This document shows, piece by piece, positions 1 to 64,000 of a stretch of DNA of 64,000 nt. Under the pieces are notes generated by a model. It had not been told where the DNA came from. It was given only the letters and a program-made list of their open reading frames with translations, and did not search any database. Within the stretch, counting starts at the first letter, position 1. Each line of letters begins with the position of its first letter. The translations under genes were made by a program, and so were the position numbers. The DNA is from an uncultured Nitrospiraceae bacterium (GTDB taxonomy: Bacteria > Nitrospirota > Thermodesulfovibrionia > Thermodesulfovibrionales > Dissulfurispiraceae), in contig CAVPIW010000004.1 of NCBI GenBank assembly GCA_963705105.1, positions 14,336-78,335 on the forward strand, given 5' to 3'.

Positions 1-630
1 GTCCACCTTGAAGGTCTCCGTGTTGACCACCGCAACCTCTCCTGCCTTCGGCATCGTCACGAAGAGGTCCTTCTGCTCTCTGCCGTAGGTCCAGTCCTCG
101 CCGGGTCTCTTCATGTGAATCATGGCGTAGAGGTGCGTGATGTTCTGCATGCCGATGATGGGATCGATGACGGATATCGTCGCGTCGTGGTTCATGGCGA
201 GGATGTAATAGCTGTTCAGGTCCAGCAGGGGCCGGAAAGTCATGATGCCCTTGAAGTAGAGCTGCACCTTCTGGTCGCAGGTGTAGGTCTGGGCCTCTTT
301 GCCGGTGGCCCCGCCGGTCTTGAGGTCGATCCACGCGCCGGGGTAGATGGGGGTGATGGGATTGCCCGTCGTCGCGTCGGTGACAGTGAAGGCGAGATCG
401 GCAAACTGGCCCTCCGTGAGCTCCGCCCCCGCCACAGGTTTGACGGTGAACTCGATCTTCGTGCCCTTCGTAACGAGCTCCTCCTTCACCGGTTTGCCCA
501 GATCGGAACCCTTTGCGGCAGGGGCCGGCTCTTCCTTCAGCCGCTCGAGGGCCAAGGCGTGGCTTGCCGGCATTAAGCCGACGGCAACGCCCAGGATGAT
601 GCTGAATAAAACGCTTATGTTCTTTCTCAC
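1..630 (-). CDS. Secreted YVTN/cytochrome-D1-like beta-propeller protein, partner of MnxG-type oxidase (3' part outside window)
   Basis: Not in the ORF track; translated by hand. GTG at 630 after an AAGGAG RBS gives MRKNISVLFSIILGVAVGLMPASHALA (signal peptide) ...YPGAWID...RPLLDLNSYYILAMNHDATISVIDP...LFVTMPKAGEVAVVNTETFKV. Resembles the propeller proteins encoded downstream of mnxG-like genes. Confidence 0.8.
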   Translation of the reverse strand, partial: MRKNISVLFSIILGVAVGLMPASHALALERLKEEPAPAAKGSDLGKPVKEELVTKGTKIEFTVKPVAGAELTEGQFADLAFTVTDATTGNPITPIYPGAWIDLKTGGATGKEAQTYTCDQKVQLYFKGIMTFRPLLDLNSYYILAMNHDATISVIDPIIGMQNITHLYAMIHMKRPGEDWTYGREQKDLFVTMPKAGEVAVVNTETFKVD

Positions 631-830
631 TGCTTTGACTCCTTGCTCTGTGAATTTTTCATGCCGGTAAAGGCAGATGATCATCTTTAATTATATAACA
701 TCACGCTGCATTACCAATGCCTGCGATTACAATCTGCAAACGACAGGACCGCCTCACGCAGGGCCGCCAGGCGCGCAAAGAACGACACAAGACCTGAAGC
801 TGCATTCAAGACATATGTCCCGCACAGTCC

Positions 831-896
831 GTCATGCCGGCTCGTCCGGCATCTTTCTCTGAAGAGAAGAAGGATTCCCGACAAGCGGGAATGACA
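831..896. repeat. REP-like palindromic element, family A (GTCATTCCCG...CGGGAATGAC type)
   Basis: gtcatgccggctcgtccggcatc...ggattcccgacaagcgggaatgac. Related copies at about 10056-10120, 14530-14589, 15193-15261, 18001-18087, 49180-49210 and 59463-59541. Confidence 0.75.
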
Positions 897-1020
897 AATG
901 GTGAGAAGACAGGACAGTAAGAATTCCTTTCACTGACACTCACACTGACACTGACACTTTCTTGCTTTTCTTTGCGATCTTTGCGTCTTTGCGCGAGAAT
1001 AGGTCTGTGGGGAAATCCCC

Positions 1021-1053
1021 AAAAAGGAGGGTGCGGCGGGGCCGCACCCTCCT
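1021..1053 (-). terminator. Intrinsic terminator after the multicopper oxidase gene
   Basis: AGGAGGGTGCGGC-ggg-GCCGCACCCTCCT forms a 13-bp stem followed by a T run on the minus strand. Confidence 0.75.
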
Positions 1054-1075
1054 CAAGGCTTAGAGGTTTATACGC

Positions 1076-4000
1076 TTACTCGACCCTGAAGAGGCCCATG
1101 AAACCATGGAAGCCGCCCTGCGGGTTCTGCATCCGGTACAGGTAGTCGCCCGCCACTCCGAAAGGTCCTCCGGCAGGGAACTCAGGAATGAAGTTCCAGT
1201 GCCCTGCAGGGCCGTAACCCTCCTGGGCGCCGACGACCTGGGACTGCGGGTTGAGCGCGATCTTTGCGGACTCGACGCCGCTCACCGTCTCGTGCGGGGT
1301 GCGCTGCCACGCGTGGCCGTGGATGACCGGCACGTGGGAGCGCTGATTGCCGGCCGGCATGGTGAGATAGAACCGGAACTGCTCACCATTATTGGCCGTG
1401 AAGATCGGCGTCTCAGGGTCAAGTCCGCCCACCTGGGCGTTGCTGTACAGCTTCGCGGTTGCAAAAGTCTGCTGGCCGTTCGGGCCGTTCAGCGGGGTGC
1501 CAGGCGCCATCTTCAGCCTGAACCAGTAGGGCTCGGACTTGTAGTTGAAGGCCTTGAGGCCGGAGTCCTCGGCGTCGTCGGCAACGCCGATCTGCGGGTC
1601 CTCCGTCGGGAAGCCGGGGATCGGCTGGAAGCCGAAGCCGTTATTCGCAAATATCCCTTGCGGGGCCGATGCGAAGTAACCGTTCGTCGCGCCTGTTGTC
1701 ACCGCCACGAACTCGCGGTAGGCCCCTGCAGGGCCCGTGCAGCTCGCCTGGGCCTTTGTCCCGGCGTCGGGCTTGCAGGTCTGGCCTTTCGGTTCGATCA
1801 CCAGAGCGCCCACCATGCCCTTCTGCACCTGCTTGATTTTGTCGGCCGGGGAAAGTCCAACCACGCCGAACTCGATCGGCCGCGGGTTCAGCATCACCAG
1901 GGGAATGCCCAGGATGTTCCCGACCTTTGCGATCGTGAAGTCGCCGGCGTACCAGACGTACCTCGCCGTGCGGCCGGGGCCCACGGTGTTCGTCAGGTTC
2001 TTCCCGACATTGACACCGTCGTCCCTCTCGGGGTCGAAGGCGAGGAGCTGCGTGTGAATGCCGACGTGGCTCGACGGCCTGATGTCGTTGTTGTTGAAGG
2101 TCGGCTTGAACGGTGCGCCCGCTGCATCAACAATGCCCCTGCAGTCATAGTTCGGGCACTTGTCGATGATCGGCTCGAGAGTCTGCGTGATGCCGTTCAG
2201 GTCAGGCACGTTGTTCGGCAGCCGGTTCGTCAGGCTGACGTGGACGCAATCGCCCGCGTTGGCCCTCAGGATCAGCGGCTCGGGGGCGATCGTCCCGGCC
2301 CTGAGGCCGGCGATGTCGGCGTTGTTTACATAGAGAATGGCCGTCGGGTCGTGCAGAGGTCCCGCGCCACCGGGGACGGTGAAAGCAGGCTCACCGATGG
2401 CCGGGTCGGCAGGTATTACGTTGTCCGGAACGACGTCGTCCCTCGAGTTGTAGACCAGCGTGCCGCCCGTGGCGCCGCCCAGCGGGTTCACGATGCCGGG
2501 CACCGCGGGCAGGATGTCCCGTGCCATGATGGCCGTGATGTTGAACCTCTTGACCGGCGCATTTTTCGGACAGACGCCGTTCAGGAAGTCGAAGTCGAGC
2601 CTGTTGGCCACTATGGCGGGCTTGTTGCCCACAATGCTGTTGGGCAGCGGCTTGAGGTCAGCCCTCAACTGGTTGTACGACCGCATAAGGCCCCACTCGC
2701 CGGTCCAGAGCCCGCTCATCGACATGTTCGAGGCGTACATGTAGTCGGTCGAGGGCTGGAAGCCCGGCAGTACCGAGAGCAGGTCGCCCAGGACCGCGGA
2801 GTCGAACTGGAACTGCTCGGAGATGCCCATGGACTGGTGGTTCTTCCAGCCCGAGTTCGGGTCGGCGTAGTTCATGAGCCACTTGGCGCCGTGCATGCTG
2901 AAGTGGTGAGACTCCTCCGTGGCGCCCACCTGCATCCTGATCTTCACCCGGTCGCCCTCGTAGACCCTCATCATCGGCGTGGCGGGGTCGAAGGCCCCCA
3001 CGTCCTTGCTGAGCGCCGTGGCAGCGACGTTGATGATCGGGGCCCCGATGCCGGCAGCAGTCGGGGTCGGCAGCGGCGCCGCCAGACCGTTCAGACAGAA
3101 CGGGTCGCCAAGCGGGTTGCCAACGTCGCCGCAGGTCCCAACACCCGGGGTGGCGAGACAGGACGGGCACTGTTTCGTGTTTCTTACGTAATACTGCATC
3201 ACGTTGTTCAGGTCGGGGTCGGCCCTCCGGATAGACGCAAAGGCGAAGGAGAGGTCTCCGGCCTGGCCCGCGGCCTGTTTGGTGGCAACAGGATCGAAGA
3301 CGCGGGCGCCCACAGACTCGTTCCGGTAGTTCACGATCTCGAAGCCCTGGTCAGAGCCGCCGATGGCCTCGGGGCAGGGGCTGATCGGGAGAGCGCCGCC
3401 GGGCAGTGCGGGACCCGGGCAATCCTGCGCAAACACATAGATCGCCAAGGGGTCTCCGTCCCTCGAAGGCCTCGCGATGGCCTCGAGGAAGCTGACATCA
3501 GAGATGAAGCCGTCCCAGGTCTTCTTGTAGGCCTGCTGGAAGTCGGAGTTCTCGAAGTAGAACTCGCGGTACGGCGTCGGGTTGTAGCTGCTCGAACCTG
3601 CCGGCGGGATAATCTGGGCCTGCCACGAAGTGGGGCCGCCATCGGCAGTGAGGGTCTGAGGCGAGCCGAGACGGTTTGCCAGAGGCGCGCCGGTCTCGTT
3701 GTGAATCCACTTCGACCCTGCAGGCTCGGCGAGAATGGTCGCGTAGAGGCCGATCTGCTGGAAGGTGGAAGGACCGAAGTGGTCATGGGTGAAGACGTTG
3801 CCGATGCCTCGGTCCTTCCCGGTGCTGTCGAGCACGGGGTCGGCCAGCCAGCGCTGGACCGTCGTCCGGGAGCCGCAGGTGGCGCCGCCACAGCCCAACG
3901 CGGCCGCTTGAGGTGACCCCGCAAACTGGGGAATCCCGTCAAGGGTGGGGTGCGGCTTCGGTATCAGCTGGGCCACTGTCGGACCCGTTGCAGTCGGTTT

Positions 4001-7000
4001 CCATGCGCCCGCCTTGATCGCCTTGATCCTCTCGACGATCTCGCCGGGGCTCATGGTGCCGTCCTCGTAGTTCCAGAGGTTCGCCGCGCCGTCAGAGGAG
4101 GCCACGTCGAACTTGGTCATGTGCGAGTGCTGGGCGATGATGTCGGTGGGTGTCCTGACCTGGAAGTCATCCAGCTCGTAGAAGTTCGGCACCAAGTTGC
4201 TGTGCCAGACCTCTGCGCAGTCAAGGGTGTTCAGCCTGAAGACCATCGGCGCAGGGGCCAGTTTGCCCGCGTACATGTCGGGGATGTCTCCCCAGAGGGC
4301 GATGATCCTCTGCTGCGGGAAGTGCCAGCCCTTCTTGTTCAGCACCAGGTCGATCTGGATGTTGCTGATCTTGTAAGGCCTGAGACTGTCGACCCCGAAC
4401 TGGACGGCCTCGGGAAGTACAAACCCGTTGCAGTTGTCCCCGTCAGGGTTGTCGGCCCGCGCCAGTGAGCAGTTCGGGCTGTTCCACGTGGGCGTGAAGC
4501 CCTTCACCAGCATGTCGCCCTTGCTGTCCACGCAGGGGTCGCTGTGGGGCGCGCCGGGGACTGCCTTCGCTGCGCCGTTGGTGATATAGCCGCCCCTGAA
4601 GGGCTTGCCCTGTTTATTACTTCCTTGGCAGATTGCCTCGACTGCAGCGTTGCCGGTCTGGGTCCACGTGTTGTGGCACCTCTTCTGCTGGAAGGCAAAG
4701 GAGTCCTTCTCGACGGCAGTTCCGGCCTCAGGCACCTGCTCGGCCTCGACTGCCAGGAGCTCCTTGCTGATGTCGAAGCGGTTCACGACGAACTCCGCCT
4801 CGCCGCCCGTGATGATGTGCCTCGGCAGGCCGCCGTCAAGCGAGTTTTTCAACGGGTTGGGGCATTCGTTGTTCGCGTCAAGAGGCACAAGGCACGCGAT
4901 GTCCAATGGCGGAGAGGGCGGACGGTGTCCGGCGATTGCCCCCCGATCGGCATTCGCCGCCATGATGTAGAACGGGAAGCCGGGGTTCTTCTCTTTCGTG
5001 ATCGGGTTCGGCTCGACGATGATCCTGCGCGGGTCTGCCGGGTTGATCGCCACTGCGGCAGGGGCCGGCGCCATCGGGTAGAGCGGCAGGGGAACCACCG
5101 CCGGGACCGGCGAGCCGTTGCACATGCCGACGCAGACCTTCTTCAGCGTGGTCCCTTGCCCACAGGGAGGTACGCTCTGTGTGCCGTCGGTAGCTACACA
5201 TGCATCAACCATCGCCAACTCGCCGTCGGGGTATGCGCGTGAGCCCGGTGCGGGAGGCGCGTCACGTTGCGCCCAGACTGCCCTCGTGCCGTCAGCAGCA
5301 AGGAGCGGGTCCAGCAGCGTGCCCTCGGAAAAGGTGTCGAGCATCCTGAGAGACGACCACATGCCCTGGGCGAAATGAGGATAGAAGTGGCAGTGGTAGA
5401 TCGCGTCGCCGGGGTTGGCGTTCCTGTTACCCGCACCCTCGTTCGTCAGGTCCATGGTGTAGGCGCCGCCGGGGCCTATCTGCTGCATGTCCTGGTAGTT
5501 GGCCTTGTCGCTCTTGGGCGAGAAGACCCACTGGTTGTTGTGCAGGTGGAAGATGTGGTGCTCGAAGGCACCTGCATGGATGTTCCTGAACTTGAAGTGG
5601 TCCCTGATGTAACTGTGGTGCACGTTGGACGGGTTGTCCGGGTAGAGCGCCACAGTCGCCTTGGGGCCGGGACCGGGAAGGTCCTGGGGCCCGCCGCAGA
5701 AGACGGGGTTCACGCCATCGGGTATCAGACCTGCAAAAGGCCTCACAAAGGGAGTGACCGCCGGGTCTGCGGAGATGTTGTTGACGAGCGGGTTGTTGAG
5801 GTCCTGGACGCAGCCGTTGGCAGGCACGTCGACCCACATGCCGGGGTCGCCCACCGCGTAGGAGGTGAGGAAGAACTCCTCGGCCTTGCACTCGGGGCAG
5901 TCCCACATGGGGCCCACGGCAAGCCTGTTGGCCACAATCTCGGGGCCGATGGCGCCGCCGCCGTAGTTGATGACGAAGCCGTCCTTCGTGATCGCGAAGG
6001 TGTGCTTCAGCACGGGGTTCACGAAGAAGAACGGGAAGGCCTGGACGTTGAACTGCTCGTCACCGAAGACCGAGGCGGCCTCGCGGAAGGGCAGGTCCTG
6101 CCGGGGGTTCGTCGAGGTCGACGGGTAGGTCGAGCCGATACCGAACGTGCCCTTTTTCGGGCCGGTGATGACGGCGTGGATGTCGCTGTGCACGAGCTTC
6201 GTGCCCTGCAGCATCGCCAGGATCGGCCGCCCTGCCTTGCCCTCATCCTTGAAAGGCTGGACATCGGGGTAGAGCGCGTCATAGTTGATGACCGGCTGGT
6301 CAGCCGCCGTCCTGTTCTGGTTGGCCTTGTCAAGGCAGGAAATCGAGGGGTTCGGGCCGGCAAGGACGGCAGGCTTGCACGCCGCCAGGGCCATGTCCTC
6401 GTTGGTCACGTGGCCGCGGTAGTACTCGGCCGCCGCCGACGGCATCCCGGGGATGCCGGGCTCCACGATCACCACACCGTAGAGTCCGAAGGCCAGGCTT
6501 CCGCCCGCGCCCTCCGAGCCGGTCGTGTTGGCCATGTTGGTGATCATGTAGACGTTCTCGTCCTGGGCGTAGTAGGTGTATATCTTCTGTTTGCCCGGCG
6601 CGGCAAGGCTGCTCGCGTTTTTACCGACCCAGGAGCCGTCGCTATCGATGCTACCCACGAGCGGCAGGCCCGTCACGTGCGCCGAGGCGTCACGGGTGAC
6701 GTTCTGCTCGTTCGGGTCGATCGGAACGGGGTTTAAGAGGTTTGTGAAGTTGATCTGCAGGCAGTCGCCCTTGCTCACGCGCAGGGCGATGGGCTGCGGC
6801 CTCTTGTCGGGGCGCAGCACAACCTGGCCTGCCTGGCAGCCGCCACCTACGCATGGTGTCTTGCCGATGACACCGCCAGTGATCGGAAAAACGTCCTCGG
6901 CCAGGGCATAAATCATGCCCAGGTTGTTCAGCGAGCCGAGTCTGTTCAGGAAGTAATTCTGGTCGAGGGCGATCACGTCGGCAACGATTGTCCGGTTGCA

Positions 7001-7108
7001 AGCCGCTTGATTCGCAGCCGCCTTGTCGGGCGTCGCGAAGCCGACGATGAGCCCCAGGACCAGAATCAGCACAGTGAGTGCCGTCCATCGTGGTATCTGG
7101 TCTTTCAT
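1076..7108 (-). CDS. mnxG: Giant secreted multicopper oxidase, MnxG (Mn(II)-oxidase)-like
   Basis: 2010 aa with an N-terminal signal peptide. Copper motifs HHIFHLH, YHCHFYPHFAQGM (T1 Cys/His/Met), QHSH, THDH, HHFSMHG and HVPVIHGH. Segments PLVLR-like, DDFQVRTPTDI and GDYLYR are typical of MnxG-family oxidases. Confidence 0.85.
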   Translation of the reverse strand: MKDQIPRWTALTVLILVLGLIVGFATPDKAAANQAACNRTIVADVIALDQNYFLNRLGSLNNLGMIYALAEDVFPITGGVIGKTPCVGGGCQAGQVVLRPDKRPQPIALRVSKGDCLQINFTNLLNPVPIDPNEQNVTRDASAHVTGLPLVGSIDSDGSWVGKNASSLAAPGKQKIYTYYAQDENVYMITNMANTTGSEGAGGSLAFGLYGVVIVEPGIPGMPSAAAEYYRGHVTNEDMALAACKPAVLAGPNPSISCLDKANQNRTAADQPVINYDALYPDVQPFKDEGKAGRPILAMLQGTKLVHSDIHAVITGPKKGTFGIGSTYPSTSTNPRQDLPFREAASVFGDEQFNVQAFPFFFVNPVLKHTFAITKDGFVINYGGGAIGPEIVANRLAVGPMWDCPECKAEEFFLTSYAVGDPGMWVDVPANGCVQDLNNPLVNNISADPAVTPFVRPFAGLIPDGVNPVFCGGPQDLPGPGPKATVALYPDNPSNVHHSYIRDHFKFRNIHAGAFEHHIFHLHNNQWVFSPKSDKANYQDMQQIGPGGAYTMDLTNEGAGNRNANPGDAIYHCHFYPHFAQGMWSSLRMLDTFSEGTLLDPLLAADGTRAVWAQRDAPPAPGSRAYPDGELAMVDACVATDGTQSVPPCGQGTTLKKVCVGMCNGSPVPAVVPLPLYPMAPAPAAVAINPADPRRIIVEPNPITKEKNPGFPFYIMAANADRGAIAGHRPPSPPLDIACLVPLDANNECPNPLKNSLDGGLPRHIITGGEAEFVVNRFDISKELLAVEAEQVPEAGTAVEKDSFAFQQKRCHNTWTQTGNAAVEAICQGSNKQGKPFRGGYITNGAAKAVPGAPHSDPCVDSKGDMLVKGFTPTWNSPNCSLARADNPDGDNCNGFVLPEAVQFGVDSLRPYKISNIQIDLVLNKKGWHFPQQRIIALWGDIPDMYAGKLAPAPMVFRLNTLDCAEVWHSNLVPNFYELDDFQVRTPTDIIAQHSHMTKFDVASSDGAANLWNYEDGTMSPGEIVERIKAIKAGAWKPTATGPTVAQLIPKPHPTLDGIPQFAGSPQAAALGCGGATCGSRTTVQRWLADPVLDSTGKDRGIGNVFTHDHFGPSTFQQIGLYATILAEPAGSKWIHNETGAPLANRLGSPQTLTADGGPTSWQAQIIPPAGSSSYNPTPYREFYFENSDFQQAYKKTWDGFISDVSFLEAIARPSRDGDPLAIYVFAQDCPGPALPGGALPISPCPEAIGGSDQGFEIVNYRNESVGARVFDPVATKQAAGQAGDLSFAFASIRRADPDLNNVMQYYVRNTKQCPSCLATPGVGTCGDVGNPLGDPFCLNGLAAPLPTPTAAGIGAPIINVAATALSKDVGAFDPATPMMRVYEGDRVKIRMQVGATEESHHFSMHGAKWLMNYADPNSGWKNHQSMGISEQFQFDSAVLGDLLSVLPGFQPSTDYMYASNMSMSGLWTGEWGLMRSYNQLRADLKPLPNSIVGNKPAIVANRLDFDFLNGVCPKNAPVKRFNITAIMARDILPAVPGIVNPLGGATGGTLVYNSRDDVVPDNVIPADPAIGEPAFTVPGGAGPLHDPTAILYVNNADIAGLRAGTIAPEPLILRANAGDCVHVSLTNRLPNNVPDLNGITQTLEPIIDKCPNYDCRGIVDAAGAPFKPTFNNNDIRPSSHVGIHTQLLAFDPERDDGVNVGKNLTNTVGPGRTARYVWYAGDFTIAKVGNILGIPLVMLNPRPIEFGVVGLSPADKIKQVQKGMVGALVIEPKGQTCKPDAGTKAQASCTGPAGAYREFVAVTTGATNGYFASAPQGIFANNGFGFQPIPGFPTEDPQIGVADDAEDSGLKAFNYKSEPYWFRLKMAPGTPLNGPNGQQTFATAKLYSNAQVGGLDPETPIFTANNGEQFRFYLTMPAGNQRSHVPVIHGHAWQRTPHETVSGVESAKIALNPQSQVVGAQEGYGPAGHWNFIPEFPAGGPFGVAGDYLYRMQNPQGGFHGFMGLFRVE

Positions 7109-7227
7109 GATTTGTTCTCCTCTCTCATGTTAGACATGTTCATACTTGTTCCCTCCCCTCGTGGGAGCCGCCTGAAATGCGTTTTCCCCTTTAACAGGGA
7201 ATCCCTTGTGCTCTCACCTCCCTTTTG

Positions 7228-7626
7228 TTATGGCAGTGGTACACTGTCGAGCCATTCCTTTGTCTGGCCCCTGTTGTTTTCCTGTATCCTGCGGGCGAAG
7301 TCCTCGAAGTCGAGCGGCTTTTCGAGAAAAGCGACGACGCCGAGCGCCGCAAGCCTCTGCTCCGTGTCATTGTTCAGAAAGGCCGACATGACCATGACGG
7401 GGATGTCGGGGTGTCTCCTGTTCATCTCGCCGATGAGCTCGAACCCGTCCATGACAGGCATGAAGAGGTCGGTGACGACGAGGTCGATGGGCTTCCTGTC
7501 AAGGATTTCCAGCGCCTCTTTCCCGTTGAGGGCCGTGAAGACCGCCAGGCGCTTCGAGGAGCACAGGCCGTCGCAGAGGCTCTGCAGAAAACCCGCTTCA
7601 TCGTCCACGACGAGCACCTTTTTCAT
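7228..7626 (-). CDS. Single-domain response regulator (CheY-like)
   Basis: MKKVLVVDD...DLVVTDLFMPVMDG...FLEKP. ATG at 7626 follows a purine-rich RBS. Confidence 0.9.
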   Translation of the reverse strand: MKKVLVVDDEAGFLQSLCDGLCSSKRLAVFTALNGKEALEILDRKPIDLVVTDLFMPVMDGFELIGEMNRRHPDIPVMVMSAFLNNDTEQRLAALGVVAFLEKPLDFEDFARRIQENNRGQTKEWLDSVPLP

Positions 7627-7695
7627 ATCCCTCTTTCCTCTTGCGGAGGGCAATTACGAACCTGCCAACCGTTTCGCGCCTTTTTTTTCAATATC

Positions 7696-7790
7696 ATTAT
7701 GCGCTATGGACGAGGGGATGTCTATGGAAAGAACTACCTATTTAACGGTCCGCAGAAATACCTATTTGGGGGTAGGTAGAAATACCTACC
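7696..7790 (-). promoter_or_regulatory. Promoter cassette 1: three TACCTA boxes (24-bp period) plus -10 CATAAT
   Basis: TACCTA at 7735, 7759 and 7783. The third box is part of the palindrome GGTAGGTA-gaaa-TACCTACC. CATAAT lies on the minus strand at 7696-7701. Confidence 0.7.
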
Positions 7791-7954
7791 GACCCTTCCT
7801 TTTCAGGACACGGGTCAATCGGGAGGTCGACGATCTTGTAAGGCCTGAGGTTGGGTTTACCGAGCGGGGAGCTCAGGGGGTCGTCGTCGCCATGAACTGG
7901 ATTTTCACGACACTTCGTCTTCGTCTTGCCTTTCCATGCAACGACAGGGTGTAA

Positions 7955-7990
7955 AAAATGAAGAAGCCGCAGGCTTCAGCCTGCGGCTTC
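7955..7990 (-). terminator. Terminator/REP-like hairpin after the ELWxxDGT gene
   Basis: GAAGCCGCAGGCT-tc-AGCCTGCGGCTTC followed by T-rich sequence on the minus strand. Similar cores occur at about 18165 and 43865. Confidence 0.6.
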
Positions 7991-8015
7991 GGGCTCTGCG
8001 ATTGAGAAGCCCTCT

Positions 8016-9857
8016 CTACGGCCCGGGCACGACCAATATCGTCTGCCACACGTAAAAGGTGCCTATGTCCCCCGCCTTTGTTATCGCCACAAAGAAATTG
8101 TAATCGGCCGGCGGAAACAGACTGAGCGGGATGGCGTTAAACAGCCCGGCGCTCACCTGAGTCGTCACATCCTCCCGCCAGGGCACGAAACCCTCGGAGA
8201 GCGGACGCAGGGTGAAGTCCGGATGGAGTATGAAAATCTCCGGAGTCAGCTTCGGCGCTGTTATCGCCACGTAGATATCGATTGGACCGGCATAGGGTCC
8301 CGTAGCAAGGCTCACGCGCACTGCGTCCCCGCCTGAGGCTGCGCTGCCGAGGCCGAGCGGCTTGGCGTCGGCAGGCGCGGCGCCAACCACGGGGTCGTCG
8401 ACAGCCTGATAGAGGAACACCTCCTTGCCGGCAGGCAGGGGCAGCAGAACGGCGTCGGGCCTGAGGACCCACAGTTCAGAGCCGTCAACGCCGTCATCGG
8501 CTGCAAAGAAGAGCGTGCCGCTCACGTTTGCGAGAAAAGCGGGAGATGACGGGCTGGCGCCGGGGTTGATGTCCTTGACCAGGACGGTACCGGCCGCCGT
8601 GCCGTCGCTCTTCCACAGCTCGAGGCCGTTCGTCCCGTTTTCCGCCGCGAAGTACAGCGTGCCGTTCACGTTTGTCAGGGAATCCAGGAACGAGCTTGTC
8701 GCCCCGGGTGCGATGTCCCTGACAAGCACCGTGCCGGCCGCCGTGCCGTCGCTCTTCCACAGCTCGAAACCGGTGGTCCCGTTGTCGGCGACGAAAAAGA
8801 GCGTACCGCCCACGTCCGTAAGAGATGCCGGCAAAGAGGGAAGCGCACCGGGATTGATGTCCTTGACGAGGACCGTGCCCGCCGCTGTGCCGTCACTCTT
8901 CCACAGCTCGAGGCCGTCGGTCACGTTTTCGGCGGCAAAGAACAACGTGCCGTTGACATTCGTCAGAGATCCCGAAAAAATCGATGAGGAATTCCCTGCG
9001 AAGATGTCCCTGACCAGGACGGTCCCGGCCGCCGTCCCGTCGCTTTTCCACAGCTCGAAACCGTTCGTCCCGTTGTCCGCCGCAAAGTACAGCGTGCCGT
9101 TCACGTTTGTCAGGGAATCCGGGAACGAGCTTGTCGCCCCGGGTGCGATGTCCTTGACGAGGACCGTGCCCGCCGCCGTCCCGTCGCTCTTCCACAGCTC
9201 GAAACCGGTGGTCCCGTTGTCGGCGACGAAGAAAAGCGTGCCGTTCACGTTCGTCAGGAGGTCCGGGGAAGAAGGGGCGATACCGGGGTTGATGTCCTTG
9301 ACGAGGACGGTCCCGGCCGCCGTCCCGTCGCTTTTCCACAGCTCGAAACCGCTAACGCCGTCGTCGGCCACGAAAAAAAGCGTGCCGTTGACGTTCGTCA
9401 GGAGACCCGGGGAAGAGGAGGCGACACCGGGGCTGATGTCCCTGACAAGGACGGTCCCCGCAGCCGTCCCGTCGCTCTTCCACAGCTCGACGCCGCTGAC
9501 GACGGCATCAGCCACGAAAAAAAGCGTGCCGTTCACGCTCGTCAGGAGGTCCGGGGAAGAGGAGGTGATACCGGGGTTGATGTCCCTGACAAGGACGGTC
9601 CCCGCAGCCGTCCCGTCGCTTTTCCACAGCTCGACGCCGCTGACACCGTCGTCGGCTGCGAAATATGCCACTCCGCCCACGTCCGTTATGTTCGCAGGGT
9701 TGGAGCCGAATATGCCGGGCTGTATGGTTATTGAGACGGGATCCGCCCCGAAGGTCAGCCCCGGAAACACCGGCACTATAAACAGCAACGCAAAAAAGAT
9801 CGCCCTCCTGAGAAAAACTTCTATCATCGTCCCTCTTGTTAACCGATTGCGCCCCAT
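8016..9857 (-). CDS. Secreted ELWxxDGT-repeat (beta-propeller) protein with a 142-aa C-terminal domain
   Basis: Signal peptide, then eight about 48-aa ELWKSDGTAAGTVLV(K/R)DI repeats plus a partial ninth. Confidence 0.9.
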   Translation of the reverse strand: MGRNRLTRGTMIEVFLRRAIFFALLFIVPVFPGLTFGADPVSITIQPGIFGSNPANITDVGGVAYFAADDGVSGVELWKSDGTAAGTVLVRDINPGITSSSPDLLTSVNGTLFFVADAVVSGVELWKSDGTAAGTVLVRDISPGVASSSPGLLTNVNGTLFFVADDGVSGFELWKSDGTAAGTVLVKDINPGIAPSSPDLLTNVNGTLFFVADNGTTGFELWKSDGTAAGTVLVKDIAPGATSSFPDSLTNVNGTLYFAADNGTNGFELWKSDGTAAGTVLVRDIFAGNSSSIFSGSLTNVNGTLFFAAENVTDGLELWKSDGTAAGTVLVKDINPGALPSLPASLTDVGGTLFFVADNGTTGFELWKSDGTAAGTVLVRDIAPGATSSFLDSLTNVNGTLYFAAENGTNGLELWKSDGTAAGTVLVKDINPGASPSSPAFLANVSGTLFFAADDGVDGSELWVLRPDAVLLPLPAGKEVFLYQAVDDPVVGAAPADAKPLGLGSAASGGDAVRVSLATGPYAGPIDIYVAITAPKLTPEIFILHPDFTLRPLSEGFVPWREDVTTQVSAGLFNAIPLSLFPPADYNFFVAITKAGDIGTFYVWQTILVVPGP

Positions 9858-10152
9858 GTCTTCCTCCCTGTTGTGCCGTTCTCAGCATTATTACTCACGA
9901 CCCTGATTTTCAAATGCCTCATATTGCCTCATATTTTAACAAGCCTCACCTGCTATCCTTAAATTATCATCCACCGGGCTGAACATGTCAAGAGCGTGCA
10001 ACAATGCGCATTTGGCCCTCCCTGCATGCAGCTTAGAACTATCATTACTCCGACTGTCACCCTGTGCTTGCCCGCTAATCCGGCATTCGGCTGTCGTATT
10101 CCCACCGTCGCGGGAATGACGATTTCAAAATGATAAAAAGATTCACTCTTCT

Positions 10153-10247
10153 ATTATAGGCCATGAAATGAGTGGCATCCATGGGAGAAACTACCTAATA
10201 TGGGGTCTGCAGAACTACCTATTTTAGGATGGGCAAAACTACCTATA
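10153..10247 (-). promoter_or_regulatory. Promoter cassette 2: three TACCTA boxes (24-bp period) plus -10 TATAAT
   Basis: TACCTA at 10192, 10216 and 10240. TATAAT lies on the minus strand at 10153-10158, the same geometry as cassette 1. Confidence 0.7.
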
Positions 10248-10267
10248 AGAATAGTAACGAGGAATCA

Positions 10268-10564
10268 GGACTGAGGACTGAGGAACAAATTACGGCACAA
10301 AAAACAGTAAAAAAGGACTCAGTTAGGGTTTGTGAGATAAGACAGTCGCGAGGACTGAGGACTCAGTTGCAGGGTACGGGTTGCGCCTAAAGCAGACGGT
10401 ACAAGGTGCACGGTATACGGTCCACGGGAAATTGAATACAGAATGCAGAATATAGAATTCAGAATTCGGGAGATCCAGTCTCCAATCTCCAGCCTCTAAC
10501 CTCTCCGTCTCTGACCCTGAACCCTGGACCTCGTACCTTGAACCGATCTTTCTGATCTCCAATC
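10268..10564. repeat. Mosaic of degenerate 7-mer tandem repeats
   Basis: Units GAGGACT, CAGAAT(A/T/G), CAATCTC and ACCCTG(A/G) lie between the regulator and cassette 2. Confidence 0.6.
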
Positions 10565-11215
10565 TCAGATGTAACCTTTTTTGATTGCATATTTGATGAG
10601 GTCGGCCGTCATCCTGACGTTGAGCTTCTTCTTGATGTTGGCGCGGTGGTGCTCGGTGGTCCTGACGCTGATGAAAAGCAATTTTGCGATCTCCCTGCTG
10701 GACCTGCCCTCGGCGATGAGCTTGAGGATCTGCCGCTCCCGCGCCGTCAGGAGTTCGGGTTCGCCTGCAGGCTCGGTGGGTGTCCGAAACGCCCGTGCCC
10801 AGTCGGCGATGACGTCCTCCCCGAGGCTGGGCGACACATAGACCCGGCCTTCCCGGACCCTCCCGATGGCGGAGAACAGCTCCGAGTCGGCGTCCTCTTT
10901 GAGGAGATACCCGTCGGCGCCGGCGGCCATGGCCTCTGAAAGGTACTTTCTCTCGCTGTGCATGGTGAGGATAAGGACCTTGATGCCGGGCCGGATCGTC
11001 CTGATCTCCCCGATCGCCTCCAGTCCCCGGAGCCTCGGCATGGAGAGGTCAAGGATGACCATGTCGGAGGGCGTCTTCTTCAAAAGGTCTATGAGATCGA
11101 GGCCGTCGCCCGCCTCACCGACCACCCGCATCCAGTCCGCACTTTCGATGAGCATCCTCAGCCCCTGCCTGAGGAGAGTGTGATCGTCGGCGAGCACGAT
11201 GCGATACGCGTTCAT
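10565..11215 (-). CDS. NarL/FixJ-family response regulator (REC + LuxR HTH)
   Basis: IVLADDH...MVILDLSMP...GYLLK...LTARERQILKLIAEG.SSREIA..LFISVRT...HR.NI..KL. Confidence 0.95.
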   Translation of the reverse strand: MNAYRIVLADDHTLLRQGLRMLIESADWMRVVGEAGDGLDLIDLLKKTPSDMVILDLSMPRLRGLEAIGEIRTIRPGIKVLILTMHSERKYLSEAMAAGADGYLLKEDADSELFSAIGRVREGRVYVSPSLGEDVIADWARAFRTPTEPAGEPELLTARERQILKLIAEGRSSREIAKLLFISVRTTEHHRANIKKKLNVRMTADLIKYAIKKGYI

Positions 11216-13971
11216 TCTTTATTCTCGGGGATCAGGATGTCCACGATAGTCCCTTCACCGTAGTGACTGACGACATTGATGGCGCCGTTCATCTTGGCTG
11301 TCATCTTCCTGGCGATCACGAGGCCGAGACCGGTGCCCCGTTCCTTTGTCGTCCGGAAGGGCTTGAAGAGGTCTCTCTGCTGCTGCTCCGACATGCCCCG
11401 GCCGTTGTCGACGACCCGTATTTTGATCATGTCTTCCATTTTCGTCACGGCGAGCTCGATGACCGGGTCGTCCCTTCCGTCGACGGCGTCCATGGCGTTG
11501 CTCACGATGTTGAGCAGTACCTGCTGGAGGGCCCGCGGGTCGGCATAGGCCCGGGGGGCGTCAGGGGCCACGCTGCTTTTCACCCCTATGCCCCTGCTCC
11601 CGCAATCGTCCGATACGAGGGCGATGAAACGCTCCATGAAGGCGTTCATCCCGATCTCCCGGATCTCCGGCACTTCATACATGTTGAAGTTCCTGAGCGC
11701 CTTAAGGAGATACTCGACACGTGATATCTCACTCATGCAGCGGTTGATGTACTCGGTGATGTCCTCTTTCGTAAAACTGTCGATCCTGTTTCTCAGGACA
11801 CCGAGGGTGATCTTGAGGGAATTGACGGGGTTGCCGATCTCGTGACGGATGCCCGAAAAGACGTAGCCGATATTTTCCATGGTGTTGACGGCCTCGGCGA
11901 TGGACTCGAGACGCATCCTCTCGGTGACGTCCCAGATCATGCCGAGGAGGCCCCTGATCGTCCCCGCTTCGTCCCTGATGGGTGTCTTGAAGACGCGGAT
12001 GATCATCTCCTTGCTGTCTTTCCAGTATCGCTCCACAACCTCAACGGGTTTTCCCGATGCTATAATCGCCCTGTCCTCGGCGATATGTTTTTCCGCTGAA
12101 GACGGCGGATAAAGGTCCCTGTCCGTCTTTCCGACGATCCGCTCCGGTGTCAGGCCCAGATCACTCGCGTAGCTGTTGTTACAGTAGACATAAACAGAGC
12201 GGCAGTCTTTCAGGAATATCTTCTGGGGAAGGTTTTCGACGAGCATCCTGAACCTGTTTTCGCTCTCCCTGAGGGCTTCCTCGGCCAGCATCCTGTCGGT
12301 GATGTCGCGGTTGTTCCCGCGGGTCCCGAGAAAAGAGCCGCCGTGGTCGAAAACAGGCTGGCAGACATGGCCGATCCGGCGGATCGCTCCGTCCGGCTTT
12401 ACAATGCGGAACACCGTTTCGTCAAAGGTCATCCGCAACTCGGCGCTCTGACGGTGGTGCTCGAACGCTTCCCTGTCATCAGGGTGTATGATGCTCGTGA
12501 GCAGACCGGGGTCGCCCATGAATGCGTCGGCGTCATGACCGGTGATGCGTTTGCACGAGGGTGACGAGTAGATGAAACGGCCGTCGGTCCCGATCCAGAA
12601 CTCCCAGTCGTACGTGTTGTCCGCAACGATCTGGTATCGTTCTGCGACGATCCTGTATCTTGCCTCCGATTCCCGGAGGTCCCTCTCGACACCCTGCCGC
12701 TCTTCGACGTCGGCCGCGAGACGCTCATTCAGGTCCTCCAGCTCCATCGTCCGCTCCCTGACTCGTTTTTCCAGCTCTTCCTTGACAGCGATTAGGTCAT
12801 CCGTAGACGTTTTTAACTCCTTTGTCATGATGGTAAAAGAGCGGGCCAGGTCACCCACCTCGTCCCGCGAGGAGGCGTCGACGGCAATGTCGAAGTTCCC
12901 CTTGCCGACGTCCGCCACGGCGTCCCGGAGTCTCACGAGGGGCGCAGAGATCGTCCGTGCGATGCGATAACCGAGAACGACGGAAATAAAGACGGCGGCA
13001 ATAAAGAAAATAAGTGCCGTGCGCTGGAGCGACAGGGCGTTCATCACTGAGGTTTCACGAACGCGGTCGGCCAGAACCAGGTAACGGTCCACGATTTCGC
13101 CTGCCACCAGCCCGATCACGTGCCGGGTGCCGATCAGTTTTTGGATGTCATCGCCGTGTTTTTCGATTATTTCTCTTTTTCCCTTTCTCGTTTCTCCGTC
13201 ATACAGACGGAGGATCGATGCCCCCTCATCCATCAGTGACGCCGATCCGGCTTGCAGCGATGCAATGCCCTCCCTGTCTTCGGCAGCGGTCGCCCACTCG
13301 TCGAGATAGACGATCCGGCTGTCCAGTGAAGCCCGTTCCCCGAAAAAATGTCCCCGGTCAACCGGATCGTGCAGCACAAGATAAAAGATCATGTGACTCA
13401 CAGCATGCTTTGCGTGGCTGTTCGCTTCCGCTGCCGTCATGATCGCCGCCTGCCTGTCATGGGCGCTCGTCTCGATCCGGATGAGTCTGAGTGTTTCGGC
13501 GCGGACGGCGTTCGTCGATTCCTGCAGGCGCCGCACCGGTTCCCTGTTTCGCTCGAAAAAGAACGCCCTGTCACCTATCATCTCCCTGTCATGGATATCG
13601 AGAAGCTCCCGCTGGACGGCAAACACTTTCTCCGTATCGGCCATAATCCTGTCAAGGATCTTTCTTGCCTCAGGCAGTTTCACTCTCTCCTCCAGCAGGG
13701 AAATCTCTCCGCCGGCGGACTGCTGGAGTTTCACCACCTCGGCGCGGTCGGCCGGGTCCTGGCGGGCAAGGAAGAGCATGAGGTGGATCTCCGCCTCTGT
13801 GACGTCATCGAAGAGGGCCATCGCCGCGGCACAGATGGCCTTGAAGTGCTCCTCTCTGCCCTCGAAAGACCGGATGATTTCTTTGCCGGCAATGAGGGCG
13901 AAGATGCCCGCAAGTCCGACGAGCAGAGCGATGGCAAGGAATCCGGCGATGATCTTGTGGTGGATCTTTAT
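11212..13971 (-). CDS. Membrane sensor histidine kinase (periplasmic helical sensor, HAMP, 2 PAS, HisKA, HATPase); probable ATA start
   Basis: RHEIGNP H-box, NAMDA N-box, DNGRG and GTGLGL. The frame stays open upstream of the track's ATG and encodes TM1 (IKIHHKIIAGFLAIALLVGLAGIFALI). An AGGAG RBS lies 7 nt before ATA at 13971. Confidence 0.85.
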   Translation of the reverse strand: MKIHHKIIAGFLAIALLVGLAGIFALIAGKEIIRSFEGREEHFKAICAAAMALFDDVTEAEIHLMLFLARQDPADRAEVVKLQQSAGGEISLLEERVKLPEARKILDRIMADTEKVFAVQRELLDIHDREMIGDRAFFFERNREPVRRLQESTNAVRAETLRLIRIETSAHDRQAAIMTAAEANSHAKHAVSHMIFYLVLHDPVDRGHFFGERASLDSRIVYLDEWATAAEDREGIASLQAGSASLMDEGASILRLYDGETRKGKREIIEKHGDDIQKLIGTRHVIGLVAGEIVDRYLVLADRVRETSVMNALSLQRTALIFFIAAVFISVVLGYRIARTISAPLVRLRDAVADVGKGNFDIAVDASSRDEVGDLARSFTIMTKELKTSTDDLIAVKEELEKRVRERTMELEDLNERLAADVEERQGVERDLRESEARYRIVAERYQIVADNTYDWEFWIGTDGRFIYSSPSCKRITGHDADAFMGDPGLLTSIIHPDDREAFEHHRQSAELRMTFDETVFRIVKPDGAIRRIGHVCQPVFDHGGSFLGTRGNNRDITDRMLAEEALRESENRFRMLVENLPQKIFLKDCRSVYVYCNNSYASDLGLTPERIVGKTDRDLYPPSSAEKHIAEDRAIIASGKPVEVVERYWKDSKEMIIRVFKTPIRDEAGTIRGLLGMIWDVTERMRLESIAEAVNTMENIGYVFSGIRHEIGNPVNSLKITLGVLRNRIDSFTKEDITEYINRCMSEISRVEYLLKALRNFNMYEVPEIREIGMNAFMERFIALVSDDCGSRGIGVKSSVAPDAPRAYADPRALQQVLLNIVSNAMDAVDGRDDPVIELAVTKMEDMIKIRVVDNGRGMSEQQQRDLFKPFRTTKERGTGLGLVIARKMTAKMNGAINVVSHYGEGTIVDILIPENKE

Positions 13972-14141
13972 AAAAAAGCTCCTGCTGGATTGAATTGGAA
14001 CATATTAATTATAATTATATTCATATTATTTCTTCAACGCGACGGCCGATTCTTTTTTCTTATCTTTTCGGCGGGGCGAGGGAAGACAGGAGGGACGCGA
14101 CATGCCTGCCTGTGTTAGATTATCAGTGAAAGGAGCTGACG

Positions 14142-14417
14142 ATGACGAACTCCACTCTGCGCGGGGGCCTGATCGGCACGATAATGGACTATGCCTCGAC
14201 GCTGCGGTTCCCGAGGCTTGTCGCCGTCACGGCGGCAATCTTTCTCATCGACCTCATCATCCCGGACTTCATCCCCTTCGCTGACGAGATCCTCCTCGGC
14301 CTGTTGACACTGATCCTCGCGTCGTTCAAGAAGCGGAAAGAAGAGCGGAAAGAGGACGCCGGCGGGCCGGTCATCGACATCCGTCCCGAACCGCCCCGGA
14401 AGGGGCAGGGACAGTAA
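14142..14417 (+). CDS. Small membrane protein (DUF6116/YkvA-like)
   Basis: LRFPRL...LIIPDFIPFADEILLGLLT motif; AAGGAG RBS. Confidence 0.7.
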   Translation: MTNSTLRGGLIGTIMDYASTLRFPRLVAVTAAIFLIDLIIPDFIPFADEILLGLLTLILASFKKRKEERKEDAGGPVIDIRPEPPRKGQGQ

Positions 14418-14641
14418 GTTATTAAGTCATTGAGTCATTAAGGGCATTAAGTCATTAATTGAGTGCGTTGATCACAGAATAGGCCAATAGGGATAAAGAC
14501 GTCTGGTGTCGGAGGACACGCCTGCGTCTGTCATTCCCGCAAGCCCGCAATTGATGCGGGGCGCCGGAAATCCTTCCCGGTGTAATGACACCCCCCTATC
14601 TCCCTTTCTATTAGGGGTACAAAGCAAAAAAGGAGAAAAAC

Positions 14642-14998
14642 ATGAAACAGGCACTTGCAGGTCTTCTGGTCCTTATAGTTCTGACTTTTGCCGGCATGGC
14701 GGCAGAAGCGGCTGTTTATGACGCCTTCGATCCCGTCAATGCGGTGAATCCCGATACGCTCACCGTTCTCGACCGATTCAGCTGGGACGGAACGAACCAC
14801 TTCGTGTACTTTTTCAACGGCGCCGACTTTACGGCCTTCGGCGTAAACCTGAACAGCAACGGCGAGCCGGTGCCGGACTTCGCCATCGATCCCCGCGGGT
14901 TCACCTATTTCTGGGCCCAGTTCTTCGATGACGGCACCACCGATCTGTTTGGCTCGAACAACGGACTGGCGTGGATATTCATCGGGACGTTCCGTTAA
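14642..14998 (+). CDS. Small secreted aromatic/Asp-rich hypothetical protein
   Basis: AAGGAG RBS, signal peptide MKQALAGLLVLIVLTFAGMAAEA, and host-like codon usage. Confidence 0.75.
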   Translation: MKQALAGLLVLIVLTFAGMAAEAAVYDAFDPVNAVNPDTLTVLDRFSWDGTNHFVYFFNGADFTAFGVNLNSNGEPVPDFAIDPRGFTYFWAQFFDDGTTDLFGSNNGLAWIFIGTFR

Positions 14999-15040
14999 GC
15001 TTCACCAACTCGCAAGGAAGGGCGAACAAAGGAAAATCCA

Positions 15041-15402
15041 TTCTCGCGCAAAGTCGCCAAGAACGCAAAGAAAAGCAAGAAACGGCTATTTTGCCACAGA
15101 GGTCTCAGAGAGCACAGAGAACGGCTGAGAAACACCTCTGATTTTTTATAACAGGACAATTACTAAGGAGTACGTAAGTATGAGGACATCAGTGTCATTC
15201 CCGCAAGCGCAGCGCGTCGGGAATCCTTCCGAAAGAAAGATCCCGGACAAGCCGGGATGACAGATTCGGACTGACTCATGTCACCTTACCAACGAACTCC
15301 TCAGTAATTCCTGAGCCAAGTTGGGTTTTCTCTATGCCCTCTGTGGCAAAACTGAATTGTCGTCTGTGTTGTTCTTTGCGCTCTTTGAGGCTTTGCGTGA
15401 AA
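15041..15402. repeat. Nested inverted-repeat cassette (four layers)
   Basis: Layers C (15041-15070), B (15089-15121), F (15158-15193), A palindrome (15193-15261), F' (15271-15309), B' (15328-15351), C' (15374-15402). Confidence 0.75.
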
Positions 15403-15429
15403 CTTAGTTCCTAAGGAGGAGCGGGAAAG

Positions 15430-16947
15430 GTGATGATGAAGAAAGGGACGACAAAACTTGCAGCGGCCGGTATGGTCATCGTGGCCTCCGTTTCCGTGCT
15501 GCTTCTTGCCGGTGGGGCGGCGGCCGCGCCGGAGCCGATGAATGCCTATTTCGGCAATCTCCACAGCCATACAGGATACTCCGACGGTCGGGGTACGCCG
15601 CGGGAGGCCTTCCTGTTCGCCCGCGACACGGCGCGGTATGATTTTTACGCCATCACCGACCACGGCGAGCTGACCACCCCGGCGGAGTGGTCAAGCGTCG
15701 GGACGGAGGCGGACGCATTCAACAGGGACGGGGTCTTCGTGGCGATCCGGGGCTTCGAGTGGTCCAACCCTCTTCACGGCCATGCGACGGTCTGGGGGAC
15801 GGAGGATTACACGAACGCGATCCTCGATTTTACCTTCCGCGCCTTTTACTCCTGGCTCGATGAAAGCGGCGGCATGGCGCAGTTCAACCACCCCGGGAGG
15901 GAGCTGGCGGACTTCCAGGCCCTGGAGGCCGACGCCCGGGTCCTGGACAATATGGTCGCCATCGAAACAGGCAACGGGGGGACCGGAAACAGCACTCCCT
16001 CACCGGCTCACCATGACTGGTATCTCTTTGCCCTCGACAGGGGATGGCGGGTGGCGCCCACCTTCGGGCAGGACAATCACGAGCTCGCCGTCGGCAACGG
16101 CGGACGGACGGCGGTCCTCGCCCCTTCCCTGACCCGGACAGCCGTCATGGACGCACTCAGGGAAAGGCGGGTCTATTCCACGGACGATCCCAACATGCAG
16201 GTTTTTTTCAGCTCAGGCGACCAATGGATGGGATCTGTGATCGGCGCCGTATCAGGGAGCACTCTCGTGTTCGACATCGCCGTCCGCGATGACGAGCCTC
16301 TCATCAAACTCGAGCTGCTCGGAGACGGCGGCGCCGTCATCGCCGAGCGCGCTGCAGACCCGGGGCAGACGGATGTGGCATGGACGCCCGAGGTCGTGCT
16401 CACCAACCAGAGATATGTCCTGCTGCGCGTTACCGCAGGTGACACAAACGGTGATATGCCCGGCCGTCTGATCAATGTCGCATACACCGCGCCCATCTGG
16501 ATCTCCTATCTCGATCCCCTGCCTCTGCCTGAAAGCGGGCTCTGGTTCACCTATGCGCCCGTTGCCGAGGCTGTGCCGTCCTCTAACCCGTCGCAGGCAA
16601 AACCGATCGGCGTCGGTCCCATCGCGTCCGGCGGCGGCACGGTCGCGATAACGATAAAAACGAGACACTTCACGGGACCGGTGGACATGTACATTGGCCT
16701 GTCGGCGCCGGAGATCACCGGCAGCGGGATCTTCCTGGTCGACTCGTCAGGCGGCATCGTGCCGGCCTCAGTGGGGATTGCAGCCTGGAAAAACGGGGTG
16801 ACGGGACCGGTGGACACGTCCCTCTTCGGCGCCATACCTGCCGCCATATTGCCGGCAGCGACGTACCATCTTTTTCTGGTCGTCACCCCGGCGGGGAGGA
16901 CGGACGCATATTACCTGTGGGAAACGGAATTCACCGTCCGAAGATAG
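15430..16947 (+). CDS. Secreted CehA/McbA-like PHP-family metallohydrolase with a 142-aa C-terminal domain
   Basis: FGNLHSHTGYSDG, AITDH, GFEW, QFNHPG and GQDNH motifs, plus a signal peptide. Confidence 0.85.
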   Translation: MMMKKGTTKLAAAGMVIVASVSVLLLAGGAAAAPEPMNAYFGNLHSHTGYSDGRGTPREAFLFARDTARYDFYAITDHGELTTPAEWSSVGTEADAFNRDGVFVAIRGFEWSNPLHGHATVWGTEDYTNAILDFTFRAFYSWLDESGGMAQFNHPGRELADFQALEADARVLDNMVAIETGNGGTGNSTPSPAHHDWYLFALDRGWRVAPTFGQDNHELAVGNGGRTAVLAPSLTRTAVMDALRERRVYSTDDPNMQVFFSSGDQWMGSVIGAVSGSTLVFDIAVRDDEPLIKLELLGDGGAVIAERAADPGQTDVAWTPEVVLTNQRYVLLRVTAGDTNGDMPGRLINVAYTAPIWISYLDPLPLPESGLWFTYAPVAEAVPSSNPSQAKPIGVGPIASGGGTVAITIKTRHFTGPVDMYIGLSAPEITGSGIFLVDSSGGIVPASVGIAAWKNGVTGPVDTSLFGAIPAAILPAATYHLFLVVTPAGRTDAYYLWETEFTVRR

Positions 16948-16948
16948 T

Positions 16949-17148
16949 ACGGTTTACGGGTTACAAGTCTAAGTAATTGAGTTGACCAAGTTAATTAAGT
17001 TAATTAAGTTAATTCAGTTGATCAAGGTGGACGACTTGTTCAGCCCACTCAACCAGTCAACTTATTCAACTTATTCAACTCAATTTCTAATCTCTAATCT
17101 CTCTCTCTCTCTTAATTTCTCTGTGCTCTCTGTGACCTCTGTGGCAAA
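16949..17148. repeat. Inverted 9-mer tandem arrays (AAGTTAATT / TTATTCAAC) plus family-B repeat
   Basis: Read directly from the sequence. The same arrangement recurs at 59378-59705. Confidence 0.7.
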
Positions 17149-17154
17149 AGGTAG

Positions 17155-17949
17155 TCATCCCATCCCCAGAAGCCGTACGGCGTTGTCCCCCATTATCATC
17201 CGCTCCCTGTCCCTGCCGAGTCCGCAGGCCCGGAGGCGCGACAGGGTCTCGCCCTGGTCCGACCACGGTGAGTCGCTTCCGAAAAGGACATACCCGGGCA
17301 GGTACTTCTCAAGGATCGACTTAACCCGTGAGCCCTCCATGTACTCGAAGGCGAAGGAGATCTCCATCCATATCCGCCGGCCGGCCATCACCTCCTCGAC
17401 CTCCTCCCATTGATCCCAGGAGCCGAAGTGCGTCGTCACGAGCCTGAGGTCCGGGAATGCCTTCGTGACGGCAAGGATGCTCCGGGGACCTGCCTTCTCG
17501 ATGCGGGGGAACCCGATGTCGTACCCGGTATGCACGACGAGGAGGAGGTCCTCCTCGCAGAGTCTTTCGTAGAGAGGGAACATCGCTTCCTCATCGAGAC
17601 AAAAATCCTGGTAATAAGGGTGGAGCTTAATACCGCGGAACCCCTCGCCCCTGACCTTGCGGAGCCTGTCATGACAGAGGGGATCGCGGGGATGGACGGA
17701 CGGCAGGGGAACGATCCGTTCCGACCTGATGCCCTTACTCCAGGTTATGATGGGGTCGAACTGTTCCGGTCTCGTGGCGATGGAGCAGACGACGCTCTTA
17801 TCGATGCCGTTCCGGTCCATGGAGCGCAGGAGCGACGAGATCTTTCCGTCATGGTGGGCCTTCACTGTGGCCTTCTTCTGCAGGACTTTGATGGCCCTCT
17901 CGGCAACGTCATCGGGAAATGCATGGGTGTGAAAATCAATGATCGGCAT
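17155..17949 (-). CDS. Amidohydrolase family protein
   Basis: MPIIDFHTH...GIKLHP...VHTG...THFG...LFGSDSPW. Confidence 0.9.
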   Translation of the reverse strand: MPIIDFHTHAFPDDVAERAIKVLQKKATVKAHHDGKISSLLRSMDRNGIDKSVVCSIATRPEQFDPIITWSKGIRSERIVPLPSVHPRDPLCHDRLRKVRGEGFRGIKLHPYYQDFCLDEEAMFPLYERLCEEDLLLVVHTGYDIGFPRIEKAGPRSILAVTKAFPDLRLVTTHFGSWDQWEEVEEVMAGRRIWMEISFAFEYMEGSRVKSILEKYLPGYVLFGSDSPWSDQGETLSRLRACGLGRDRERMIMGDNAVRLLGMG

Positions 17950-18281
17950 GTTCTCAGTCTTCCTTTTCCTCTTACTCCGGCAATTGAACACCTCCAACAC
18001 TGTCATTGCCGCAACCCCGCACTTGATGCGGGGGCGTCGGCAATCCTTCTGGAAATCAAAGAAGGATTCCGGTCAAGCCGGAATGACGGACGAGCGATCT
18101 GTCGTGCTTTTTACGAGGTCATCAGTCTTTAGCGCTGCAATCCTTAACCACACTGAGACTATAGGCGCAGGCTGAAGCCTGCGGATACAAAGACGGTACT
18201 TTTGCAAAAACCTCCCCATAGTATAAAATAACGGGCACATTTTTATGAGATATACGTGACGACGGAGGTCGGCGCAGAACG

Positions 18282-18713
18282 ATGAAACTTGAGCAGATAT
18301 CGATTTTTCTCGAGAACAAGTCGGGACGGCTTGCGGACGTGACGTCCGTCCTCTCGGAAGCGGACATCAACATCAGGGCCCTCTTCCTGGCGGACACGGC
18401 CGATTTCGGGATCCTGAGGCTCCTCGTCAACGATACGGAGAAGGCGAAGGAGATCCTGAAACAGCACGGGTTCACCGTCGGCAAGACCGAAGTCGTGGCG
18501 ATCGAGGTGCCGGACCGCCCGGGTGGTCTCGCCGGGATATTAAACGTCCTGAAGCAGGAGGGCATCAACGTCGAGTACATGTACGCCTTTGTCCAGAAGA
18601 GCGGCGAGCATGCGATCATCGTTTTCCGGTTCGATGAGACCGAGAAGGCGATCTCCCTGCTCCAGAAAGAGGGGGCGCGGATTTTAAGCGGAGAAGAGAT
18701 TTACGGACTGTAA
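18282..18713 (+). CDS. Tandem ACT-domain protein
   Basis: [13 protein letters not shown]...[10 protein letters not shown]...DRPGGL...NVEYMY. This family is typically found beside paaK. Confidence 0.9.
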
Positions 18714-18760
18714 TCGTTCGTCGCCCGTCATCCGGGGCGATACAAAAAAGGAGGGAATCT

Positions 18761-19903
18761 ATGAAGAGATGGGGTTTGTTTCTGAGCATCCTGTTCATCC
18801 TGGCCGCAGCCGTACCGCAGGCCCTTGCCGATGACGTCATCCGGATCGGCGCGATCTTCTCGGCGACGGGACCTGCGTCTTTCCTCGGCGAGCCCGAGAA
18901 GAACACGGCCCAAATGCTCCTGGACAAAATCAACGGCCAGGGCGGGGTGCTCGGCAAGAAGGTCGAGCTTATCATCTACGATGACGAGACGGACGTGAAC
19001 AAGAGCGTCCTCGCCGCGGACAAGCTGATCAAAAAAGACAATGTCATCGCCGTCATCGGCCCCACCACGTCGGGCAACACGCTGGCCATCGAGGACAAGT
19101 TCGACAAGGCGAAGATCCCCCTTGTCTCCTGCGCCGCGGCGGAGAAGATCGTCAAACCCGTCAAGCCCTGGGTCTTCAACGTTGCGCCCCTGGACCGCTA
19201 TGCGGTGACGAAGATTTACAAGCACCTCAAGGCGAAGAAGATCAGCAAGATCGCCATCATCACCGTATCCGACGGCTTCGGTCAGGCAGGCAGGGAAGTG
19301 CTCAAGGAGCTCGCCCCGTCTATGGGGATCGATATTGTGGCCGATGAAGTATACGGACCGAAAGACACGGACATGACGGCGCAGCTCACCAAGATCAAGG
19401 GGACGGGCGCCGGCGCCATCGTCTGCTGGGGCACCAACCCCGGTCCTGCCGTTGTCGCCAAGAACAGGGCCCAGCTCGGGATCAAGACGCCGCTGTACAT
19501 GAGCCACGGCGTCGCCTCGAAGAAGTTCATCGAGCTTGCCGGGCCCGCTGCTGAAGGCCTCTTCCTGCCGGCCGGGAGGCTCGTCATCGCCGACCAGGTG
19601 CCCAATGACCACCCCCAGAAGGACATCCTCATGAAATACAAGAAGGAGTATGAGGGCAAGTTCAAGTCCGCCGTGTCAACCTTCGGCGGCCATGCCTGGG
19701 ATTCCCTCTCGCTGATCGTCAAGGCGATCGAGACGGGCAAATCGACGAAGCCGGCGGACATCAGGAACAATCTGGAAAAGATCACCGGGTTCGTGGGGAC
19801 AGCAGGCATCTTCAACTACTCGCCCACAAACCACAACGGTCTCGACGAGAACGCCTTCGAGATGGTCCTCATTGAGAAAGGCGACTGGAAGCGCATAAAA
19901 TAG
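18761..19903 (+). CDS. Liv-type ABC transporter substrate-binding protein, paralogue 1
   Basis: IGAIFSATGPASFLGEPE...IN..GGVLGKK.ELIIYDD, with a signal peptide. Confidence 0.92.
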   Translation: MKRWGLFLSILFILAAAVPQALADDVIRIGAIFSATGPASFLGEPEKNTAQMLLDKINGQGGVLGKKVELIIYDDETDVNKSVLAADKLIKKDNVIAVIGPTTSGNTLAIEDKFDKAKIPLVSCAAAEKIVKPVKPWVFNVAPLDRYAVTKIYKHLKAKKISKIAIITVSDGFGQAGREVLKELAPSMGIDIVADEVYGPKDTDMTAQLTKIKGTGAGAIVCWGTNPGPAVVAKNRAQLGIKTPLYMSHGVASKKFIELAGPAAEGLFLPAGRLVIADQVPNDHPQKDILMKYKKEYEGKFKSAVSTFGGHAWDSLSLIVKAIETGKSTKPADIRNNLEKITGFVGTAGIFNYSPTNHNGLDENAFEMVLIEKGDWKRIK

Positions 19904-19934
19904 CAGCACATGACTCACTGAGGAGGAAGAATCC

Positions 19935-21077
19935 ATGATACGGAGTAAAATACTCATCTGCATAGCCATTGTTCTGGGCCTTGCCGTCTCATCAGCTTTC
20001 GCCCAGGACACGATCAAGATCGGCGCGATTTTTTCGGCGACAGGGCCAGCGTCGTTCCTCGGAGAGCCCGAGAAGAATACGGCCCTCATGCTCCAGGACA
20101 AGATCAACGGCCAGGGCGGAGTGCTCGGCAAGAAGATCGAGATCATCATCTACGATGACGAGACGGACGTGAACAAGAGCGTCCTCGCGGCGGACAAGCT
20201 GTTAAAGAAGGACAACGTCATCGCCGTTATCGGTCCCACCACGTCGGGCAACACGCTGGCCATCGAGGACAAGTTCGAGAAGGCGAAGATCCCCCTCGTC
20301 TCCTGTGCTGCAGCGGAGAAGATCGTCAAACCCGTGAAACCCTGGGTCTTCAACACGCCCCAACTCGACAAGCACGCCGTGGCGAAGATCTACAAGCACA
20401 TCAAGGCAAAAAAGATCGGCAAGATCGCCATCATCACCGTGTCCGACGGCTACGGACAGGCAGGCAGGGAAGTGCTCAAGGAGCTCGCCCCGTCGGCGGG
20501 ACTGGAGATCGTGGCCGATGAAGTGTACGGACCGAAAGACACGGACATGACGGCGCAGCTCACCAAGATCAAGGGGACGGGCGCCGGCGCCATCGTCTGC
20601 TGGGGCACGAACCCCGGACCCGCCGTGGTCGCAAAGAACCGTGCCCAGCTCGGGATCAAGACGCCGCTGTACATGAGCCACGGCGTCGCCTCGAAGAAAT
20701 TCATCGAGCTTGCCGGTCAGGCCGCCGAGGGCCTCTTCCTGCCTGCGGGGAGGCTTGCCATCATCGATCAGGTCCCCAACGACCATCCCCAGAAGGGCGT
20801 CCTCGCGAATTACAGGAAGGAATACGAGGCGCGGTTCAAAATCCCCGTGTCGAGCTTCGGCGGGTATGCCCACGATGCGATCATGATGATCGTCAAGGCC
20901 ATTGAGACGGGCAAGTCGGCGAAACCGGCGGACATCAGGAACAACCTCGAGAAGATCACCGGCTTCGTCGGCACGTCGGGCATCTATAATTACTCCGCCA
21001 CCAACCACAACGGGCTCGACGAGAGCGCCTTCGAGATGGTCGTGATCGAAAAGGGAGACTGGAAGAGAGTCAAATAA
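19935..21077 (+). CDS. Liv-type ABC transporter substrate-binding protein, paralogue 2
   Basis: Near-duplicate of the upstream gene, same length (380 aa). Confidence 0.92.
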   Translation: MIRSKILICIAIVLGLAVSSAFAQDTIKIGAIFSATGPASFLGEPEKNTALMLQDKINGQGGVLGKKIEIIIYDDETDVNKSVLAADKLLKKDNVIAVIGPTTSGNTLAIEDKFEKAKIPLVSCAAAEKIVKPVKPWVFNTPQLDKHAVAKIYKHIKAKKIGKIAIITVSDGYGQAGREVLKELAPSAGLEIVADEVYGPKDTDMTAQLTKIKGTGAGAIVCWGTNPGPAVVAKNRAQLGIKTPLYMSHGVASKKFIELAGQAAEGLFLPAGRLAIIDQVPNDHPQKGVLANYRKEYEARFKIPVSSFGGYAHDAIMMIVKAIETGKSAKPADIRNNLEKITGFVGTSGIYNYSATNHNGLDESAFEMVVIEKGDWKRVK

Positions 21078-21079
21078 CA

Positions 21080-21961
21080 TTGGGCATCTCGAGCTATCTC
21101 CAGTTTCTCATATCCGGTTTGACCGTGGGCAGTACCTACGGGCTCACTGCCCTCGGTTTCACCATCATCTTCAACACGACGGGTATCATCAACTTTGCGC
21201 AGGGCGAGTTCGTCATGCTCGGCGGCATGCTGAGCGTCTTCTTCCTCACCGTTCTCGACGCAGGCGTGTTCGTCTCCGTCCTTTTGTCCATCGCGGCGAC
21301 GACCCTCGTCGGCGTCGCCATCGAGCGTTTCACGATCAGGCCGATCAGGGAGTCATCGGTTATCAACTACATCATCGTCACCATCGGCGTCTCCATCCTC
21401 ATCCGCGGCATCACCATGATCCTCCTCGGCAAGGACACCTTTGCGCTCCCCCACTTTTCAGGGAGCGAGCCCATCGCCGTGCTCGGCGCGTCCGTGTCTC
21501 CCCAGAGCCTCTGGATATTCGTCATCACGATTCTTCTCCTTCTGCTCCTGCGGTTCTTCTTTACGAAAACACTGTACGGCAAGGGCATGCTCGCCTGTTC
21601 CTACGACCGTAAGGCGGCGTACCTGGTGGGCATCGACGTCAGGAGAATGGTGCTCCTGTCTTTCATGATATCGGGCCTCGTGGGCGCCATCGGCGGCGCC
21701 ATCCTCGCCCCTCTCACCATGACGTCCTTCGACGTGGGCATCATGCTCGGCCTCAAGGGTTTTGCGGCCTGCATTCTCGGCGGCCTCGGCAACCCCTTCG
21801 GCGCCGCGGCAGGGGGGCTCATCCTCGGCGTGCTCGAATCCTTCGGGGCCGGCGTCATTTCGTCGGCCTACAAGGACGCCATCGCTTTCCTGATCATCCT
21901 GCTGCTGCTGTTCCTGAAACCGACGGGCCTCTTCGGCCAGGCAAAGATCGAGAGGGTCTGA
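21080..21961 (+). CDS. livH: Branched-chain amino acid-type ABC permease
   Basis: GLTVGSTYGL.ALGFTII...INFAQGE, with many TM segments. Confidence 0.88.
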   Translation: MGISSYLQFLISGLTVGSTYGLTALGFTIIFNTTGIINFAQGEFVMLGGMLSVFFLTVLDAGVFVSVLLSIAATTLVGVAIERFTIRPIRESSVINYIIVTIGVSILIRGITMILLGKDTFALPHFSGSEPIAVLGASVSPQSLWIFVITILLLLLLRFFFTKTLYGKGMLACSYDRKAAYLVGIDVRRMVLLSFMISGLVGAIGGAILAPLTMTSFDVGIMLGLKGFAACILGGLGNPFGAAAGGLILGVLESFGAGVISSAYKDAIAFLIILLLLFLKPTGLFGQAKIERV

Positions 21962-21962
21962 G

Positions 21963-22913
21963 ATGGAGACCTTCAGAAGGGACCTCATCGCCGCGTCGGC
22001 GTTCTATGCCGTCCTCCTCGCCCTGCCTCTGCTTCTGACGAACGATTATTATCTCAACACGCTGACGCTCTCCTGCATCCACGCGATCATCACCGTGGGG
22101 CTCAATCTCCTCATGGGGTATGCGGGGCAGGTGTCGCTCGGACACGGGGCGTTCTACGGGCTCGGCGCCTACACGACGGCGATCATGACGACGACCTACG
22201 GCCTGCCCATCCCCGCCGGGATGCTCATAGCCCTGGGGCTCGTGGCGGTCGTCGCCTACCTCATCGGCATCCCGACGCTGAAGCTCAAGGGGCATTACCT
22301 GGCCATGGCGACGCTCGGATTCGGCATCATCGTCTATATCATATTCAACGAAACCATCGATCTCTCCGGCGGGCCCTCGGGATTCGTGGGCATTCCGCGC
22401 CTCTCCCTCGCGGGATACACCTTCGAGTCCGACAGCTCCTATTACTACCTCGTCTCATCGGTCCTCGCCGTGGTCATCCTCCTTTCGCTGAACCTGATCC
22501 ATTCCCGTTTCGGCAGGGCCCTCAGGGCCATCCACACAAGCGAGAGCGCCTCCCAGGTCGTCGGCATCAACCTGCACAAGTACAAGGGTTTCATCTTCGT
22601 CCTCTCCGCGGTCTATGCGGCAGTGGCGGGCGTGCTCTACGCGCACTTCCTGACCTTCGTCGCCCCGGCGTCCTTCGGGTTCAACTTCTCCGTGGAGCTC
22701 CTGACGATGGTCGTCCTCGGGGGAATGGCGAACATCTGGGGCTCCGTGATCGGCGCCTTCTTCCTTACCATCCTGCCCGAGTTCCTCCGCCTCTTCGAGA
22801 ACGTCGAGATCGTCCTGTACGGCGCCATCCTCGTCGTCTGCATGATGTTCCTGCCCTCCGGTCTTGCCGGCGGGGTGACGCGAGTCCTGAAGGCGCTGAA
22901 AGTGCCGCTGTGA
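21963..22913 (+). CDS. livM: Branched-chain amino acid-type ABC permease
   Basis: GLNLLMGYAGQVSLGHGAFYGLGAY; LKGHYLAMATLGF. Confidence 0.88.
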   Translation: METFRRDLIAASAFYAVLLALPLLLTNDYYLNTLTLSCIHAIITVGLNLLMGYAGQVSLGHGAFYGLGAYTTAIMTTTYGLPIPAGMLIALGLVAVVAYLIGIPTLKLKGHYLAMATLGFGIIVYIIFNETIDLSGGPSGFVGIPRLSLAGYTFESDSSYYYLVSSVLAVVILLSLNLIHSRFGRALRAIHTSESASQVVGINLHKYKGFIFVLSAVYAAVAGVLYAHFLTFVAPASFGFNFSVELLTMVVLGGMANIWGSVIGAFFLTILPEFLRLFENVEIVLYGAILVVCMMFLPSGLAGGVTRVLKALKVPL

Positions 22914-23737
22914 CCATGAACAGGGAATCAGGGGCCGTCTCAGGGGCGATCGCAGGCGCCTCACCCTCCGTCGCCGTCCTGGAGTGCGGCGGCATCGGGG
23001 TCCGGTTCGGCGGCGTCACGGCCCTGAACAACGTCACCTTCCGGGCGCTGAAAGGGGAGATCACGGCGATCATCGGTCCCAACGGCGCGGGCAAGACGAC
23101 GCTTCTGAACGTTATCAGCGGTCTCATCTCCCAGGACGAAGGACGCATCACCTTTCACGGCGCAGACATCACCGCGATCAGGCCCCATGAGCGCGGCAGG
23201 CGCGGTATCGTCCGCACCTTCCAGAACCTCGAGATCTTCTCCAACATGACCGTCCTCGAGAATGTGATGACGGGGTGTCACCGCCGCGTCGATTATTCCG
23301 TCATCGACTCCCTCCTGAAGACACCGCGGTTCTGGAGGAATGAGCGGCTGTGCAGGGAATATGCCGAGAACAGGCTGGAGTTCGTCGGCCTCACGGACAA
23401 GAAGGACATGCCCGCGGAGGAACTGCCCTTCGGTAACCAGAGGCTCCTCGAGCTGGCCAGGGCCCTCGGCGCCGACCCCGAGCTGATCCTCCTCGACGAG
23501 CCCGCGGCTGGTCTGAACATCAGGGAGACGAGGAGCCTCGGCGCCATCATCGAGCGCATCCGGGGTGAACTGGGGATTTCGATCATCCTCGTCGAGCACG
23601 ACATGGACCTCGTCATGCGGATCAGTGACCGGATCACGGTGCTCAATTTCGGAGAGGTCATCGCCGAGGGGACTCCGATGACGATCCAGAAAAATCCCGA
23701 CGTCATCGCCGCATATCTCGGGGAAGAGGAAGAGTGA
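22910..23737 (+). CDS. livG: ABC ATP-binding subunit
   Basis: GPNGAGKTT, RTFQN, LLDEPAAG, VEHDM, V..AYLG. Confidence 0.9.
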   Translation: MTMNRESGAVSGAIAGASPSVAVLECGGIGVRFGGVTALNNVTFRALKGEITAIIGPNGAGKTTLLNVISGLISQDEGRITFHGADITAIRPHERGRRGIVRTFQNLEIFSNMTVLENVMTGCHRRVDYSVIDSLLKTPRFWRNERLCREYAENRLEFVGLTDKKDMPAEELPFGNQRLLELARALGADPELILLDEPAAGLNIRETRSLGAIIERIRGELGISIILVEHDMDLVMRISDRITVLNFGEVIAEGTPMTIQKNPDVIAAYLGEEEE

Positions 23738-23747
23738 GGGGGCTGCC

Positions 23748-24482
23748 ATGCTGGTCCTGAAGAACGTCGACGTCCATTACGGCAAGATCCACGCCATCAA
23801 GCGTGTCTCCCTCCACGTCAACAGCGGCGAGATCGTCGCCCTCATCGGCGGCAACGGGGCCGGCAAGACGACGCTTCTCTGCACCATTTCGGGCATTACG
23901 CGGCCCTCGGGCGGCCAGATCCTCTTCGAGGAAGCGGACATCTCCCGCAACAGCCCCGATGCCATCGTCCGCAGGGGCATCTCCCATGTGCCCGAGGGAA
24001 GACTCGTCTTCAAGCCCATGAGCGTCGAGGACAACCTGCTCCTTGGGTCATTCCACCGTTATTCCATGAAGCAGGGCGCCGTCATCAGGGAAGACATGGA
24101 GAGGATCTACTCCATATTTCCCGTGCTGAAGGAGCGGAGAACGCAGCACGCAGGCACCCTTTCGGGAGGGGAGCAACAGATGCTCGCCATCGGGCGCGCC
24201 CTCATGGCGAAGCCGAGGCTCCTGCTGCTCGACGAGCCGAGCATGGGGCTTGCGCCGACGATCATCAGGGAGATCTTCAGGTACATCGCTGAACTGAGGG
24301 ATTCCTACGGGCTGACGGTCCTGCTCGTCGAGCAGAATGCACGCAGCGCCCTCAGGATCGCCAATACGGGCTATGTGCTCGAGATCGGCAGGATCATCCT
24401 CCAGGGCCCGGCTGAGGACCTGCTGCAGAACAGGGATGTCCAGCGGGCCTACCTGGGGAGGGACCTGGAGGCGAGGGTGTGA
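23748..24482 (+). CDS. livF: ABC ATP-binding subunit
   Basis: GGNGAGKTT, VPEGR, LSGGEQQMLAIGRALM, LLDEPS, VEQN. Confidence 0.9.
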   Translation: MLVLKNVDVHYGKIHAIKRVSLHVNSGEIVALIGGNGAGKTTLLCTISGITRPSGGQILFEEADISRNSPDAIVRRGISHVPEGRLVFKPMSVEDNLLLGSFHRYSMKQGAVIREDMERIYSIFPVLKERRTQHAGTLSGGEQQMLAIGRALMAKPRLLLLDEPSMGLAPTIIREIFRYIAELRDSYGLTVLLVEQNARSALRIANTGYVLEIGRIILQGPAEDLLQNRDVQRAYLGRDLEARV

Positions 24483-24523
24483 AAGGCAGTAGACAGTAGT
24501 CAGTAGACAGTAGACAAAAAAAG

Positions 24524-24705
24524 TTACGGGTTGCGAGTTGCGGGTAAGACAGTAGCGAGGACTCAGGGTCAAAGAATAGTTCCGAGGACTCAGGACTGAG
24601 GACTCAGTTGAGGGTGCGGGTTGCGGGAAAGACAGTAACGAAGACTCAGGGTCAAAGAATAGTTCCGAGGACTCAGGACTGAGGACTCAGTTACGGGTTG
24701 CGGGA
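24524..24705. repeat. 83-bp tandem duplication built from GAGGACT 7-mers
   Basis: agacagta(g/a)cga(g/a)gactcagggtcaaagaatagttccgaggactcaggactgaggactcagtt begins at 24547 and again at 24630. Confidence 0.85.
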
Positions 24706-24767
24706 TGAGACCAGCAGGACCTTGAAAACGAGGACAGGGTGTGGTTTCTGAAGCATAATTCACTATT

Positions 24768-25214
24768 GTCATGCACGAAAAGACGGGGCAAAACGCCTCA
24801 AAGCCTCGCTGATAGCGAGCATGATTGTTTATTATTGGTGTATCAGAAATTCATTCGACCTGTCATCGATCGTTGGTCTGCAATGGTCTGTACGGGAAGG
24901 CAGAGGTTTCGCAGCACCGATGCTTTTCGGCGCATTCGCCCCGTCTTTCCTGAGATCTCATCGCGGTGATAAAGGTTTATTTTGCGAAGAAAGTATGCCC
25001 TGTCCTCGTGTCGGATTATGTTGAACCGTATCAGGAAAGGCGGGGTGTATGCGCCGAAAACCTTGCTGCGGCGACACCTGTATCAAAAGGGCAGACGAAC
25101 TATACGCCAATGGTCGATGACACAAAGAGTGGAAGCCTGAAACACGAAGCTGACAATGCGTATCGTCGCCTTCAGCAAGGCTTTGAGGCGCTTCGCCCCG
25201 CCTTTTTATACAAT
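24768..25214. mobile_element. Two adjacent MITE-like copies (about 24768-24953 variant and about 25020-25214)
   Basis: Both carry the AAAG(G/A)CGGGG...GCGCC...AAA.CCT.GCTG terminal motif in inverted orientation at their ends. Homologous to 38481-38685. Confidence 0.6.
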
Positions 25215-25247
25215 TAAGGGTTGAACACTGACATAACGGAGGGATCC

Positions 25248-26546
25248 ATGTATTGGGAAGCTGACAAGGAGTGCATGAAGCGGGACGAGATCGGGCAGCT
25301 TCAGCTCGAGCGCCTGCAGTCGACGCTGTACCGGGTGTACATGAATGTCCCCTTCTATCGGAAAAAATTCGACGAACTCTCCATCGATCCGGACGGCGTC
25401 CACTCACTCGATGACCTCCGCAAGCTGCCCTTCACGACAAAGGACGACCTGAGGGACAACTATCCCTACGACCTCTTTGCCGTCCCCCTCAGGGAAGTCG
25501 TCCGGCTCCAGGCGTCGTCGGGCACGACGGGGATGCCGACCGTCGTCGGATACACGAAGAACGACGTTAAGAACTGGTCGAACCTCGCCGCCCGGGTCCT
25601 CATGGCCGGGGGTATCACCCAGACCGACATCGTGCAGATCGCCTTCGACTACGGCCTCTTCACGGGCGCCCTCGGACTCCACTACGGCGCAGAGCGCATC
25701 GGGGCGTCGGTCATCCCCACGTCAAGGGGAAACACGAAGCGCCAGGTGAAGATCATGAAGGACTTCAGAACGACGGCCCTCGTCTGCACGCCCAGCTACG
25801 CCCTGCTGATCGCCGACACGATCAGCGAGATGGGCCTAAGCATCAGTTCACTCTCCCTGAAATACGGCCTCTTCGGGTCCGAGCCCTGGTCCGAGGCGAT
25901 TCGGCAGGACATCCAGGACAAGCTTAAAATCATCGCGACGGACAATTACGGACTCAGCGAGGTCATGGGACCGGGCGTCGCCGGCGAATGCATGGAGCGC
26001 AACGGCCTGCACATCAACGAGGACCACTTTCTCGTCGAGGTCGTCGACCCCACCACGCTCGAGCCGGTGAAACCCGGCGAAGAGGGCGAGCTCGTCATCA
26101 CGACGCTGACGAAAGAGGCCTTTCCGGTCGTCCGGTTTCGTACGAGGGACCTGACGAGAATCCTGCCGGACCCATGCCCCTGTGGCCGCACCTTCCGCAG
26201 GATGAACAGGATCGTCGGCCGGACGGACGACATGCTCATCATCTCCGGGGTGAATGTCTTCCCCTCGCAGATCGAGTCGGTCCTCTGCGAATTCGAGGGC
26301 ACGGAGCCCCATTACCAGATCGTCATCGAACGGAAGGGCGGCGTCGACGAAATGACAGTGCTCGTCGAGGTCTCGGAATCGATCTTCTTCGACGCGATGA
26401 AAAAACAGCGCGACTTCGTCGAGAGGATCAGGAAGAGGCTGGCCCAGGAGCTGGGCATCACCGTCGAGGTGAAACCGGTTGAACAGAAGAGCCTGGAGCG
26501 CTTCGAGGGGAAAGCGAAAAGGGTGATCGACAGGAGGACGTTCTGA
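25248..26546 (+). CDS. paaK: Phenylacetate--CoA ligase family protein
   Basis: [59 protein letters not shown]. Confidence 0.9.
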
Positions 26547-28336
26547 AAAAGAGAGCATATCAACAGACGGGGTGGGCACTGGAAGACCTGCTGGCCGGGT
26601 CTGCCGGAGAATTGCTGGAAGGTGCGCTCGAGGACCTGGAGGCGGCGGTCCGTTCAATCGAGGACTTCCGTCCCTCTCTCTCGCCCGATATGTCAGGAGA
26701 GGCTTTCAGCGCCGTCGTGAGGGCGATCGAGACCTTCGCGGAGAAGGCCCACCGGCTCGGCGGCTACGCCCAGTTGTGGTTCTCCGAGGACACCCGCAAC
26801 CAGGACGCCCTCGCCTTCCTCGGCAGGGTCGAGCAGGCGCTCATGGAGGCACAGAACAGGATCCTCTATTTCAGCCTCTGGTGGAAAGGCATCGACGACG
26901 GACCCGCCGAACGGCTCGAACCCTATGCCGGCGACGGCGCCTATTATCTGCGGCAGGCGAGGCTCTTCCGCAAGCATACCCTTTCGGAACCTGAAGAGCG
27001 GGTGATCAATCTCAAGGATGTCAACGGCATCAACGCCCTCGTAAAGATATACGACATGATCACCAACGCCTTTACGTTCGAGATCACCGATGAGGGAGAG
27101 ACGAAGAAGCTCAGCAGGGACGGGCTGATGGTCTATGCGCGCCACCCCTCGCCGGACATGCGCGAGGCGGCGTACAGGGAGCTCTACCGCGTCTACGGCG
27201 GAGAAGCCCCCGTGCTGTCGCAGATCTACACGCACCGCGTCCTGGACTGGATGAGCGAGAACATCAACCTCCGCCATATCTCTTCTCCCATCGCGGTGAG
27301 GAACCTGTCGAACGACATCCCCGATGCGGTGACGGACACGCTGCTCGATGTCTGCATCGAGCGGGCGCCCGTCTTCCACCGCTTTTTCCGGCTCAAGGCT
27401 GACATGCTCGGCATGGCCGGCGGCAGGCTGCGCCGATACGACCTCTACGCCCCCCTCCGGCGCCGTCAGGAAAGGACGATCCCCTTCACCGACGCGGCGG
27501 ACCTGGTGCTCGGGAGTTTTCATGACTTCTCGCCCGTCATGGCGGACCTTGCACGGAAAATTTTTGACGACCGCCACATCGATTCTGAGATACGGCCGAA
27601 CAAGAGGGGCGGCGCCTTCTGTTTCGGTGTCCTGCCGGGCCTGTCTCCGTGGGTGCTCATGAACTACACCGGCGAGCCCCGGCAGGTGGCGACGCTTGCG
27701 CATGAACTGGGCCACGGCATCCACGCCCTGCTTGCGGCTGACCACTCGATCCTCACCTTCCACTCGACGCTCCCCCTGGCAGAGACCGCGTCGGTCTTTT
27801 CGGAAATGCTCCTGACGGACCGGATCCTGACGCAGGAAGGTGATCCCGCCGTCCGCCGCGCTCTCCTGGCCGAGGCGATCGACGACATCTACGCCACGGT
27901 GCTCCGCCAGGCCTTTTTCGTCATCTTCGAACGGGAGGCCCATCGCATCATCCCGTCAGGCACGACGACGGACGATCTCAGCAACGCCTATCTCGCCAAT
28001 CTGCGCCTCCAGTTCGGGGACTCCGTGGAGGTGAGCGACGATTTTCAGCACGAATGGCTCTCGATTCCCCATATCTATCACACGCCGTTCTACTGCTATG
28101 CATACAGCTTCGGCCAGCTCCTCTCCCTTTCCCTCTACCAGAGATACAGGGACCAGGGGAAAGATTTCGTCCCCGCCTTCCTCACCATCCTCGCCCACGG
28201 CGGCTCGGCAAGCCCCGACAGTATCCTCCGGGAGGCAGGCATCGACATGGCCGACCCTGAGTTCTGGCGCGGCGGATTCAGGGTCATCGGGGGGATGATC
28301 GACGAACTGGAGAGGTCGCAGACGGCAAGCGGATAA
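26543..28336 (+). CDS. pepF: M3-family oligoendopeptidase F; probable CTG start
   Basis: HELGH zinc motif, [16 protein letters not shown] and [12 protein letters not shown]. The in-frame upstream extension (L)[16 protein letters not shown] follows an AGGAGG RBS. Confidence 0.88.
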
Positions 28337-28422
28337 CGGATAGCGGCGGCAAGGCGTCCTTGTAATCTTTTTCCTCAACCAGATATCATATTGCTATCAC
28401 TTATGGCTCAAGGAGACATGCG

Positions 28423-28656
28423 ATGGCTCAGTTACTTGTGAGGGGCCTTGAACCCGGAACGATCGACCGTCTTAAAGAGCGGGCAAAACAGCATAACCGT
28501 TCGCTGCAGGGTGAAGTGAAACGCATTCTCGAAGAAGCGGCGCACCAAATGACGATGGAGGAATTCAAGACCAGGGCAAGAACCATACGGAAAAGCTTCG
28601 GAGACAGAACATTGTCGGACAGCACGGGGCTTATCCGTGAGGACAGAGACCGTTGA
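28423..28656 (+). CDS. FitA-like ribbon-helix-helix antitoxin
   Basis: MAQLLVRGL......LK.RA..HNRSLQ.E...IL...DS..LIREDR. Overlaps the PIN gene. Confidence 0.85.
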   Translation: MAQLLVRGLEPGTIDRLKERAKQHNRSLQGEVKRILEEAAHQMTMEEFKTRARTIRKSFGDRTLSDSTGLIREDRDR

Positions 28657-29075
28657 AGAGATATGTTGTCGACGCAAGCGTCGTCATACAGTGGTATTTA
28701 CCCGAACAGTACAGTGAACACTCGGAACGTTTGCTCTCTCCTTCAATAGAACTCCTCTGTCCGGACCTGCTAATCTCGGAAATCGGAAACACGCTATGGA
28801 AACACGTCAGAAGGTCTGAATGTTCCTACGACGAGGCGCTTGCCATTCTGGACGAGATAGAGTCCCCCTTTTTGCGCGTGTGGAGTGCGGCTTTGCTTGC
28901 AGGGGAAGCGCTCGATATAGCATGCAGAATGAACCGTACATTTTACGACAGTGTTTACATCGCCCTCGCTGTAAAGACTGATTGCCCGATGGTCACCGCG
29001 GATCTCAAGCTCTATAATGCGATGAAAGTAACCCCTCTGGGGAATCATGTCGCATGGGTAGGGGATATTCCGTGA
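28653..29075 (+). CDS. vapC: PIN-domain toxin
   Basis: YVVDASV..W..PE, E..N, YDSVYIALA, VTAD.KL. Confidence 0.9.
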   Translation: MKRYVVDASVVIQWYLPEQYSEHSERLLSPSIELLCPDLLISEIGNTLWKHVRRSECSYDEALAILDEIESPFLRVWSAALLAGEALDIACRMNRTFYDSVYIALAVKTDCPMVTADLKLYNAMKVTPLGNHVAWVGDIP

Positions 29076-30579
29076 CCGCTCGCGACAAGCTCTATCAGCT
29101 CATCATTTCGCGCCTCGACGGGGACCGGATCGTCTTTCCGGAATACAGGAACGAGTATCCTGGATCTCGTCCGCAAAGGGATCGGCGGGTTTCATCGTTT
29201 TCGGGGGTGAGAGGACAGAGGTGAGGGATTTCATCGGCGCCCTCCAGGAAATGTCCGCCCATCCCCTCTTCATCGCCTCCGACGTCGAGCGCGGCGTCGG
29301 GCAGCAGATAGCGGGAACGACGGTCTTTCCCTCCCAGATGGCCCTTGCTGCTGCCGTTGACAGAGACCGGCAGGACCGGGTCTCACTTCTCCGCGATACC
29401 TTCCGGGTAATCGCCGCCGAGGCGGTCGACATGGGGATCACGATGCCCTTCATCCCCGTCCTCGACGTCAACAGCAACGCCGACAACCCCATCATCTGCA
29501 ACCGCGCCTTCTCCGACCGCCCCGACGTGGTATCATGGTTCGGAGCCGAATGCATCAGGGTCCTCGAAGAGGCGGGGCTCATGAGCTGCGCCAAACATTT
29601 CCCGGGACACGGCGACACGGCCGTCGACTCCCACATCGACCTCCCCGTCATCACGAGGTCAAGGGACGACCTTCACCGTTGTGATCTCCTTCCTTTCGCT
29701 GAGGCAATCCGGGCGGGAGTCAGCTCCGTCATGATGGGGCATCTCTGCGTAAGGGCATACGACGACATGCCGGCGACCCTCTCACGGACGGTCGTCACAG
29801 GCTTGCTCAGGGAGGAGCTGGGCTTCGGCGGCCTGATCCTCACCGATGCCCTCAACATGGCCGCCCTGAAAACCTTTGGAAACGTTGCGGCGGCATCTGT
29901 CAACGCCGGCTGCGACATCCTCCTCCACCCCGCTGATGCCGATCAGACCGTCGATGAGCTCGTCGGGTCATTAAAGTCCGGTGCGCTGAGCAGCGAGTGC
30001 CTTGCCGAAGCGATCGGGAGAGTCGGGAAGTTCAGGGTTAAGAACAGGCCGCCGGGGGATGGGATGGTCTCTTTCGACGAGCACCGCCGCCTCGCCGCTG
30101 TCCTGTCGGAACGCTCCGTCACCCTCGTCAAGGCAAAAGAGGGCATGCTGCCGCTGAGAAACGCCGACGGAATTCGCCTCTTTCGCGGAGGAGACGACTC
30201 TGTCGAACTGCATCCCCTGTTCAGGGAACGCTTCGGGGTTGTGTCGGCGGTGACGGACCCTGTTAGGGAGCGAGCCGGCCTGTCCGTTGTCCTGATCTTC
30301 GCCACCGCGGCGGCATGGAGGGGAACGTCAGGCATCGCCGGCCCCGAGCTTCAGGTGATACGGAACATTGTCGCCCGCTCGGACAGGTCCGTCGTCGTCT
30401 CCCTCGGCTGCCCCTATGTCCTGCGCTACTTCCCCGAAGCCGACGCCCTTATCGCCGTCTACGACAGCTCCGCCATGACCCAGGAGGCCCTGTTCCGCTG
30501 CCTCACCGGTGAGATACCCTTTGCCGGAAGACTGCCGGTAAGGATCAATGGTGTCCAAAATAACGTGACACGAAGATAG
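29072..30579 (+). pseudogene. nagZ: GH3 beta-N-acetylhexosaminidase (NagZ-like) with two +1 frameshifts near the 5' end (or sequencing errors)
   Basis: KHFPGHGDTAVDSH, SDVERG and TDAL.M motifs. The N-terminal segments LYQLII / DLVRKGIGG / FIVFGG lie in three successive frames. Confidence 0.75.
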
Positions 30580-30767
30580 GGCATGATTTCTTCGCATAAT
30601 AAACCCTTCTCACCGCAAATTCCTGACCATACAAACAAGAAAAGGCCCATCCTCGCGCCAAGACGCCAAGGTCGCCAAGAACGGCAAATGCACAATTGCA
30701 TAAAATCTTTTTTTAGGATGAAGGTTTGTATCTTTCTTTGCGCTCTTTGCGGCTTTGCGTGAGAATA

Positions 30768-30885
30768 CACAATCATGCTCGCTATCAGCGAGGCTTTGAG
30801 GCGTTTTGTACCGTCTTTTCGTTCAAGGCAACCGTGAATTTTGCTTCAGAAACCACACCCCATCCTCGTTTTCCAGGTCTCGCTG
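30768..30885. repeat. Inverted copy of 24712-24827 (includes a MITE-like end)
   Basis: caatcatgctcgctatcagcgaggctttgaggcgttttg...cttcagaaaccacaccc..tcctcgtttt is the reverse complement of the 24.7-kb sequence. Confidence 0.8.
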
Positions 30886-30968
30886 CAAAATATTTTGGAC
30901 AGGGGTGGGTAAGGATAATCAATTAACCCTGCAGTTGTATAAAAAGGGGGGGCGCCTTGTTGGCAGCC

Positions 30969-31304
30969 CTACAGCTTTTGGTTTATGAGTCTTCGCAACA
31001 GGACGTCCTCAACGCTTCGCCTTGAATCAATGACGGAGAGCACGTACACGTCTCTATTCGAGACCCGGTAGATGATTCTCCAGGGCCCCGCTATGAGTTC
31101 ATGATACTGAGTGATCCCCTGTTCCTGAAGTTCGGAAACAACCCGGCCTCTTTCGGGAAATGAGCGAAGGCTTGCGGCCTTTTTCTTGATCTCCTTGAAA
31201 ACCTCGTAAGCGCGCGAAGGGCTATCGTCAGCGATGTATTGCACGATAGCGAGAAGATCCTTTTCGGCCGTTTCCGACCATTTGACAGAGTGGCGTTGCG
31301 TCAT
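30969..31304 (-). CDS. RelE/ParE-family toxin
   Basis: V.WS..A..DL..I..YIA.DSP..A...L..FPERGRVV.EL...RIIYRV. Confidence 0.9.
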   Translation of the reverse strand: MTQRHSVKWSETAEKDLLAIVQYIADDSPSRAYEVFKEIKKKAASLRSFPERGRVVSELQEQGITQYHELIAGPWRIIYRVSNRDVYVLSVIDSRRSVEDVLLRRLINQKL

Positions 31305-31582
31305 TTCACTCTTTCTTTCAGCAGCTTTTCGATGTTTGCGAAAACCTCTTCCTGGGGTTTTAGATTTCCCTCTCTAATGTCTTGTTCTCCCTGCGAGATC
31401 ATTTTTAGTATGCCAATAGCATTTCGCATGTTCTGATAACTTTCGGGGTCCTGGAGTACTGCTCTGGGTTCTCCGTTCTGTGTGATGATGACCGGACGAT
31501 GAGTCTCATTAATCTGCTTCAGCAAGTCGGGCGCCTTTGACTTCAAATATGTAATAGGTTTAATGTCCTTCGAGATATTCAT
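31301..31582 (-). CDS. Phd/YefM-family antitoxin
   Basis: DIKPITYLK...LL.QINETHRPVIITQNGEPRAVLQD.ESY. Confidence 0.9.
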   Translation of the reverse strand: MNISKDIKPITYLKSKAPDLLKQINETHRPVIITQNGEPRAVLQDPESYQNMRNAIGILKMISQGEQDIREGNLKPQEEVFANIEKLLKERVK

Positions 31583-31958
31583 TCTTCACCTCCGGTCTTA
31601 TTATGGCACCATATAAAGACTGCTTGTCAAGCCCGACATTCTTCTTGCACTGCCAATCGCGGCGGTAAGAGGCCATAGCTCACGGTTCCCAAGGGTCGCC
31701 TCAAATCTGCGGCTCGCCGATTCCCCGATGCCGAAATGCCCGCCAATTTCACGCAAAGACATCTCCCCACATTCAGGTAAATTAAATACAGACTTTCTTC
31801 GCCTGATCAGGTTGCCTCTGAAACTCCCACCCGACCTCCCCCATGATGCCTTCCGGCGGATACCCCATGGTGCCTTTCACGGAGACCTCCCTGGTGTCTA
31901 TCCCAATAGTTCAGCGGCGGCAGCATGCTTCCCGCTGAAACGATTTATTCGAAGCGCT

Positions 31959-32255
31959 TTAAATTCTTTGTTGCCAGCTTTGGGGATTACGCTTGGCATG
32001 GAATAATGCGAGAATAACCACGGTGTCTGATTCAACCAAGAAAAAAGCTTCATAGGGGAACCTTCGCGTGAGCCCGCGACGGACAGTCTTATGAACGACG
32101 GGATACATGAGTGGATTACGAAGAATCGAATTAAAAAGACCATCCACCGCCCGGATGAAATCTAATCCAAGCCCCGCGGTGCGGGATTCGTACCAATCGA
32201 ACGCCTGGGCTAAGTCAGCTTGCGCCTCCGGACGAACGACAAGCTCTCGACTCAT
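31959..32255 (-). CDS. RelE/ParE-family toxin
   Basis: RPEAQADL..A..WYE....GLG.DF...NP..YP...RR.L.RRFPY...ILALFH.KR.P..W. Confidence 0.88.
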   Translation of the reverse strand: MSRELVVRPEAQADLAQAFDWYESRTAGLGLDFIRAVDGLFNSILRNPLMYPVVHKTVRRGLTRRFPYEAFFLVESDTVVILALFHAKRNPQSWQQRI

Positions 32256-32467
32256 GCTCGGCTCTTAAACCGCTCACGCACAACAGACCATGGCGAACCG
32301 GCATTCGGATCCCTGTGATAAGCATCGAGTCGTCGGTCAAGTTCGGCTCTCTGCTCATCCGTCAGAGGGACAGAGTCGGGCACTTCCGCAATGCTGTCCC
32401 AAATATCCTGAACAAGTTGAATCCGCTCAGAAACGCTAAGATTAAGGATATCTGCCTTTCCTATCAT
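32252..32467 (-). CDS. Putative addiction-module antitoxin
   Basis: LSVSERIQLVQDIWDSI...LT.EQRAELDRRL...P...W..V. Confidence 0.88.
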   Translation of the reverse strand: MIGKADILNLSVSERIQLVQDIWDSIAEVPDSVPLTDEQRAELDRRLDAYHRDPNAGSPWSVVRERFKSRA

Positions 32468-32634
32468 GTTTCGCCTTCCTCCCATAATAACCAGGATACA
32501 TTAGATATTGGCTGTTTTCAATCGCCTCTGAGTCGATCGTGTTATATGGTAGATCGGAGATCAGAGACTTGAGGAGTTGACTGAGATCAACGTTGAACCC
32601 GAAACCCGTAACTCGCAACTCGTACCCGTACCCC

Positions 32635-35199
32635 TCACTGCTCTTCCGCCATTTTGCGCAGCTCCTGGAGCTTCTTCAGGGCCTTCTTTGGCGTCAGCGA
32701 CGCCACGTCGATTCTGAGCAGCTCCTGCGAGATCGGGTCGACGGTGACAAAAAGGTCCATCTGCGTGTACCGGGGCCGCAACGTCTTCGATCCCCTTTTT
32801 TCGAGCGTCTCAAGCACACCTTTTGCCCGGTCGATCACCTCTTCCGGAAGACCTGCAAGCCTCGCCACCTGGATGCCGTAGCTCTTATCCGCAGGACCCC
32901 GCTCGATCTTCCTCAGGAAGATGACCTCGTCGCCCCACTCCTTCACGACGACATTGTAATTCTTAATGCCCTCAATCACGCCGCTGAGATCGGTCAGCTC
33001 GTGGTAGTGCGTTGCGAAGAGCGTGCGCGCCAACAGCTTCGTCGACAGATACTCGGCGACGGACCAGGCGATGCTGATCCCGTCATAGGTGCTCGTTCCC
33101 CTGCCGACCTCGTCCAGGAGGATGAGGCTCCGCTCCGTGGCGTTGTTGAGAATGTTGGCCGTCTCGATCATCTCGACCATAAAGGTGCTCTGCCCCTTGC
33201 CGATGTAATCAGCGGCGCCGATACGGGTGAAGATGCGGTCCGTGACGCCGATGGTCGCTGTCGCGGCGGGGATGAAGGACCCGATCTGGGCCATGAGAAC
33301 GATGACCGCGATCTGACGCATGTATGTCGATTTGCCTGCCATGTTCGGCCCTGTAATCATGAGGAGCCTGTTGTCGCCGCCGTCAAGGAGGGCGCTGTTC
33401 GGAATGAACCGCTCGTCCATCGTGGCAATGCGACGGGTGCTGAGGAGACGTTCGACAACGGGATGCCTGCCGTCGGTTATCTCGATGAGAGAGCTGTCCG
33501 TAACGGCAGGTCTTCCGTAGTCATACCTCCTGGCAACGACGGCAAGGGCCGTCAGGAAGTCGATCGTCGCCACCTGAGCGGAGGCGTTCAGGAGCGCTTC
33601 GGCATGCTTCTGGACCGATTCGAGGATGCCCACAAAGAGCTGGTATTCCAGCTCTTTCAGCCTGTCCTCGGCGCCGAGGACCTTCGCCTCGTACTCCTTG
33701 AGGTCCTGCGTCATGAACCGCTCGCAGTTCGCAAGGGTCTGCTTGCGGATGTAGTCATCGGGGACGAGGTGGAGGTTCGGCTTCGTGATCTCGATGTAGT
33801 ACCCGAAGACCTTGTTGAACCCGACTTTAAGCGACGCGATGCCCGTCCTCTGCTTCTCGTCGGCCTCCATCCTCGCGATCACATCCTTGCCGCTCGTCGA
33901 GACCAGCCTGAGCTCGTCGACGTCCCTGTTGTATCCCTTCCTGATGAGCCCCCCGTCCCGCGCGCTGAGAGGCGGGTTTTCGACGATGGCGAACGCGATG
34001 AGGTCCTCCGCATCGGTGAGGTCCCCGATTGCCGAGCCGATCTCCTGGATGTAGGTATCCCTCGACGCAGTCAGCAGCTTCCTGACCTTCGGCAGGTGCA
34101 GGATCGACTGCCTGAGGGCGACGACGTCCCGGGGGCTCGCCGTTTTGCTCACGATGCGCGACGTCAGCCGCTCGATGTCCTGGATCTTCCGCAGCGTTGT
34201 CCGCAGCTCCTCCATGAGCTCGTAATCGTCTATGATGACCGCAACGGCGGACTGCCTCTTCAGGATGTCCGGCACCGAGACGAGGGGCCGTGAAAGGGCG
34301 TTTCTCATCATCCGTCCCCCCATGGGGGTCTGTGTCTCGTCGAGGACCCAGAGCAGAGACCCTTCGGCCGAGCCGTCCTTCAGGTTGTGAAGGAGCTCCA
34401 GGTTTTTCTTCGTTGACGCGTCGAGGAACATGCTCGCCGCCTCGTTAAGCACCGACATCTTCTTGAAGGTGAGGACCTTCTGCGTCTCCTTCAGGTAGCT
34501 CACGAGTGCGCCTGCCGCGGAAACGGCGGCATTCATGCCGCTGCAGCCGTACCCTTCCAGTGACGACACCCGGAAGTGGTTCAGGAGCAGCCGGTACGCC
34601 TCCGCATAATCGAAATTCCAGTCATCGTAATATGTCACGAACTGACCCCGGAACACCTGCTGGTAGTGGAGGTTCTCCCGGAGGCTCGCGGGACAGAGGA
34701 TCTCCCGCGGTTCGAACCTCCCGATCTCGTCATCGAGGGGCCTGCCCGTTTCGTAGACCGTGAACTCACCCGTCGACAGGTCCGCCACGGTGATGCCGCA
34801 GATGTCCCTCTCAGGGAATATGCCCATGATATATGCGTTTTCCTTGGGCTGATCGGGTGTGTGCGTCCCCGGCGTGATGACCCTGACGACCTCGCGCTGC
34901 ACGATCCCCTTGGCAAGCTTGGGATCTTCGGTCTGCTCACAGAGGGCAACTTTGTATCCCGCACGGATGAGCTTCGTGATGTATCCGTCAACGGAGAAAT
35001 AGGGCACACCGCACATCGGGACAGGATCGTCCTTGCCCCTGTCTCTCGTCGTGAGGGCGATCTGGAGCACCTGCGAGGCCTTTTTCGCGTCGTCACCGAA
35101 CATCTCGTAAAAATCGCCGAGCCTGAAGAGCAGGATCGCATCGCTGTGCTCCTCTTTGATGCTCTGGTACTGCTTCATCAGGGGTGTCAGTTCAGACAT
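32635..35199 (-). CDS. mutS: DNA mismatch repair protein MutS
   Basis: TPLMKQY, FRLGDFYEMF, TGPNMAGKSTYMRQ, STFMVEM, DEVGRGTSTYDG, FATHYHEL, SYGIQVARLAG. Confidence 0.97.
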   Translation of the reverse strand: MSELTPLMKQYQSIKEEHSDAILLFRLGDFYEMFGDDAKKASQVLQIALTTRDRGKDDPVPMCGVPYFSVDGYITKLIRAGYKVALCEQTEDPKLAKGIVQREVVRVITPGTHTPDQPKENAYIMGIFPERDICGITVADLSTGEFTVYETGRPLDDEIGRFEPREILCPASLRENLHYQQVFRGQFVTYYDDWNFDYAEAYRLLLNHFRVSSLEGYGCSGMNAAVSAAGALVSYLKETQKVLTFKKMSVLNEAASMFLDASTKKNLELLHNLKDGSAEGSLLWVLDETQTPMGGRMMRNALSRPLVSVPDILKRQSAVAVIIDDYELMEELRTTLRKIQDIERLTSRIVSKTASPRDVVALRQSILHLPKVRKLLTASRDTYIQEIGSAIGDLTDAEDLIAFAIVENPPLSARDGGLIRKGYNRDVDELRLVSTSGKDVIARMEADEKQRTGIASLKVGFNKVFGYYIEITKPNLHLVPDDYIRKQTLANCERFMTQDLKEYEAKVLGAEDRLKELEYQLFVGILESVQKHAEALLNASAQVATIDFLTALAVVARRYDYGRPAVTDSSLIEITDGRHPVVERLLSTRRIATMDERFIPNSALLDGGDNRLLMITGPNMAGKSTYMRQIAVIVLMAQIGSFIPAATATIGVTDRIFTRIGAADYIGKGQSTFMVEMIETANILNNATERSLILLDEVGRGTSTYDGISIAWSVAEYLSTKLLARTLFATHYHELTDLSGVIEGIKNYNVVVKEWGDEVIFLRKIERGPADKSYGIQVARLAGLPEEVIDRAKGVLETLEKRGSKTLRPRYTQMDLFVTVDPISQELLRIDVASLTPKKALKKLQELRKMAEEQ

Positions 35200-35632
35200 G
35201 AAGACCTCGCACACTGTTTTCTGACGTCACAGGAATCACCATGCAATTATACCTCAATCGCATTTGCCGGGGAAACGAGCCCTTATAACAAGGCAATTTT
35301 CTCACACAAAAATACGACAAATTCAGATTAGCCACAGAGAGCACAGAGGTCACAGAGATTCGTTTCACTGACACTCACACAAACACTTCTTTACGCTCTT
35401 TGCGTCTTTGCGCGAGAATAGTCTTTTGCCGTGTTTTGCCGTTCAAAATTCTATGATTTTTTCTCTGTGCTCTCTGTGTTCTCTGTGGCAGAATGGCCGT
35501 TTCTCGCCTTTCTTTACGCTCTTTGCGTCTTTGCGCGAGAATCAGCTTTTTGCATGGTATGATATACTGTTGTGATCCAATGATATCCGAATCGTACAAA
35601 CCATTCCGAGAACGAGCGGGCAGGAATAATTC

Positions 35633-37051
35633 ATGAACATTCGCGATGAGATCTTCAGGACCTATGACATCAGGGGCATCGTCGGTGAGAGCCTCGACCG
35701 TGACGCAGCGTACGCCATCGGGGGCGCCTTTGCCGTCTCCGTGAAGCGGGCAAGGCCCAAGGCGCGCTGCGTGAGCGTCGGGAGGGACGTGAGGCTCAGC
35801 TCCGACGAGCTTGCCGGGGCGCTCACAGAGGGCATTCTGTCTCAGGGCCTGGACGCTGTCGACATCGGGCGCTGTCCCACGCCGCTCCAGTATTTCTCCC
35901 TCTACCGCCTGAACCTCGACGGGGGCGTCATGGTGACAGGCAGCCACAATCCGGCGGAATACAACGGGTTCAAGCTCAGCGTCGGCAAGGAGACCCTCTT
36001 CGGCGAGGGAATTCAGGATATTCTCCGGACCATCCGGACAGGCATCCCCGCTCCGAGAGGTGCCAGGGGAAGGCTCCTGACCTACGACATCGTGAGCGCA
36101 TACAAGGAGGCCCTGCTCAGCGAATTCTCGTCCCTCTGCGGCGGTGACTTCCCGAGGCTGAAGGTCGTCGTCGACGCGGGCAACGGGACGGCCGGAGAGA
36201 TCGTCCCTCCCCTCCTGGAGGCCCTGAACTGCGACGTCATCCCCCTCTACTGCGAGCCCGACGGACGTTTCCCGAACCATCACCCCGATCCGACGGTCAT
36301 CGCGAACATACAGGAGCTCATCAGGACAACAAAGGAGCAAAATGCCGATTTCGGTGTCGGCTACGACGGCGATGCCGACAGGATCGGCGTCGTCGACCCC
36401 AACGGAGACGTCATCTGGGGAGACCAGATCATGGTGATCCTCGCACGGGAGATCCTGAAGGAGAGGACCGGATGCGTCGTCATCGGCGACGTGAAGTGCT
36501 CCCAGTCCATGTTCGACGACATCGGGCGCCAGGGCGGGCGGGCGATCATGTGGAAAACCGGCCATTCCCTGGTCAAGCAAAAGATGCGGGAAGAGGCCGC
36601 GGTGCTGGCCGGCGAGTTCAGCGGCCACATCTTTATCGCGGACCGGTATTTCGGGTACGACGACGCCATCTACACGACGCTGCGGATCGTCGAAATCCTC
36701 AAGAAAACGGGGTTGTCAATCAATGAACTCCTGAAGGGGCTGCCGAAGATGGTTTTCACGCCGGAGATCCGCATCGACTGCGAAGAGAGACTAAAGAGGG
36801 CCGTCGTCGATCGTGTGGTCAGGCGCATCGGGACGTACCGGGACAGCGGAGAATCGCCCCTGCCCATCAGGGACGTGAACACGATCGACGGCATCCGTGT
36901 CGTCTTCGAGAAGGGCTGGGGACTGGTGAGGGTAAGCAACACCCAGCCCGTCATCGTCATGAGGGTGGAGGCTGAGGACGGAGAAAATCTCGACCTGTAC
37001 CGGTCTTTCCTGGAAAACACACTGAAGGCTGAAATGGAGGCCGCGCAATGA
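35633..37051 (+). CDS. manB: Phosphomannomutase/phosphoglucomutase
   Basis: FRTYDIRG, TGSHNP, DGDADR, GEFSGH, RVSNTQP. Confidence 0.92.
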   Translation: MNIRDEIFRTYDIRGIVGESLDRDAAYAIGGAFAVSVKRARPKARCVSVGRDVRLSSDELAGALTEGILSQGLDAVDIGRCPTPLQYFSLYRLNLDGGVMVTGSHNPAEYNGFKLSVGKETLFGEGIQDILRTIRTGIPAPRGARGRLLTYDIVSAYKEALLSEFSSLCGGDFPRLKVVVDAGNGTAGEIVPPLLEALNCDVIPLYCEPDGRFPNHHPDPTVIANIQELIRTTKEQNADFGVGYDGDADRIGVVDPNGDVIWGDQIMVILAREILKERTGCVVIGDVKCSQSMFDDIGRQGGRAIMWKTGHSLVKQKMREEAAVLAGEFSGHIFIADRYFGYDDAIYTTLRIVEILKKTGLSINELLKGLPKMVFTPEIRIDCEERLKRAVVDRVVRRIGTYRDSGESPLPIRDVNTIDGIRVVFEKGWGLVRVSNTQPVIVMRVEAEDGENLDLYRSFLENTLKAEMEAAQ

Positions 37052-38472
37052 AGGCGATCATTCTCGCCGGGGGAAGCGGGACCCGGCTCTGGCCGCTCTC
37101 GAGGAAGAACTACCCGAAACAGTTCCTGAAGCTCAACCCTTGTGCCGATGCAGCCACCTGCGCCTTCGACAGGGGGTCCCTGATCCAGCAGACCGTGAAG
37201 CGGCTCCTGAGGGCGCTCGTTGCCGAGGATATCGTCATCATGACGAACAACGATTACAAGTTTCATGTCCTCTCAGATCTCGACGAGGTCTCCGACGTTG
37301 TCGCCGGCAACATCATCCTCGAACCATGCCGGCGGAACACGGCCCCTGCCATCGCTCTCGCTCTCCGCTCCTGCCTCGAGAAATTCCAGTGTCCCGGGAA
37401 CGAGGTCTTTTTCATCTCTCCCTCGGACCACATCATCGAGCCCGAGGGCTCCTTCGTACAGTATCTTCGACTGGCCGAAACAGTGGCGCAGGCGGGACAT
37501 ATCGTCACGTTCGGCATCCGGCCGGCCGGTCCCGAGACGGGGTACGGGTATATCAGGACGAGGGAAGCGGAATCTGAGGGTGCAGGGGAATTCCTCGGCG
37601 TCGAGGCCTTCACGGAAAAGCCCGACATCGAAAAGGCCCGGGAATACGTCGCCAGCGGGCGGTATTACTGGAATTCGGGCATGTTCGCCTTTACCCTCGA
37701 CACCTTCGTGGAAGAATTGAAGAAGTATATGCCCTCCATCATGGCGATCTATGACAGGGGATACGACGGGATGCTCTCCTCTTTCAGCGAAATGCCCGAC
37801 ATATCGATCGATTACGCGATCATGGAGAAGTCGGACCGCGTCGTCACCATCCCGATGGACATCACATGGAACGACGTCGGCTCCTGGGATTCCATCTACC
37901 AGGTGCTGCCGAGGGATGACGCCGGGAACGTCAAGATCGGCGACATCATCGACGTTGACACGAAGGACTCTCTCATCATGAGCGGCAAGAGGCTCGTCGC
38001 CACCATCGGCCTCGAAAACCTCCTCATCGTCGAGACCGACGACGCGCTGCTCATCACGAAACGGGGCGACGCGCAGAAGGTGAAGCACGTCGTCGACAGG
38101 CTCAACGAGAAGAAGAGGTCCGAGGCGAACGAGCACACGACGACCTTCCGGCCCTGGGGAAGCTACACGGTGCTCGAAGAGGGGACACGGTACAAGATCA
38201 AACGCATCGTCGTCAACAGGGGCGCCAAGCTGAGCCTCCAGTTGCATCATCACCGGAGCGAGCACTGGGTCGTCATTAAGGGGACTGCGAAGGTGACCAT
38301 CGGCGACAAGGAGATCTTCGTCCACGAGAACGAAAGCGTCTACGTGCCCAAGAGCACGCGCCACAGGCTCGAAAACCCTGGAAAGGTGCCCCTCGAGATC
38401 ATCGAGGTCCAGAACGGCGAATACGTCGAAGAGGACGACATCGTGCGCGAGGAAGACATCTACGGACGATGA
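37048..38472 (+). CDS. manC: Mannose-1-phosphate guanylyltransferase / mannose-6-phosphate isomerase
   Basis: ILAGGSGTRLWPLSR..YPKQF, WNSGMF, SIDYAIME, C-terminal cupin RPWG...SLQLHHHRSEHW. Confidence 0.95.
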   Translation: MKAIILAGGSGTRLWPLSRKNYPKQFLKLNPCADAATCAFDRGSLIQQTVKRLLRALVAEDIVIMTNNDYKFHVLSDLDEVSDVVAGNIILEPCRRNTAPAIALALRSCLEKFQCPGNEVFFISPSDHIIEPEGSFVQYLRLAETVAQAGHIVTFGIRPAGPETGYGYIRTREAESEGAGEFLGVEAFTEKPDIEKAREYVASGRYYWNSGMFAFTLDTFVEELKKYMPSIMAIYDRGYDGMLSSFSEMPDISIDYAIMEKSDRVVTIPMDITWNDVGSWDSIYQVLPRDDAGNVKIGDIIDVDTKDSLIMSGKRLVATIGLENLLIVETDDALLITKRGDAQKVKHVVDRLNEKKRSEANEHTTTFRPWGSYTVLEEGTRYKIKRIVVNRGAKLSLQLHHHRSEHWVVIKGTAKVTIGDKEIFVHENESVYVPKSTRHRLENPGKVPLEIIEVQNGEYVEEDDIVREEDIYGR

Positions 38473-38480
38473 ACCTCGTA

Positions 38481-38685
38481 GTTGTGGAAAAGGCAGGGTG
38501 AAGCGCCTCAAAGCCTTGCTGAAGGCGACGATACTCCTCGTCAGGTTTGTGTTTCAGGATTCCACTCTCTGTGTGATCGACCATTGGCTTGAAAGGTTGT
38601 CTTCGGTGAAGTTTAAGGTGTCGCCGCATCAAGGTTTTCGGCGCATACACCCTGCCTTTCGGTTGGGCGTATTGCAATGATAAGG
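38481..38685. mobile_element. MITE-like element (about 200 bp, about 42-bp imperfect terminal inverted repeats)
   Basis: Left end AAAGGCAGGGTGaaGCGCCtcAAAgCCTTGcTGaaGGCGAC; the right end reverse-complements to AAAGGCAGGGTGtatGCGCCgaAAACCTTGaTGcGGCGAC. Several homologues occur in the window. Confidence 0.65.
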
Positions 38686-38695
38686 TCAATATAGC

Positions 38696-39826
38696 GTGAT
38701 GCGCGTCATCCTCAACAACAGGCCCCTCCTCTTCACAAAGACCGGTGTCGGATACTACGTGTACAATCTCTATCACCACCTCCTCCTGTCACCTGACATC
38801 GAAATCTCCACCACCATTGACGTCCCGTCATCCCGTGTCATCAGCGCAATGAGCAAGGGCGCCCAGCACGTCAGAAGGGTCCTCGGCGACGGCCTTCTGA
38901 AGATCACCGTCCCCATAGGAGATTTGCTCGTGTCGAGCCGCAGGAAGGATCACGGGCACCTGCCGCCGGCCGACATTTATCATGAAACGTTCTACGAGGC
39001 GATCCCCCCCGTTGCGCGGAAGACCGTCGCGAACATCTACGACCTGTCATTTCTCCTCGTTCCTCACCTGCTGCCCGACAGGATCGTCCGGGACTGCCGG
39101 GCAAGCCTCGGCGACATCGTCAATGCGCACAGGATCATCGTCAACAGCCGTGCCGTCAGGGACGAAGTGGTCTCCCTTCTCCGGGTCCCGGAGGACAGGA
39201 TCGCCGTGATCCCCCTCGCTCCGGCGGCCGGGTACGTACCGGTACAGGATCTGGATAGCATCAGAAAGACAGCCCGGAGGTTCGTCGACGGCGACTATCT
39301 CCTCTTCGTCGGCACCGTCGAGCCGAGAAAGAACCTTGCCGTCCTCCTCAGGGCCTTCAGGGTATTGCGGGAGAGGCGGGACGTGAAACTGGTCATCGCC
39401 GGCGGAAAGGGGTGGATGTATGCCGACATCCTGAAAATGCCCCGCGAGCTCGGCATTGAACGGGACATTGCATTTGCCGGATATGTGAATGAGAAGACCA
39501 TGCTCCATCTCTATAACGGCGCCATAGCCGTCGTCTACCCCTCGCTTTACGAGGGGTTCGGCCTGCCCGTCGTCGAAGCGATGGCCTGCGGCAGGCCCCT
39601 CGTCGTCTCCGACATCCCACCGCTGCGGGAGGTGGCGGGAGAGGCGGCCCTCTATGTAAGACCCGACGATGATGCAGGACTGGCCGATGCCCTCTCAAGG
39701 GTCCTCAACTCCGATTCGCTCAGGCGCAGCCTGGGCGAGCAGGGACTGGTCCGTTCGCGCGAATACTCCTGGGACAGGGTGGCGGCATTGACAATCGAGG
39801 CGTACAGGACTGCCCTGGCGTCATGA
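38696..39826 (+). CDS. GT4 glycosyltransferase
   Basis: TGVGYY, FVGTVEPRKN, YPSLYEGFGLPVVEAMACG. Confidence 0.92.
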   Translation: MMRVILNNRPLLFTKTGVGYYVYNLYHHLLLSPDIEISTTIDVPSSRVISAMSKGAQHVRRVLGDGLLKITVPIGDLLVSSRRKDHGHLPPADIYHETFYEAIPPVARKTVANIYDLSFLLVPHLLPDRIVRDCRASLGDIVNAHRIIVNSRAVRDEVVSLLRVPEDRIAVIPLAPAAGYVPVQDLDSIRKTARRFVDGDYLLFVGTVEPRKNLAVLLRAFRVLRERRDVKLVIAGGKGWMYADILKMPRELGIERDIAFAGYVNEKTMLHLYNGAIAVVYPSLYEGFGLPVVEAMACGRPLVVSDIPPLREVAGEAALYVRPDDDAGLADALSRVLNSDSLRRSLGEQGLVRSREYSWDRVAALTIEAYRTALAS

Positions 39827-40926
39827 GGGTCGGCATCAACGCCACGTTTCTCAGCGAAAAACCCACCGGTGCAGGCATGTTCACCCTCTCGGTGTCGGAG
39901 GCCCTAACGCGGAAGAACAGGGATACGGTCATATTCTCTCCCTATCCCTTCGGGTCTTTGCCCGGCGAGGTCTTCCGCATCGTTCCTCAGTCGGTCCGCG
40001 GCTCTCTCCGCCTGTACAGGAACGCCCTGCGTGCCTGTTACATCAACACCGCCCTCCCCCTGCTCTGCCGCCGCCGGCACAGGGATGTCCTGTACTGCCC
40101 CATCGCCGAATTTCCCTTCCTCCCCCTCGTTCCCCTTGTCGTGCACGTCCACGATCTGCACCCCCTCCGTTTCCCTCAGCAGTTCGGACTTGCATCGACC
40201 TATTTCAGGCTCTCCCTGCTCTTCATGCCGCACTGCGCATCGAGGATCACCGTTTCCTCCTCCTTCGTGAAGCAGGAACTCATGGACGTGACGGGCCTGT
40301 CCGGGGACCTCATCGACGTCGCACCCCTCGCCTATGACAGGGATGTATACTTCCCCCGCGGCGGCGATGAAAGGAGCGGCTTCCTGATGAAATACGGTCT
40401 GCCCGAAAAGTACATCCTCTGCGCCGGGAACCTCTTTCCCTACAAAAATGTGCCGACACTCATCGATGCATTCCTGAGAATCCGGCATCTGATCGACCAC
40501 CATCTCGTCGTCGTCGGCAGGCGGGAGTATGCCCGGGACCCGCTGCCCGCGGACGAGCGGATTCACTACACGGACTACGTGCCGATCGGGGACATGCCCA
40601 TGTTTTATTCCTTCGCAGACCTGTTCGTCCACCCGTCAACGAGCGAAGGGTTCGGCATCACCCCCCTCGAGGCGATGGCCTGCGGTACGCCCGTCGTCTC
40701 GTCCAATGCGGCATCCCTGCCGGAGGTGATCGGCGACGGGGGATTGTTGTTCGATCCGGGTGACGGCGATGCCCTGTCCCGGATCATCGTGAATATCCTG
40801 CAGGACAGGGCGTTGCAGCGGGACCTCCGGCAGCGGGGGCTGAAACAGGCCGAAAAGTTTTCGTGGGAGAAAACGGCGGAACTGATTCTTCAATCTTGTG
40901 AGCGGGCGGCCGGGGGGAAAGTGTGA
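39823..40926 (+). CDS. GT4 glycosyltransferase
   Basis: HDLHP, PYKN, PS..EGFGITPLEAMACGTPV. Confidence 0.92.
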   Translation: MRVGINATFLSEKPTGAGMFTLSVSEALTRKNRDTVIFSPYPFGSLPGEVFRIVPQSVRGSLRLYRNALRACYINTALPLLCRRRHRDVLYCPIAEFPFLPLVPLVVHVHDLHPLRFPQQFGLASTYFRLSLLFMPHCASRITVSSSFVKQELMDVTGLSGDLIDVAPLAYDRDVYFPRGGDERSGFLMKYGLPEKYILCAGNLFPYKNVPTLIDAFLRIRHLIDHHLVVVGRREYARDPLPADERIHYTDYVPIGDMPMFYSFADLFVHPSTSEGFGITPLEAMACGTPVVSSNAASLPEVIGDGGLLFDPGDGDALSRIIVNILQDRALQRDLRQRGLKQAEKFSWEKTAELILQSCERAAGGKV

Positions 40927-42050
40927 AGATTCTCCACCTCCTGTACGAAAGCATGGGCGACCCCTTCGGTTTCGGCGGCGCCGGGGCCCGTGCCTATGAA
41001 ATATATTCGAGGATCAGGGAACGCCACGACATCACCATTCTCTGCAGGCGCTATCCCGGCGCAAGGGACAGGGAAATCGCCGGGCTGAGTCACATCTTCG
41101 CCGGCAGGGAGAGCAATTCCTTCACCGTGACGCTCCTGTCCTTTGCCTTGGGAGCGAACCGCTTCGTGAAAGAGCGGGGGAAAACATTCGACGTCATCGT
41201 CCAGGAATTCTCACCGGCCGTGCCGACCTTTCTGCACGGCTTCACAGAGAGACCTGTCGTTTTGCAGATCCAGGGGTACACGGGCCGGCTCTATTTCAGA
41301 AAGTACAATCCCGTCTATGCATCGGTGCTCTCTTTTCTCGAATCCGTTATGCCCCGTTTCTACCGCACCATTATCTTCCTGTCCGGGGAGAACGCGGGGA
41401 ACTACCGTGTGAGACACGACGCCCGCGTCGCCATCATCCCCAACGGGATCGACGGATCGCTCCTTGAGACGTCGCCCGTCGAGGACCCCTACATCCTCTA
41501 CCTCGGCAGAATCGATGTCTATGGGAAAGGTCTCGATCTTCTCATCGACGCTTTCCGGGAGTACGGGCAATCCTTCCCCGGCACTGAACTGGTCATCGCG
41601 GGAGACGGCAGGGACCGCGGACGGTTCGAGGCCCTCGTGGAGCAATTACCCCAACCAATGCGAACCAGCACCAGACTCCTCGGGTGGGTGACGGGAGAGG
41701 ACAAAAGGGAGGCACTCAGGAAGGCGATGTTCGCCGTCTTTCCGTCCCGTCACGAGGTGCAGCCCCTGGCCCTGCTCGAAGCGATGGCATGCGGCAAGGC
41801 CGTCGTCGTGAGCGACATCGCGGGGCATCAGTGCGCAACGGAAAGCGGGGCGGGGACAGCTTTTCGATCCGGTGACGCCTCATCCCTGGCACGGGCGATG
41901 AAGGAGATGACGGAGAGGCAGGACCGGGCGGAGATGGGGAGGAAGGGGCGGGACTATGCCGGGCAGTTCACCTGGGACGCCATCGCGCGGCAGTACGAGG
42001 AATTTCTTCAGTCGGTTGTCAGGGACGCAGGGTCCAAAGGTCCATTCTGA
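40923..42050 (+). CDS. GT4 glycosyltransferase
   Basis: YLGRID..GKGLD, FPSRHE....ALLEAMACG. Confidence 0.9.
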   Translation: MKILHLLYESMGDPFGFGGAGARAYEIYSRIRERHDITILCRRYPGARDREIAGLSHIFAGRESNSFTVTLLSFALGANRFVKERGKTFDVIVQEFSPAVPTFLHGFTERPVVLQIQGYTGRLYFRKYNPVYASVLSFLESVMPRFYRTIIFLSGENAGNYRVRHDARVAIIPNGIDGSLLETSPVEDPYILYLGRIDVYGKGLDLLIDAFREYGQSFPGTELVIAGDGRDRGRFEALVEQLPQPMRTSTRLLGWVTGEDKREALRKAMFAVFPSRHEVQPLALLEAMACGKAVVVSDIAGHQCATESGAGTAFRSGDASSLARAMKEMTERQDRAEMGRKGRDYAGQFTWDAIARQYEEFLQSVVRDAGSKGPF

Positions 42051-42059
42051 GCGGGGGTC

Positions 42060-42182
42060 CTCCGGGAAGGCTGATATGGTTCAAAGCCTTTCCAATGCGA
42101 TGATGAGACATCTCAAGGTGTTCAGTGCCTGTTGCCTGGCGGGCATTTGCTATCCATAGACAGGGCAAAGGGTGGTCTGGTG
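42060..42182. repeat. About 120-bp dispersed repeat (direct copy at 47759-47881)
   Basis: ctccgggaaggc(t/a)gatatggttcaaagcctttccaatgcgatgatgagacat...ggcaaagggtggtctggtg occurs at both sites. Confidence 0.85.
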
Positions 42183-42201
42183 TTCGTTGACCTCATGTTT
42201 T

Positions 42202-42408
42202 ACCTTATCGTTGCAATACACTTCCGGGAAAGGCGGGGCGTATGCGCCGAAAACCTTGCTGCGGCGACACCATAACTCTCACAGAAGACAACCTTTCAAA
42301 CCAATGGTCGACTACACAAAGAGTGGAATCCTGAAAGACAAACCTGACGAGGCTTATCGTCGCCTTCAGCAAGGCTTTGAGGCGTTTCGCCACGCCTTTC
42401 CATGCAAC
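42202..42408. mobile_element. MITE-like element, inverted relative to 38481-38685
   Basis: The reverse complement aligns end to end with the 38.5-kb copy. The spurious ORFs K RLKALLKATI.LVRFVFQDSTLCV.DHW appear on opposite strands in the two copies. Confidence 0.7.
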
Positions 42409-42417
42409 TGTGAGGTT

Positions 42418-43785
42418 TTATTTTTCCGACTGCTGACTGACAATCGTTGCGGGTGATGGCATGCCTGAGGTCATGAGGTCCCTGATGGTTTTCTCCCCGA
42501 AAGTCGTGTCGAGGGCTTTCTCGAACTGATTAAAAAGCCCCTCTATCCCGGCAACGGAAAACGGTTCTCTTACAAACCGGTCGACCGCTTCTGAGGGCTC
42601 TGCCACAGCTCTGACAACCTCGAGCACGGTGATCGTCCCGATATCACGGGCCGGGATGAAACCGTCATCGTCACCGGCCTTCAGAATGAGGGAATGCCTT
42701 GCAAGGGCCGTCACAATGTCCTCGATGAGGCCTGCCGGGAGGCCCAGCCGCGCTTTCAGGGCATTGACAGTCCACCGCTCTTTGTTCAGGAAATAATGCG
42801 AGCCGATCAGGTACATGACAAGGACGGCCTGCTTCTGCCTGAGGGCATCGCTGTGGATCGCAGTTTCGTCCCTCAGCGCGAGCAATCCCGGGAACTGATG
42901 ATAGAACGACACCTTTGCGCCGGTGAGCAGGATGAGCCAGTTGAAGTAGAGCCACATCATCAGCAGGATGACGATGGCGAAGCCCGAGTAGATCGCCGAA
43001 TAGTGGACCGATGAAGCGACGAAGGAGGCGAAGGCCGCTCCGGCCGCCACCCAGAGGGTCCCTGCCGAAAGTCCCCCGGCAAGAGCCGAGACAAACCGCA
43101 CCTTTGTGTTGGGCAGCAGGTAATAGATCATGGTGAAGGAAAGGCTGATCAAAATGAAGGGAGATATTTTCCCGATGAAAATGATCGTCGTTCCCACGAT
43201 CTGCCTTGACATCAGCTCGTTGACAACGGTGTTGCTCATGAGCGAGGCGCCGACTCCGATTGCAGCGACAACCAGGACGGGACCGACAAGCAACACGCTC
43301 AGGTAATCGCGCATTTTCCTCACAAAGGTCCTCGACGTCCTTATGTGCCACAGATAGTTCAGTGCGTCCTCTATCTGTTGTACGGTGCTGATCACGGTGT
43401 ACACGAGCATGAAGAGGCCGATGCTCCCCAGGAGACCCACATTCATCTTGTCCACGTACAGGATGATGCTTGACGTTATCTCCGCACCTCTATCGCCGAG
43501 AGGCTCGAGGATGCCCGCCAGGACGGGCTCCATCATATTGTGAACGCCCAGTGATTTGAGCAGGGAGAAGGAGACCGCCAGAAAAGGCACGAGGGTGAGA
43601 AGAGTCGTGTAGACAAGTGCCGAGGCGCGCGTCGGGAGCTGGCCGTGCCGGAACTCCGCGGCCAGCTTATAAACGAATCGCGGGACCGGGACAAGGAAGC
43701 GCTTCCATCCGGGGGCATCACGGAGCGGGATCTCCCAGAGTCCCGTTGCCCAAAACTCCTGAACCTTTGTGACGATTTCCTTCAT
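42418..43785 (-). CDS. YihY/BrkB-family inner membrane protein with C-terminal winged-helix-like domain
   Basis: RASALVYTTLL.LVP.LAV, IE..LN..W, LPNTKV, YSAIY.GFA...W.ILL.GA. Confidence 0.88.
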   Translation of the reverse strand: MKEIVTKVQEFWATGLWEIPLRDAPGWKRFLVPVPRFVYKLAAEFRHGQLPTRASALVYTTLLTLVPFLAVSFSLLKSLGVHNMMEPVLAGILEPLGDRGAEITSSIILYVDKMNVGLLGSIGLFMLVYTVISTVQQIEDALNYLWHIRTSRTFVRKMRDYLSVLLVGPVLVVAAIGVGASLMSNTVVNELMSRQIVGTTIIFIGKISPFILISLSFTMIYYLLPNTKVRFVSALAGGLSAGTLWVAAGAAFASFVASSVHYSAIYSGFAIVILLMMWLYFNWLILLTGAKVSFYHQFPGLLALRDETAIHSDALRQKQAVLVMYLIGSHYFLNKERWTVNALKARLGLPAGLIEDIVTALARHSLILKAGDDDGFIPARDIGTITVLEVVRAVAEPSEAVDRFVREPFSVAGIEGLFNQFEKALDTTFGEKTIRDLMTSGMPSPATIVSQQSEK

Positions 43786-43940
43786 GGCTGTGAGCCTATT
43801 ATACACCCGTGACTCAGTGTCAGTGTCTGTGTCTGTGTCAGCAAAAGGAGAGGATACATCTGCAGCCGCAGGCTTTTATCCTGCGTCTTACAAGCGGTTT
43901 CAAAAACGGGCAGGAAGGGTGCGCATCAACATCGGGAAAA

Positions 43941-44027
43941 CGGAGAGGGGGGGATTCGAACCCCCGGTAGAGTCACCCCTACAACGGTTTTCGAGACCGC
44001 CGCTTTCAACCGCTCAGCCACCTCTCC
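43941..44027 (-). tRNA. tRNA-Ser(CGA), CCA not encoded
   Basis: GGAGAGG acceptor stem, D-arm TGGCTGAGCGGTTGAAAGC, anticodon arm GCGGT-CT-CGA-AA-ACCGT, long variable arm and GGTTCGAATCC. Confidence 0.95.
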
Positions 44028-44187
44028 AATAAATCGCGGGTTAAAAAAGAGAGCTTGTTAATAAAGAGTTATTTTAGCAGAAGAAACCTCTTCTTTCATA
44101 GTTAACCTCAGTGTTGCATAGCCCCTCCAAATACGCCTTGACAACGCCGAATGATGAGATATACGTAGAAATAAAGGTTGATCGGGC

Positions 44188-44360
44188 ATTTGGCGTCATG
44201 GAGAAGAACGCCGGGAAGTTCTCCGCCACCGGCGGTTGGGGATTCGAGGGGGTCAAAGGCGACACGAAGGAACGGGCGGTCACAGATCCTGAGACGGCCT
44301 TCTTCGACTGCCATGCGGCGCAGAAGGATAAGGATTAAGTCTTCAGCAGCTATCGGAGGC
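44188..44360 (+). pseudogene. Cytochrome P460-family C-terminal remnant
   Basis: GVMEKNAGKFSATGGWGFE..KGD.KERAV.DP.TAFFDCHAAQKDKD*VFSSYR. CxxCH has become FFDCH, a stop interrupts DYVFS, and the N-terminus is missing. Confidence 0.7.
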
Positions 44361-44496
44361 GAGACGAAAAAAAGCAAAAAAGATCAAAAAAAAAGAGAAA
44401 ATATGTCAAGACAAGGCGAGTTTTTTTTGTTATATTTTTAATTATAACCATTGACAGGAGGTTTTCATTTATCGAAAGAACACTCCAAAGGAGGGC

Positions 44497-44751
44497 ATGC
44501 CATTGGAAGAGATATGCTGGCAAGAAGGAAGTTGCGACAGTGGCATTCAGCTTTCAGACGTGCTCTACGGGATGTGCGACGGTCGGCGTCTTTTTGTGAT
44601 AAATCAGATCAACGAGGACGAGTTCTCTCTCTGGAGTTTCCTGCCGGGGAAATGGGGAAAATGGTCCTGCAGAAGCATAGCTGAAGGCAAAAGCGCAGCT
44701 CTGACATTGTTCGCATTGCACAGTGCCAAAGGAGAAACGGTTCACGCGTGA
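44497..44751 (+). CDS. Small hypothetical protein, paralogue of 44867-45100
   Basis: AAGGAGG RBS. Shares W..G..DSG.....VLYG..D....F.I.Q.....F.L.SFLP with its neighbour. Confidence 0.7.
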   Translation: MPLEEICWQEGSCDSGIQLSDVLYGMCDGRRLFVINQINEDEFSLWSFLPGKWGKWSCRSIAEGKSAALTLFALHSAKGETVHA

Positions 44752-44866
44752 ACCCAGCGGTCGTATGAATGGCTTCGGACTCTTAAGGAGACGTCTTTAT
44801 CTCCTGAACCGCCGAGAATGACCTGATCAATCGATCAGCCTGAAAGTCTGGTCGGGGGAGGGCACC

Positions 44867-45100
44867 ATGAAAGAGCTACGGTGGGAATATGGCACCTTCG
44901 ACAGTGGTTTGAAAGAATGGGAAGTGCTGTACGGTGTGCTGGATGACGAGCATGTGTTCATAATCGACCAGGTAGGAACTCAGTCCTTCGCCCTCTCCTC
45001 CTTTCTTCCGAACGCACAAAAGAGGCTGCAATATGGCAGTATACAGGAATGCAAGCAAGCCGCACAGGATTTGATAGGAGGGGCAGGAACCGCTTTCTGA
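44867..45100 (+). CDS. Small hypothetical protein, paralogue of 44497-44751
   Basis: GGAGG RBS and the same motif as above. Confidence 0.75.
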   Translation: MKELRWEYGTFDSGLKEWEVLYGVLDDEHVFIIDQVGTQSFALSSFLPNAQKRLQYGSIQECKQAAQDLIGGAGTAF

Positions 45101-45145
45101 TTCGTTGATTCTACACCGGCGTTCGATGACGCCGGCTTCCCGGAT

Positions 45146-46252
45146 TTAAGTCTTTTTCAGGACGACGAGGTTGTCCCTGTGGATCACCTCGTCGGAGTAC
45201 TTGAACCCGAGGACCGCCTCGATGTCGCCGGACTTCTTCCCCCTGACCTGCTCGACGTCCCGGGACGAGTAGTTCACGATCCCCTTTGCGATGCGCTCAC
45301 CGGCCTGATCGATGCAGTAGACGGCATCTCCGACATCGAAGTTTCCCTCCACACGGACGATGCCCGAGGGCAGGAGGCTTTTTCCTCCCTTTTCGAGGGC
45401 ATGGACGGCCCCGGGGTCGATGATGATGTTCCCCTTCGCCTTGACGGCGTAGCTGATCCAGCCCTTTCTCGACGATATCCTGAGGGATTGGGGAATGAAC
45501 TCCGTGCCTTCCCGGTTGCCGGCGAGGACCGATGCAAGAAGACCGCGCTCCTTGCCGCTGATGATATGGACCCGCGTCCCGTGCGACACGGCCTTTTTCG
45601 CAGCCAGCACCTTCGAGTACATCCCCCCCGTGCCAACAGCGCTGCCTGATCCGCCCGCCATGGCGATGAATTCCGGCGTGATCTCCTGCACGACCCTGAT
45701 CAGTTCCGCGCCGGGATCGGTGCGCGGATCGGCGGTGTACAGTCCCTCCACGTCGGAAAGAATGACGAGCCTGTCCGCTTCGATCATCCCGGAGACGAGC
45801 GCCGCAAGCTGGTCGTTGTCGCCGAACTTGATCTCCTCCGTCGAGACGGTGTCGTTCTCGTTGATGACGGGGATGACATCCCGTTCGATGAGCGTCATGA
45901 GCGTGTTCTTGGCGTTGAGATAGCGCATCCTGTCCGAAAAGGCGTCCCTCGTCAGGAGGATCTGGGCGACCTTCTCGTCCAGACGGCTGAAGCTCCTCTC
46001 GTAGGCCCACATGAGCGAGGATTGCCCCACGGCCGCCGCAGCCTGCTTGAGCCTGATCTCCTTCGGCTTTTCCCTGAGCCCGAGCTTCACCATCCCGGCG
46101 GCGACGGCCCCGGACGAGACGATGACGGTCTCGTTCCCCGCCTTCTTTACGTCTGCCACGTCCTGGGCGATGCCCGCGATGCGTTTTTGATTGAGCCCTC
46201 CCGTCCTGTCGGCGAGGATGTTGCTCCCGATTTTAATGACGATTCTGCTCAC
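45146..46252 (-). CDS. proB: Glutamate 5-kinase
   Basis: RIVIKIGS, VSSGAVAAG, NENDTV, FGDND, GTGGM..K and a PUA domain ending IHRDNL. GTG start at 46252. Confidence 0.95.
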   Translation of the reverse strand: MSRIVIKIGSNILADRTGGLNQKRIAGIAQDVADVKKAGNETVIVSSGAVAAGMVKLGLREKPKEIRLKQAAAAVGQSSLMWAYERSFSRLDEKVAQILLTRDAFSDRMRYLNAKNTLMTLIERDVIPVINENDTVSTEEIKFGDNDQLAALVSGMIEADRLVILSDVEGLYTADPRTDPGAELIRVVQEITPEFIAMAGGSGSAVGTGGMYSKVLAAKKAVSHGTRVHIISGKERGLLASVLAGNREGTEFIPQSLRISSRKGWISYAVKAKGNIIIDPGAVHALEKGGKSLLPSGIVRVEGNFDVGDAVYCIDQAGERIAKGIVNYSSRDVEQVRGKKSGDIEAVLGFKYSDEVIHRDNLVVLKKT

Positions 46253-46441
46253 CGGATGTACGTGCTCCTCAATCAGCCCTTTGTAACATGGCAATTGCGC
46301 GGATATTTTACCTTGAGCACACCGGGTATACCACGGCTGCTCATTTACAAAAGTATCTTGTATTGTAGCACAGCAGGAGAAAGGGACAATCCACGATTGG
46401 ACAAGGCGTAACAGAAGAAAATATAATTCAGTGAGTCAAAA

Positions 46442-46597
46442 ATGAGCCCAACCATATAGAGAGAGAAAGGTTATCGTTTCTTATTCTTTTCACGGGAGGA
46501 GCCCCATCTGGACCACTATTATTGGCCCGACCTCGATATTGATCTCACCCAGGAAATCATAGAGCACCCGGAGAGGTTCCCGCTGAAAGCAAAATAA
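46442..46597 (+). pseudogene. Collapsed DUF4160/DUF2442 toxin-antitoxin-like pair
   Basis: MSPTI*REKGYRFLFFSREEP (DUF4160-like start) is joined in frame to HYYWPDLDIDLTQEIIEHPERFPLKAK* (DUF2442-like end). Confidence 0.7.
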
Positions 46598-46616
46598 CCT
46601 GCGACGGGAGAAAGCG

Positions 46617-47699
46617 ATGACGGAAAACCCTTTATTTGACCCCTATCAGCTTGGGCCGCTCCGGCTCCCGAATCGGCTGGTCATGGCGCCGATGACGCGG
46701 GGCCGCGCGGAATCCGACAAAACGCCGAACAGCTTCATGGCCCTCTATTACAGGCAGCGGGCGACGGCGGGTCTCATCGTGACGGAGGCGACGGCCATTT
46801 CGCCGCAGGGCTTCGGCTGGGTCGGCGCCCCGGGCATCTATACGGACTCTCATGTGAAGGGATGGAGAGGGATAACCGGCGAGGTGCATGAGGCGGGCGG
46901 CAGGATCTTCCTCCAGCTCTGGCACATGGGAAGGACCTCCCACCCGGACTTCCTCGGCGGAGAACTCCCCGTGGGTCCCTCTGCCGTTGTCGCCCGGGGA
47001 GCGTCGCACACCCCGCTCGGGAAAAAGCCCTATGTCACACCCCGCGCCCTTGCCATCGATGAGATACGGGAAACGGTCGGGGATTATGCCAAGGCAGCGG
47101 CGAGGGCGAGAGATGCGGGCTTCGACGGCGTGGAGATCCATAGCGCAAACGGGTACCTCATCGACCAGTTCCTGAGGGACGGGTCGAATCACCGCACCGA
47201 CGATTACGGAGGCAGCATCCCGAACCGTGCCCGGTTCCTGCTGGAGGTGACGGAGGCGGTCTGTAATGCCTGGTCGCCTGACCGCGTCGGCGTGCGGCTC
47301 TCACCGACGGGGCCTTACAACGACATGCAGGACAGCGATCCCACCGCAACATTCACCTATGCTGCAGACGGGCTGAACCGGTTCGGCCTTGCCTATCTGC
47401 ACCTGATGGAGCCTCTGCCCGGTCACCCGCTGGCCGGGCCGGGCGAGCGCGTTGCGCCGGCGATACGACGCGTGTTCAAGGGCACACTCATCATCAACGG
47501 CGGGTATAACGCGCAACTGGCCAATGAAGCCATTGTCAAAGACGAAGCTGATCTCGTGGCTTTCGGCGTTCCCTTCCTTGCCAATCCTGACCTCGTTCTT
47601 CGATACCGGAAAGGAGCGTCGCTGAACCCGCCCGATCTCGCCACCTTCTATACGGCCGGTCCGAAGGGTTACACGGACTACCCTGCGCTCGATAAATAG
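46617..47699 (+). CDS. Old-yellow-enzyme alkene reductase (NemA-like)
   Basis: NRLVMAPMTR, YY.QRA.AGLI.TE, QLWHMGR, EIHSANGYLIDQFL, GYTDYP. Confidence 0.93.
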   Translation: MTENPLFDPYQLGPLRLPNRLVMAPMTRGRAESDKTPNSFMALYYRQRATAGLIVTEATAISPQGFGWVGAPGIYTDSHVKGWRGITGEVHEAGGRIFLQLWHMGRTSHPDFLGGELPVGPSAVVARGASHTPLGKKPYVTPRALAIDEIRETVGDYAKAAARARDAGFDGVEIHSANGYLIDQFLRDGSNHRTDDYGGSIPNRARFLLEVTEAVCNAWSPDRVGVRLSPTGPYNDMQDSDPTATFTYAADGLNRFGLAYLHLMEPLPGHPLAGPGERVAPAIRRVFKGTLIINGGYNAQLANEAIVKDEADLVAFGVPFLANPDLVLRYRKGASLNPPDLATFYTAGPKGYTDYPALDK

Positions 47700-47957
47700 T
47701 AACATTGCATGAAAAGGCGAGGCGAATCGCCTCATATCCTTGCTGATAGCGACGCTGACTCCGGGAAGGCAGATATGGTTCAAAGCCTTTCCAATGCGAT
47801 GATGAGACATATCATGGTGTTCAGTGCCTGTTGCCTGACGGGCACTTGGTATCGATCGACACGGCAAAGGGTGGTCTGGTGATAAACAAGGTATCTTAGC
47901 GGAAAAGCTTTTCACCACATCAGCCTTCCCGTCGTGCGTTTGTCGTCTAATTCCTGT

Positions 47958-48971
47958 CTATTGTCTACTATCCTTCCTCGTCACCCTGCCCGCAAGGTAG
48001 CGCAGGAGTTCCCTCACCCCCTTTTCGGTGACGGCGGAGATGGCGAAGAAATCGAGTCCTTTGTCCGCGCAGTGATCCCTCAGCATCTTCAGTCGCGCCC
48101 CGTCGGGGGCGATGTCCGTTTTTGTGCCGACGACGGCCATCGGTTTCAGCAGGAGCAGGGGGCTGTAACTCTCCAGCTCCCTGTTGATCGTCTCGAAATC
48201 ATCGACAGGATTCGTTTCCGGGATATCCGAGACATCGACGAGATGGAGCAGGAGGGACGTCCGCTCCACGTGCCTGAGGAACCGGATCCCCAGTCCCGCA
48301 CCGCGGTGGGCCCCCTCGATGAGACCGGGTATGTCGGCGACGACGAAACTCGTGTAGTCTTCAAACTTGACGACGCCGAGATTGGGGATTAGTGTGGTAA
48401 AGGGGTAATCAGCAATCTTGGGTTTTGCCGTGGAGATGACGGAGATGAGAGTCGATTTGCCCGCGTTGGGGAGTCCGATCAGCCCCACATCCGCCAGGAG
48501 TTTGAGCTCCAGGATGAGCGCCTTCTCCTCTCCGGGCTCACCGGGTTGGGCAAACCGGGGCGCCTGGCGCGTGGCCGTTGCAAAGTGGGCATTCCCCAGG
48601 CCGCCTCTTCCGCCCCTGGCCAAAATGACCTCGGCGCCGTCGTGGTCGAGGTCGGCGACCATCGAACCGTTCTCAGCATCCGTCGCGACGGTGCCGACCG
48701 GCACGGGGATGACAAGGTCCTCGCCGTTCCTGCCGTGCATGTTCTTGCCCATGCCGTGCTCTCCCCGTTCTGCCTTGTATTCCCGCTTGTAGCTGAAGTC
48801 GAGGAGCGTGTTTAAATCTCTCGTCGCTTTAAGGATGATGTGGCCTCCCCTGCCGCCGTCGCCCCCGTTGGGACCCCCCCGGGGCACGTACTTCTCCCTG
48901 CGGAAGCTCACGCAGCCCCTACCGCCGTCACCGGCCTTCAGCAGAATCTTTGCATAATCGACGAATTTCAC
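47958..48971 (-). CDS. obgE: GTPase ObgE
   Basis: FVD...[38 protein letters not shown]. Confidence 0.97.
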
Positions 48972-49041
48972 GGGATCACCCTCTCAATGACAGCTTCATA
49001 TTAGCCACAGAGAGCACAGAGGTCACAGAGATACAAAGTTT

Positions 49042-49071
49042 CATTGTAGGGGCCGTTCCCCGAACGGCCCG
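49042..49071. repeat. REP palindrome GTAG-GGGCCGTTC-cc-GAACGGCCC (identical copy at 50180-50209)
   Basis: A GTAG tetranucleotide followed by a GC-rich palindrome, as in classical REP elements. Confidence 0.75.
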
Positions 49072-49307
49072 AAAGATTCCTTCACTGACACAGACACGGC
49101 CATGTTCATGTGTTTTCTTTTGCGAACTTTGCGTCTTTGCGCGAGAATAGCTTTTCGCCCTGCTGTCTTGCCCGCCCTCTGGATTCCCGCTCAACACACT
49201 GCGGGAATGGCGGCAATGTTTTGCCGTTCATAATCATGAGTTGTTCGTTCTCTGTGCTCTCTGTGTTCTCTGTGGCTGAATGGCCGTTTTCGCCTTTTTT
49301 GGAAAAC

Positions 49308-49348
49308 AAAAAAGGCAGTCTGCCGCACAGACCGCCTTTCTTTTTTTC
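49308..49348 (-). terminator. Terminator after rplU-rpmA (possibly bidirectional)
   Basis: Minus strand reads GAAAGGCGGTCTG-tgcgg-CAGACTGCCTTTTTT. Confidence 0.7.
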
Positions 49349-49368
49349 CTGCGCCCGGACTGAACGAA

Positions 49369-49650
49369 TCAGGCGCTCGCCGTCGCGACGGGCTCCAGGG
49401 GCGGATAGACGCTGATCTTCATGCGCCGCCTGCCCTTTCTCTCGAAGGCGACGACGCCGTCGATGAGGGCGAATATGGTGTAATCCCGCCCGGTGCCGAC
49501 ATTGTTTCCGGGATGGAACTGCGTCCCCCGCTGCCTCACGAGAATGTTGCCGGCCTTAACGAACTGCCCGCCGTAGCGCTTGACGCCGAGCCGCTTCGAC
49601 TCGCTGTCGCGACCGTTCCTCGAACTGCCGACGCCCTTTTTATGTGCCAT
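49369..49650 (-). CDS. rpmA: 50S ribosomal protein L27
   Basis: [24 protein letters not shown]. Confidence 0.98.
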
Positions 49651-49652
49651 CT

Positions 49653-49967
49653 CTATCCTCCGATGATTTCGTTGATCTTAATCGACGTGTATATCTGCCG
49701 GTGACCCGTCCTCTTGTCCTGGGCCTTCTTCGACTGATGTTTGAAGACCACCACCTTTTTGTTCTTTCCCTCGCCCACGATCTCGGCCTTCACCTGGGCG
49801 CCCGGAACGTAGGGCTTTCCGATGACGGTCCGCTCGTCCTTCGAGACGACGAGGACCTTGTCGAGGATGACCTCGGAATTCACCTCACCCTCTATACGGT
49901 TCACCTTGACCGTTTCCCCGGGAGACACCCTGATCTGCTCTCCCCCAGCTTCGACGATTGCGTACAT
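49653..49967 (-). CDS. rplU: 50S ribosomal protein L21
   Basis: MYAIVE.GG.Q..V...IG.PYV.GA.V...GHRQ.YT. A GGAGGT RBS precedes ATG at 49967. Confidence 0.95.
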
Positions 49968-50356
49968 GAAGAACACCTCCGGATAAATTGCAGACTATTA
50001 TTAAATCATCGGGATTCAGGAAAAGTCAATAAAAACGGACAGTAGGCAGTAGACAAGAAAGTTGCGAGTTACGGGTTACGAGTTACGGGTTAAAAACTGT
50101 ACAAGGTGCACGGGAGAGTGAATTCAGAATCCAGAACCATAAGCCAAGGGTCGATGCCACAAAGTGATGAAAATGGTCTCATTGTAGGGGCCGTTCCCCG
50201 AACGGCCCGGCATGTGGTGAAACGGTCTGCTCGGGGAGCAGACCCTACATAATCAATGTCGCCTTCAGCAAGGCTTTGAGGCGCCTCGCCCCGCCTATCC
50301 ATGCAACGACAGGGTCAACGTACGCAACTCATTTACTCAATGACTCAATTACTTAT

Positions 50357-50815
50357 TTACTCAATGACTTTTTCCTCGGCGACTGCTTTTCCCCTCTGTT
50401 TCACGATCGCATGGAACACGACGACGTATCCGAAAAGGGCTGACAGGAGTCCGACGAGGGTCGTGCCGAAGACAAAGGGGACGAGGACCGCCTTCATCTC
50501 GTTCATGAGCATCGTGAAGGTCACGGCGTTCCAGTCCACGTCGGGAATCAGGTGATCGACGCCGAGGATCCTGGCGCCGACCCAGGTGGCAAAGGTGTAA
50601 ATAGGGATGATCGTCCAGGGGTTCGTCACGTAGACCCCCACGATGGTGACGAACTTGTTCAGCCTGAAGAGCCAGGCGAAGACGATGCCCAGGACCGTAT
50701 GGAGCCCCAGCAGGGGCGACATGCCGAGGAAAACCCCGATGGCGAAGGACAGGGCGATCTTCTTCGGCGAATCTTTGATCGCGATGACCTGCTGGAGTTT
50801 GTCACGGATGCCCAA
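50357..50815 (-). CDS. DUF2062-family membrane protein
   Basis: DSP.KIALSFAIGVF.G.SP.LGLHT...NPWTI.PIY. The TTG start overlaps the end of thiL. Confidence 0.85.
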   Translation of the reverse strand: MGIRDKLQQVIAIKDSPKKIALSFAIGVFLGMSPLLGLHTVLGIVFAWLFRLNKFVTIVGVYVTNPWTIIPIYTFATWVGARILGVDHLIPDVDWNAVTFTMLMNEMKAVLVPFVFGTTLVGLLSALFGYVVVFHAIVKQRGKAVAEEKVIE

Positions 50816-51881
50816 AATGCTCGTAGCCCTTCGGCGCAAGGGGAAACTCCCTCCCCTGCCCGTCTCTGAACGTCCTTGACTGTTCCGTGATTTCGCCGAT
50901 GCAGGTGATCCCCAATTCCTCTTCCGGCACAGCCACGCCCTTCGGCACCGTGAAGAGGAGTTCATAATCTTCCCCACCCGATGTGGCGAAGGCCATCCCG
51001 TCCATGCCCATGAGGCCCGCCGCGTCCTTCATTTCCCTCGACAGGGGGAGCGCGTCGAGATTGATCCCTGCACCGACGCCGCTCTCGTCACAGATCCTCG
51101 AAAGATCGACAAAGAGCCCGTCACTGACATCGATCATCGACGACGCATACGGGACAAGGGGTTTTACCTCTCTCGCCGTCGGCATGAGGTGCCTCATGAT
51201 GAGCCTTTCTGCAATCTCTCCCTCGATCACGATATCCGATGCCTCCATTATTATCTCGAGCGGACCCAAATGTCCCGCTCCGCTCTTTCCCGGAAGAGGA
51301 GTCCATTGCCTCACGGCCGATCTCGACGGTCCCGTGCAATGTTTCAGCATTTCGAGGCCGCAGGCGGCGTCGCCCAATGTGCCCGTGACATAGATGCGGT
51401 CGCCCGGCGACGCGCCGGACCTTGGCAGGACCTTCCCGGCCGTGCCTATGACCGTCGCAGACACGACGACATCATGGGCCGTCCCGGAGAGGTCTCCCCC
51501 GACAAGCGCCATGCCGTAATGATCGAGGGCCGCTGCAACACCGTCAAAGAATCCCCTGAAGAACAGCTCGTCGAGGTCTCCCCGCATCGAAAGGGACAGG
51601 ACGATGAAGCGGGGCCGGCCGCCCATGGCCATGATGTCACTCACGTTGACGGAGACGAGTTTGAACCCGAGATGAACAGGCGCCGTGTAGGCCAGGTCGA
51701 AATGGACCCCCTCGCTCATCATGTCCGTGGTGATCAGGACGGAATCGGCAGGGGGAGCAATGACAGCGGCGTCATCACCGATACCGGTGATGACGCCGCT
51801 CTCTTTGACCGGGAAGGAGGCCTTAAACCTTTCTCTTATTTCTTTGAGGAGATCCAGTTCTCCCCGATGGCGGAGCTGCAT
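50802..51881 (-). CDS. thiL: Thiamine-monophosphate kinase
   Basis: GIGDDAA, TTD...[40 protein letters not shown]. Confidence 0.95.
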
Positions 51882-54327
51882 CCTTCTGACGGTTCCCTCC
51901 CCTGTCAGCCTTCACTGGTGAAGCCTTTTTCGCCGGCGCGGTACCTTTCCGGGAGTTCCCCGACTTCCGCGCGCTGTAGGCAATGGCGGTCTTCAGCACG
52001 TCGTCCATGGTCTCGGCGATGACGAAATTCATCCCCTCCTTGACGTACTTCGGGAGATCGTCGAGGTCCTTCCTGTTGCGGTTCGGGATGATGACGGTCT
52101 TGATGCCCATTCTCTTGGCGGCAAGGGTTTTTTCCTTCAGCCCCCCGATCGGGAGGACCCTTCCCCGGAGCGTCACCTCACCGGTCATCGCCACGTCTTT
52201 TCTTACCGGCTTCCCGGTGAGAGCCGAGGCGATGGCGCTCGCCATGGTGATGCCCGCCGACGGCCCGTCTTTCGGTATGGCCCCTGCAGGCACATGGATA
52301 TGGAGGTCCACCTTTGAGAAGGTGTCGTCGCTGATGCCGAGGTCCTTCGCCCGGGAACGGATATAGCTCAGTGCCGCGTGGGCCGACTCCTTCATGACGT
52401 CGCCGAGCTGGCCCGTAAGGGTGAGATGCCCCTTCCCTTTCATGATCGTCGCCTCGACATAGATGACGTCGCCTCCCGATTCGGTCCAGGCCAGTCCCGT
52501 CGCGACGCCCACTTCACTCTTTTTCATCTCCTCCTCGGGCAGGTATTTCGGCACGCCGAGGTATTTGGCCACCTGTTTGCCCGATATAAGGAACTTCTTG
52601 ACCTTCCCCTCGGCGACCTGCTTCGCCACCTTCCGGCACAGGTTCGCGATCTGCCGTTCCAGGTTTCTCACGCCGGCCTCACGGGTGTAGTGAGAGATGA
52701 TGTGGCGCACCGCCGCATCGTTCACCCGCATGATCTTCGTGCTGATGCCGTGCTCGTCAAGCTGCTTCGGGATGAGGTACTTTCTCGCGATCTGGAGCTT
52801 CTCCTCCTCGGTGTAGCCCGAGAGATAGAGGATCTCCATTCTGTCACGGAGCGGACCGGGAATGGTGTCGGCCATGTTCCCCGTCGTGATGAACATGACC
52901 TTCGAAAGGTCGAAGGGGACGGCAAGATAGTGGTCCATGAAGGTATTGTTCTGTTCCGGGTCGAGCACTTCGAGCAGGGCCGATGAGGGGTCACCCCGGA
53001 AGTCCATGCCGATCTTGTCGATCTCGTCGAGCATGAAGACGGGGTTGTTCGTGCCCCCCTGCTTGATGCCCTGGACAATCCGGCCCGGCAGTGCGCCGAC
53101 GTAGGTCCTCCGGTGTCCCCTGATCTCCGCCTCGTCGCGGACGCCGCCCAGGGACATGCGGACGAATTCCCTGCCGAGGCACCGGGCGATGGACCGGCCC
53201 AGCGATGTCTTGCCCACGCCGGGAGGCCCGATGAAGCAGATGATGGGTCCCTTCATCTTCTCCTTGAGCTTCCGCACGCTCAGGTACTCGAGTATCCTTT
53301 CCTTGACCTTCTCGAGGTCATAATGGTCCTCGTTCAGGATCTTCTCAGCCACCTTGATATCGAGCTGGTCCTTGGTGCTCTTCGACCAGGGGACCTCTGT
53401 GAGCCATTCGAGGTATGTCCTGATCGTGCCCGCCTCGGCGCTGTCGGGATGCATCTTCTCGAGGCGCTTGAGCTGCTTTTCCGCCTCCTTCATCACCTTC
53501 TCGGGCATCTGGGCGTCTTCTATCTTCTTTTTGAATTCCCTGATCTCTTCGGCGCGCTCGTCGATCTCTCCCAGCTCCCGCTGGATCGCCTTGAGCTGCT
53601 CTCTCAGGAAATATTCGCGCTGCGTCTTGTCGATCTCTCCCCTGGCCTCCGTCTGGATCTTCTGCTGGAGCGTGAGGAGCTGTATCTCCCTCGTCAGGAT
53701 CTCGCTCAGGCGCCGGAGCCGTTCGACGGGGTCCATCATCTCCAGGATCATCTGGGACTGGTCCGCCTTGAGCCCGAGGTTCGAGGCGATGAGGTCCGAA
53801 AGCCTGCCCGGGTCCTCGATGTTTTCCATCACCGCCATCACGTCGGGGAGGATGCTCTTGCCGAGAGAGACGGCCTTGTCGAGCTGCTCCTTCACGTTCC
53901 TGATGAGCGCCTCCGTCTCGAGGGTCATCTCGACGGCCTTGTCCTCGGTGATCCGCGAGATCTCGGCGATGAAGAAGGGGTCGCGCTGCACGAAGGTGTC
54001 CACCCGGGCCTTGGCGAGCCCCTGGACGAGGATCTTCACCCTGCCGTCGGGGAGCTTGAGCATCCTCATGATCATGCAGACCGTCCCCATCAGGTAGAGG
54101 TCTTCCGGGGCGGGCGCCTCGATGTTGAGGTCCCTCTGCGTGAGCAGCAGGACCATCCTGTTCGTGTTGAGCGCATGATCGATCGCCTTTATCGAAACGT
54201 CCCTGCCGACAAAGAGGGGAAGGATCATATAGGGAAAAACGACGATGTCCCTGACCGGCAGAACGGGCAGGATATTCGGGATCTCTATCTCCTTCTCTTC
54301 TTCATTCGTCTTCGTGGTCTCGGTCAT
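51823..54327 (-). CDS. lon: ATP-dependent protease La
   Basis: LON N-domain, [29 protein letters not shown]. Confidence 0.97.
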
Positions 54328-54415
54328 TCCATTCCTCCAAGTGTATAACGGCCCGTCCTTGAGCAGGCCGTCTATCTGCCCCCCTCACCCTGCGAACAGG
54401 CGGGTTACGATACCC

Positions 54416-54790
54416 CTATCCCCCCTCGATGGGGATCCTGATCATCCTGTCCTTCAACTTCGGGAACCTGATCGTGACGACTCCCTGATCATAGGTCGCC
54501 TGGCCCGCAGCGGCATCGACGAGAATGGGAAATCTCACGACACGCCTGAAATGCCGGCGGCTCCTTTCCATGCAGAGGTATCTCGCACTGCACGCCGTCG
54601 TCTCATCGTCGCCCCTGTAGCCCTCGATAATGAGCAGATCCCCCAAGACATGAATGGTCACGTCGGCGGGATCGATGCCCGGCAGGTCTATTTCGTAGAC
54701 GAGACAGCCCCTTGTTTCGTAGACGTCCATGAGCGGCACGGAGCACGTCTCGATGTCATAGCAGAACCGGTTGCTGAGCAGGCGCATCAT
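54416..54790 (-). CDS. Hsp20/alpha-crystallin small heat-shock protein
   Basis: P.MDVYET....EIDLPG....L.IEG.R...Y..MER....F.R...A.Y..GV..I..PK. Confidence 0.85.
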   Translation of the reverse strand: MMRLLSNRFCYDIETCSVPLMDVYETRGCLVYEIDLPGIDPADVTIHVLGDLLIIEGYRGDDETTACSARYLCMERSRRHFRRVVRFPILVDAAAGQATYDQGVVTIRFPKLKDRMIRIPIEGG

Positions 54791-55665
54791 GAAAACGATT
54801 TCACCTTGTCGATGATGAACTGTTTGAAGGGACCGGCCAGTTCACTGTTTTTCAGGGCCAGGTCGACCGTCGCCTTGAGATAGCCCAGCTTGTCTCCGGC
54901 GTCGTACCGTCCGCCCTTCGCCAGGAAACCGTACATCGGCGCTTTCTTGACGAGCTTGTTCAGGGCGTCGGTGAGCTGGATCTCGCCGCCCGCCCCGGGT
55001 TTCTGCCTGTCCAGGATATCGAAGATCTCCGGCGTCAGGATATACCTGCCGAGAATGGCAAGCCTCGACGGGGCCTCTTCAGGCTTCGGTTTTTCCACGA
55101 GATTGCGGATCCTGTAATCCTCTCCTTCCGGCACAGCGTCGACGATGCCGTACCGTTGGACCTCCGACTGCGGGACCTCCTCGAGGGCGATGACGGGGGC
55201 CTTCACGCGCTCATAGACGTCGATCATTCCTTTCAGGAGAGGATAGTCCGGGTCGATCACGTCGTCGCTGAGGATCACGACAAAGGGCTCATCGCAGACA
55301 AAGGGCCGGGCGCAGAGGATCGCGTGGCCGAGCCCGAGGGCGGCCTTCTGGCGTATATACGCGAAGTTGACCCTTGAGAGCTTGTTGATCTCCTCGAGGA
55401 GCCTCTTCTTGCCTGCCGTCCTGAGCTTTTCCTCCAGCTCGTATGCCGAATCGAAATGGTCCTCGATGGCCCTCTTGTTCTTTCCCGTGATGATGATGAA
55501 CTCCTCGATGCCGCAGGACAACGCCTCCTCGACGGCGTACTGGATGAGGGGCTTGTCGACGATGGGAAGCATCTCCTTCGGAGAGGCCTTTGTGGCCGGC
55601 AGAAAGCGGGTCCCGAGACCTGCCGCCGGCAGAACAGCCTTTCTGATACTCTTCCTGTCGGTCAT
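54787..55665 (-). CDS. galU: UTP--glucose-1-phosphate uridylyltransferase
   Basis: KAVLPAAGLGTRFLPATKA.PKEMLPIVDKP, LVEKP, GGEIQLTDA. Confidence 0.96.
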   Translation of the reverse strand: MTDRKSIRKAVLPAAGLGTRFLPATKASPKEMLPIVDKPLIQYAVEEALSCGIEEFIIITGKNKRAIEDHFDSAYELEEKLRTAGKKRLLEEINKLSRVNFAYIRQKAALGLGHAILCARPFVCDEPFVVILSDDVIDPDYPLLKGMIDVYERVKAPVIALEEVPQSEVQRYGIVDAVPEGEDYRIRNLVEKPKPEEAPSRLAILGRYILTPEIFDILDRQKPGAGGEIQLTDALNKLVKKAPMYGFLAKGGRYDAGDKLGYLKATVDLALKNSELAGPFKQFIIDKVKSFS

Positions 55666-55989
55666 AGGTGTCGTCTTCCTTTTCCTGAAAAGACTACTGC
55701 CGCTCAGCGGCGCGATGGTCCTGTCATCGGCGGCAGTTTATCAACTGCCTATTGTACGTTCCGACATGTGAAAAATCAAGACGGGTTGCCGCGTTTCGGG
55801 TTGCGGGATACGACAGTCGCGAGGACTCAGGACTGAGGACTGAGTTGCGGGAATGCAGAATACAGAATTATAGAATACAGTAGACAGGAGGAGACTATCG
55901 CCAGTCAACCAACCAGACTTACTCAACTCAGTCAACCAATCTCTAATCACTCTGTGACCTCTGTGATCTTTGTGGCAAAATCTCCGTCT

Positions 55990-56277
55990 TTAGTTTTCCG
56001 ACGGGCCTTGCGTGTAAAGCCGCGACACGATCCGGGAGGTCTCCTTGAGCTCCGTCAGCTTCTCGCTGAGATGCAGGAGGCTCTCCTGGAGGAGGAGCAT
56101 CTGGTTCCTGAGCTGCCTGACCGTCTCGGCATACTCCTGAACGCTCTTCTGGGCCACCGCATTGCCCTCTTCGATCATCCGGTCCCTCCGCATCGCCTCG
56201 TCTATCATATCCCCGTAGCGCAGCCGTTCCTCCTCCGTCAAAGTGTCGATGAACTGCCGCAGTTTTTCGTTTCCCAT
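55990..56277 (-). CDS. Small coiled-coil hypothetical protein
   Basis: ATG at 56277 after GGAGAAGG. Heptad-like Leu/Glu pattern. Lies downstream of a sigma54 promoter motif. Confidence 0.7.
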   Translation of the reverse strand: MGNEKLRQFIDTLTEEERLRYGDMIDEAMRRDRMIEEGNAVAQKSVQEYAETVRQLRNQMLLLQESLLHLSEKLTELKETSRIVSRLYTQGPSEN

Positions 56278-56337
56278 ACCTTCTCCGACATGATTTAGAA
56301 ATGGCACAATATTCAAGCAAGACCGAAAAATAAACCT

Positions 56338-56354
56338 AGCAAATTCAGTTCCAG
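56338..56354 (-). promoter_or_regulatory. Sigma54 -24/-12 promoter
   Basis: CTGGAACTGAATTTGCT fits GG-N10-GC. The site TGTAAAAAATTCCGACA (TGT-N11-ACA) lies upstream at 56460-56476. Confidence 0.65.
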
Positions 56355-56982
56355 TATTGCCAACATCGCTCGCACTCTCTTTACTTTATTTTCATATCAG
56401 ACATTTGGCACTTTACCCGGCAGGTCCCGAAGAACGCACAATCTCTTTGACTGTCCAGGTGTAAAAAATTCCGACACCACCCCTCCAGAGCACAGACATA
56501 ACCCGTTTTCCGGGCAAAATGACGCAAAAGAAGATAAAAACGGCCATTCAGCCACAGAGGTCACAGAGAGCACAGAGAACGACAAAATATTTTGTCAAAA
56601 CAAATGAAAAAAAGAAAGACGAAATAAGTACTGAATCATGTCACCTTATCAGTGAACTCCGTAGTAATTCGACTTTTGTCTCCCCTCTCTCATCTCTCTG
56701 TGACCTCTGTGGCCTTGTACCGCTCTTAACAGACCGCATGCCGTGCACCTTGTCCCGTTCTGAACAACCCGTAACCCGTAACTCGGAACCCGAACAAGGT
56801 GCACGGTATACGGCCAAGGTACGAGACCCGAATCCCCGGACTCCGTCCTTGGACCTTGAACCTTGAACCTTGGACCTTGAACCGTCTTTTTTAATCTCCA
56901 ATCTCCCCTGATCACTTGAGTTTTTAACGCCATATATATAAAATTAGACCTTTACATTGTATATAGTTTATATTGTACCGTA

Positions 56983-57987
56983 ATGGCGTCTTCATACACA
57001 TTCACGACTGACCGCGAATTGCGCATCGACACCTGGGGCGACAGGATTGCCGGTCTCACGGGCAAACCTGCTTCCGAAGTCATCGGGAAAAAATATCATG
57101 ATATTTTGCCTCATATCTGTCAGGACAACGCCGACGCCCTCCAGGTGGCGCTGAACACGGGAGACCGCCTCTCCCTGAAGAATTATCCCATCAAATGCCT
57201 GCACGGCGGGGTGAAATCGAATGTCCTCATCAGCCCTTTCATGGACAAACACGGCAAACTGCGCGGCATTCGCGTCAGGATAACCCTTTTCGAATCCTGC
57301 CCGGCCATCGAAAAGCTCAGGACATCACAGCCTCTTATCGATATCGGGAAAATGGCCTCGACCCTCGCCCACGGCGTCAGAAGCCCACTCAATGCGATTA
57401 AAGGAGCCGTCGTCTACCTCCGTGAAAAGTATGCCGACGAAAAGACCCTCATCGAATTCACAAAGATAATGGAAGAGGAGATCGTAAAGCTCAACGGCTT
57501 CATCTCGAACTTCCTCAGCACCTCCGTGTCGAATGCGGGACTGGCGACGACGAACGTCAATTATATCGTCAAGAAAATCGAGGGGTTCATCACGCTCCAG
57601 GCGAAGTCAAAAAAAATAAGCGTGGCCCTCGACCTGGCCAACGTCCCCCTCGTCCTCGTGGATCCTTTTCAGATAGAACACGCCATACTCAACGTCGTCA
57701 ACAACGCCATCGAGGCGATGCCCTCAGGAGGCACCCTGACGATGAGGACCCTCAGGGAAGGCCCGGCGGACCAGGAAACGGTCGTCACGGAAGTCTGCGA
57801 CACCGGGAGAGGCTTTGCGCGGAAGAAGCTCGACAGCATCGTCAACGCCCGAGGGGGTAGGGGCTTCGGACTCTTCATCACCCGCGAGATCCTCCAGAAC
57901 TACGACGGCGCACTGGAAATCAGGAGCGGAAAAGGAGCGGGCACCGTCGTCCGTCTCGTCCTGCCTGCACGGAGTTCGCAGGAATGA
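56983..57987 (+). CDS. Soluble PAS-domain histidine kinase
   Basis: IGKMASTLAHGVRSPL H-box, NAIEAM, DTGRG, GRGFGL. Confidence 0.9.
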   Translation: MASSYTFTTDRELRIDTWGDRIAGLTGKPASEVIGKKYHDILPHICQDNADALQVALNTGDRLSLKNYPIKCLHGGVKSNVLISPFMDKHGKLRGIRVRITLFESCPAIEKLRTSQPLIDIGKMASTLAHGVRSPLNAIKGAVVYLREKYADEKTLIEFTKIMEEEIVKLNGFISNFLSTSVSNAGLATTNVNYIVKKIEGFITLQAKSKKISVALDLANVPLVLVDPFQIEHAILNVVNNAIEAMPSGGTLTMRTLREGPADQETVVTEVCDTGRGFARKKLDSIVNARGGRGFGLFITREILQNYDGALEIRSGKGAGTVVRLVLPARSSQE

Positions 57988-59339
57988 AGAACAAGCCCGC
58001 CCTCGGCAGCGTGCTTATCGTCGACGATGAGCCGAACGCGCTGAAAGTGCTCGCCGCCATTCTCCATGAAGAGGGCTACCGTGTCCTGTCCGCAAAGGAC
58101 GTCGATGCCGCCATCCGGATCATCGGCAAAGAGGACGTCGATGCGGTGATAACGGACCTCAAGATGCCGAATAAAGACGGTATATTTCTCTTCCGGCACG
58201 TGTCCGAACATCACCCGACCATACCCGTTATTTTCCTGACCGCATACGGGACCGTCGACTCGGCGGTCCACGCAATGACGCAGGGCGCTTTCTATTATTT
58301 CATCAAACCTCCCGATTACGTCAGGCTGAAGAGCATCCTTTCCAAAGCGGTGGAGCAGCGGAGGCTCAAGACCGAGGTCGCCCTCCTCAGAAATAAGCTC
58401 TCCGAGGACGTCGCCAACCGGATCATCGGGAATTCCCCGCCCATGGTCAGGATCATCGAGACCATTGAGGCCATACGGGACACCGAGAGCAGCGTCCTCA
58501 TAAGCGGTGAGACGGGGACGGGGAAGGAAGTGCTCGCCAGGGCGCTCCATTACACAGGCAAGCGGAAAGACAGGCCCTTCATCGCCGTCAACTGCGCCGC
58601 CATGCCCGGCGACCTCATCGAATCGGAGCTTTTCGGCTACGAAAAGGGGGCCTTCACGGGCGCCGCTTCACGGAGGATCGGGCGCTTTGAAGAGGCATCG
58701 GAAGGGACCATTTTTCTTGATGAAATAGGGGAGCTCGGCCTGGGCCTCCAGGCGAAGCTCCTCAGGGCGCTGCAGGAAAAGGAGATCGAAAGGCTCGGCA
58801 GCAACAGGAAGATCAAGGTCAATTTCAGGCTCATCTCGTCGACGAACCGCGACCTCCGCGCAGAGGTGAAGTCCGGGCGGTTCCGCGAAGACCTCTTTTA
58901 CAGGATCAACGTCGTCGAGATGACGATGCCGCCTCTGAGGGAGAGATCTGAAGACATCCCTCTCCTCGTCTCGGAATTCGTCCGGGAGATCTGCGCGAGG
59001 GAGAACAAGCGGCTCACCGTATCAGGCGAGGTCATGCGGATGTTTCAGTCTCACAACTGGCCGGGCAATGTCCGGGAACTCAGGAATGTCATCGAGCGGG
59101 CCGTCATCCTTGCCAGGGGGGACCAAATCACACCCCGGGAATTGTCGAACGATTTTAATGAACCGGTAAGGACCGAGCCCCGTCCTCCTGAGTCTACGGG
59201 AACGCTCAGGGACCTGGAGCTCCAGACGGTGCAGAAAATTCTGGACGAATGCGGCGGCAACAAATCAAAGGCCGCCGCCCTTCTCGGGATCTCCCGGAAA
59301 GCGCTCTACAAGCGCATCAGGGAGATGAGTAGACAGTAG
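57984..59339 (+). CDS. Sigma54-dependent response regulator (NtrC family)
   Basis: REC domain, GETGTGKE, ESELFG.EKGAFTGA, FLDEIGE, WPGNVREL and a Fis-type HTH. Confidence 0.95.
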   Translation: MKNKPALGSVLIVDDEPNALKVLAAILHEEGYRVLSAKDVDAAIRIIGKEDVDAVITDLKMPNKDGIFLFRHVSEHHPTIPVIFLTAYGTVDSAVHAMTQGAFYYFIKPPDYVRLKSILSKAVEQRRLKTEVALLRNKLSEDVANRIIGNSPPMVRIIETIEAIRDTESSVLISGETGTGKEVLARALHYTGKRKDRPFIAVNCAAMPGDLIESELFGYEKGAFTGAASRRIGRFEEASEGTIFLDEIGELGLGLQAKLLRALQEKEIERLGSNRKIKVNFRLISSTNRDLRAEVKSGRFREDLFYRINVVEMTMPPLRERSEDIPLLVSEFVREICARENKRLTVSGEVMRMFQSHNWPGNVRELRNVIERAVILARGDQITPRELSNDFNEPVRTEPRPPESTGTLRDLELQTVQKILDECGGNKSKAAALLGISRKALYKRIREMSRQ

Positions 59340-59340
59340 A

Positions 59341-59760
59341 GTTGCGGGTTCCGGGTTACGAGTTGCGGGTGACGAGTCTAAGTAATTGAGTTGAATAAGT
59401 TAATTGAGTTAATTAAGTAATTATATGACAGCCTCGTAAAAAGTCCTGCAAAGGGCTTATCCGTCATTCCCGTGTAGACGGGAATCCAGTCCTTTCAGGT
59501 AGCTATTTGTACTCTGGATACCCGCCTTCGCGGGTATGACGACTTTTTACGAGATCGTCAATTATGGCAATCAACCGGTCAACTTATTCAACTTATTCAA
59601 CCAGTCAACTTATTCAACTTATTCAACCTAATCAACTCGGGGCCAATCTCTAATCTCCAGTCTCTCTCTTTAATTTCTCTGTGACCTCTGTGCTCTCTGT
59701 GGCAAATTTCGTGTTCCGACGCTCGTAACTCGCAACATGCAACGCGCAACTCGTAACTCG
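59341..59760. repeat. Nested inverted-repeat cassette
   Basis: Layers G (59341-59376), H (59378-59420), I (59426-59445), A (59463-59541), I' (59541-59560), H' (59571-59636), B' (59676-59705), G' (59723-59760). Confidence 0.75.
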
Positions 59761-59766
59761 TCATAC

Positions 59767-59814
59767 TGTTTCCATTGGATACACTTTGCCCGGACATTGT
59801 ACCCGGACGATACA
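59767..59814. promoter_or_regulatory. Paired TGT-N11-ACA enhancer-like sites
   Basis: TGTTTCCATTGGATACA (59767-59783) and TGTACCCGGACGATACA (59798-59814), 31 bp apart. Confidence 0.6.
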
Positions 59815-60009
59815 GTGAGCGGCAAGGGTAATCCGGTGATGTCCGTCCCATCAGCGTATGGCCATCCACTATGCTCCCGTGCATACACTGGAAATACCGC
59901 CGACGGTCCCTTTTAGTTTCAGATAGATAGACGCCCCTATTTCCTGATGCACGTTCCGGGGAACACCATCCTTTCCCCTTTTCACTTCGCCGATTACAGG
60001 GTCAGGTTC

Positions 60010-60026
60010 CTGGTACCGATGTTGCA
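60010..60026 (+). promoter_or_regulatory. Sigma54 -24/-12 promoter
   Basis: CTGGTACCGATGTTGCA fits GG-N10-GC. Confidence 0.65.
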
Positions 60027-60038
60027 TCTAACAAATTC

Positions 60039-60551
60039 ATGCCGGATTCCGATAACAATAATTGGTATGCCCTTTCGGTGAAATCGAGGCACGAATTCGT
60101 TACGGACGGTGAACTGAAGAAGAAGGGGATCGAGTCGTACCTGCCCTTCGTCCGTAAGACGCGGCAATGGTCGGACCGGAAGAAGATCATCGATTTCCCC
60201 CTCTTCCCGGGGTACCTCTTCACCCATCTCGTGCCGTCGGCGGAGAACTTTCTCTCCGTCCTCAAAACGAGGGGCGTCGTGAGGTTCCTGTCCCTCGAGC
60301 AGGGACAGCCGGCGAGTGTGCCCGCCGAGGAGATCGATTCGCTGAGGATCCTCCTCGACAGCGGAAAACCCGTCGACATTTACCCCCATCTCAAGGAAGG
60401 GATGAGGGTCAGGATCAAGAGGGGCACCCTCAAGGGGGCCGATGGAATCCTGCAGAAAAAGGAAGACCAGTTCATCTTCCTTGTGAACATCGTGCTTCTG
60501 GGCAAAAGCGTCGGCGTCAAAGTTTACGCCGACGACATAACGCAGGCCTAA
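60039..60551 (+). CDS. NusG-paralogue antiterminator (UpxY/LoaP/RfaH-like)
   Basis: WYAL.VKSRHE..V...L...GIE.YLP......WSDRKK.I..PLFPGYLF and a KOW motif G.RVRI..G.L.G. Confidence 0.9.
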   Translation: MPDSDNNNWYALSVKSRHEFVTDGELKKKGIESYLPFVRKTRQWSDRKKIIDFPLFPGYLFTHLVPSAENFLSVLKTRGVVRFLSLEQGQPASVPAEEIDSLRILLDSGKPVDIYPHLKEGMRVRIKRGTLKGADGILQKKEDQFIFLVNIVLLGKSVGVKVYADDITQA

Positions 60552-60813
60552 CCGCCTGTCTCAAAAGCCTTTCCTTTCGCCTTCTTGGTCACGACCTGTG
60601 ACTGAGGAGGCGGAGCAGTGAGAAAAAGGGAGTGTATCCAAAGGAAACACTCAGCCTCAAAAAATACGAATTTTGCCACAGAGCACACAGAGAGCACAGA
60701 GATTAGAGACTCATACCGTGAACCGTTTGCCGCGTACCTTGTACCGTTCTTAACAATACGTAACCCAAACTCTTTGCCTTTGCCGGCCTTTCTCCTGTTC
60801 ACTGTCTACTATA

Positions 60814-60887
60814 TTCTGACTTCTGTCTTCTGACTTCTGTCTTCTGTCTTCTGTCTTCTGACTTCTGACTTCTGTCTTCTGTCTTCT
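60814..60887. repeat. 7-mer tandem array (TTCTG(A/T)C) of about 10 units
   Basis: Read directly from the sequence. Confidence 0.9.
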
Positions 60888-60898
60888 GGTTAATCCCT

Positions 60899-61282
60899 AT
60901 GTCTCCCTTCAGAAAAAAGATCCTCATCATCGACGAAGACGGCTTCTCGCGCATCTGCTTCGCTATCTTCGAGCTCGAAGGTTTCACCTCCGAGATCATC
61001 ACCGATATCGATCTGCTCAGGCAAAAAGTCAGGGACGACGAATTCTCCCTCGTCGTCACCAGCTATCCTTTCGGAACGACCTATCTCCGTGAAATCAAGG
61101 AAAAGAACATTCCTACGGTCATCCTGTCCGACCAGATAAACCGGGATCTGATCAACCTCCTTCAGCAGTTCGAAAACAGCTACTGCATGGTCAAACCGAT
61201 CGATTACCGCAAGTTCCGGTCCCTCGTAAAACAAATGGTAAACGGCGAATTGGTGCTGCAGGGAGGGTACAGCATTGTATAA
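60899..61282 (+). CDS. Atypical receiver-domain protein
   Basis: KKILIIDED...LVVTSYP...TVILSD...MVKPID. Ser stands at the usual phospho-Asp position. Confidence 0.75.
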   Translation: MSPFRKKILIIDEDGFSRICFAIFELEGFTSEIITDIDLLRQKVRDDEFSLVVTSYPFGTTYLREIKEKNIPTVILSDQINRDLINLLQQFENSYCMVKPIDYRKFRSLVKQMVNGELVLQGGYSIV

Positions 61283-64000
61283 GGTCATCGTTATTCTCCT
61301 GTCCGTTTTTCTTCTCATCTCGACGGGGTGCAAGAGCAAAACAAAGGAAGAGCTCCTCAGCGAGGGCCTTTCGTCGATGAAGCAGAACAATCCCTCCGCG
61401 GCAATCGTCTTTTTCAAGAACGCCCTCGAAAAAGACCAGAACTTCCTCGACGCCCGGTACAATCTGGCGAAGGCCTACACCGCCGCCGGCAAATACGAGC
61501 AGGCAGCAAGTGAATTCGAGAAGGTCCTGCGCCTGTCGCCGTCCGACAAGGAGGCGCAGCGGGAGCTTGCCCGAGCCCTCATCTTTACCAACAAGGCCGA
61601 CAAAGCGATCGAATCGATGGAGACCTTCCTCAAGTCCAATCCCGGTGACGCCGAGGCGCTGGAAATCCTCGGCCATGGGTATGCTGCGAAAAACCAGTTC
61701 GACGCCGCCGAGCGCCATCTCCTCGATGCACTGAAAGAAAAGCCCGGCATGGCATCCGCCAAGCTCGGGCTCGCAGGCGTGTATATCGCCAAGAAGGACG
61801 ACCGCAATGCCCGTGCCGTCATCGATGACATCATCGCGTCGGATAAGAACAATACGCGCGCCTACTACCTCCTTGCGCGGCTCGAGAATTCCCGGGGGAA
61901 CAAGGACGGCGCGCTCCAGGCCTATCAGAAGATCACGGAGATCAATCCCCAGGACAGCCAGGCGGGATACTGGACCGGCCTGATCTACATCGAAAAGGGC
62001 GACCTCGACAGGGCGGACAAGACAGCCGAAGACCTCATAAAGCGGTTCCCCAAGCGGGGCGAAGGGACGAGCCTCAAGGGCATCGTCCACTATCAGCGGA
62101 GAAACTACGACGAGGCGATCATCGAGCTCCAGAAGGCCGTCAAGATGCAGCCCTCTCTCGGGTCCTTCTATTTCCTGGGCCTGAGTCATTACAGCAAGGG
62201 CGAATACGAGCAGGCCCTCTCGCAATTCCAGAAGATCATCGAGGCCAGTCCCTCATTCCTGCAGGCGCGCCTGCTCTCGGCAACGATCTTCCTGAAGCAG
62301 AACAGGGCGGACAATGCCATGACGGAGATCAAGAAGGTCCTCGAGCTGGACGAGGGCAACGCCCTGGCCTACAATATCCTCGGCAGCGCCCACATGGCCC
62401 AGGGCCAGTATGATGAAGCCATCAAGGACCTGAACACGGCCATCTCCCTCGATCCGAAACTCATCGACGCCCACATGAAAAAGGGCCTCTTCAACCTGTC
62501 GAGAGGCAATACGGCCGTTGCCGAATCGGAGCTGAAGGCGGCCGTCAAGGTGGCGCCGGAGGTCCTGAACACGCGCCTCGTCCTCGCCTCCTATTACATG
62601 AGACAGAAGAGTTATGCCAAGGCTGCAGCCACGCTGAAAGAGGGACTAACGGGTAAGAAGTCGGACGCCCTCCTCTACAACTCCATGGCCGCCGCCCTTG
62701 CCGCCGAGAAGAAACAGGCCGAGGCGCTGGCTGCGCTCCGCAAGGCCAAGGAGATGAACCCCGACTACTTCGCGCCCTATTTCAACCTGGCCGCCTACCA
62801 CATGGTCAGGGGCGAACACGACAAAGCCATGGAAGAGTACCAGGCGGTCCTGAAGAAAGACGCCGGCAACATCGCCGCCCTGGTCCAGATGGGGTCCCTT
62901 CTCGAACTGAAAGGGAAGGAGTCTGAGGGGTTGGCTTATTTCCAGAAGGCCCGGGACACCAGGCAGGCCCAGGGCGCCCTTGCCCTCGCCAACTACCATG
63001 CGAGGAAGAACCAGCCCGACAAAGCGGTCTCCGTGCTGGACGATTTCATCAAGGCCAACCCGAAAGACCTCGATGCCATTGAATTCAAGGGGAAGATTCT
63101 GCTCCGGCAGAAGAACTACAAAGACGCACTGGCGGTCTTCGAGCAGATCGAATCGAAGCAGCCCGAGAGGGGGCTCCCCCTCGTGATCACCGCATATGTC
63201 GCCTCCGGTGACTATGCCTCCGCCATCAGGAAACTGGAAAAGGAGGCATCACTCAAGCCGGAGCGGGTAGAACTGCTGGCAGAGATCGCCCGTCTCCAGG
63301 TGATGCAGAAGAATCCGCAGAAGGCTATTGAGACGGCGCAGAAGATCATCCGGCAGAAGCCGGCATCGGCCCAGGGATACGTCGTGCTTGCGTCCGTGTA
63401 CGAGTCACAGAACAACCACGACGCGGCCCGCGACGCCCTGCTGAAAGGCATCAAGGCCGATGACAAGAGTCCCCAGGCCCAGATGATGCTGGGCAGCGTC
63501 CTTGCACGGAAAGGCGATTATGCCGGCGCCCTGAAGACCTACGACGGGCTCCTGAAAAGGAACCCCCGCTATGTGCCCGCCTTATTCGCACAGGCCACGG
63601 TGCTCGATCAATCGGGAAAGAAGAAAGAGGCCGTCCAGAAATACAGGGATGTCCTCGACAGGAATGAGCAGTATGTCCCGGCGCTGAACAACCTCTCCTA
63701 TCTTTATGCGGACGGCTACGGGACCAAAGAGGAGGCGCTCACACTGGCAGTCAGGGCCTTCAGGCTCGCCCCGCACAGCGGCGAGGTGCTCGATACCCTC
63801 GGGTACGCCCTCCTGAAGAACGGCCGGAAAGAAGAGGCGGTGAAGGCCCTCGAAAAAGCCGCCGCAGTCCTCCCGAACAATCCGACCGTCCATTATCACC
63901 TGGCCATGGCCCAGAAGGAGAACGGGACAAAGGCGGAGGCGATCAAGAACCTCCGGAAGTCCCTCTCCATGGGCGCCTTCCCGGAATCCGACAGCGCCCG
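61275..64000 (+). CDS. prsT: PrsT-like TPR-repeat lipoprotein of PEP-CTERM/EPS systems (runs off window)
   Basis: Not in the ORF track. TTG start gives MYKVIVILLSVFLLISTGC (lipobox) KSKTKEELL..G...AIVFFKNALEKD.NF..ARY.LA, with continuous TPRs to LNNL.YLY...DTLGY. Confidence 0.8.
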   Translation, partial: MYKVIVILLSVFLLISTGCKSKTKEELLSEGLSSMKQNNPSAAIVFFKNALEKDQNFLDARYNLAKAYTAAGKYEQAASEFEKVLRLSPSDKEAQRELARALIFTNKADKAIESMETFLKSNPGDAEALEILGHGYAAKNQFDAAERHLLDALKEKPGMASAKLGLAGVYIAKKDDRNARAVIDDIIASDKNNTRAYYLLARLENSRGNKDGALQAYQKITEINPQDSQAGYWTGLIYIEKGDLDRADKTAEDLIKRFPKRGEGTSLKGIVHYQRRNYDEAIIELQKAVKMQPSLGSFYFLGLSHYSKGEYEQALSQFQKIIEASPSFLQARLLSATIFLKQNRADNAMTEIKKVLELDEGNALAYNILGSAHMAQGQYDEAIKDLNTAISLDPKLIDAHMKKGLFNLSRGNTAVAESELKAAVKVAPEVLNTRLVLASYYMRQKSYAKAAATLKEGLTGKKSDALLYNSMAAALAAEKKQAEALAALRKAKEMNPDYFAPYFNLAAYHMVRGEHDKAMEEYQAVLKKDAGNIAALVQMGSLLELKGKESEGLAYFQKARDTRQAQGALALANYHARKNQPDKAVSVLDDFIKANPKDLDAIEFKGKILLRQKNYKDALAVFEQIESKQPERGLPLVITAYVASGDYASAIRKLEKEASLKPERVELLAEIARLQVMQKNPQKAIETAQKIIRQKPASAQGYVVLASVYESQNNHDAARDALLKGIKADDKSPQAQMMLGSVLARKGDYAGALKTYDGLLKRNPRYVPALFAQATVLDQSGKKKEAVQKYRDVLDRNEQYVPALNNLSYLYADGYGTKEEALTLAVRAFRLAPHSGEVLDTLGYALLKNGRKEEAVKALEKAAAVLPNNPTVHYHLAMAQKENGTKAEAIKNLRKSLSMGAFPESDSA

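Follow-up and report, generated by a model that had tools for sequence, protein, structure and literature searches.

Phased operator arrays beside a NarL-family response regulator predict a small regulon that includes multicopper oxidase genes in an uncultured Nitrospiraceae bacterium

Manganese oxidation in Pseudomonas putida GB-1 is controlled by MnxS/MnxR, a sigma-54-dependent two-component system. Among activators that share the LuxR-type helix-turn-helix, LuxR and TraR bind a palindrome, the lux box, centred near -42.5 and overlapping or abutting the -35 element, and activate transcription in a class-II-type manner. NarL of Escherichia coli, which joins a receiver to a LuxR/GerE helix-turn-helix, recognizes heptamers of the consensus TACYYMT, and a HisKA_3 kinase (NarX, UhpB or DesK) is the usual, though not strictly defining, partner of a NarL/FixJ regulator. 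The NarL operator is given as TACCCCT-AA-AGGGGTA, in the arrangement 7-2-7, in the part of PMC4549865 available to us. The accessible part of PMC10853779 places the centre of the activating NarL site at -43.5 for yeaR and at -44.5 and -77.5 for ogt, and has Lys188, Val189 and Lys192 of NarL contacting bases.

The window analysed here is a stretch of 64,000 nucleotides from an uncultured Nitrospiraceae bacterium, whose genome we call G000. A NarL/FixJ-family response regulator is encoded at 10565-11215 on the minus strand, with the domain architecture of E. coli NarL: a receiver (Pfam Response_reg, E 1.6e-26), in which Asp56 of 'ILDLSMP' aligns with NarL 'LLDLNMP', and a C-terminal helix-turn-helix (Pfam GerE, E 6.3e-17, residues 155-210), the alignment extending through NarL helix alpha9 and the recognition helix reading ...RTTEHHRAN.... 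NarL is also its best match among solved structures (E 9e-30). The protein is nevertheless not a NarL orthologue, scoring 133.9 bits against NF007935 where the NarL cut-off is 250; its top-scoring named model, MctR (NF052445), gives 184 bits, far under the cut-off of 300, and it is not that equivalog. Its named closest relatives come from MAGs labelled Desulfobacterales, Desulfobacteraceae or Deltaproteobacteria. A HAMP-PAS-PAS histidine kinase lies at 11212..13821 on the same strand and, because its stop codon overlaps the regulator start, is presumed to be the partner of the regulator; it is of the HisKA type (PF00512), not HisKA_3. For the kinases beside orthologous regulators in G035 and G025, the highest scores are to MctS/UhpB/NarX models, and the best scores of orthologue kinases to MctS parallel the MctR-like score of the regulator. 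Literature searches on multicopper oxidases and response regulators in Desulfobacterales, on MnxG with LuxR-type two-component systems and on ELWxxDGT found nothing in print on this system.

A preliminary description of this DNA had pointed to two promoter cassettes, each with three TACCTA boxes, and the boxes are exactly where it placed them, with plus-strand starts at 7735, 7759 and 7783 and at 10192, 10216 and 10240, a spacing of 24 + 24 bp in each case. The spaced motif stands, but the boxes are more than simple direct repeats: every TACCTA forms the stronger arm of an inverted repeat of 16 bp, TAGGTA-N4-TACCTA along the direction of transcription (ATAGGTA-N4-TACCTAT, or 7-4-7, in heptamer form), and two or three such repeats follow one another at a phase of exactly 24 bp. 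TACCTAT, the box with one following base, fits the NarL heptamer consensus. Each array opens with TAGGTA and every TAGGTA has its N4 partner, consistent with binding by dimers; one half is degenerate in most operators. In array 1 (minus strand) the distal putative operator (7773..7788) is a perfect TAGGTA-gaaa-TACCTA and forms the core of a perfect 8-4-8 palindrome at 7771-7790, GGTAGGTA-gaaa-TACCTACC, just as had been described. The middle putative operator (7749..7764) comprises TACCTA at 7759-7764, a 4-bp spacer and a degenerate 'tccgca' at 7749-7754, and the proximal one (7725..7740) comprises TACCTA at 7735-7740, the spacer 'gaac' and a degenerate partner 'tggaaa'. The three putative operators of array 2, also on the minus strand, lie at 10182-10197, 10206-10221 and 10230-10245, with strong halves at 10192, 10216 and 10240 and a profile match of E 2.3e-10. 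The putative dimer sites here are 16-bp inverted repeats, as are those of NarL, but the half-sites differ in layout: here TAC is innermost with 4 bp between hexamers, whereas in the available part of PMC4549865 TAC is outermost in the NarL operator, with 2 bp between heptamers.

The two promoters are similarly placed relative to their arrays. Candidate core promoter 1 (7696..7724, minus strand) consists of TAGACA (7724..7719), a 17-bp spacer and CATAAT (7701..7696, plus-strand 'attatg'), matching the consensus at 10 of 12 positions, and would start transcription near 7689. Promoter 2 has the -10 hexamer TATAAT at 10153..10158 on the minus strand (plus-strand 'attata') without a good -35, and a predicted start near 10146. 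The interval of 39 bp from the proximal box to the start of the minus-strand -10, part of the original observation, holds in both window cassettes, leaving 33 bp between the proximal box and the hexamer, and 23 bp separate the end of the proximal operator from the hexamer. If transcription starts 7 nt after the -10 hexamer, the proximal operator is centred at about -43.5, abutting the -35 position (in array 1, a -35-like hexamer), and the middle and distal operators of array 1 are centred at about -67.5 and -91.5. The predicted proximal position is that of NarL at yeaR and the extra upstream sites resemble ogt, as both promoters are described in the accessible part of PMC10853779. The class-II-type placement of a palindrome at the -35 is also shared with LuxR and TraR; these, however, are ligand-binding proteins without a receiver and use a single 20-bp box, where the window has phased arrays. 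A phase of 24 bp turns successive dimers by about 100 degrees around the helix, unlike the same-face layout usual for cooperative binding, and this weighs against the activation model set out below.

The raw number of TACCTA sites in the window is unremarkable (9 against 4.33 expected, with 3 of 100 shuffles reaching 9), but at the level of the genome the box arrangement is remarkable. Over its 4,226,846 bases, with both strands counted, G000 has 229 TACCTA sites. The scan for 24-bp-spaced pairs that the preliminary description had suggested, run as TACCTA-N18-TACCTA over the 4.23 Mb, returned four pairs, all within the two window loci. Array 1 contains the sole site with no mismatch to TAGGTA-N4-TACCTA, while array 2 is among nine sites with two mismatches. 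A match with one mismatch lies in a third cassette, found on contig C10 by weight matrix and profile search, where TAGGTA at 65159 and TGGGTA at 65183 are followed by a 33-bp gap and TATAAT at 65222. This cassette keeps the 24-bp and 33-bp geometry and precedes a second multicopper oxidase gene and genes for SCO1 and a cytochrome c. The array profile matches these three loci only (E 2e-10 to 1e-8), the third unit of array 1 coming next at E 0.93. The small regulon proposed at the outset is upheld as a prediction but not its limitation to two promoters, since there are at least three, the third on C10. Lone high-scoring boxes at C7:117646 and C2:27228 and on C16, C14, C5 and C12 have no 24-bp partner or correctly spaced -10 and were not accepted as regulon members. 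At C19:54203, a possible further site, TAGGTA is followed by cassette-1-like sequence, with 28 bp to a CATAAT, ahead of an unassigned 117-aa ORF.

In all three promoters of G000, 33 bp lie between the proximal half-site and CATAAT or TATAAT. Across genomes, 14 arrays have TAnnnT at a gap of 33 in nine cases, 32 in one and 34 in one, to which array 1 of G000 adds CATAAT at 33; the remaining gaps from 20 to 49 were matched six times in total. This fixed distance is a property of promoters and speaks against a role for the arrays at the level of RNA, in which small hairpins made by the 7-4-7 units, in 5' leaders or at the 3' side of the regulator mRNA, would be sites for processing, stability or the binding of proteins. 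An 8-bp stem closing a 4-nt loop is indeed open to perfect units such as 7771-7790, and the arrays come after the regulator stop codon on the same strand. However, most units have a degenerate arm that cannot pair (TAGGTA/TGCGGA and TAGGTA/TTTCCA, for example), it is the sequence of one arm that is conserved, not complementarity, the C10 locus is not downstream of any copy of the regulator gene, and an Rfam scan of 7000-11000 gave no match at E<=0.1. We regard an RNA-level function as very unlikely.

Three predicted transcription units follow the arrays in G000. The first begins with a receiver-only response regulator of 132 aa (7228..7626, minus strand; Pfam Response_reg, E 1e-23), which is probably co-transcribed with a large multicopper oxidase gene (1076..7108, minus strand; 2010 aa); the 119-bp gap between them contains no detected promoter-like or terminator-like site. 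The oxidase had been labelled mnxG, and it is MnxG-like, but its score against NCBIfam NF041487 (1328.9 bits, cut-off 3100) lies under the family threshold and it is not MnxG proper; it has no Pfam domain at E<=0.001. The second unit, downstream of array 2, encodes a 613-aa ELWxxDGT repeat protein with a signal peptide (8016..9857, minus strand; TIGR04534, 612.5 bits against a cut-off of 65, 9 repeats). It is divided from the first by a predicted intrinsic terminator on the minus strand at 7963..7990, a 12-pair stem followed by a T run. The unit on C10 encodes a multicopper oxidase, frameshifted and carrying Fn3-like repeats, together with a copper chaperone (SCO1/SenC) and a cytochrome c protein. 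By BLASTP the MnxG-like protein shows no significant similarity to either half of the C10 oxidase, and the two array-linked oxidases are classed as different multicopper oxidase types, not paralogues. Multicopper oxidase genes follow or adjoin an array or regulator in G037, G238, G284 and G025 as well as in the two units of G000. In G155 and G035 the arrays precede the gene for a large secreted protein with an SdrD_B domain, for which G000 has no match and which is not related to the MnxG-like protein.

Of 300 other genomes in the order, 16 encode an orthologous regulator (E<=1e-60, 49-61% identity), whereas none does among the 54 from the family of G000 itself. Exact and one-mismatch searches for TACCTA-N18-TACCTA in G035, G025 and G037 returned fewer matches than the reversed-pattern control, none of them convincing; weight matrix and profile were used instead because orthologous arrays differ at more than one position. 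A weight matrix built from the six boxes of G000 only detected pairs set precisely 24 bp apart at 10 of the 21 orthologue loci, and these accounted for 12 of the 16 pairs over spacings of 12-40, where shuffling gives 0.1 per round at 24 bp. By profile (E<=0.01), 12 of the 16 regulator-positive genomes have an array, usually directly downstream of the regulator gene, although 11 of these 12 contributed training rows to the profile and, because the genomes are related, such co-occurrence counts overstate independence. Outside the training set the profile matched, among others, four arrays in G284 and, in each of G025, G155 and G035, a second array adjoining the regulator gene; and when the profile was run against 150 other genomes of the order, four matched, all regulator-positive. 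The profile found no array in the regulator-positive genomes G053, G232 and G252, and in G037 only a match of E 0.064 on another contig. The regulator gene of G037 carries an internal TAG.

Arrays have been kept across three families with the same phase and -10 distance while regulator identity stands at 49-61%, and this makes it extremely improbable that they are non-functional repeats, remnants of mobile elements or the product of local duplication. Cassettes 1 and 2 do share sequence between box and -10 (CCATRG twice), which could reflect duplication, and MITE-like hairpins lie nearby; yet the sequence between functional positions has diverged, with 17 of 33 bases identical by eye, and there are only three copies in 4.23 Mb. 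A dispersed repeat unrelated to gene starts had been named as a finding that would overturn the first reading, and the motif occurs at just these three loci of G000, each upstream of a gene start.

The half-sites vary with the recognition helix of the regulator. At the position that aligns with NarL Val189, seven genomes with TAGGTA or TAGGCA half-sites encode His and four with TACGTA or CAGGTA encode Arg, while Asn accompanies TGAGTA and Thr either TACGTA or TTTGTA; in the G296 operator, TGAGTA-N4-TACTCA, both arms have changed. Such co-variation argues against the arrays being real operators for some other DNA-binding protein. That reading draws on the many other regulators in G000, among them at least one other NarL-type paralogue (C9:44582, 39% identity), and on the sigma-54-dependent regulator pair that adjoins the C10 cassette. 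Arrays, however, turned up in no genome lacking an orthologue and, with few exceptions, lay no more than about 6 kb from that gene, and no other DNA-binding gene is conserved beside them, so that a different reader seems unlikely to us.

We consider it probable, taking the explanation as a whole, that the adjacent regulator binds the arrays and activates a regulon of three units; the core of the preliminary description, namely twin cassettes defining a small regulon with the adjacent NarL-family regulator as predicted activator, is supported, and each computational check capable of overturning it favoured it. The sequences themselves show the geometry, how unique it is in the genome, how it is conserved and that it accompanies the regulator clade; that the regulator binds, in which sense it acts, where transcription starts and which signal is read are inferred. 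The PAS kinase, co-transcribed with the regulator, would phosphorylate it at Asp56; once phosphorylated, the protein would occupy each operator as a dimer by way of the LuxR-type helix-turn-helix, the proximal dimer activating transcription in the NarL-like class II manner and the upstream dimers at about -67.5 and -91.5 adding cooperative occupancy. The predicted regulon would comprise the receiver and MnxG-like unit, the ELWxxDGT unit, and the C10 unit of oxidase, SCO1/SenC and cytochrome c. The receiver-only protein encoded first in unit 1 may provide phosphate-sink feedback.

Promoter 2 implies a leader of about 290 nt, which counts against the explanation above, and the ELWxxDGT gene has closer to it a sigma-70-like promoter of greater strength, TTGACA-17-GATAAT (9991..9963). 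The regulator might instead bind the arrays to repress or block, checking read-through from its own operon or occluding RNA polymerase: in most genomes the arrays share the strand of the regulator gene and follow it immediately, the fair -35 of promoter 1 (TAGACA) could allow it to fire without an activator, and NarL itself represses some promoters, as the available part of PMC4549865 records. We think repression improbable. The proximal operator ends at about -36 and leaves the -10 and start uncovered; a recognizable -35 is absent from two of the three G000 promoters and from most orthologous ones, as is typical of activator dependence; and -43.5 is the position from which NarL activates yeaR, according to the accessible part of PMC10853779.

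Activation by the neighbouring two-component regulator, acting through the arrays on genes for large secreted copper oxidases, most likely describes the system, in our estimation. It appears to be a class-II-like activator regulon of the NarL family whose operators are unusually laid out, a kind of system already known, and its derivation is standard comparative-genomics regulon inference that adds no new mechanism. It differs from NarL in its regular 24-bp arrays, its HisKA-type kinase and its predicted secreted copper oxidase targets in place of nitrate respiration genes. The analysis nonetheless provides an uncharacterised two-component system of an uncultured bacterium with a concrete, testable operator, a promoter geometry and a regulon of three units, and connects it with very large secreted multicopper oxidases. 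Furthermore, the operator layout and apparent residue-base co-variation form a compact natural data set on specificity change in the LuxR-type helix-turn-helix. A more speculative proposal, which we advance tentatively, is that the 24-bp arrays are a platform for a helical stack of two to three dimers of a distinct NarL-family clade, forming a dedicated switch for extracellular multicopper oxidases, with a built-in receiver-only phosphate sink, in anaerobic sediment lineages, and that the Val189-equivalent residue recodes the half-sites (His TAGGTA, Arg TACGTA, Asn TGAGTA). If true, the machinery of the clade would comprise MnxG-like and OmpB-like enzymes, SCO1, cytochrome c and large secreted repeat proteins.

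The likeness to MnxS/MnxR is that of a two-component system set over large multicopper oxidase genes; the regulator class and promoter type differ, the window paralogue having a sigma-70-type -10 and a NarL-type array. Two more MnxG-like paralogues, on contig C9, are without an array, which counts against the activation model, and carry -24/-12-type promoters, TGGCAT-N5-TTGC.

On the plus strand of the window, TACCTA boxes start at 7735, 7759 and 7783 (array 1) and at 10192, 10216 and 10240 (array 2), and in each cassette a minus-strand hexamer, CATAAT (7701..7696) or TATAAT (10158..10153), begins 39 bp from the proximal box, as the preliminary description had claimed, with a box-to-hexamer interval of 33 bp in both. 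The perfect palindrome that it reported, GGTAGGTA-gaaa-TACCTACC, is present at 7771-7790. The raw number of hexamers in the window is without significance (9 against 4.33 expected, with at least 9 in 3 of 100 shuffles); it is their arrangement that is significant. The whole source assembly, G000 (4,226,846 bases in 19 contigs, the window being C4:14336-78335), has 229 TACCTA hexamers, counting both strands, and the genome scan proposed earlier, run with TACCTA-N18-TACCTA, returned 4 occurrences, namely the four pairs at the window loci and no others. The cassettes had been described as twins; both stand, but they are not the only ones, for a weight matrix derived from the six window boxes found a third of the same geometry on contig C10, where two units 24 bp apart (TAGGTA at 65159, TGGGTA at 65183) are separated by 33 bp from TATAAT at 65222-65227. 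A -35-like TAGACA directly adjoins the proximal operator of array 1, and no recognisable -35 was found at promoter 2 (array 2) or promoter 3 (C10).

Aligned along the direction of transcription, the arrays resolve into units of the form (A)TAGGTA-N4-TACCTA(T), each with 8 bp after it (6 bp between heptamers); the TACCTA boxes are thus real, but represent only the strong arm of the unit. The opposite arm matches perfectly in the distal unit of array 1 and well at C10 (TGCCTA), and is degenerate in the proximal units (TTTCCA, CTCCCA). In G000 the full TAGGTA-N4-TACCTA site occurs once without mismatch, in array 1, once with one mismatch, at the C10 locus, and at 9 sites with two mismatches, array 2 among them. 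An N4 pairing of the arms, with 10 bp between their centres, is favoured over an N8 pairing, because the arrays begin with TAGGTA, which has no partner 14 bp upstream, and because under N4 each strong arm gains a partner. Numbering the -10 element -12..-7 puts the proximal operator at -51..-36 of the predicted start and its centre at -43.5; the remaining operators are then centred at -67.5 and -91.5. The 24-bp phase does not match the helical repeat.

All genes around the window arrays are on the minus strand. A HAMP-PAS-PAS histidine kinase of HisKA type (PF00512, two PAS domains; 11212-13821) is followed by the response regulator (receiver plus GerE/LuxR helix-turn-helix; 10565-11215), the proposed reader of the arrays, whose best solved-structure match is NarL and which scores highest, among NCBIfam models, against MctR (184 bits; cut-off 300). 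Then come the ELWxxDGT repeat protein (8016-9857; TIGR04534, 612 bits) with a strong terminator (7990..7963), a receiver-only protein (7228-7626) and a 2010-aa MnxG-like multicopper oxidase (1076-7108; NF041487, 1329 bits; cut-off 3100), for which there was no Pfam match. The 119 bp separating the receiver and oxidase genes showed no promoter-like or terminator-like site; array 1 hence stands ahead of a receiver-oxidase unit and array 2 ahead of the ELWxxDGT gene. The leader of promoter 2 would be about 290 nt and contains a near-consensus sigma-70-type promoter (TTGACA-17-GATAAT, 11/12; 9991..9963, minus strand), which lies between promoter 2 and the ELWxxDGT gene and is closer to consensus than promoter 2, so this gene may own a constitutive promoter besides the regulated one.

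The C10 array has downstream of it the gene for a large multicopper oxidase carrying Fn3-like repeats at its C-terminus, with a +1 frameshift near L001:9985-10000, together with genes for a SCO1/SenC copper chaperone and a cytochrome c/periplasmic-binding protein. BLASTP detected no similarity between this oxidase and the MnxG-like protein, so the proposed regulon brings together two distinct types of oxidase. The C10 oxidase gene occupies two overlapping frames of the extracted locus (L001 7302-10097 and 9823-11961), with the frameshift around 'GNQT / LDGGGAPNTQPGYGPN' (L001:9960-10020), which may reflect misassembly, a pseudogene or another cause. Two further MnxG-like paralogues on C9 (about 1976 and 1931 aa) have N-termini almost identical to that of the window protein, and upstream of both lies a common block in which ATGACAG/TGACAGG motifs recur. 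No array was found at either; they are preceded by sigma-54-type -24/-12 sequences, TGGCAT-N5-TTGC (L119:3325-3340 = C9:309404-309419 and L123:3551-3566 = C9:317799-317814, both minus), placing the three paralogues under two different regulatory logics. A lone TAGGTA at L086:8204-8209 (C19:54203-54208, minus), followed by a stretch very like cassette 1 (GTTCTTGTCATGGGAATC...), has CATAAT after 28 bp instead of 33 and precedes an unassigned 117-aa ORF; it may represent a fourth site in degenerate form.

Of 300 other genomes in the order, 16 carry an orthologue of the regulator (49-61% identity, E<=1e-60); they are spread over three families, with none among the 54 genomes of the source's own family. 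The regulator also occurs in four MAGs that bear the labels Desulfobacterales, Desulfobacteraceae or Deltaproteobacteria. A matrix from the G000 boxes only was run on both strands of 21 orthologue loci totalling 82,182 bases, at spacings of 12-40, and 12 of 16 pairs, spread over 10 loci, fell at exactly 24 bp, against 0.1 pairs per round in the shuffled control; the rest lay at 23 bp (two), 17 bp and 27 bp. In nearly all cases the array sits on the same strand just 3' of the regulator stop codon, like array 2. A sequence-only profile, R1, made from 17 two-unit stretches, found in G000 no loci beyond the three and, at E<=0.01, matched 12 of the 16 regulator-positive genomes (G025, G035, G282, G058, G155, G184, G220, G224, G229, G238, G284, G296), 11 of which had supplied training rows. 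Among 150 other genomes of the order, searched with stricter filters at E<=0.001, no more than four matched, each of them regulator-positive; these co-occurrence counts come from genomes related to one another. A convincing array is absent from the remaining four regulator-positive genomes: G053, G232 and G252 gave no R1 match, and G037 gave one only at E 0.064, on another contig. The informative matches come from outside the training set: second arrays near the regulator gene follow a receiver-only gene (G025, G155) or precede a 1703-aa SdrD_B-domain secreted protein (G035), and G284 has four three-unit arrays, one preceding a multicopper-oxidase-like ORF. The G037 orthologue (L031:7509-8120) has an internal TAG and lies directly 5' of a PhsA-like multicopper oxidase, an 1864-aa SdrD_B/beta-helix secreted protein and another oxidase; the first oxidase is preceded only by a weak single box, so the system may be decaying there.

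At the sequence level, the array-to-hexamer geometry is conserved. Across 14 arrays, TAnnnT stands at a gap of 33 in nine, 32 in one and 34 in one, and occurs 6 times at all other gaps from 20 to 49 together; array 1 has CATAAT at 33, and G282 and G238 have nothing at 32-34. The HMMER alignment places ...RTTE-H-HRAN... of the regulator over ...STVK-V-HVKH... of NarL, so that His189 corresponds to NarL Val189, which with Lys188 and Lys192 is described as contacting bases (PMC10853779). His at this position accompanies TAGGTA and TAGGCA half-sites (G000, G229, G058, G184, G282, G224, JARRQO), Arg TACGTA and CAGGTA (G025, G155, G220, G035), Asn TGAGTA with TACTCA as the other arm (G296), and Thr TACGTA and TTTGTA (G238), a co-variation that is suggestive but not independent of phylogeny.

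We propose that the kinase would phosphorylate Asp56 of the regulator, whose dimers would then fill the operators. The proximal dimer, centred near -43.5, would activate in the manner of NarL at yeaR, where the site is reported at -43.5, and the upstream dimers would work as at ogt, with reported sites at -44.5 and -77.5 (PMC10853779). A receiver-only gene would be the first to be activated in G000 unit 1, G025, G155 and G220, and its product may provide phosphate-sink feedback. In the last three this gene duplicates the receiver of the regulator itself (48% identity to the N-terminal half in G025), and the G000 protein comes from another receiver lineage (24% identity to that of G025). Less easily reconciled with the proposal are the four regulator-positive genomes with no convincing array, the 24-bp phase, the long leader of promoter 2 with its stronger promoter, the HisKA type of the kinase and the two C9 paralogues that lack an array. 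The system would resemble NarL at class-II-type promoters, but it is not NarL, because the regulator scores under the NarL equivalog cut-off, its half-sites are in the opposite orientation and 4 bp apart rather than the 2 bp described for NarL (PMC4549865), its sites form phased arrays and its targets are other. A literature search found nothing in print on this system. The sensor kinase appears to have been exchanged in G000, since those beside the orthologous regulators of G035 and G025 are MctS/UhpB/NarX-like, as opposed to HisKA.

The 315-bp spacer between the regulator stop codon and array 2 holds consecutive blocks of different period-7 tandem repeats (10259-10496; GAGGACT x3.7, ACGGTAC x4.6, GAATACA x4.6, TCCAGTC x3.3). 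The promoter 2 leader (about 10060-10125) and the stretch just upstream of the third array (L001, about 7020-7130) contain GC-rich, MITE-looking hairpins of the form 'GTCATTCCCGC...GCGGGAATGAC', and similar hairpins adjoin the array in G284 (L040).
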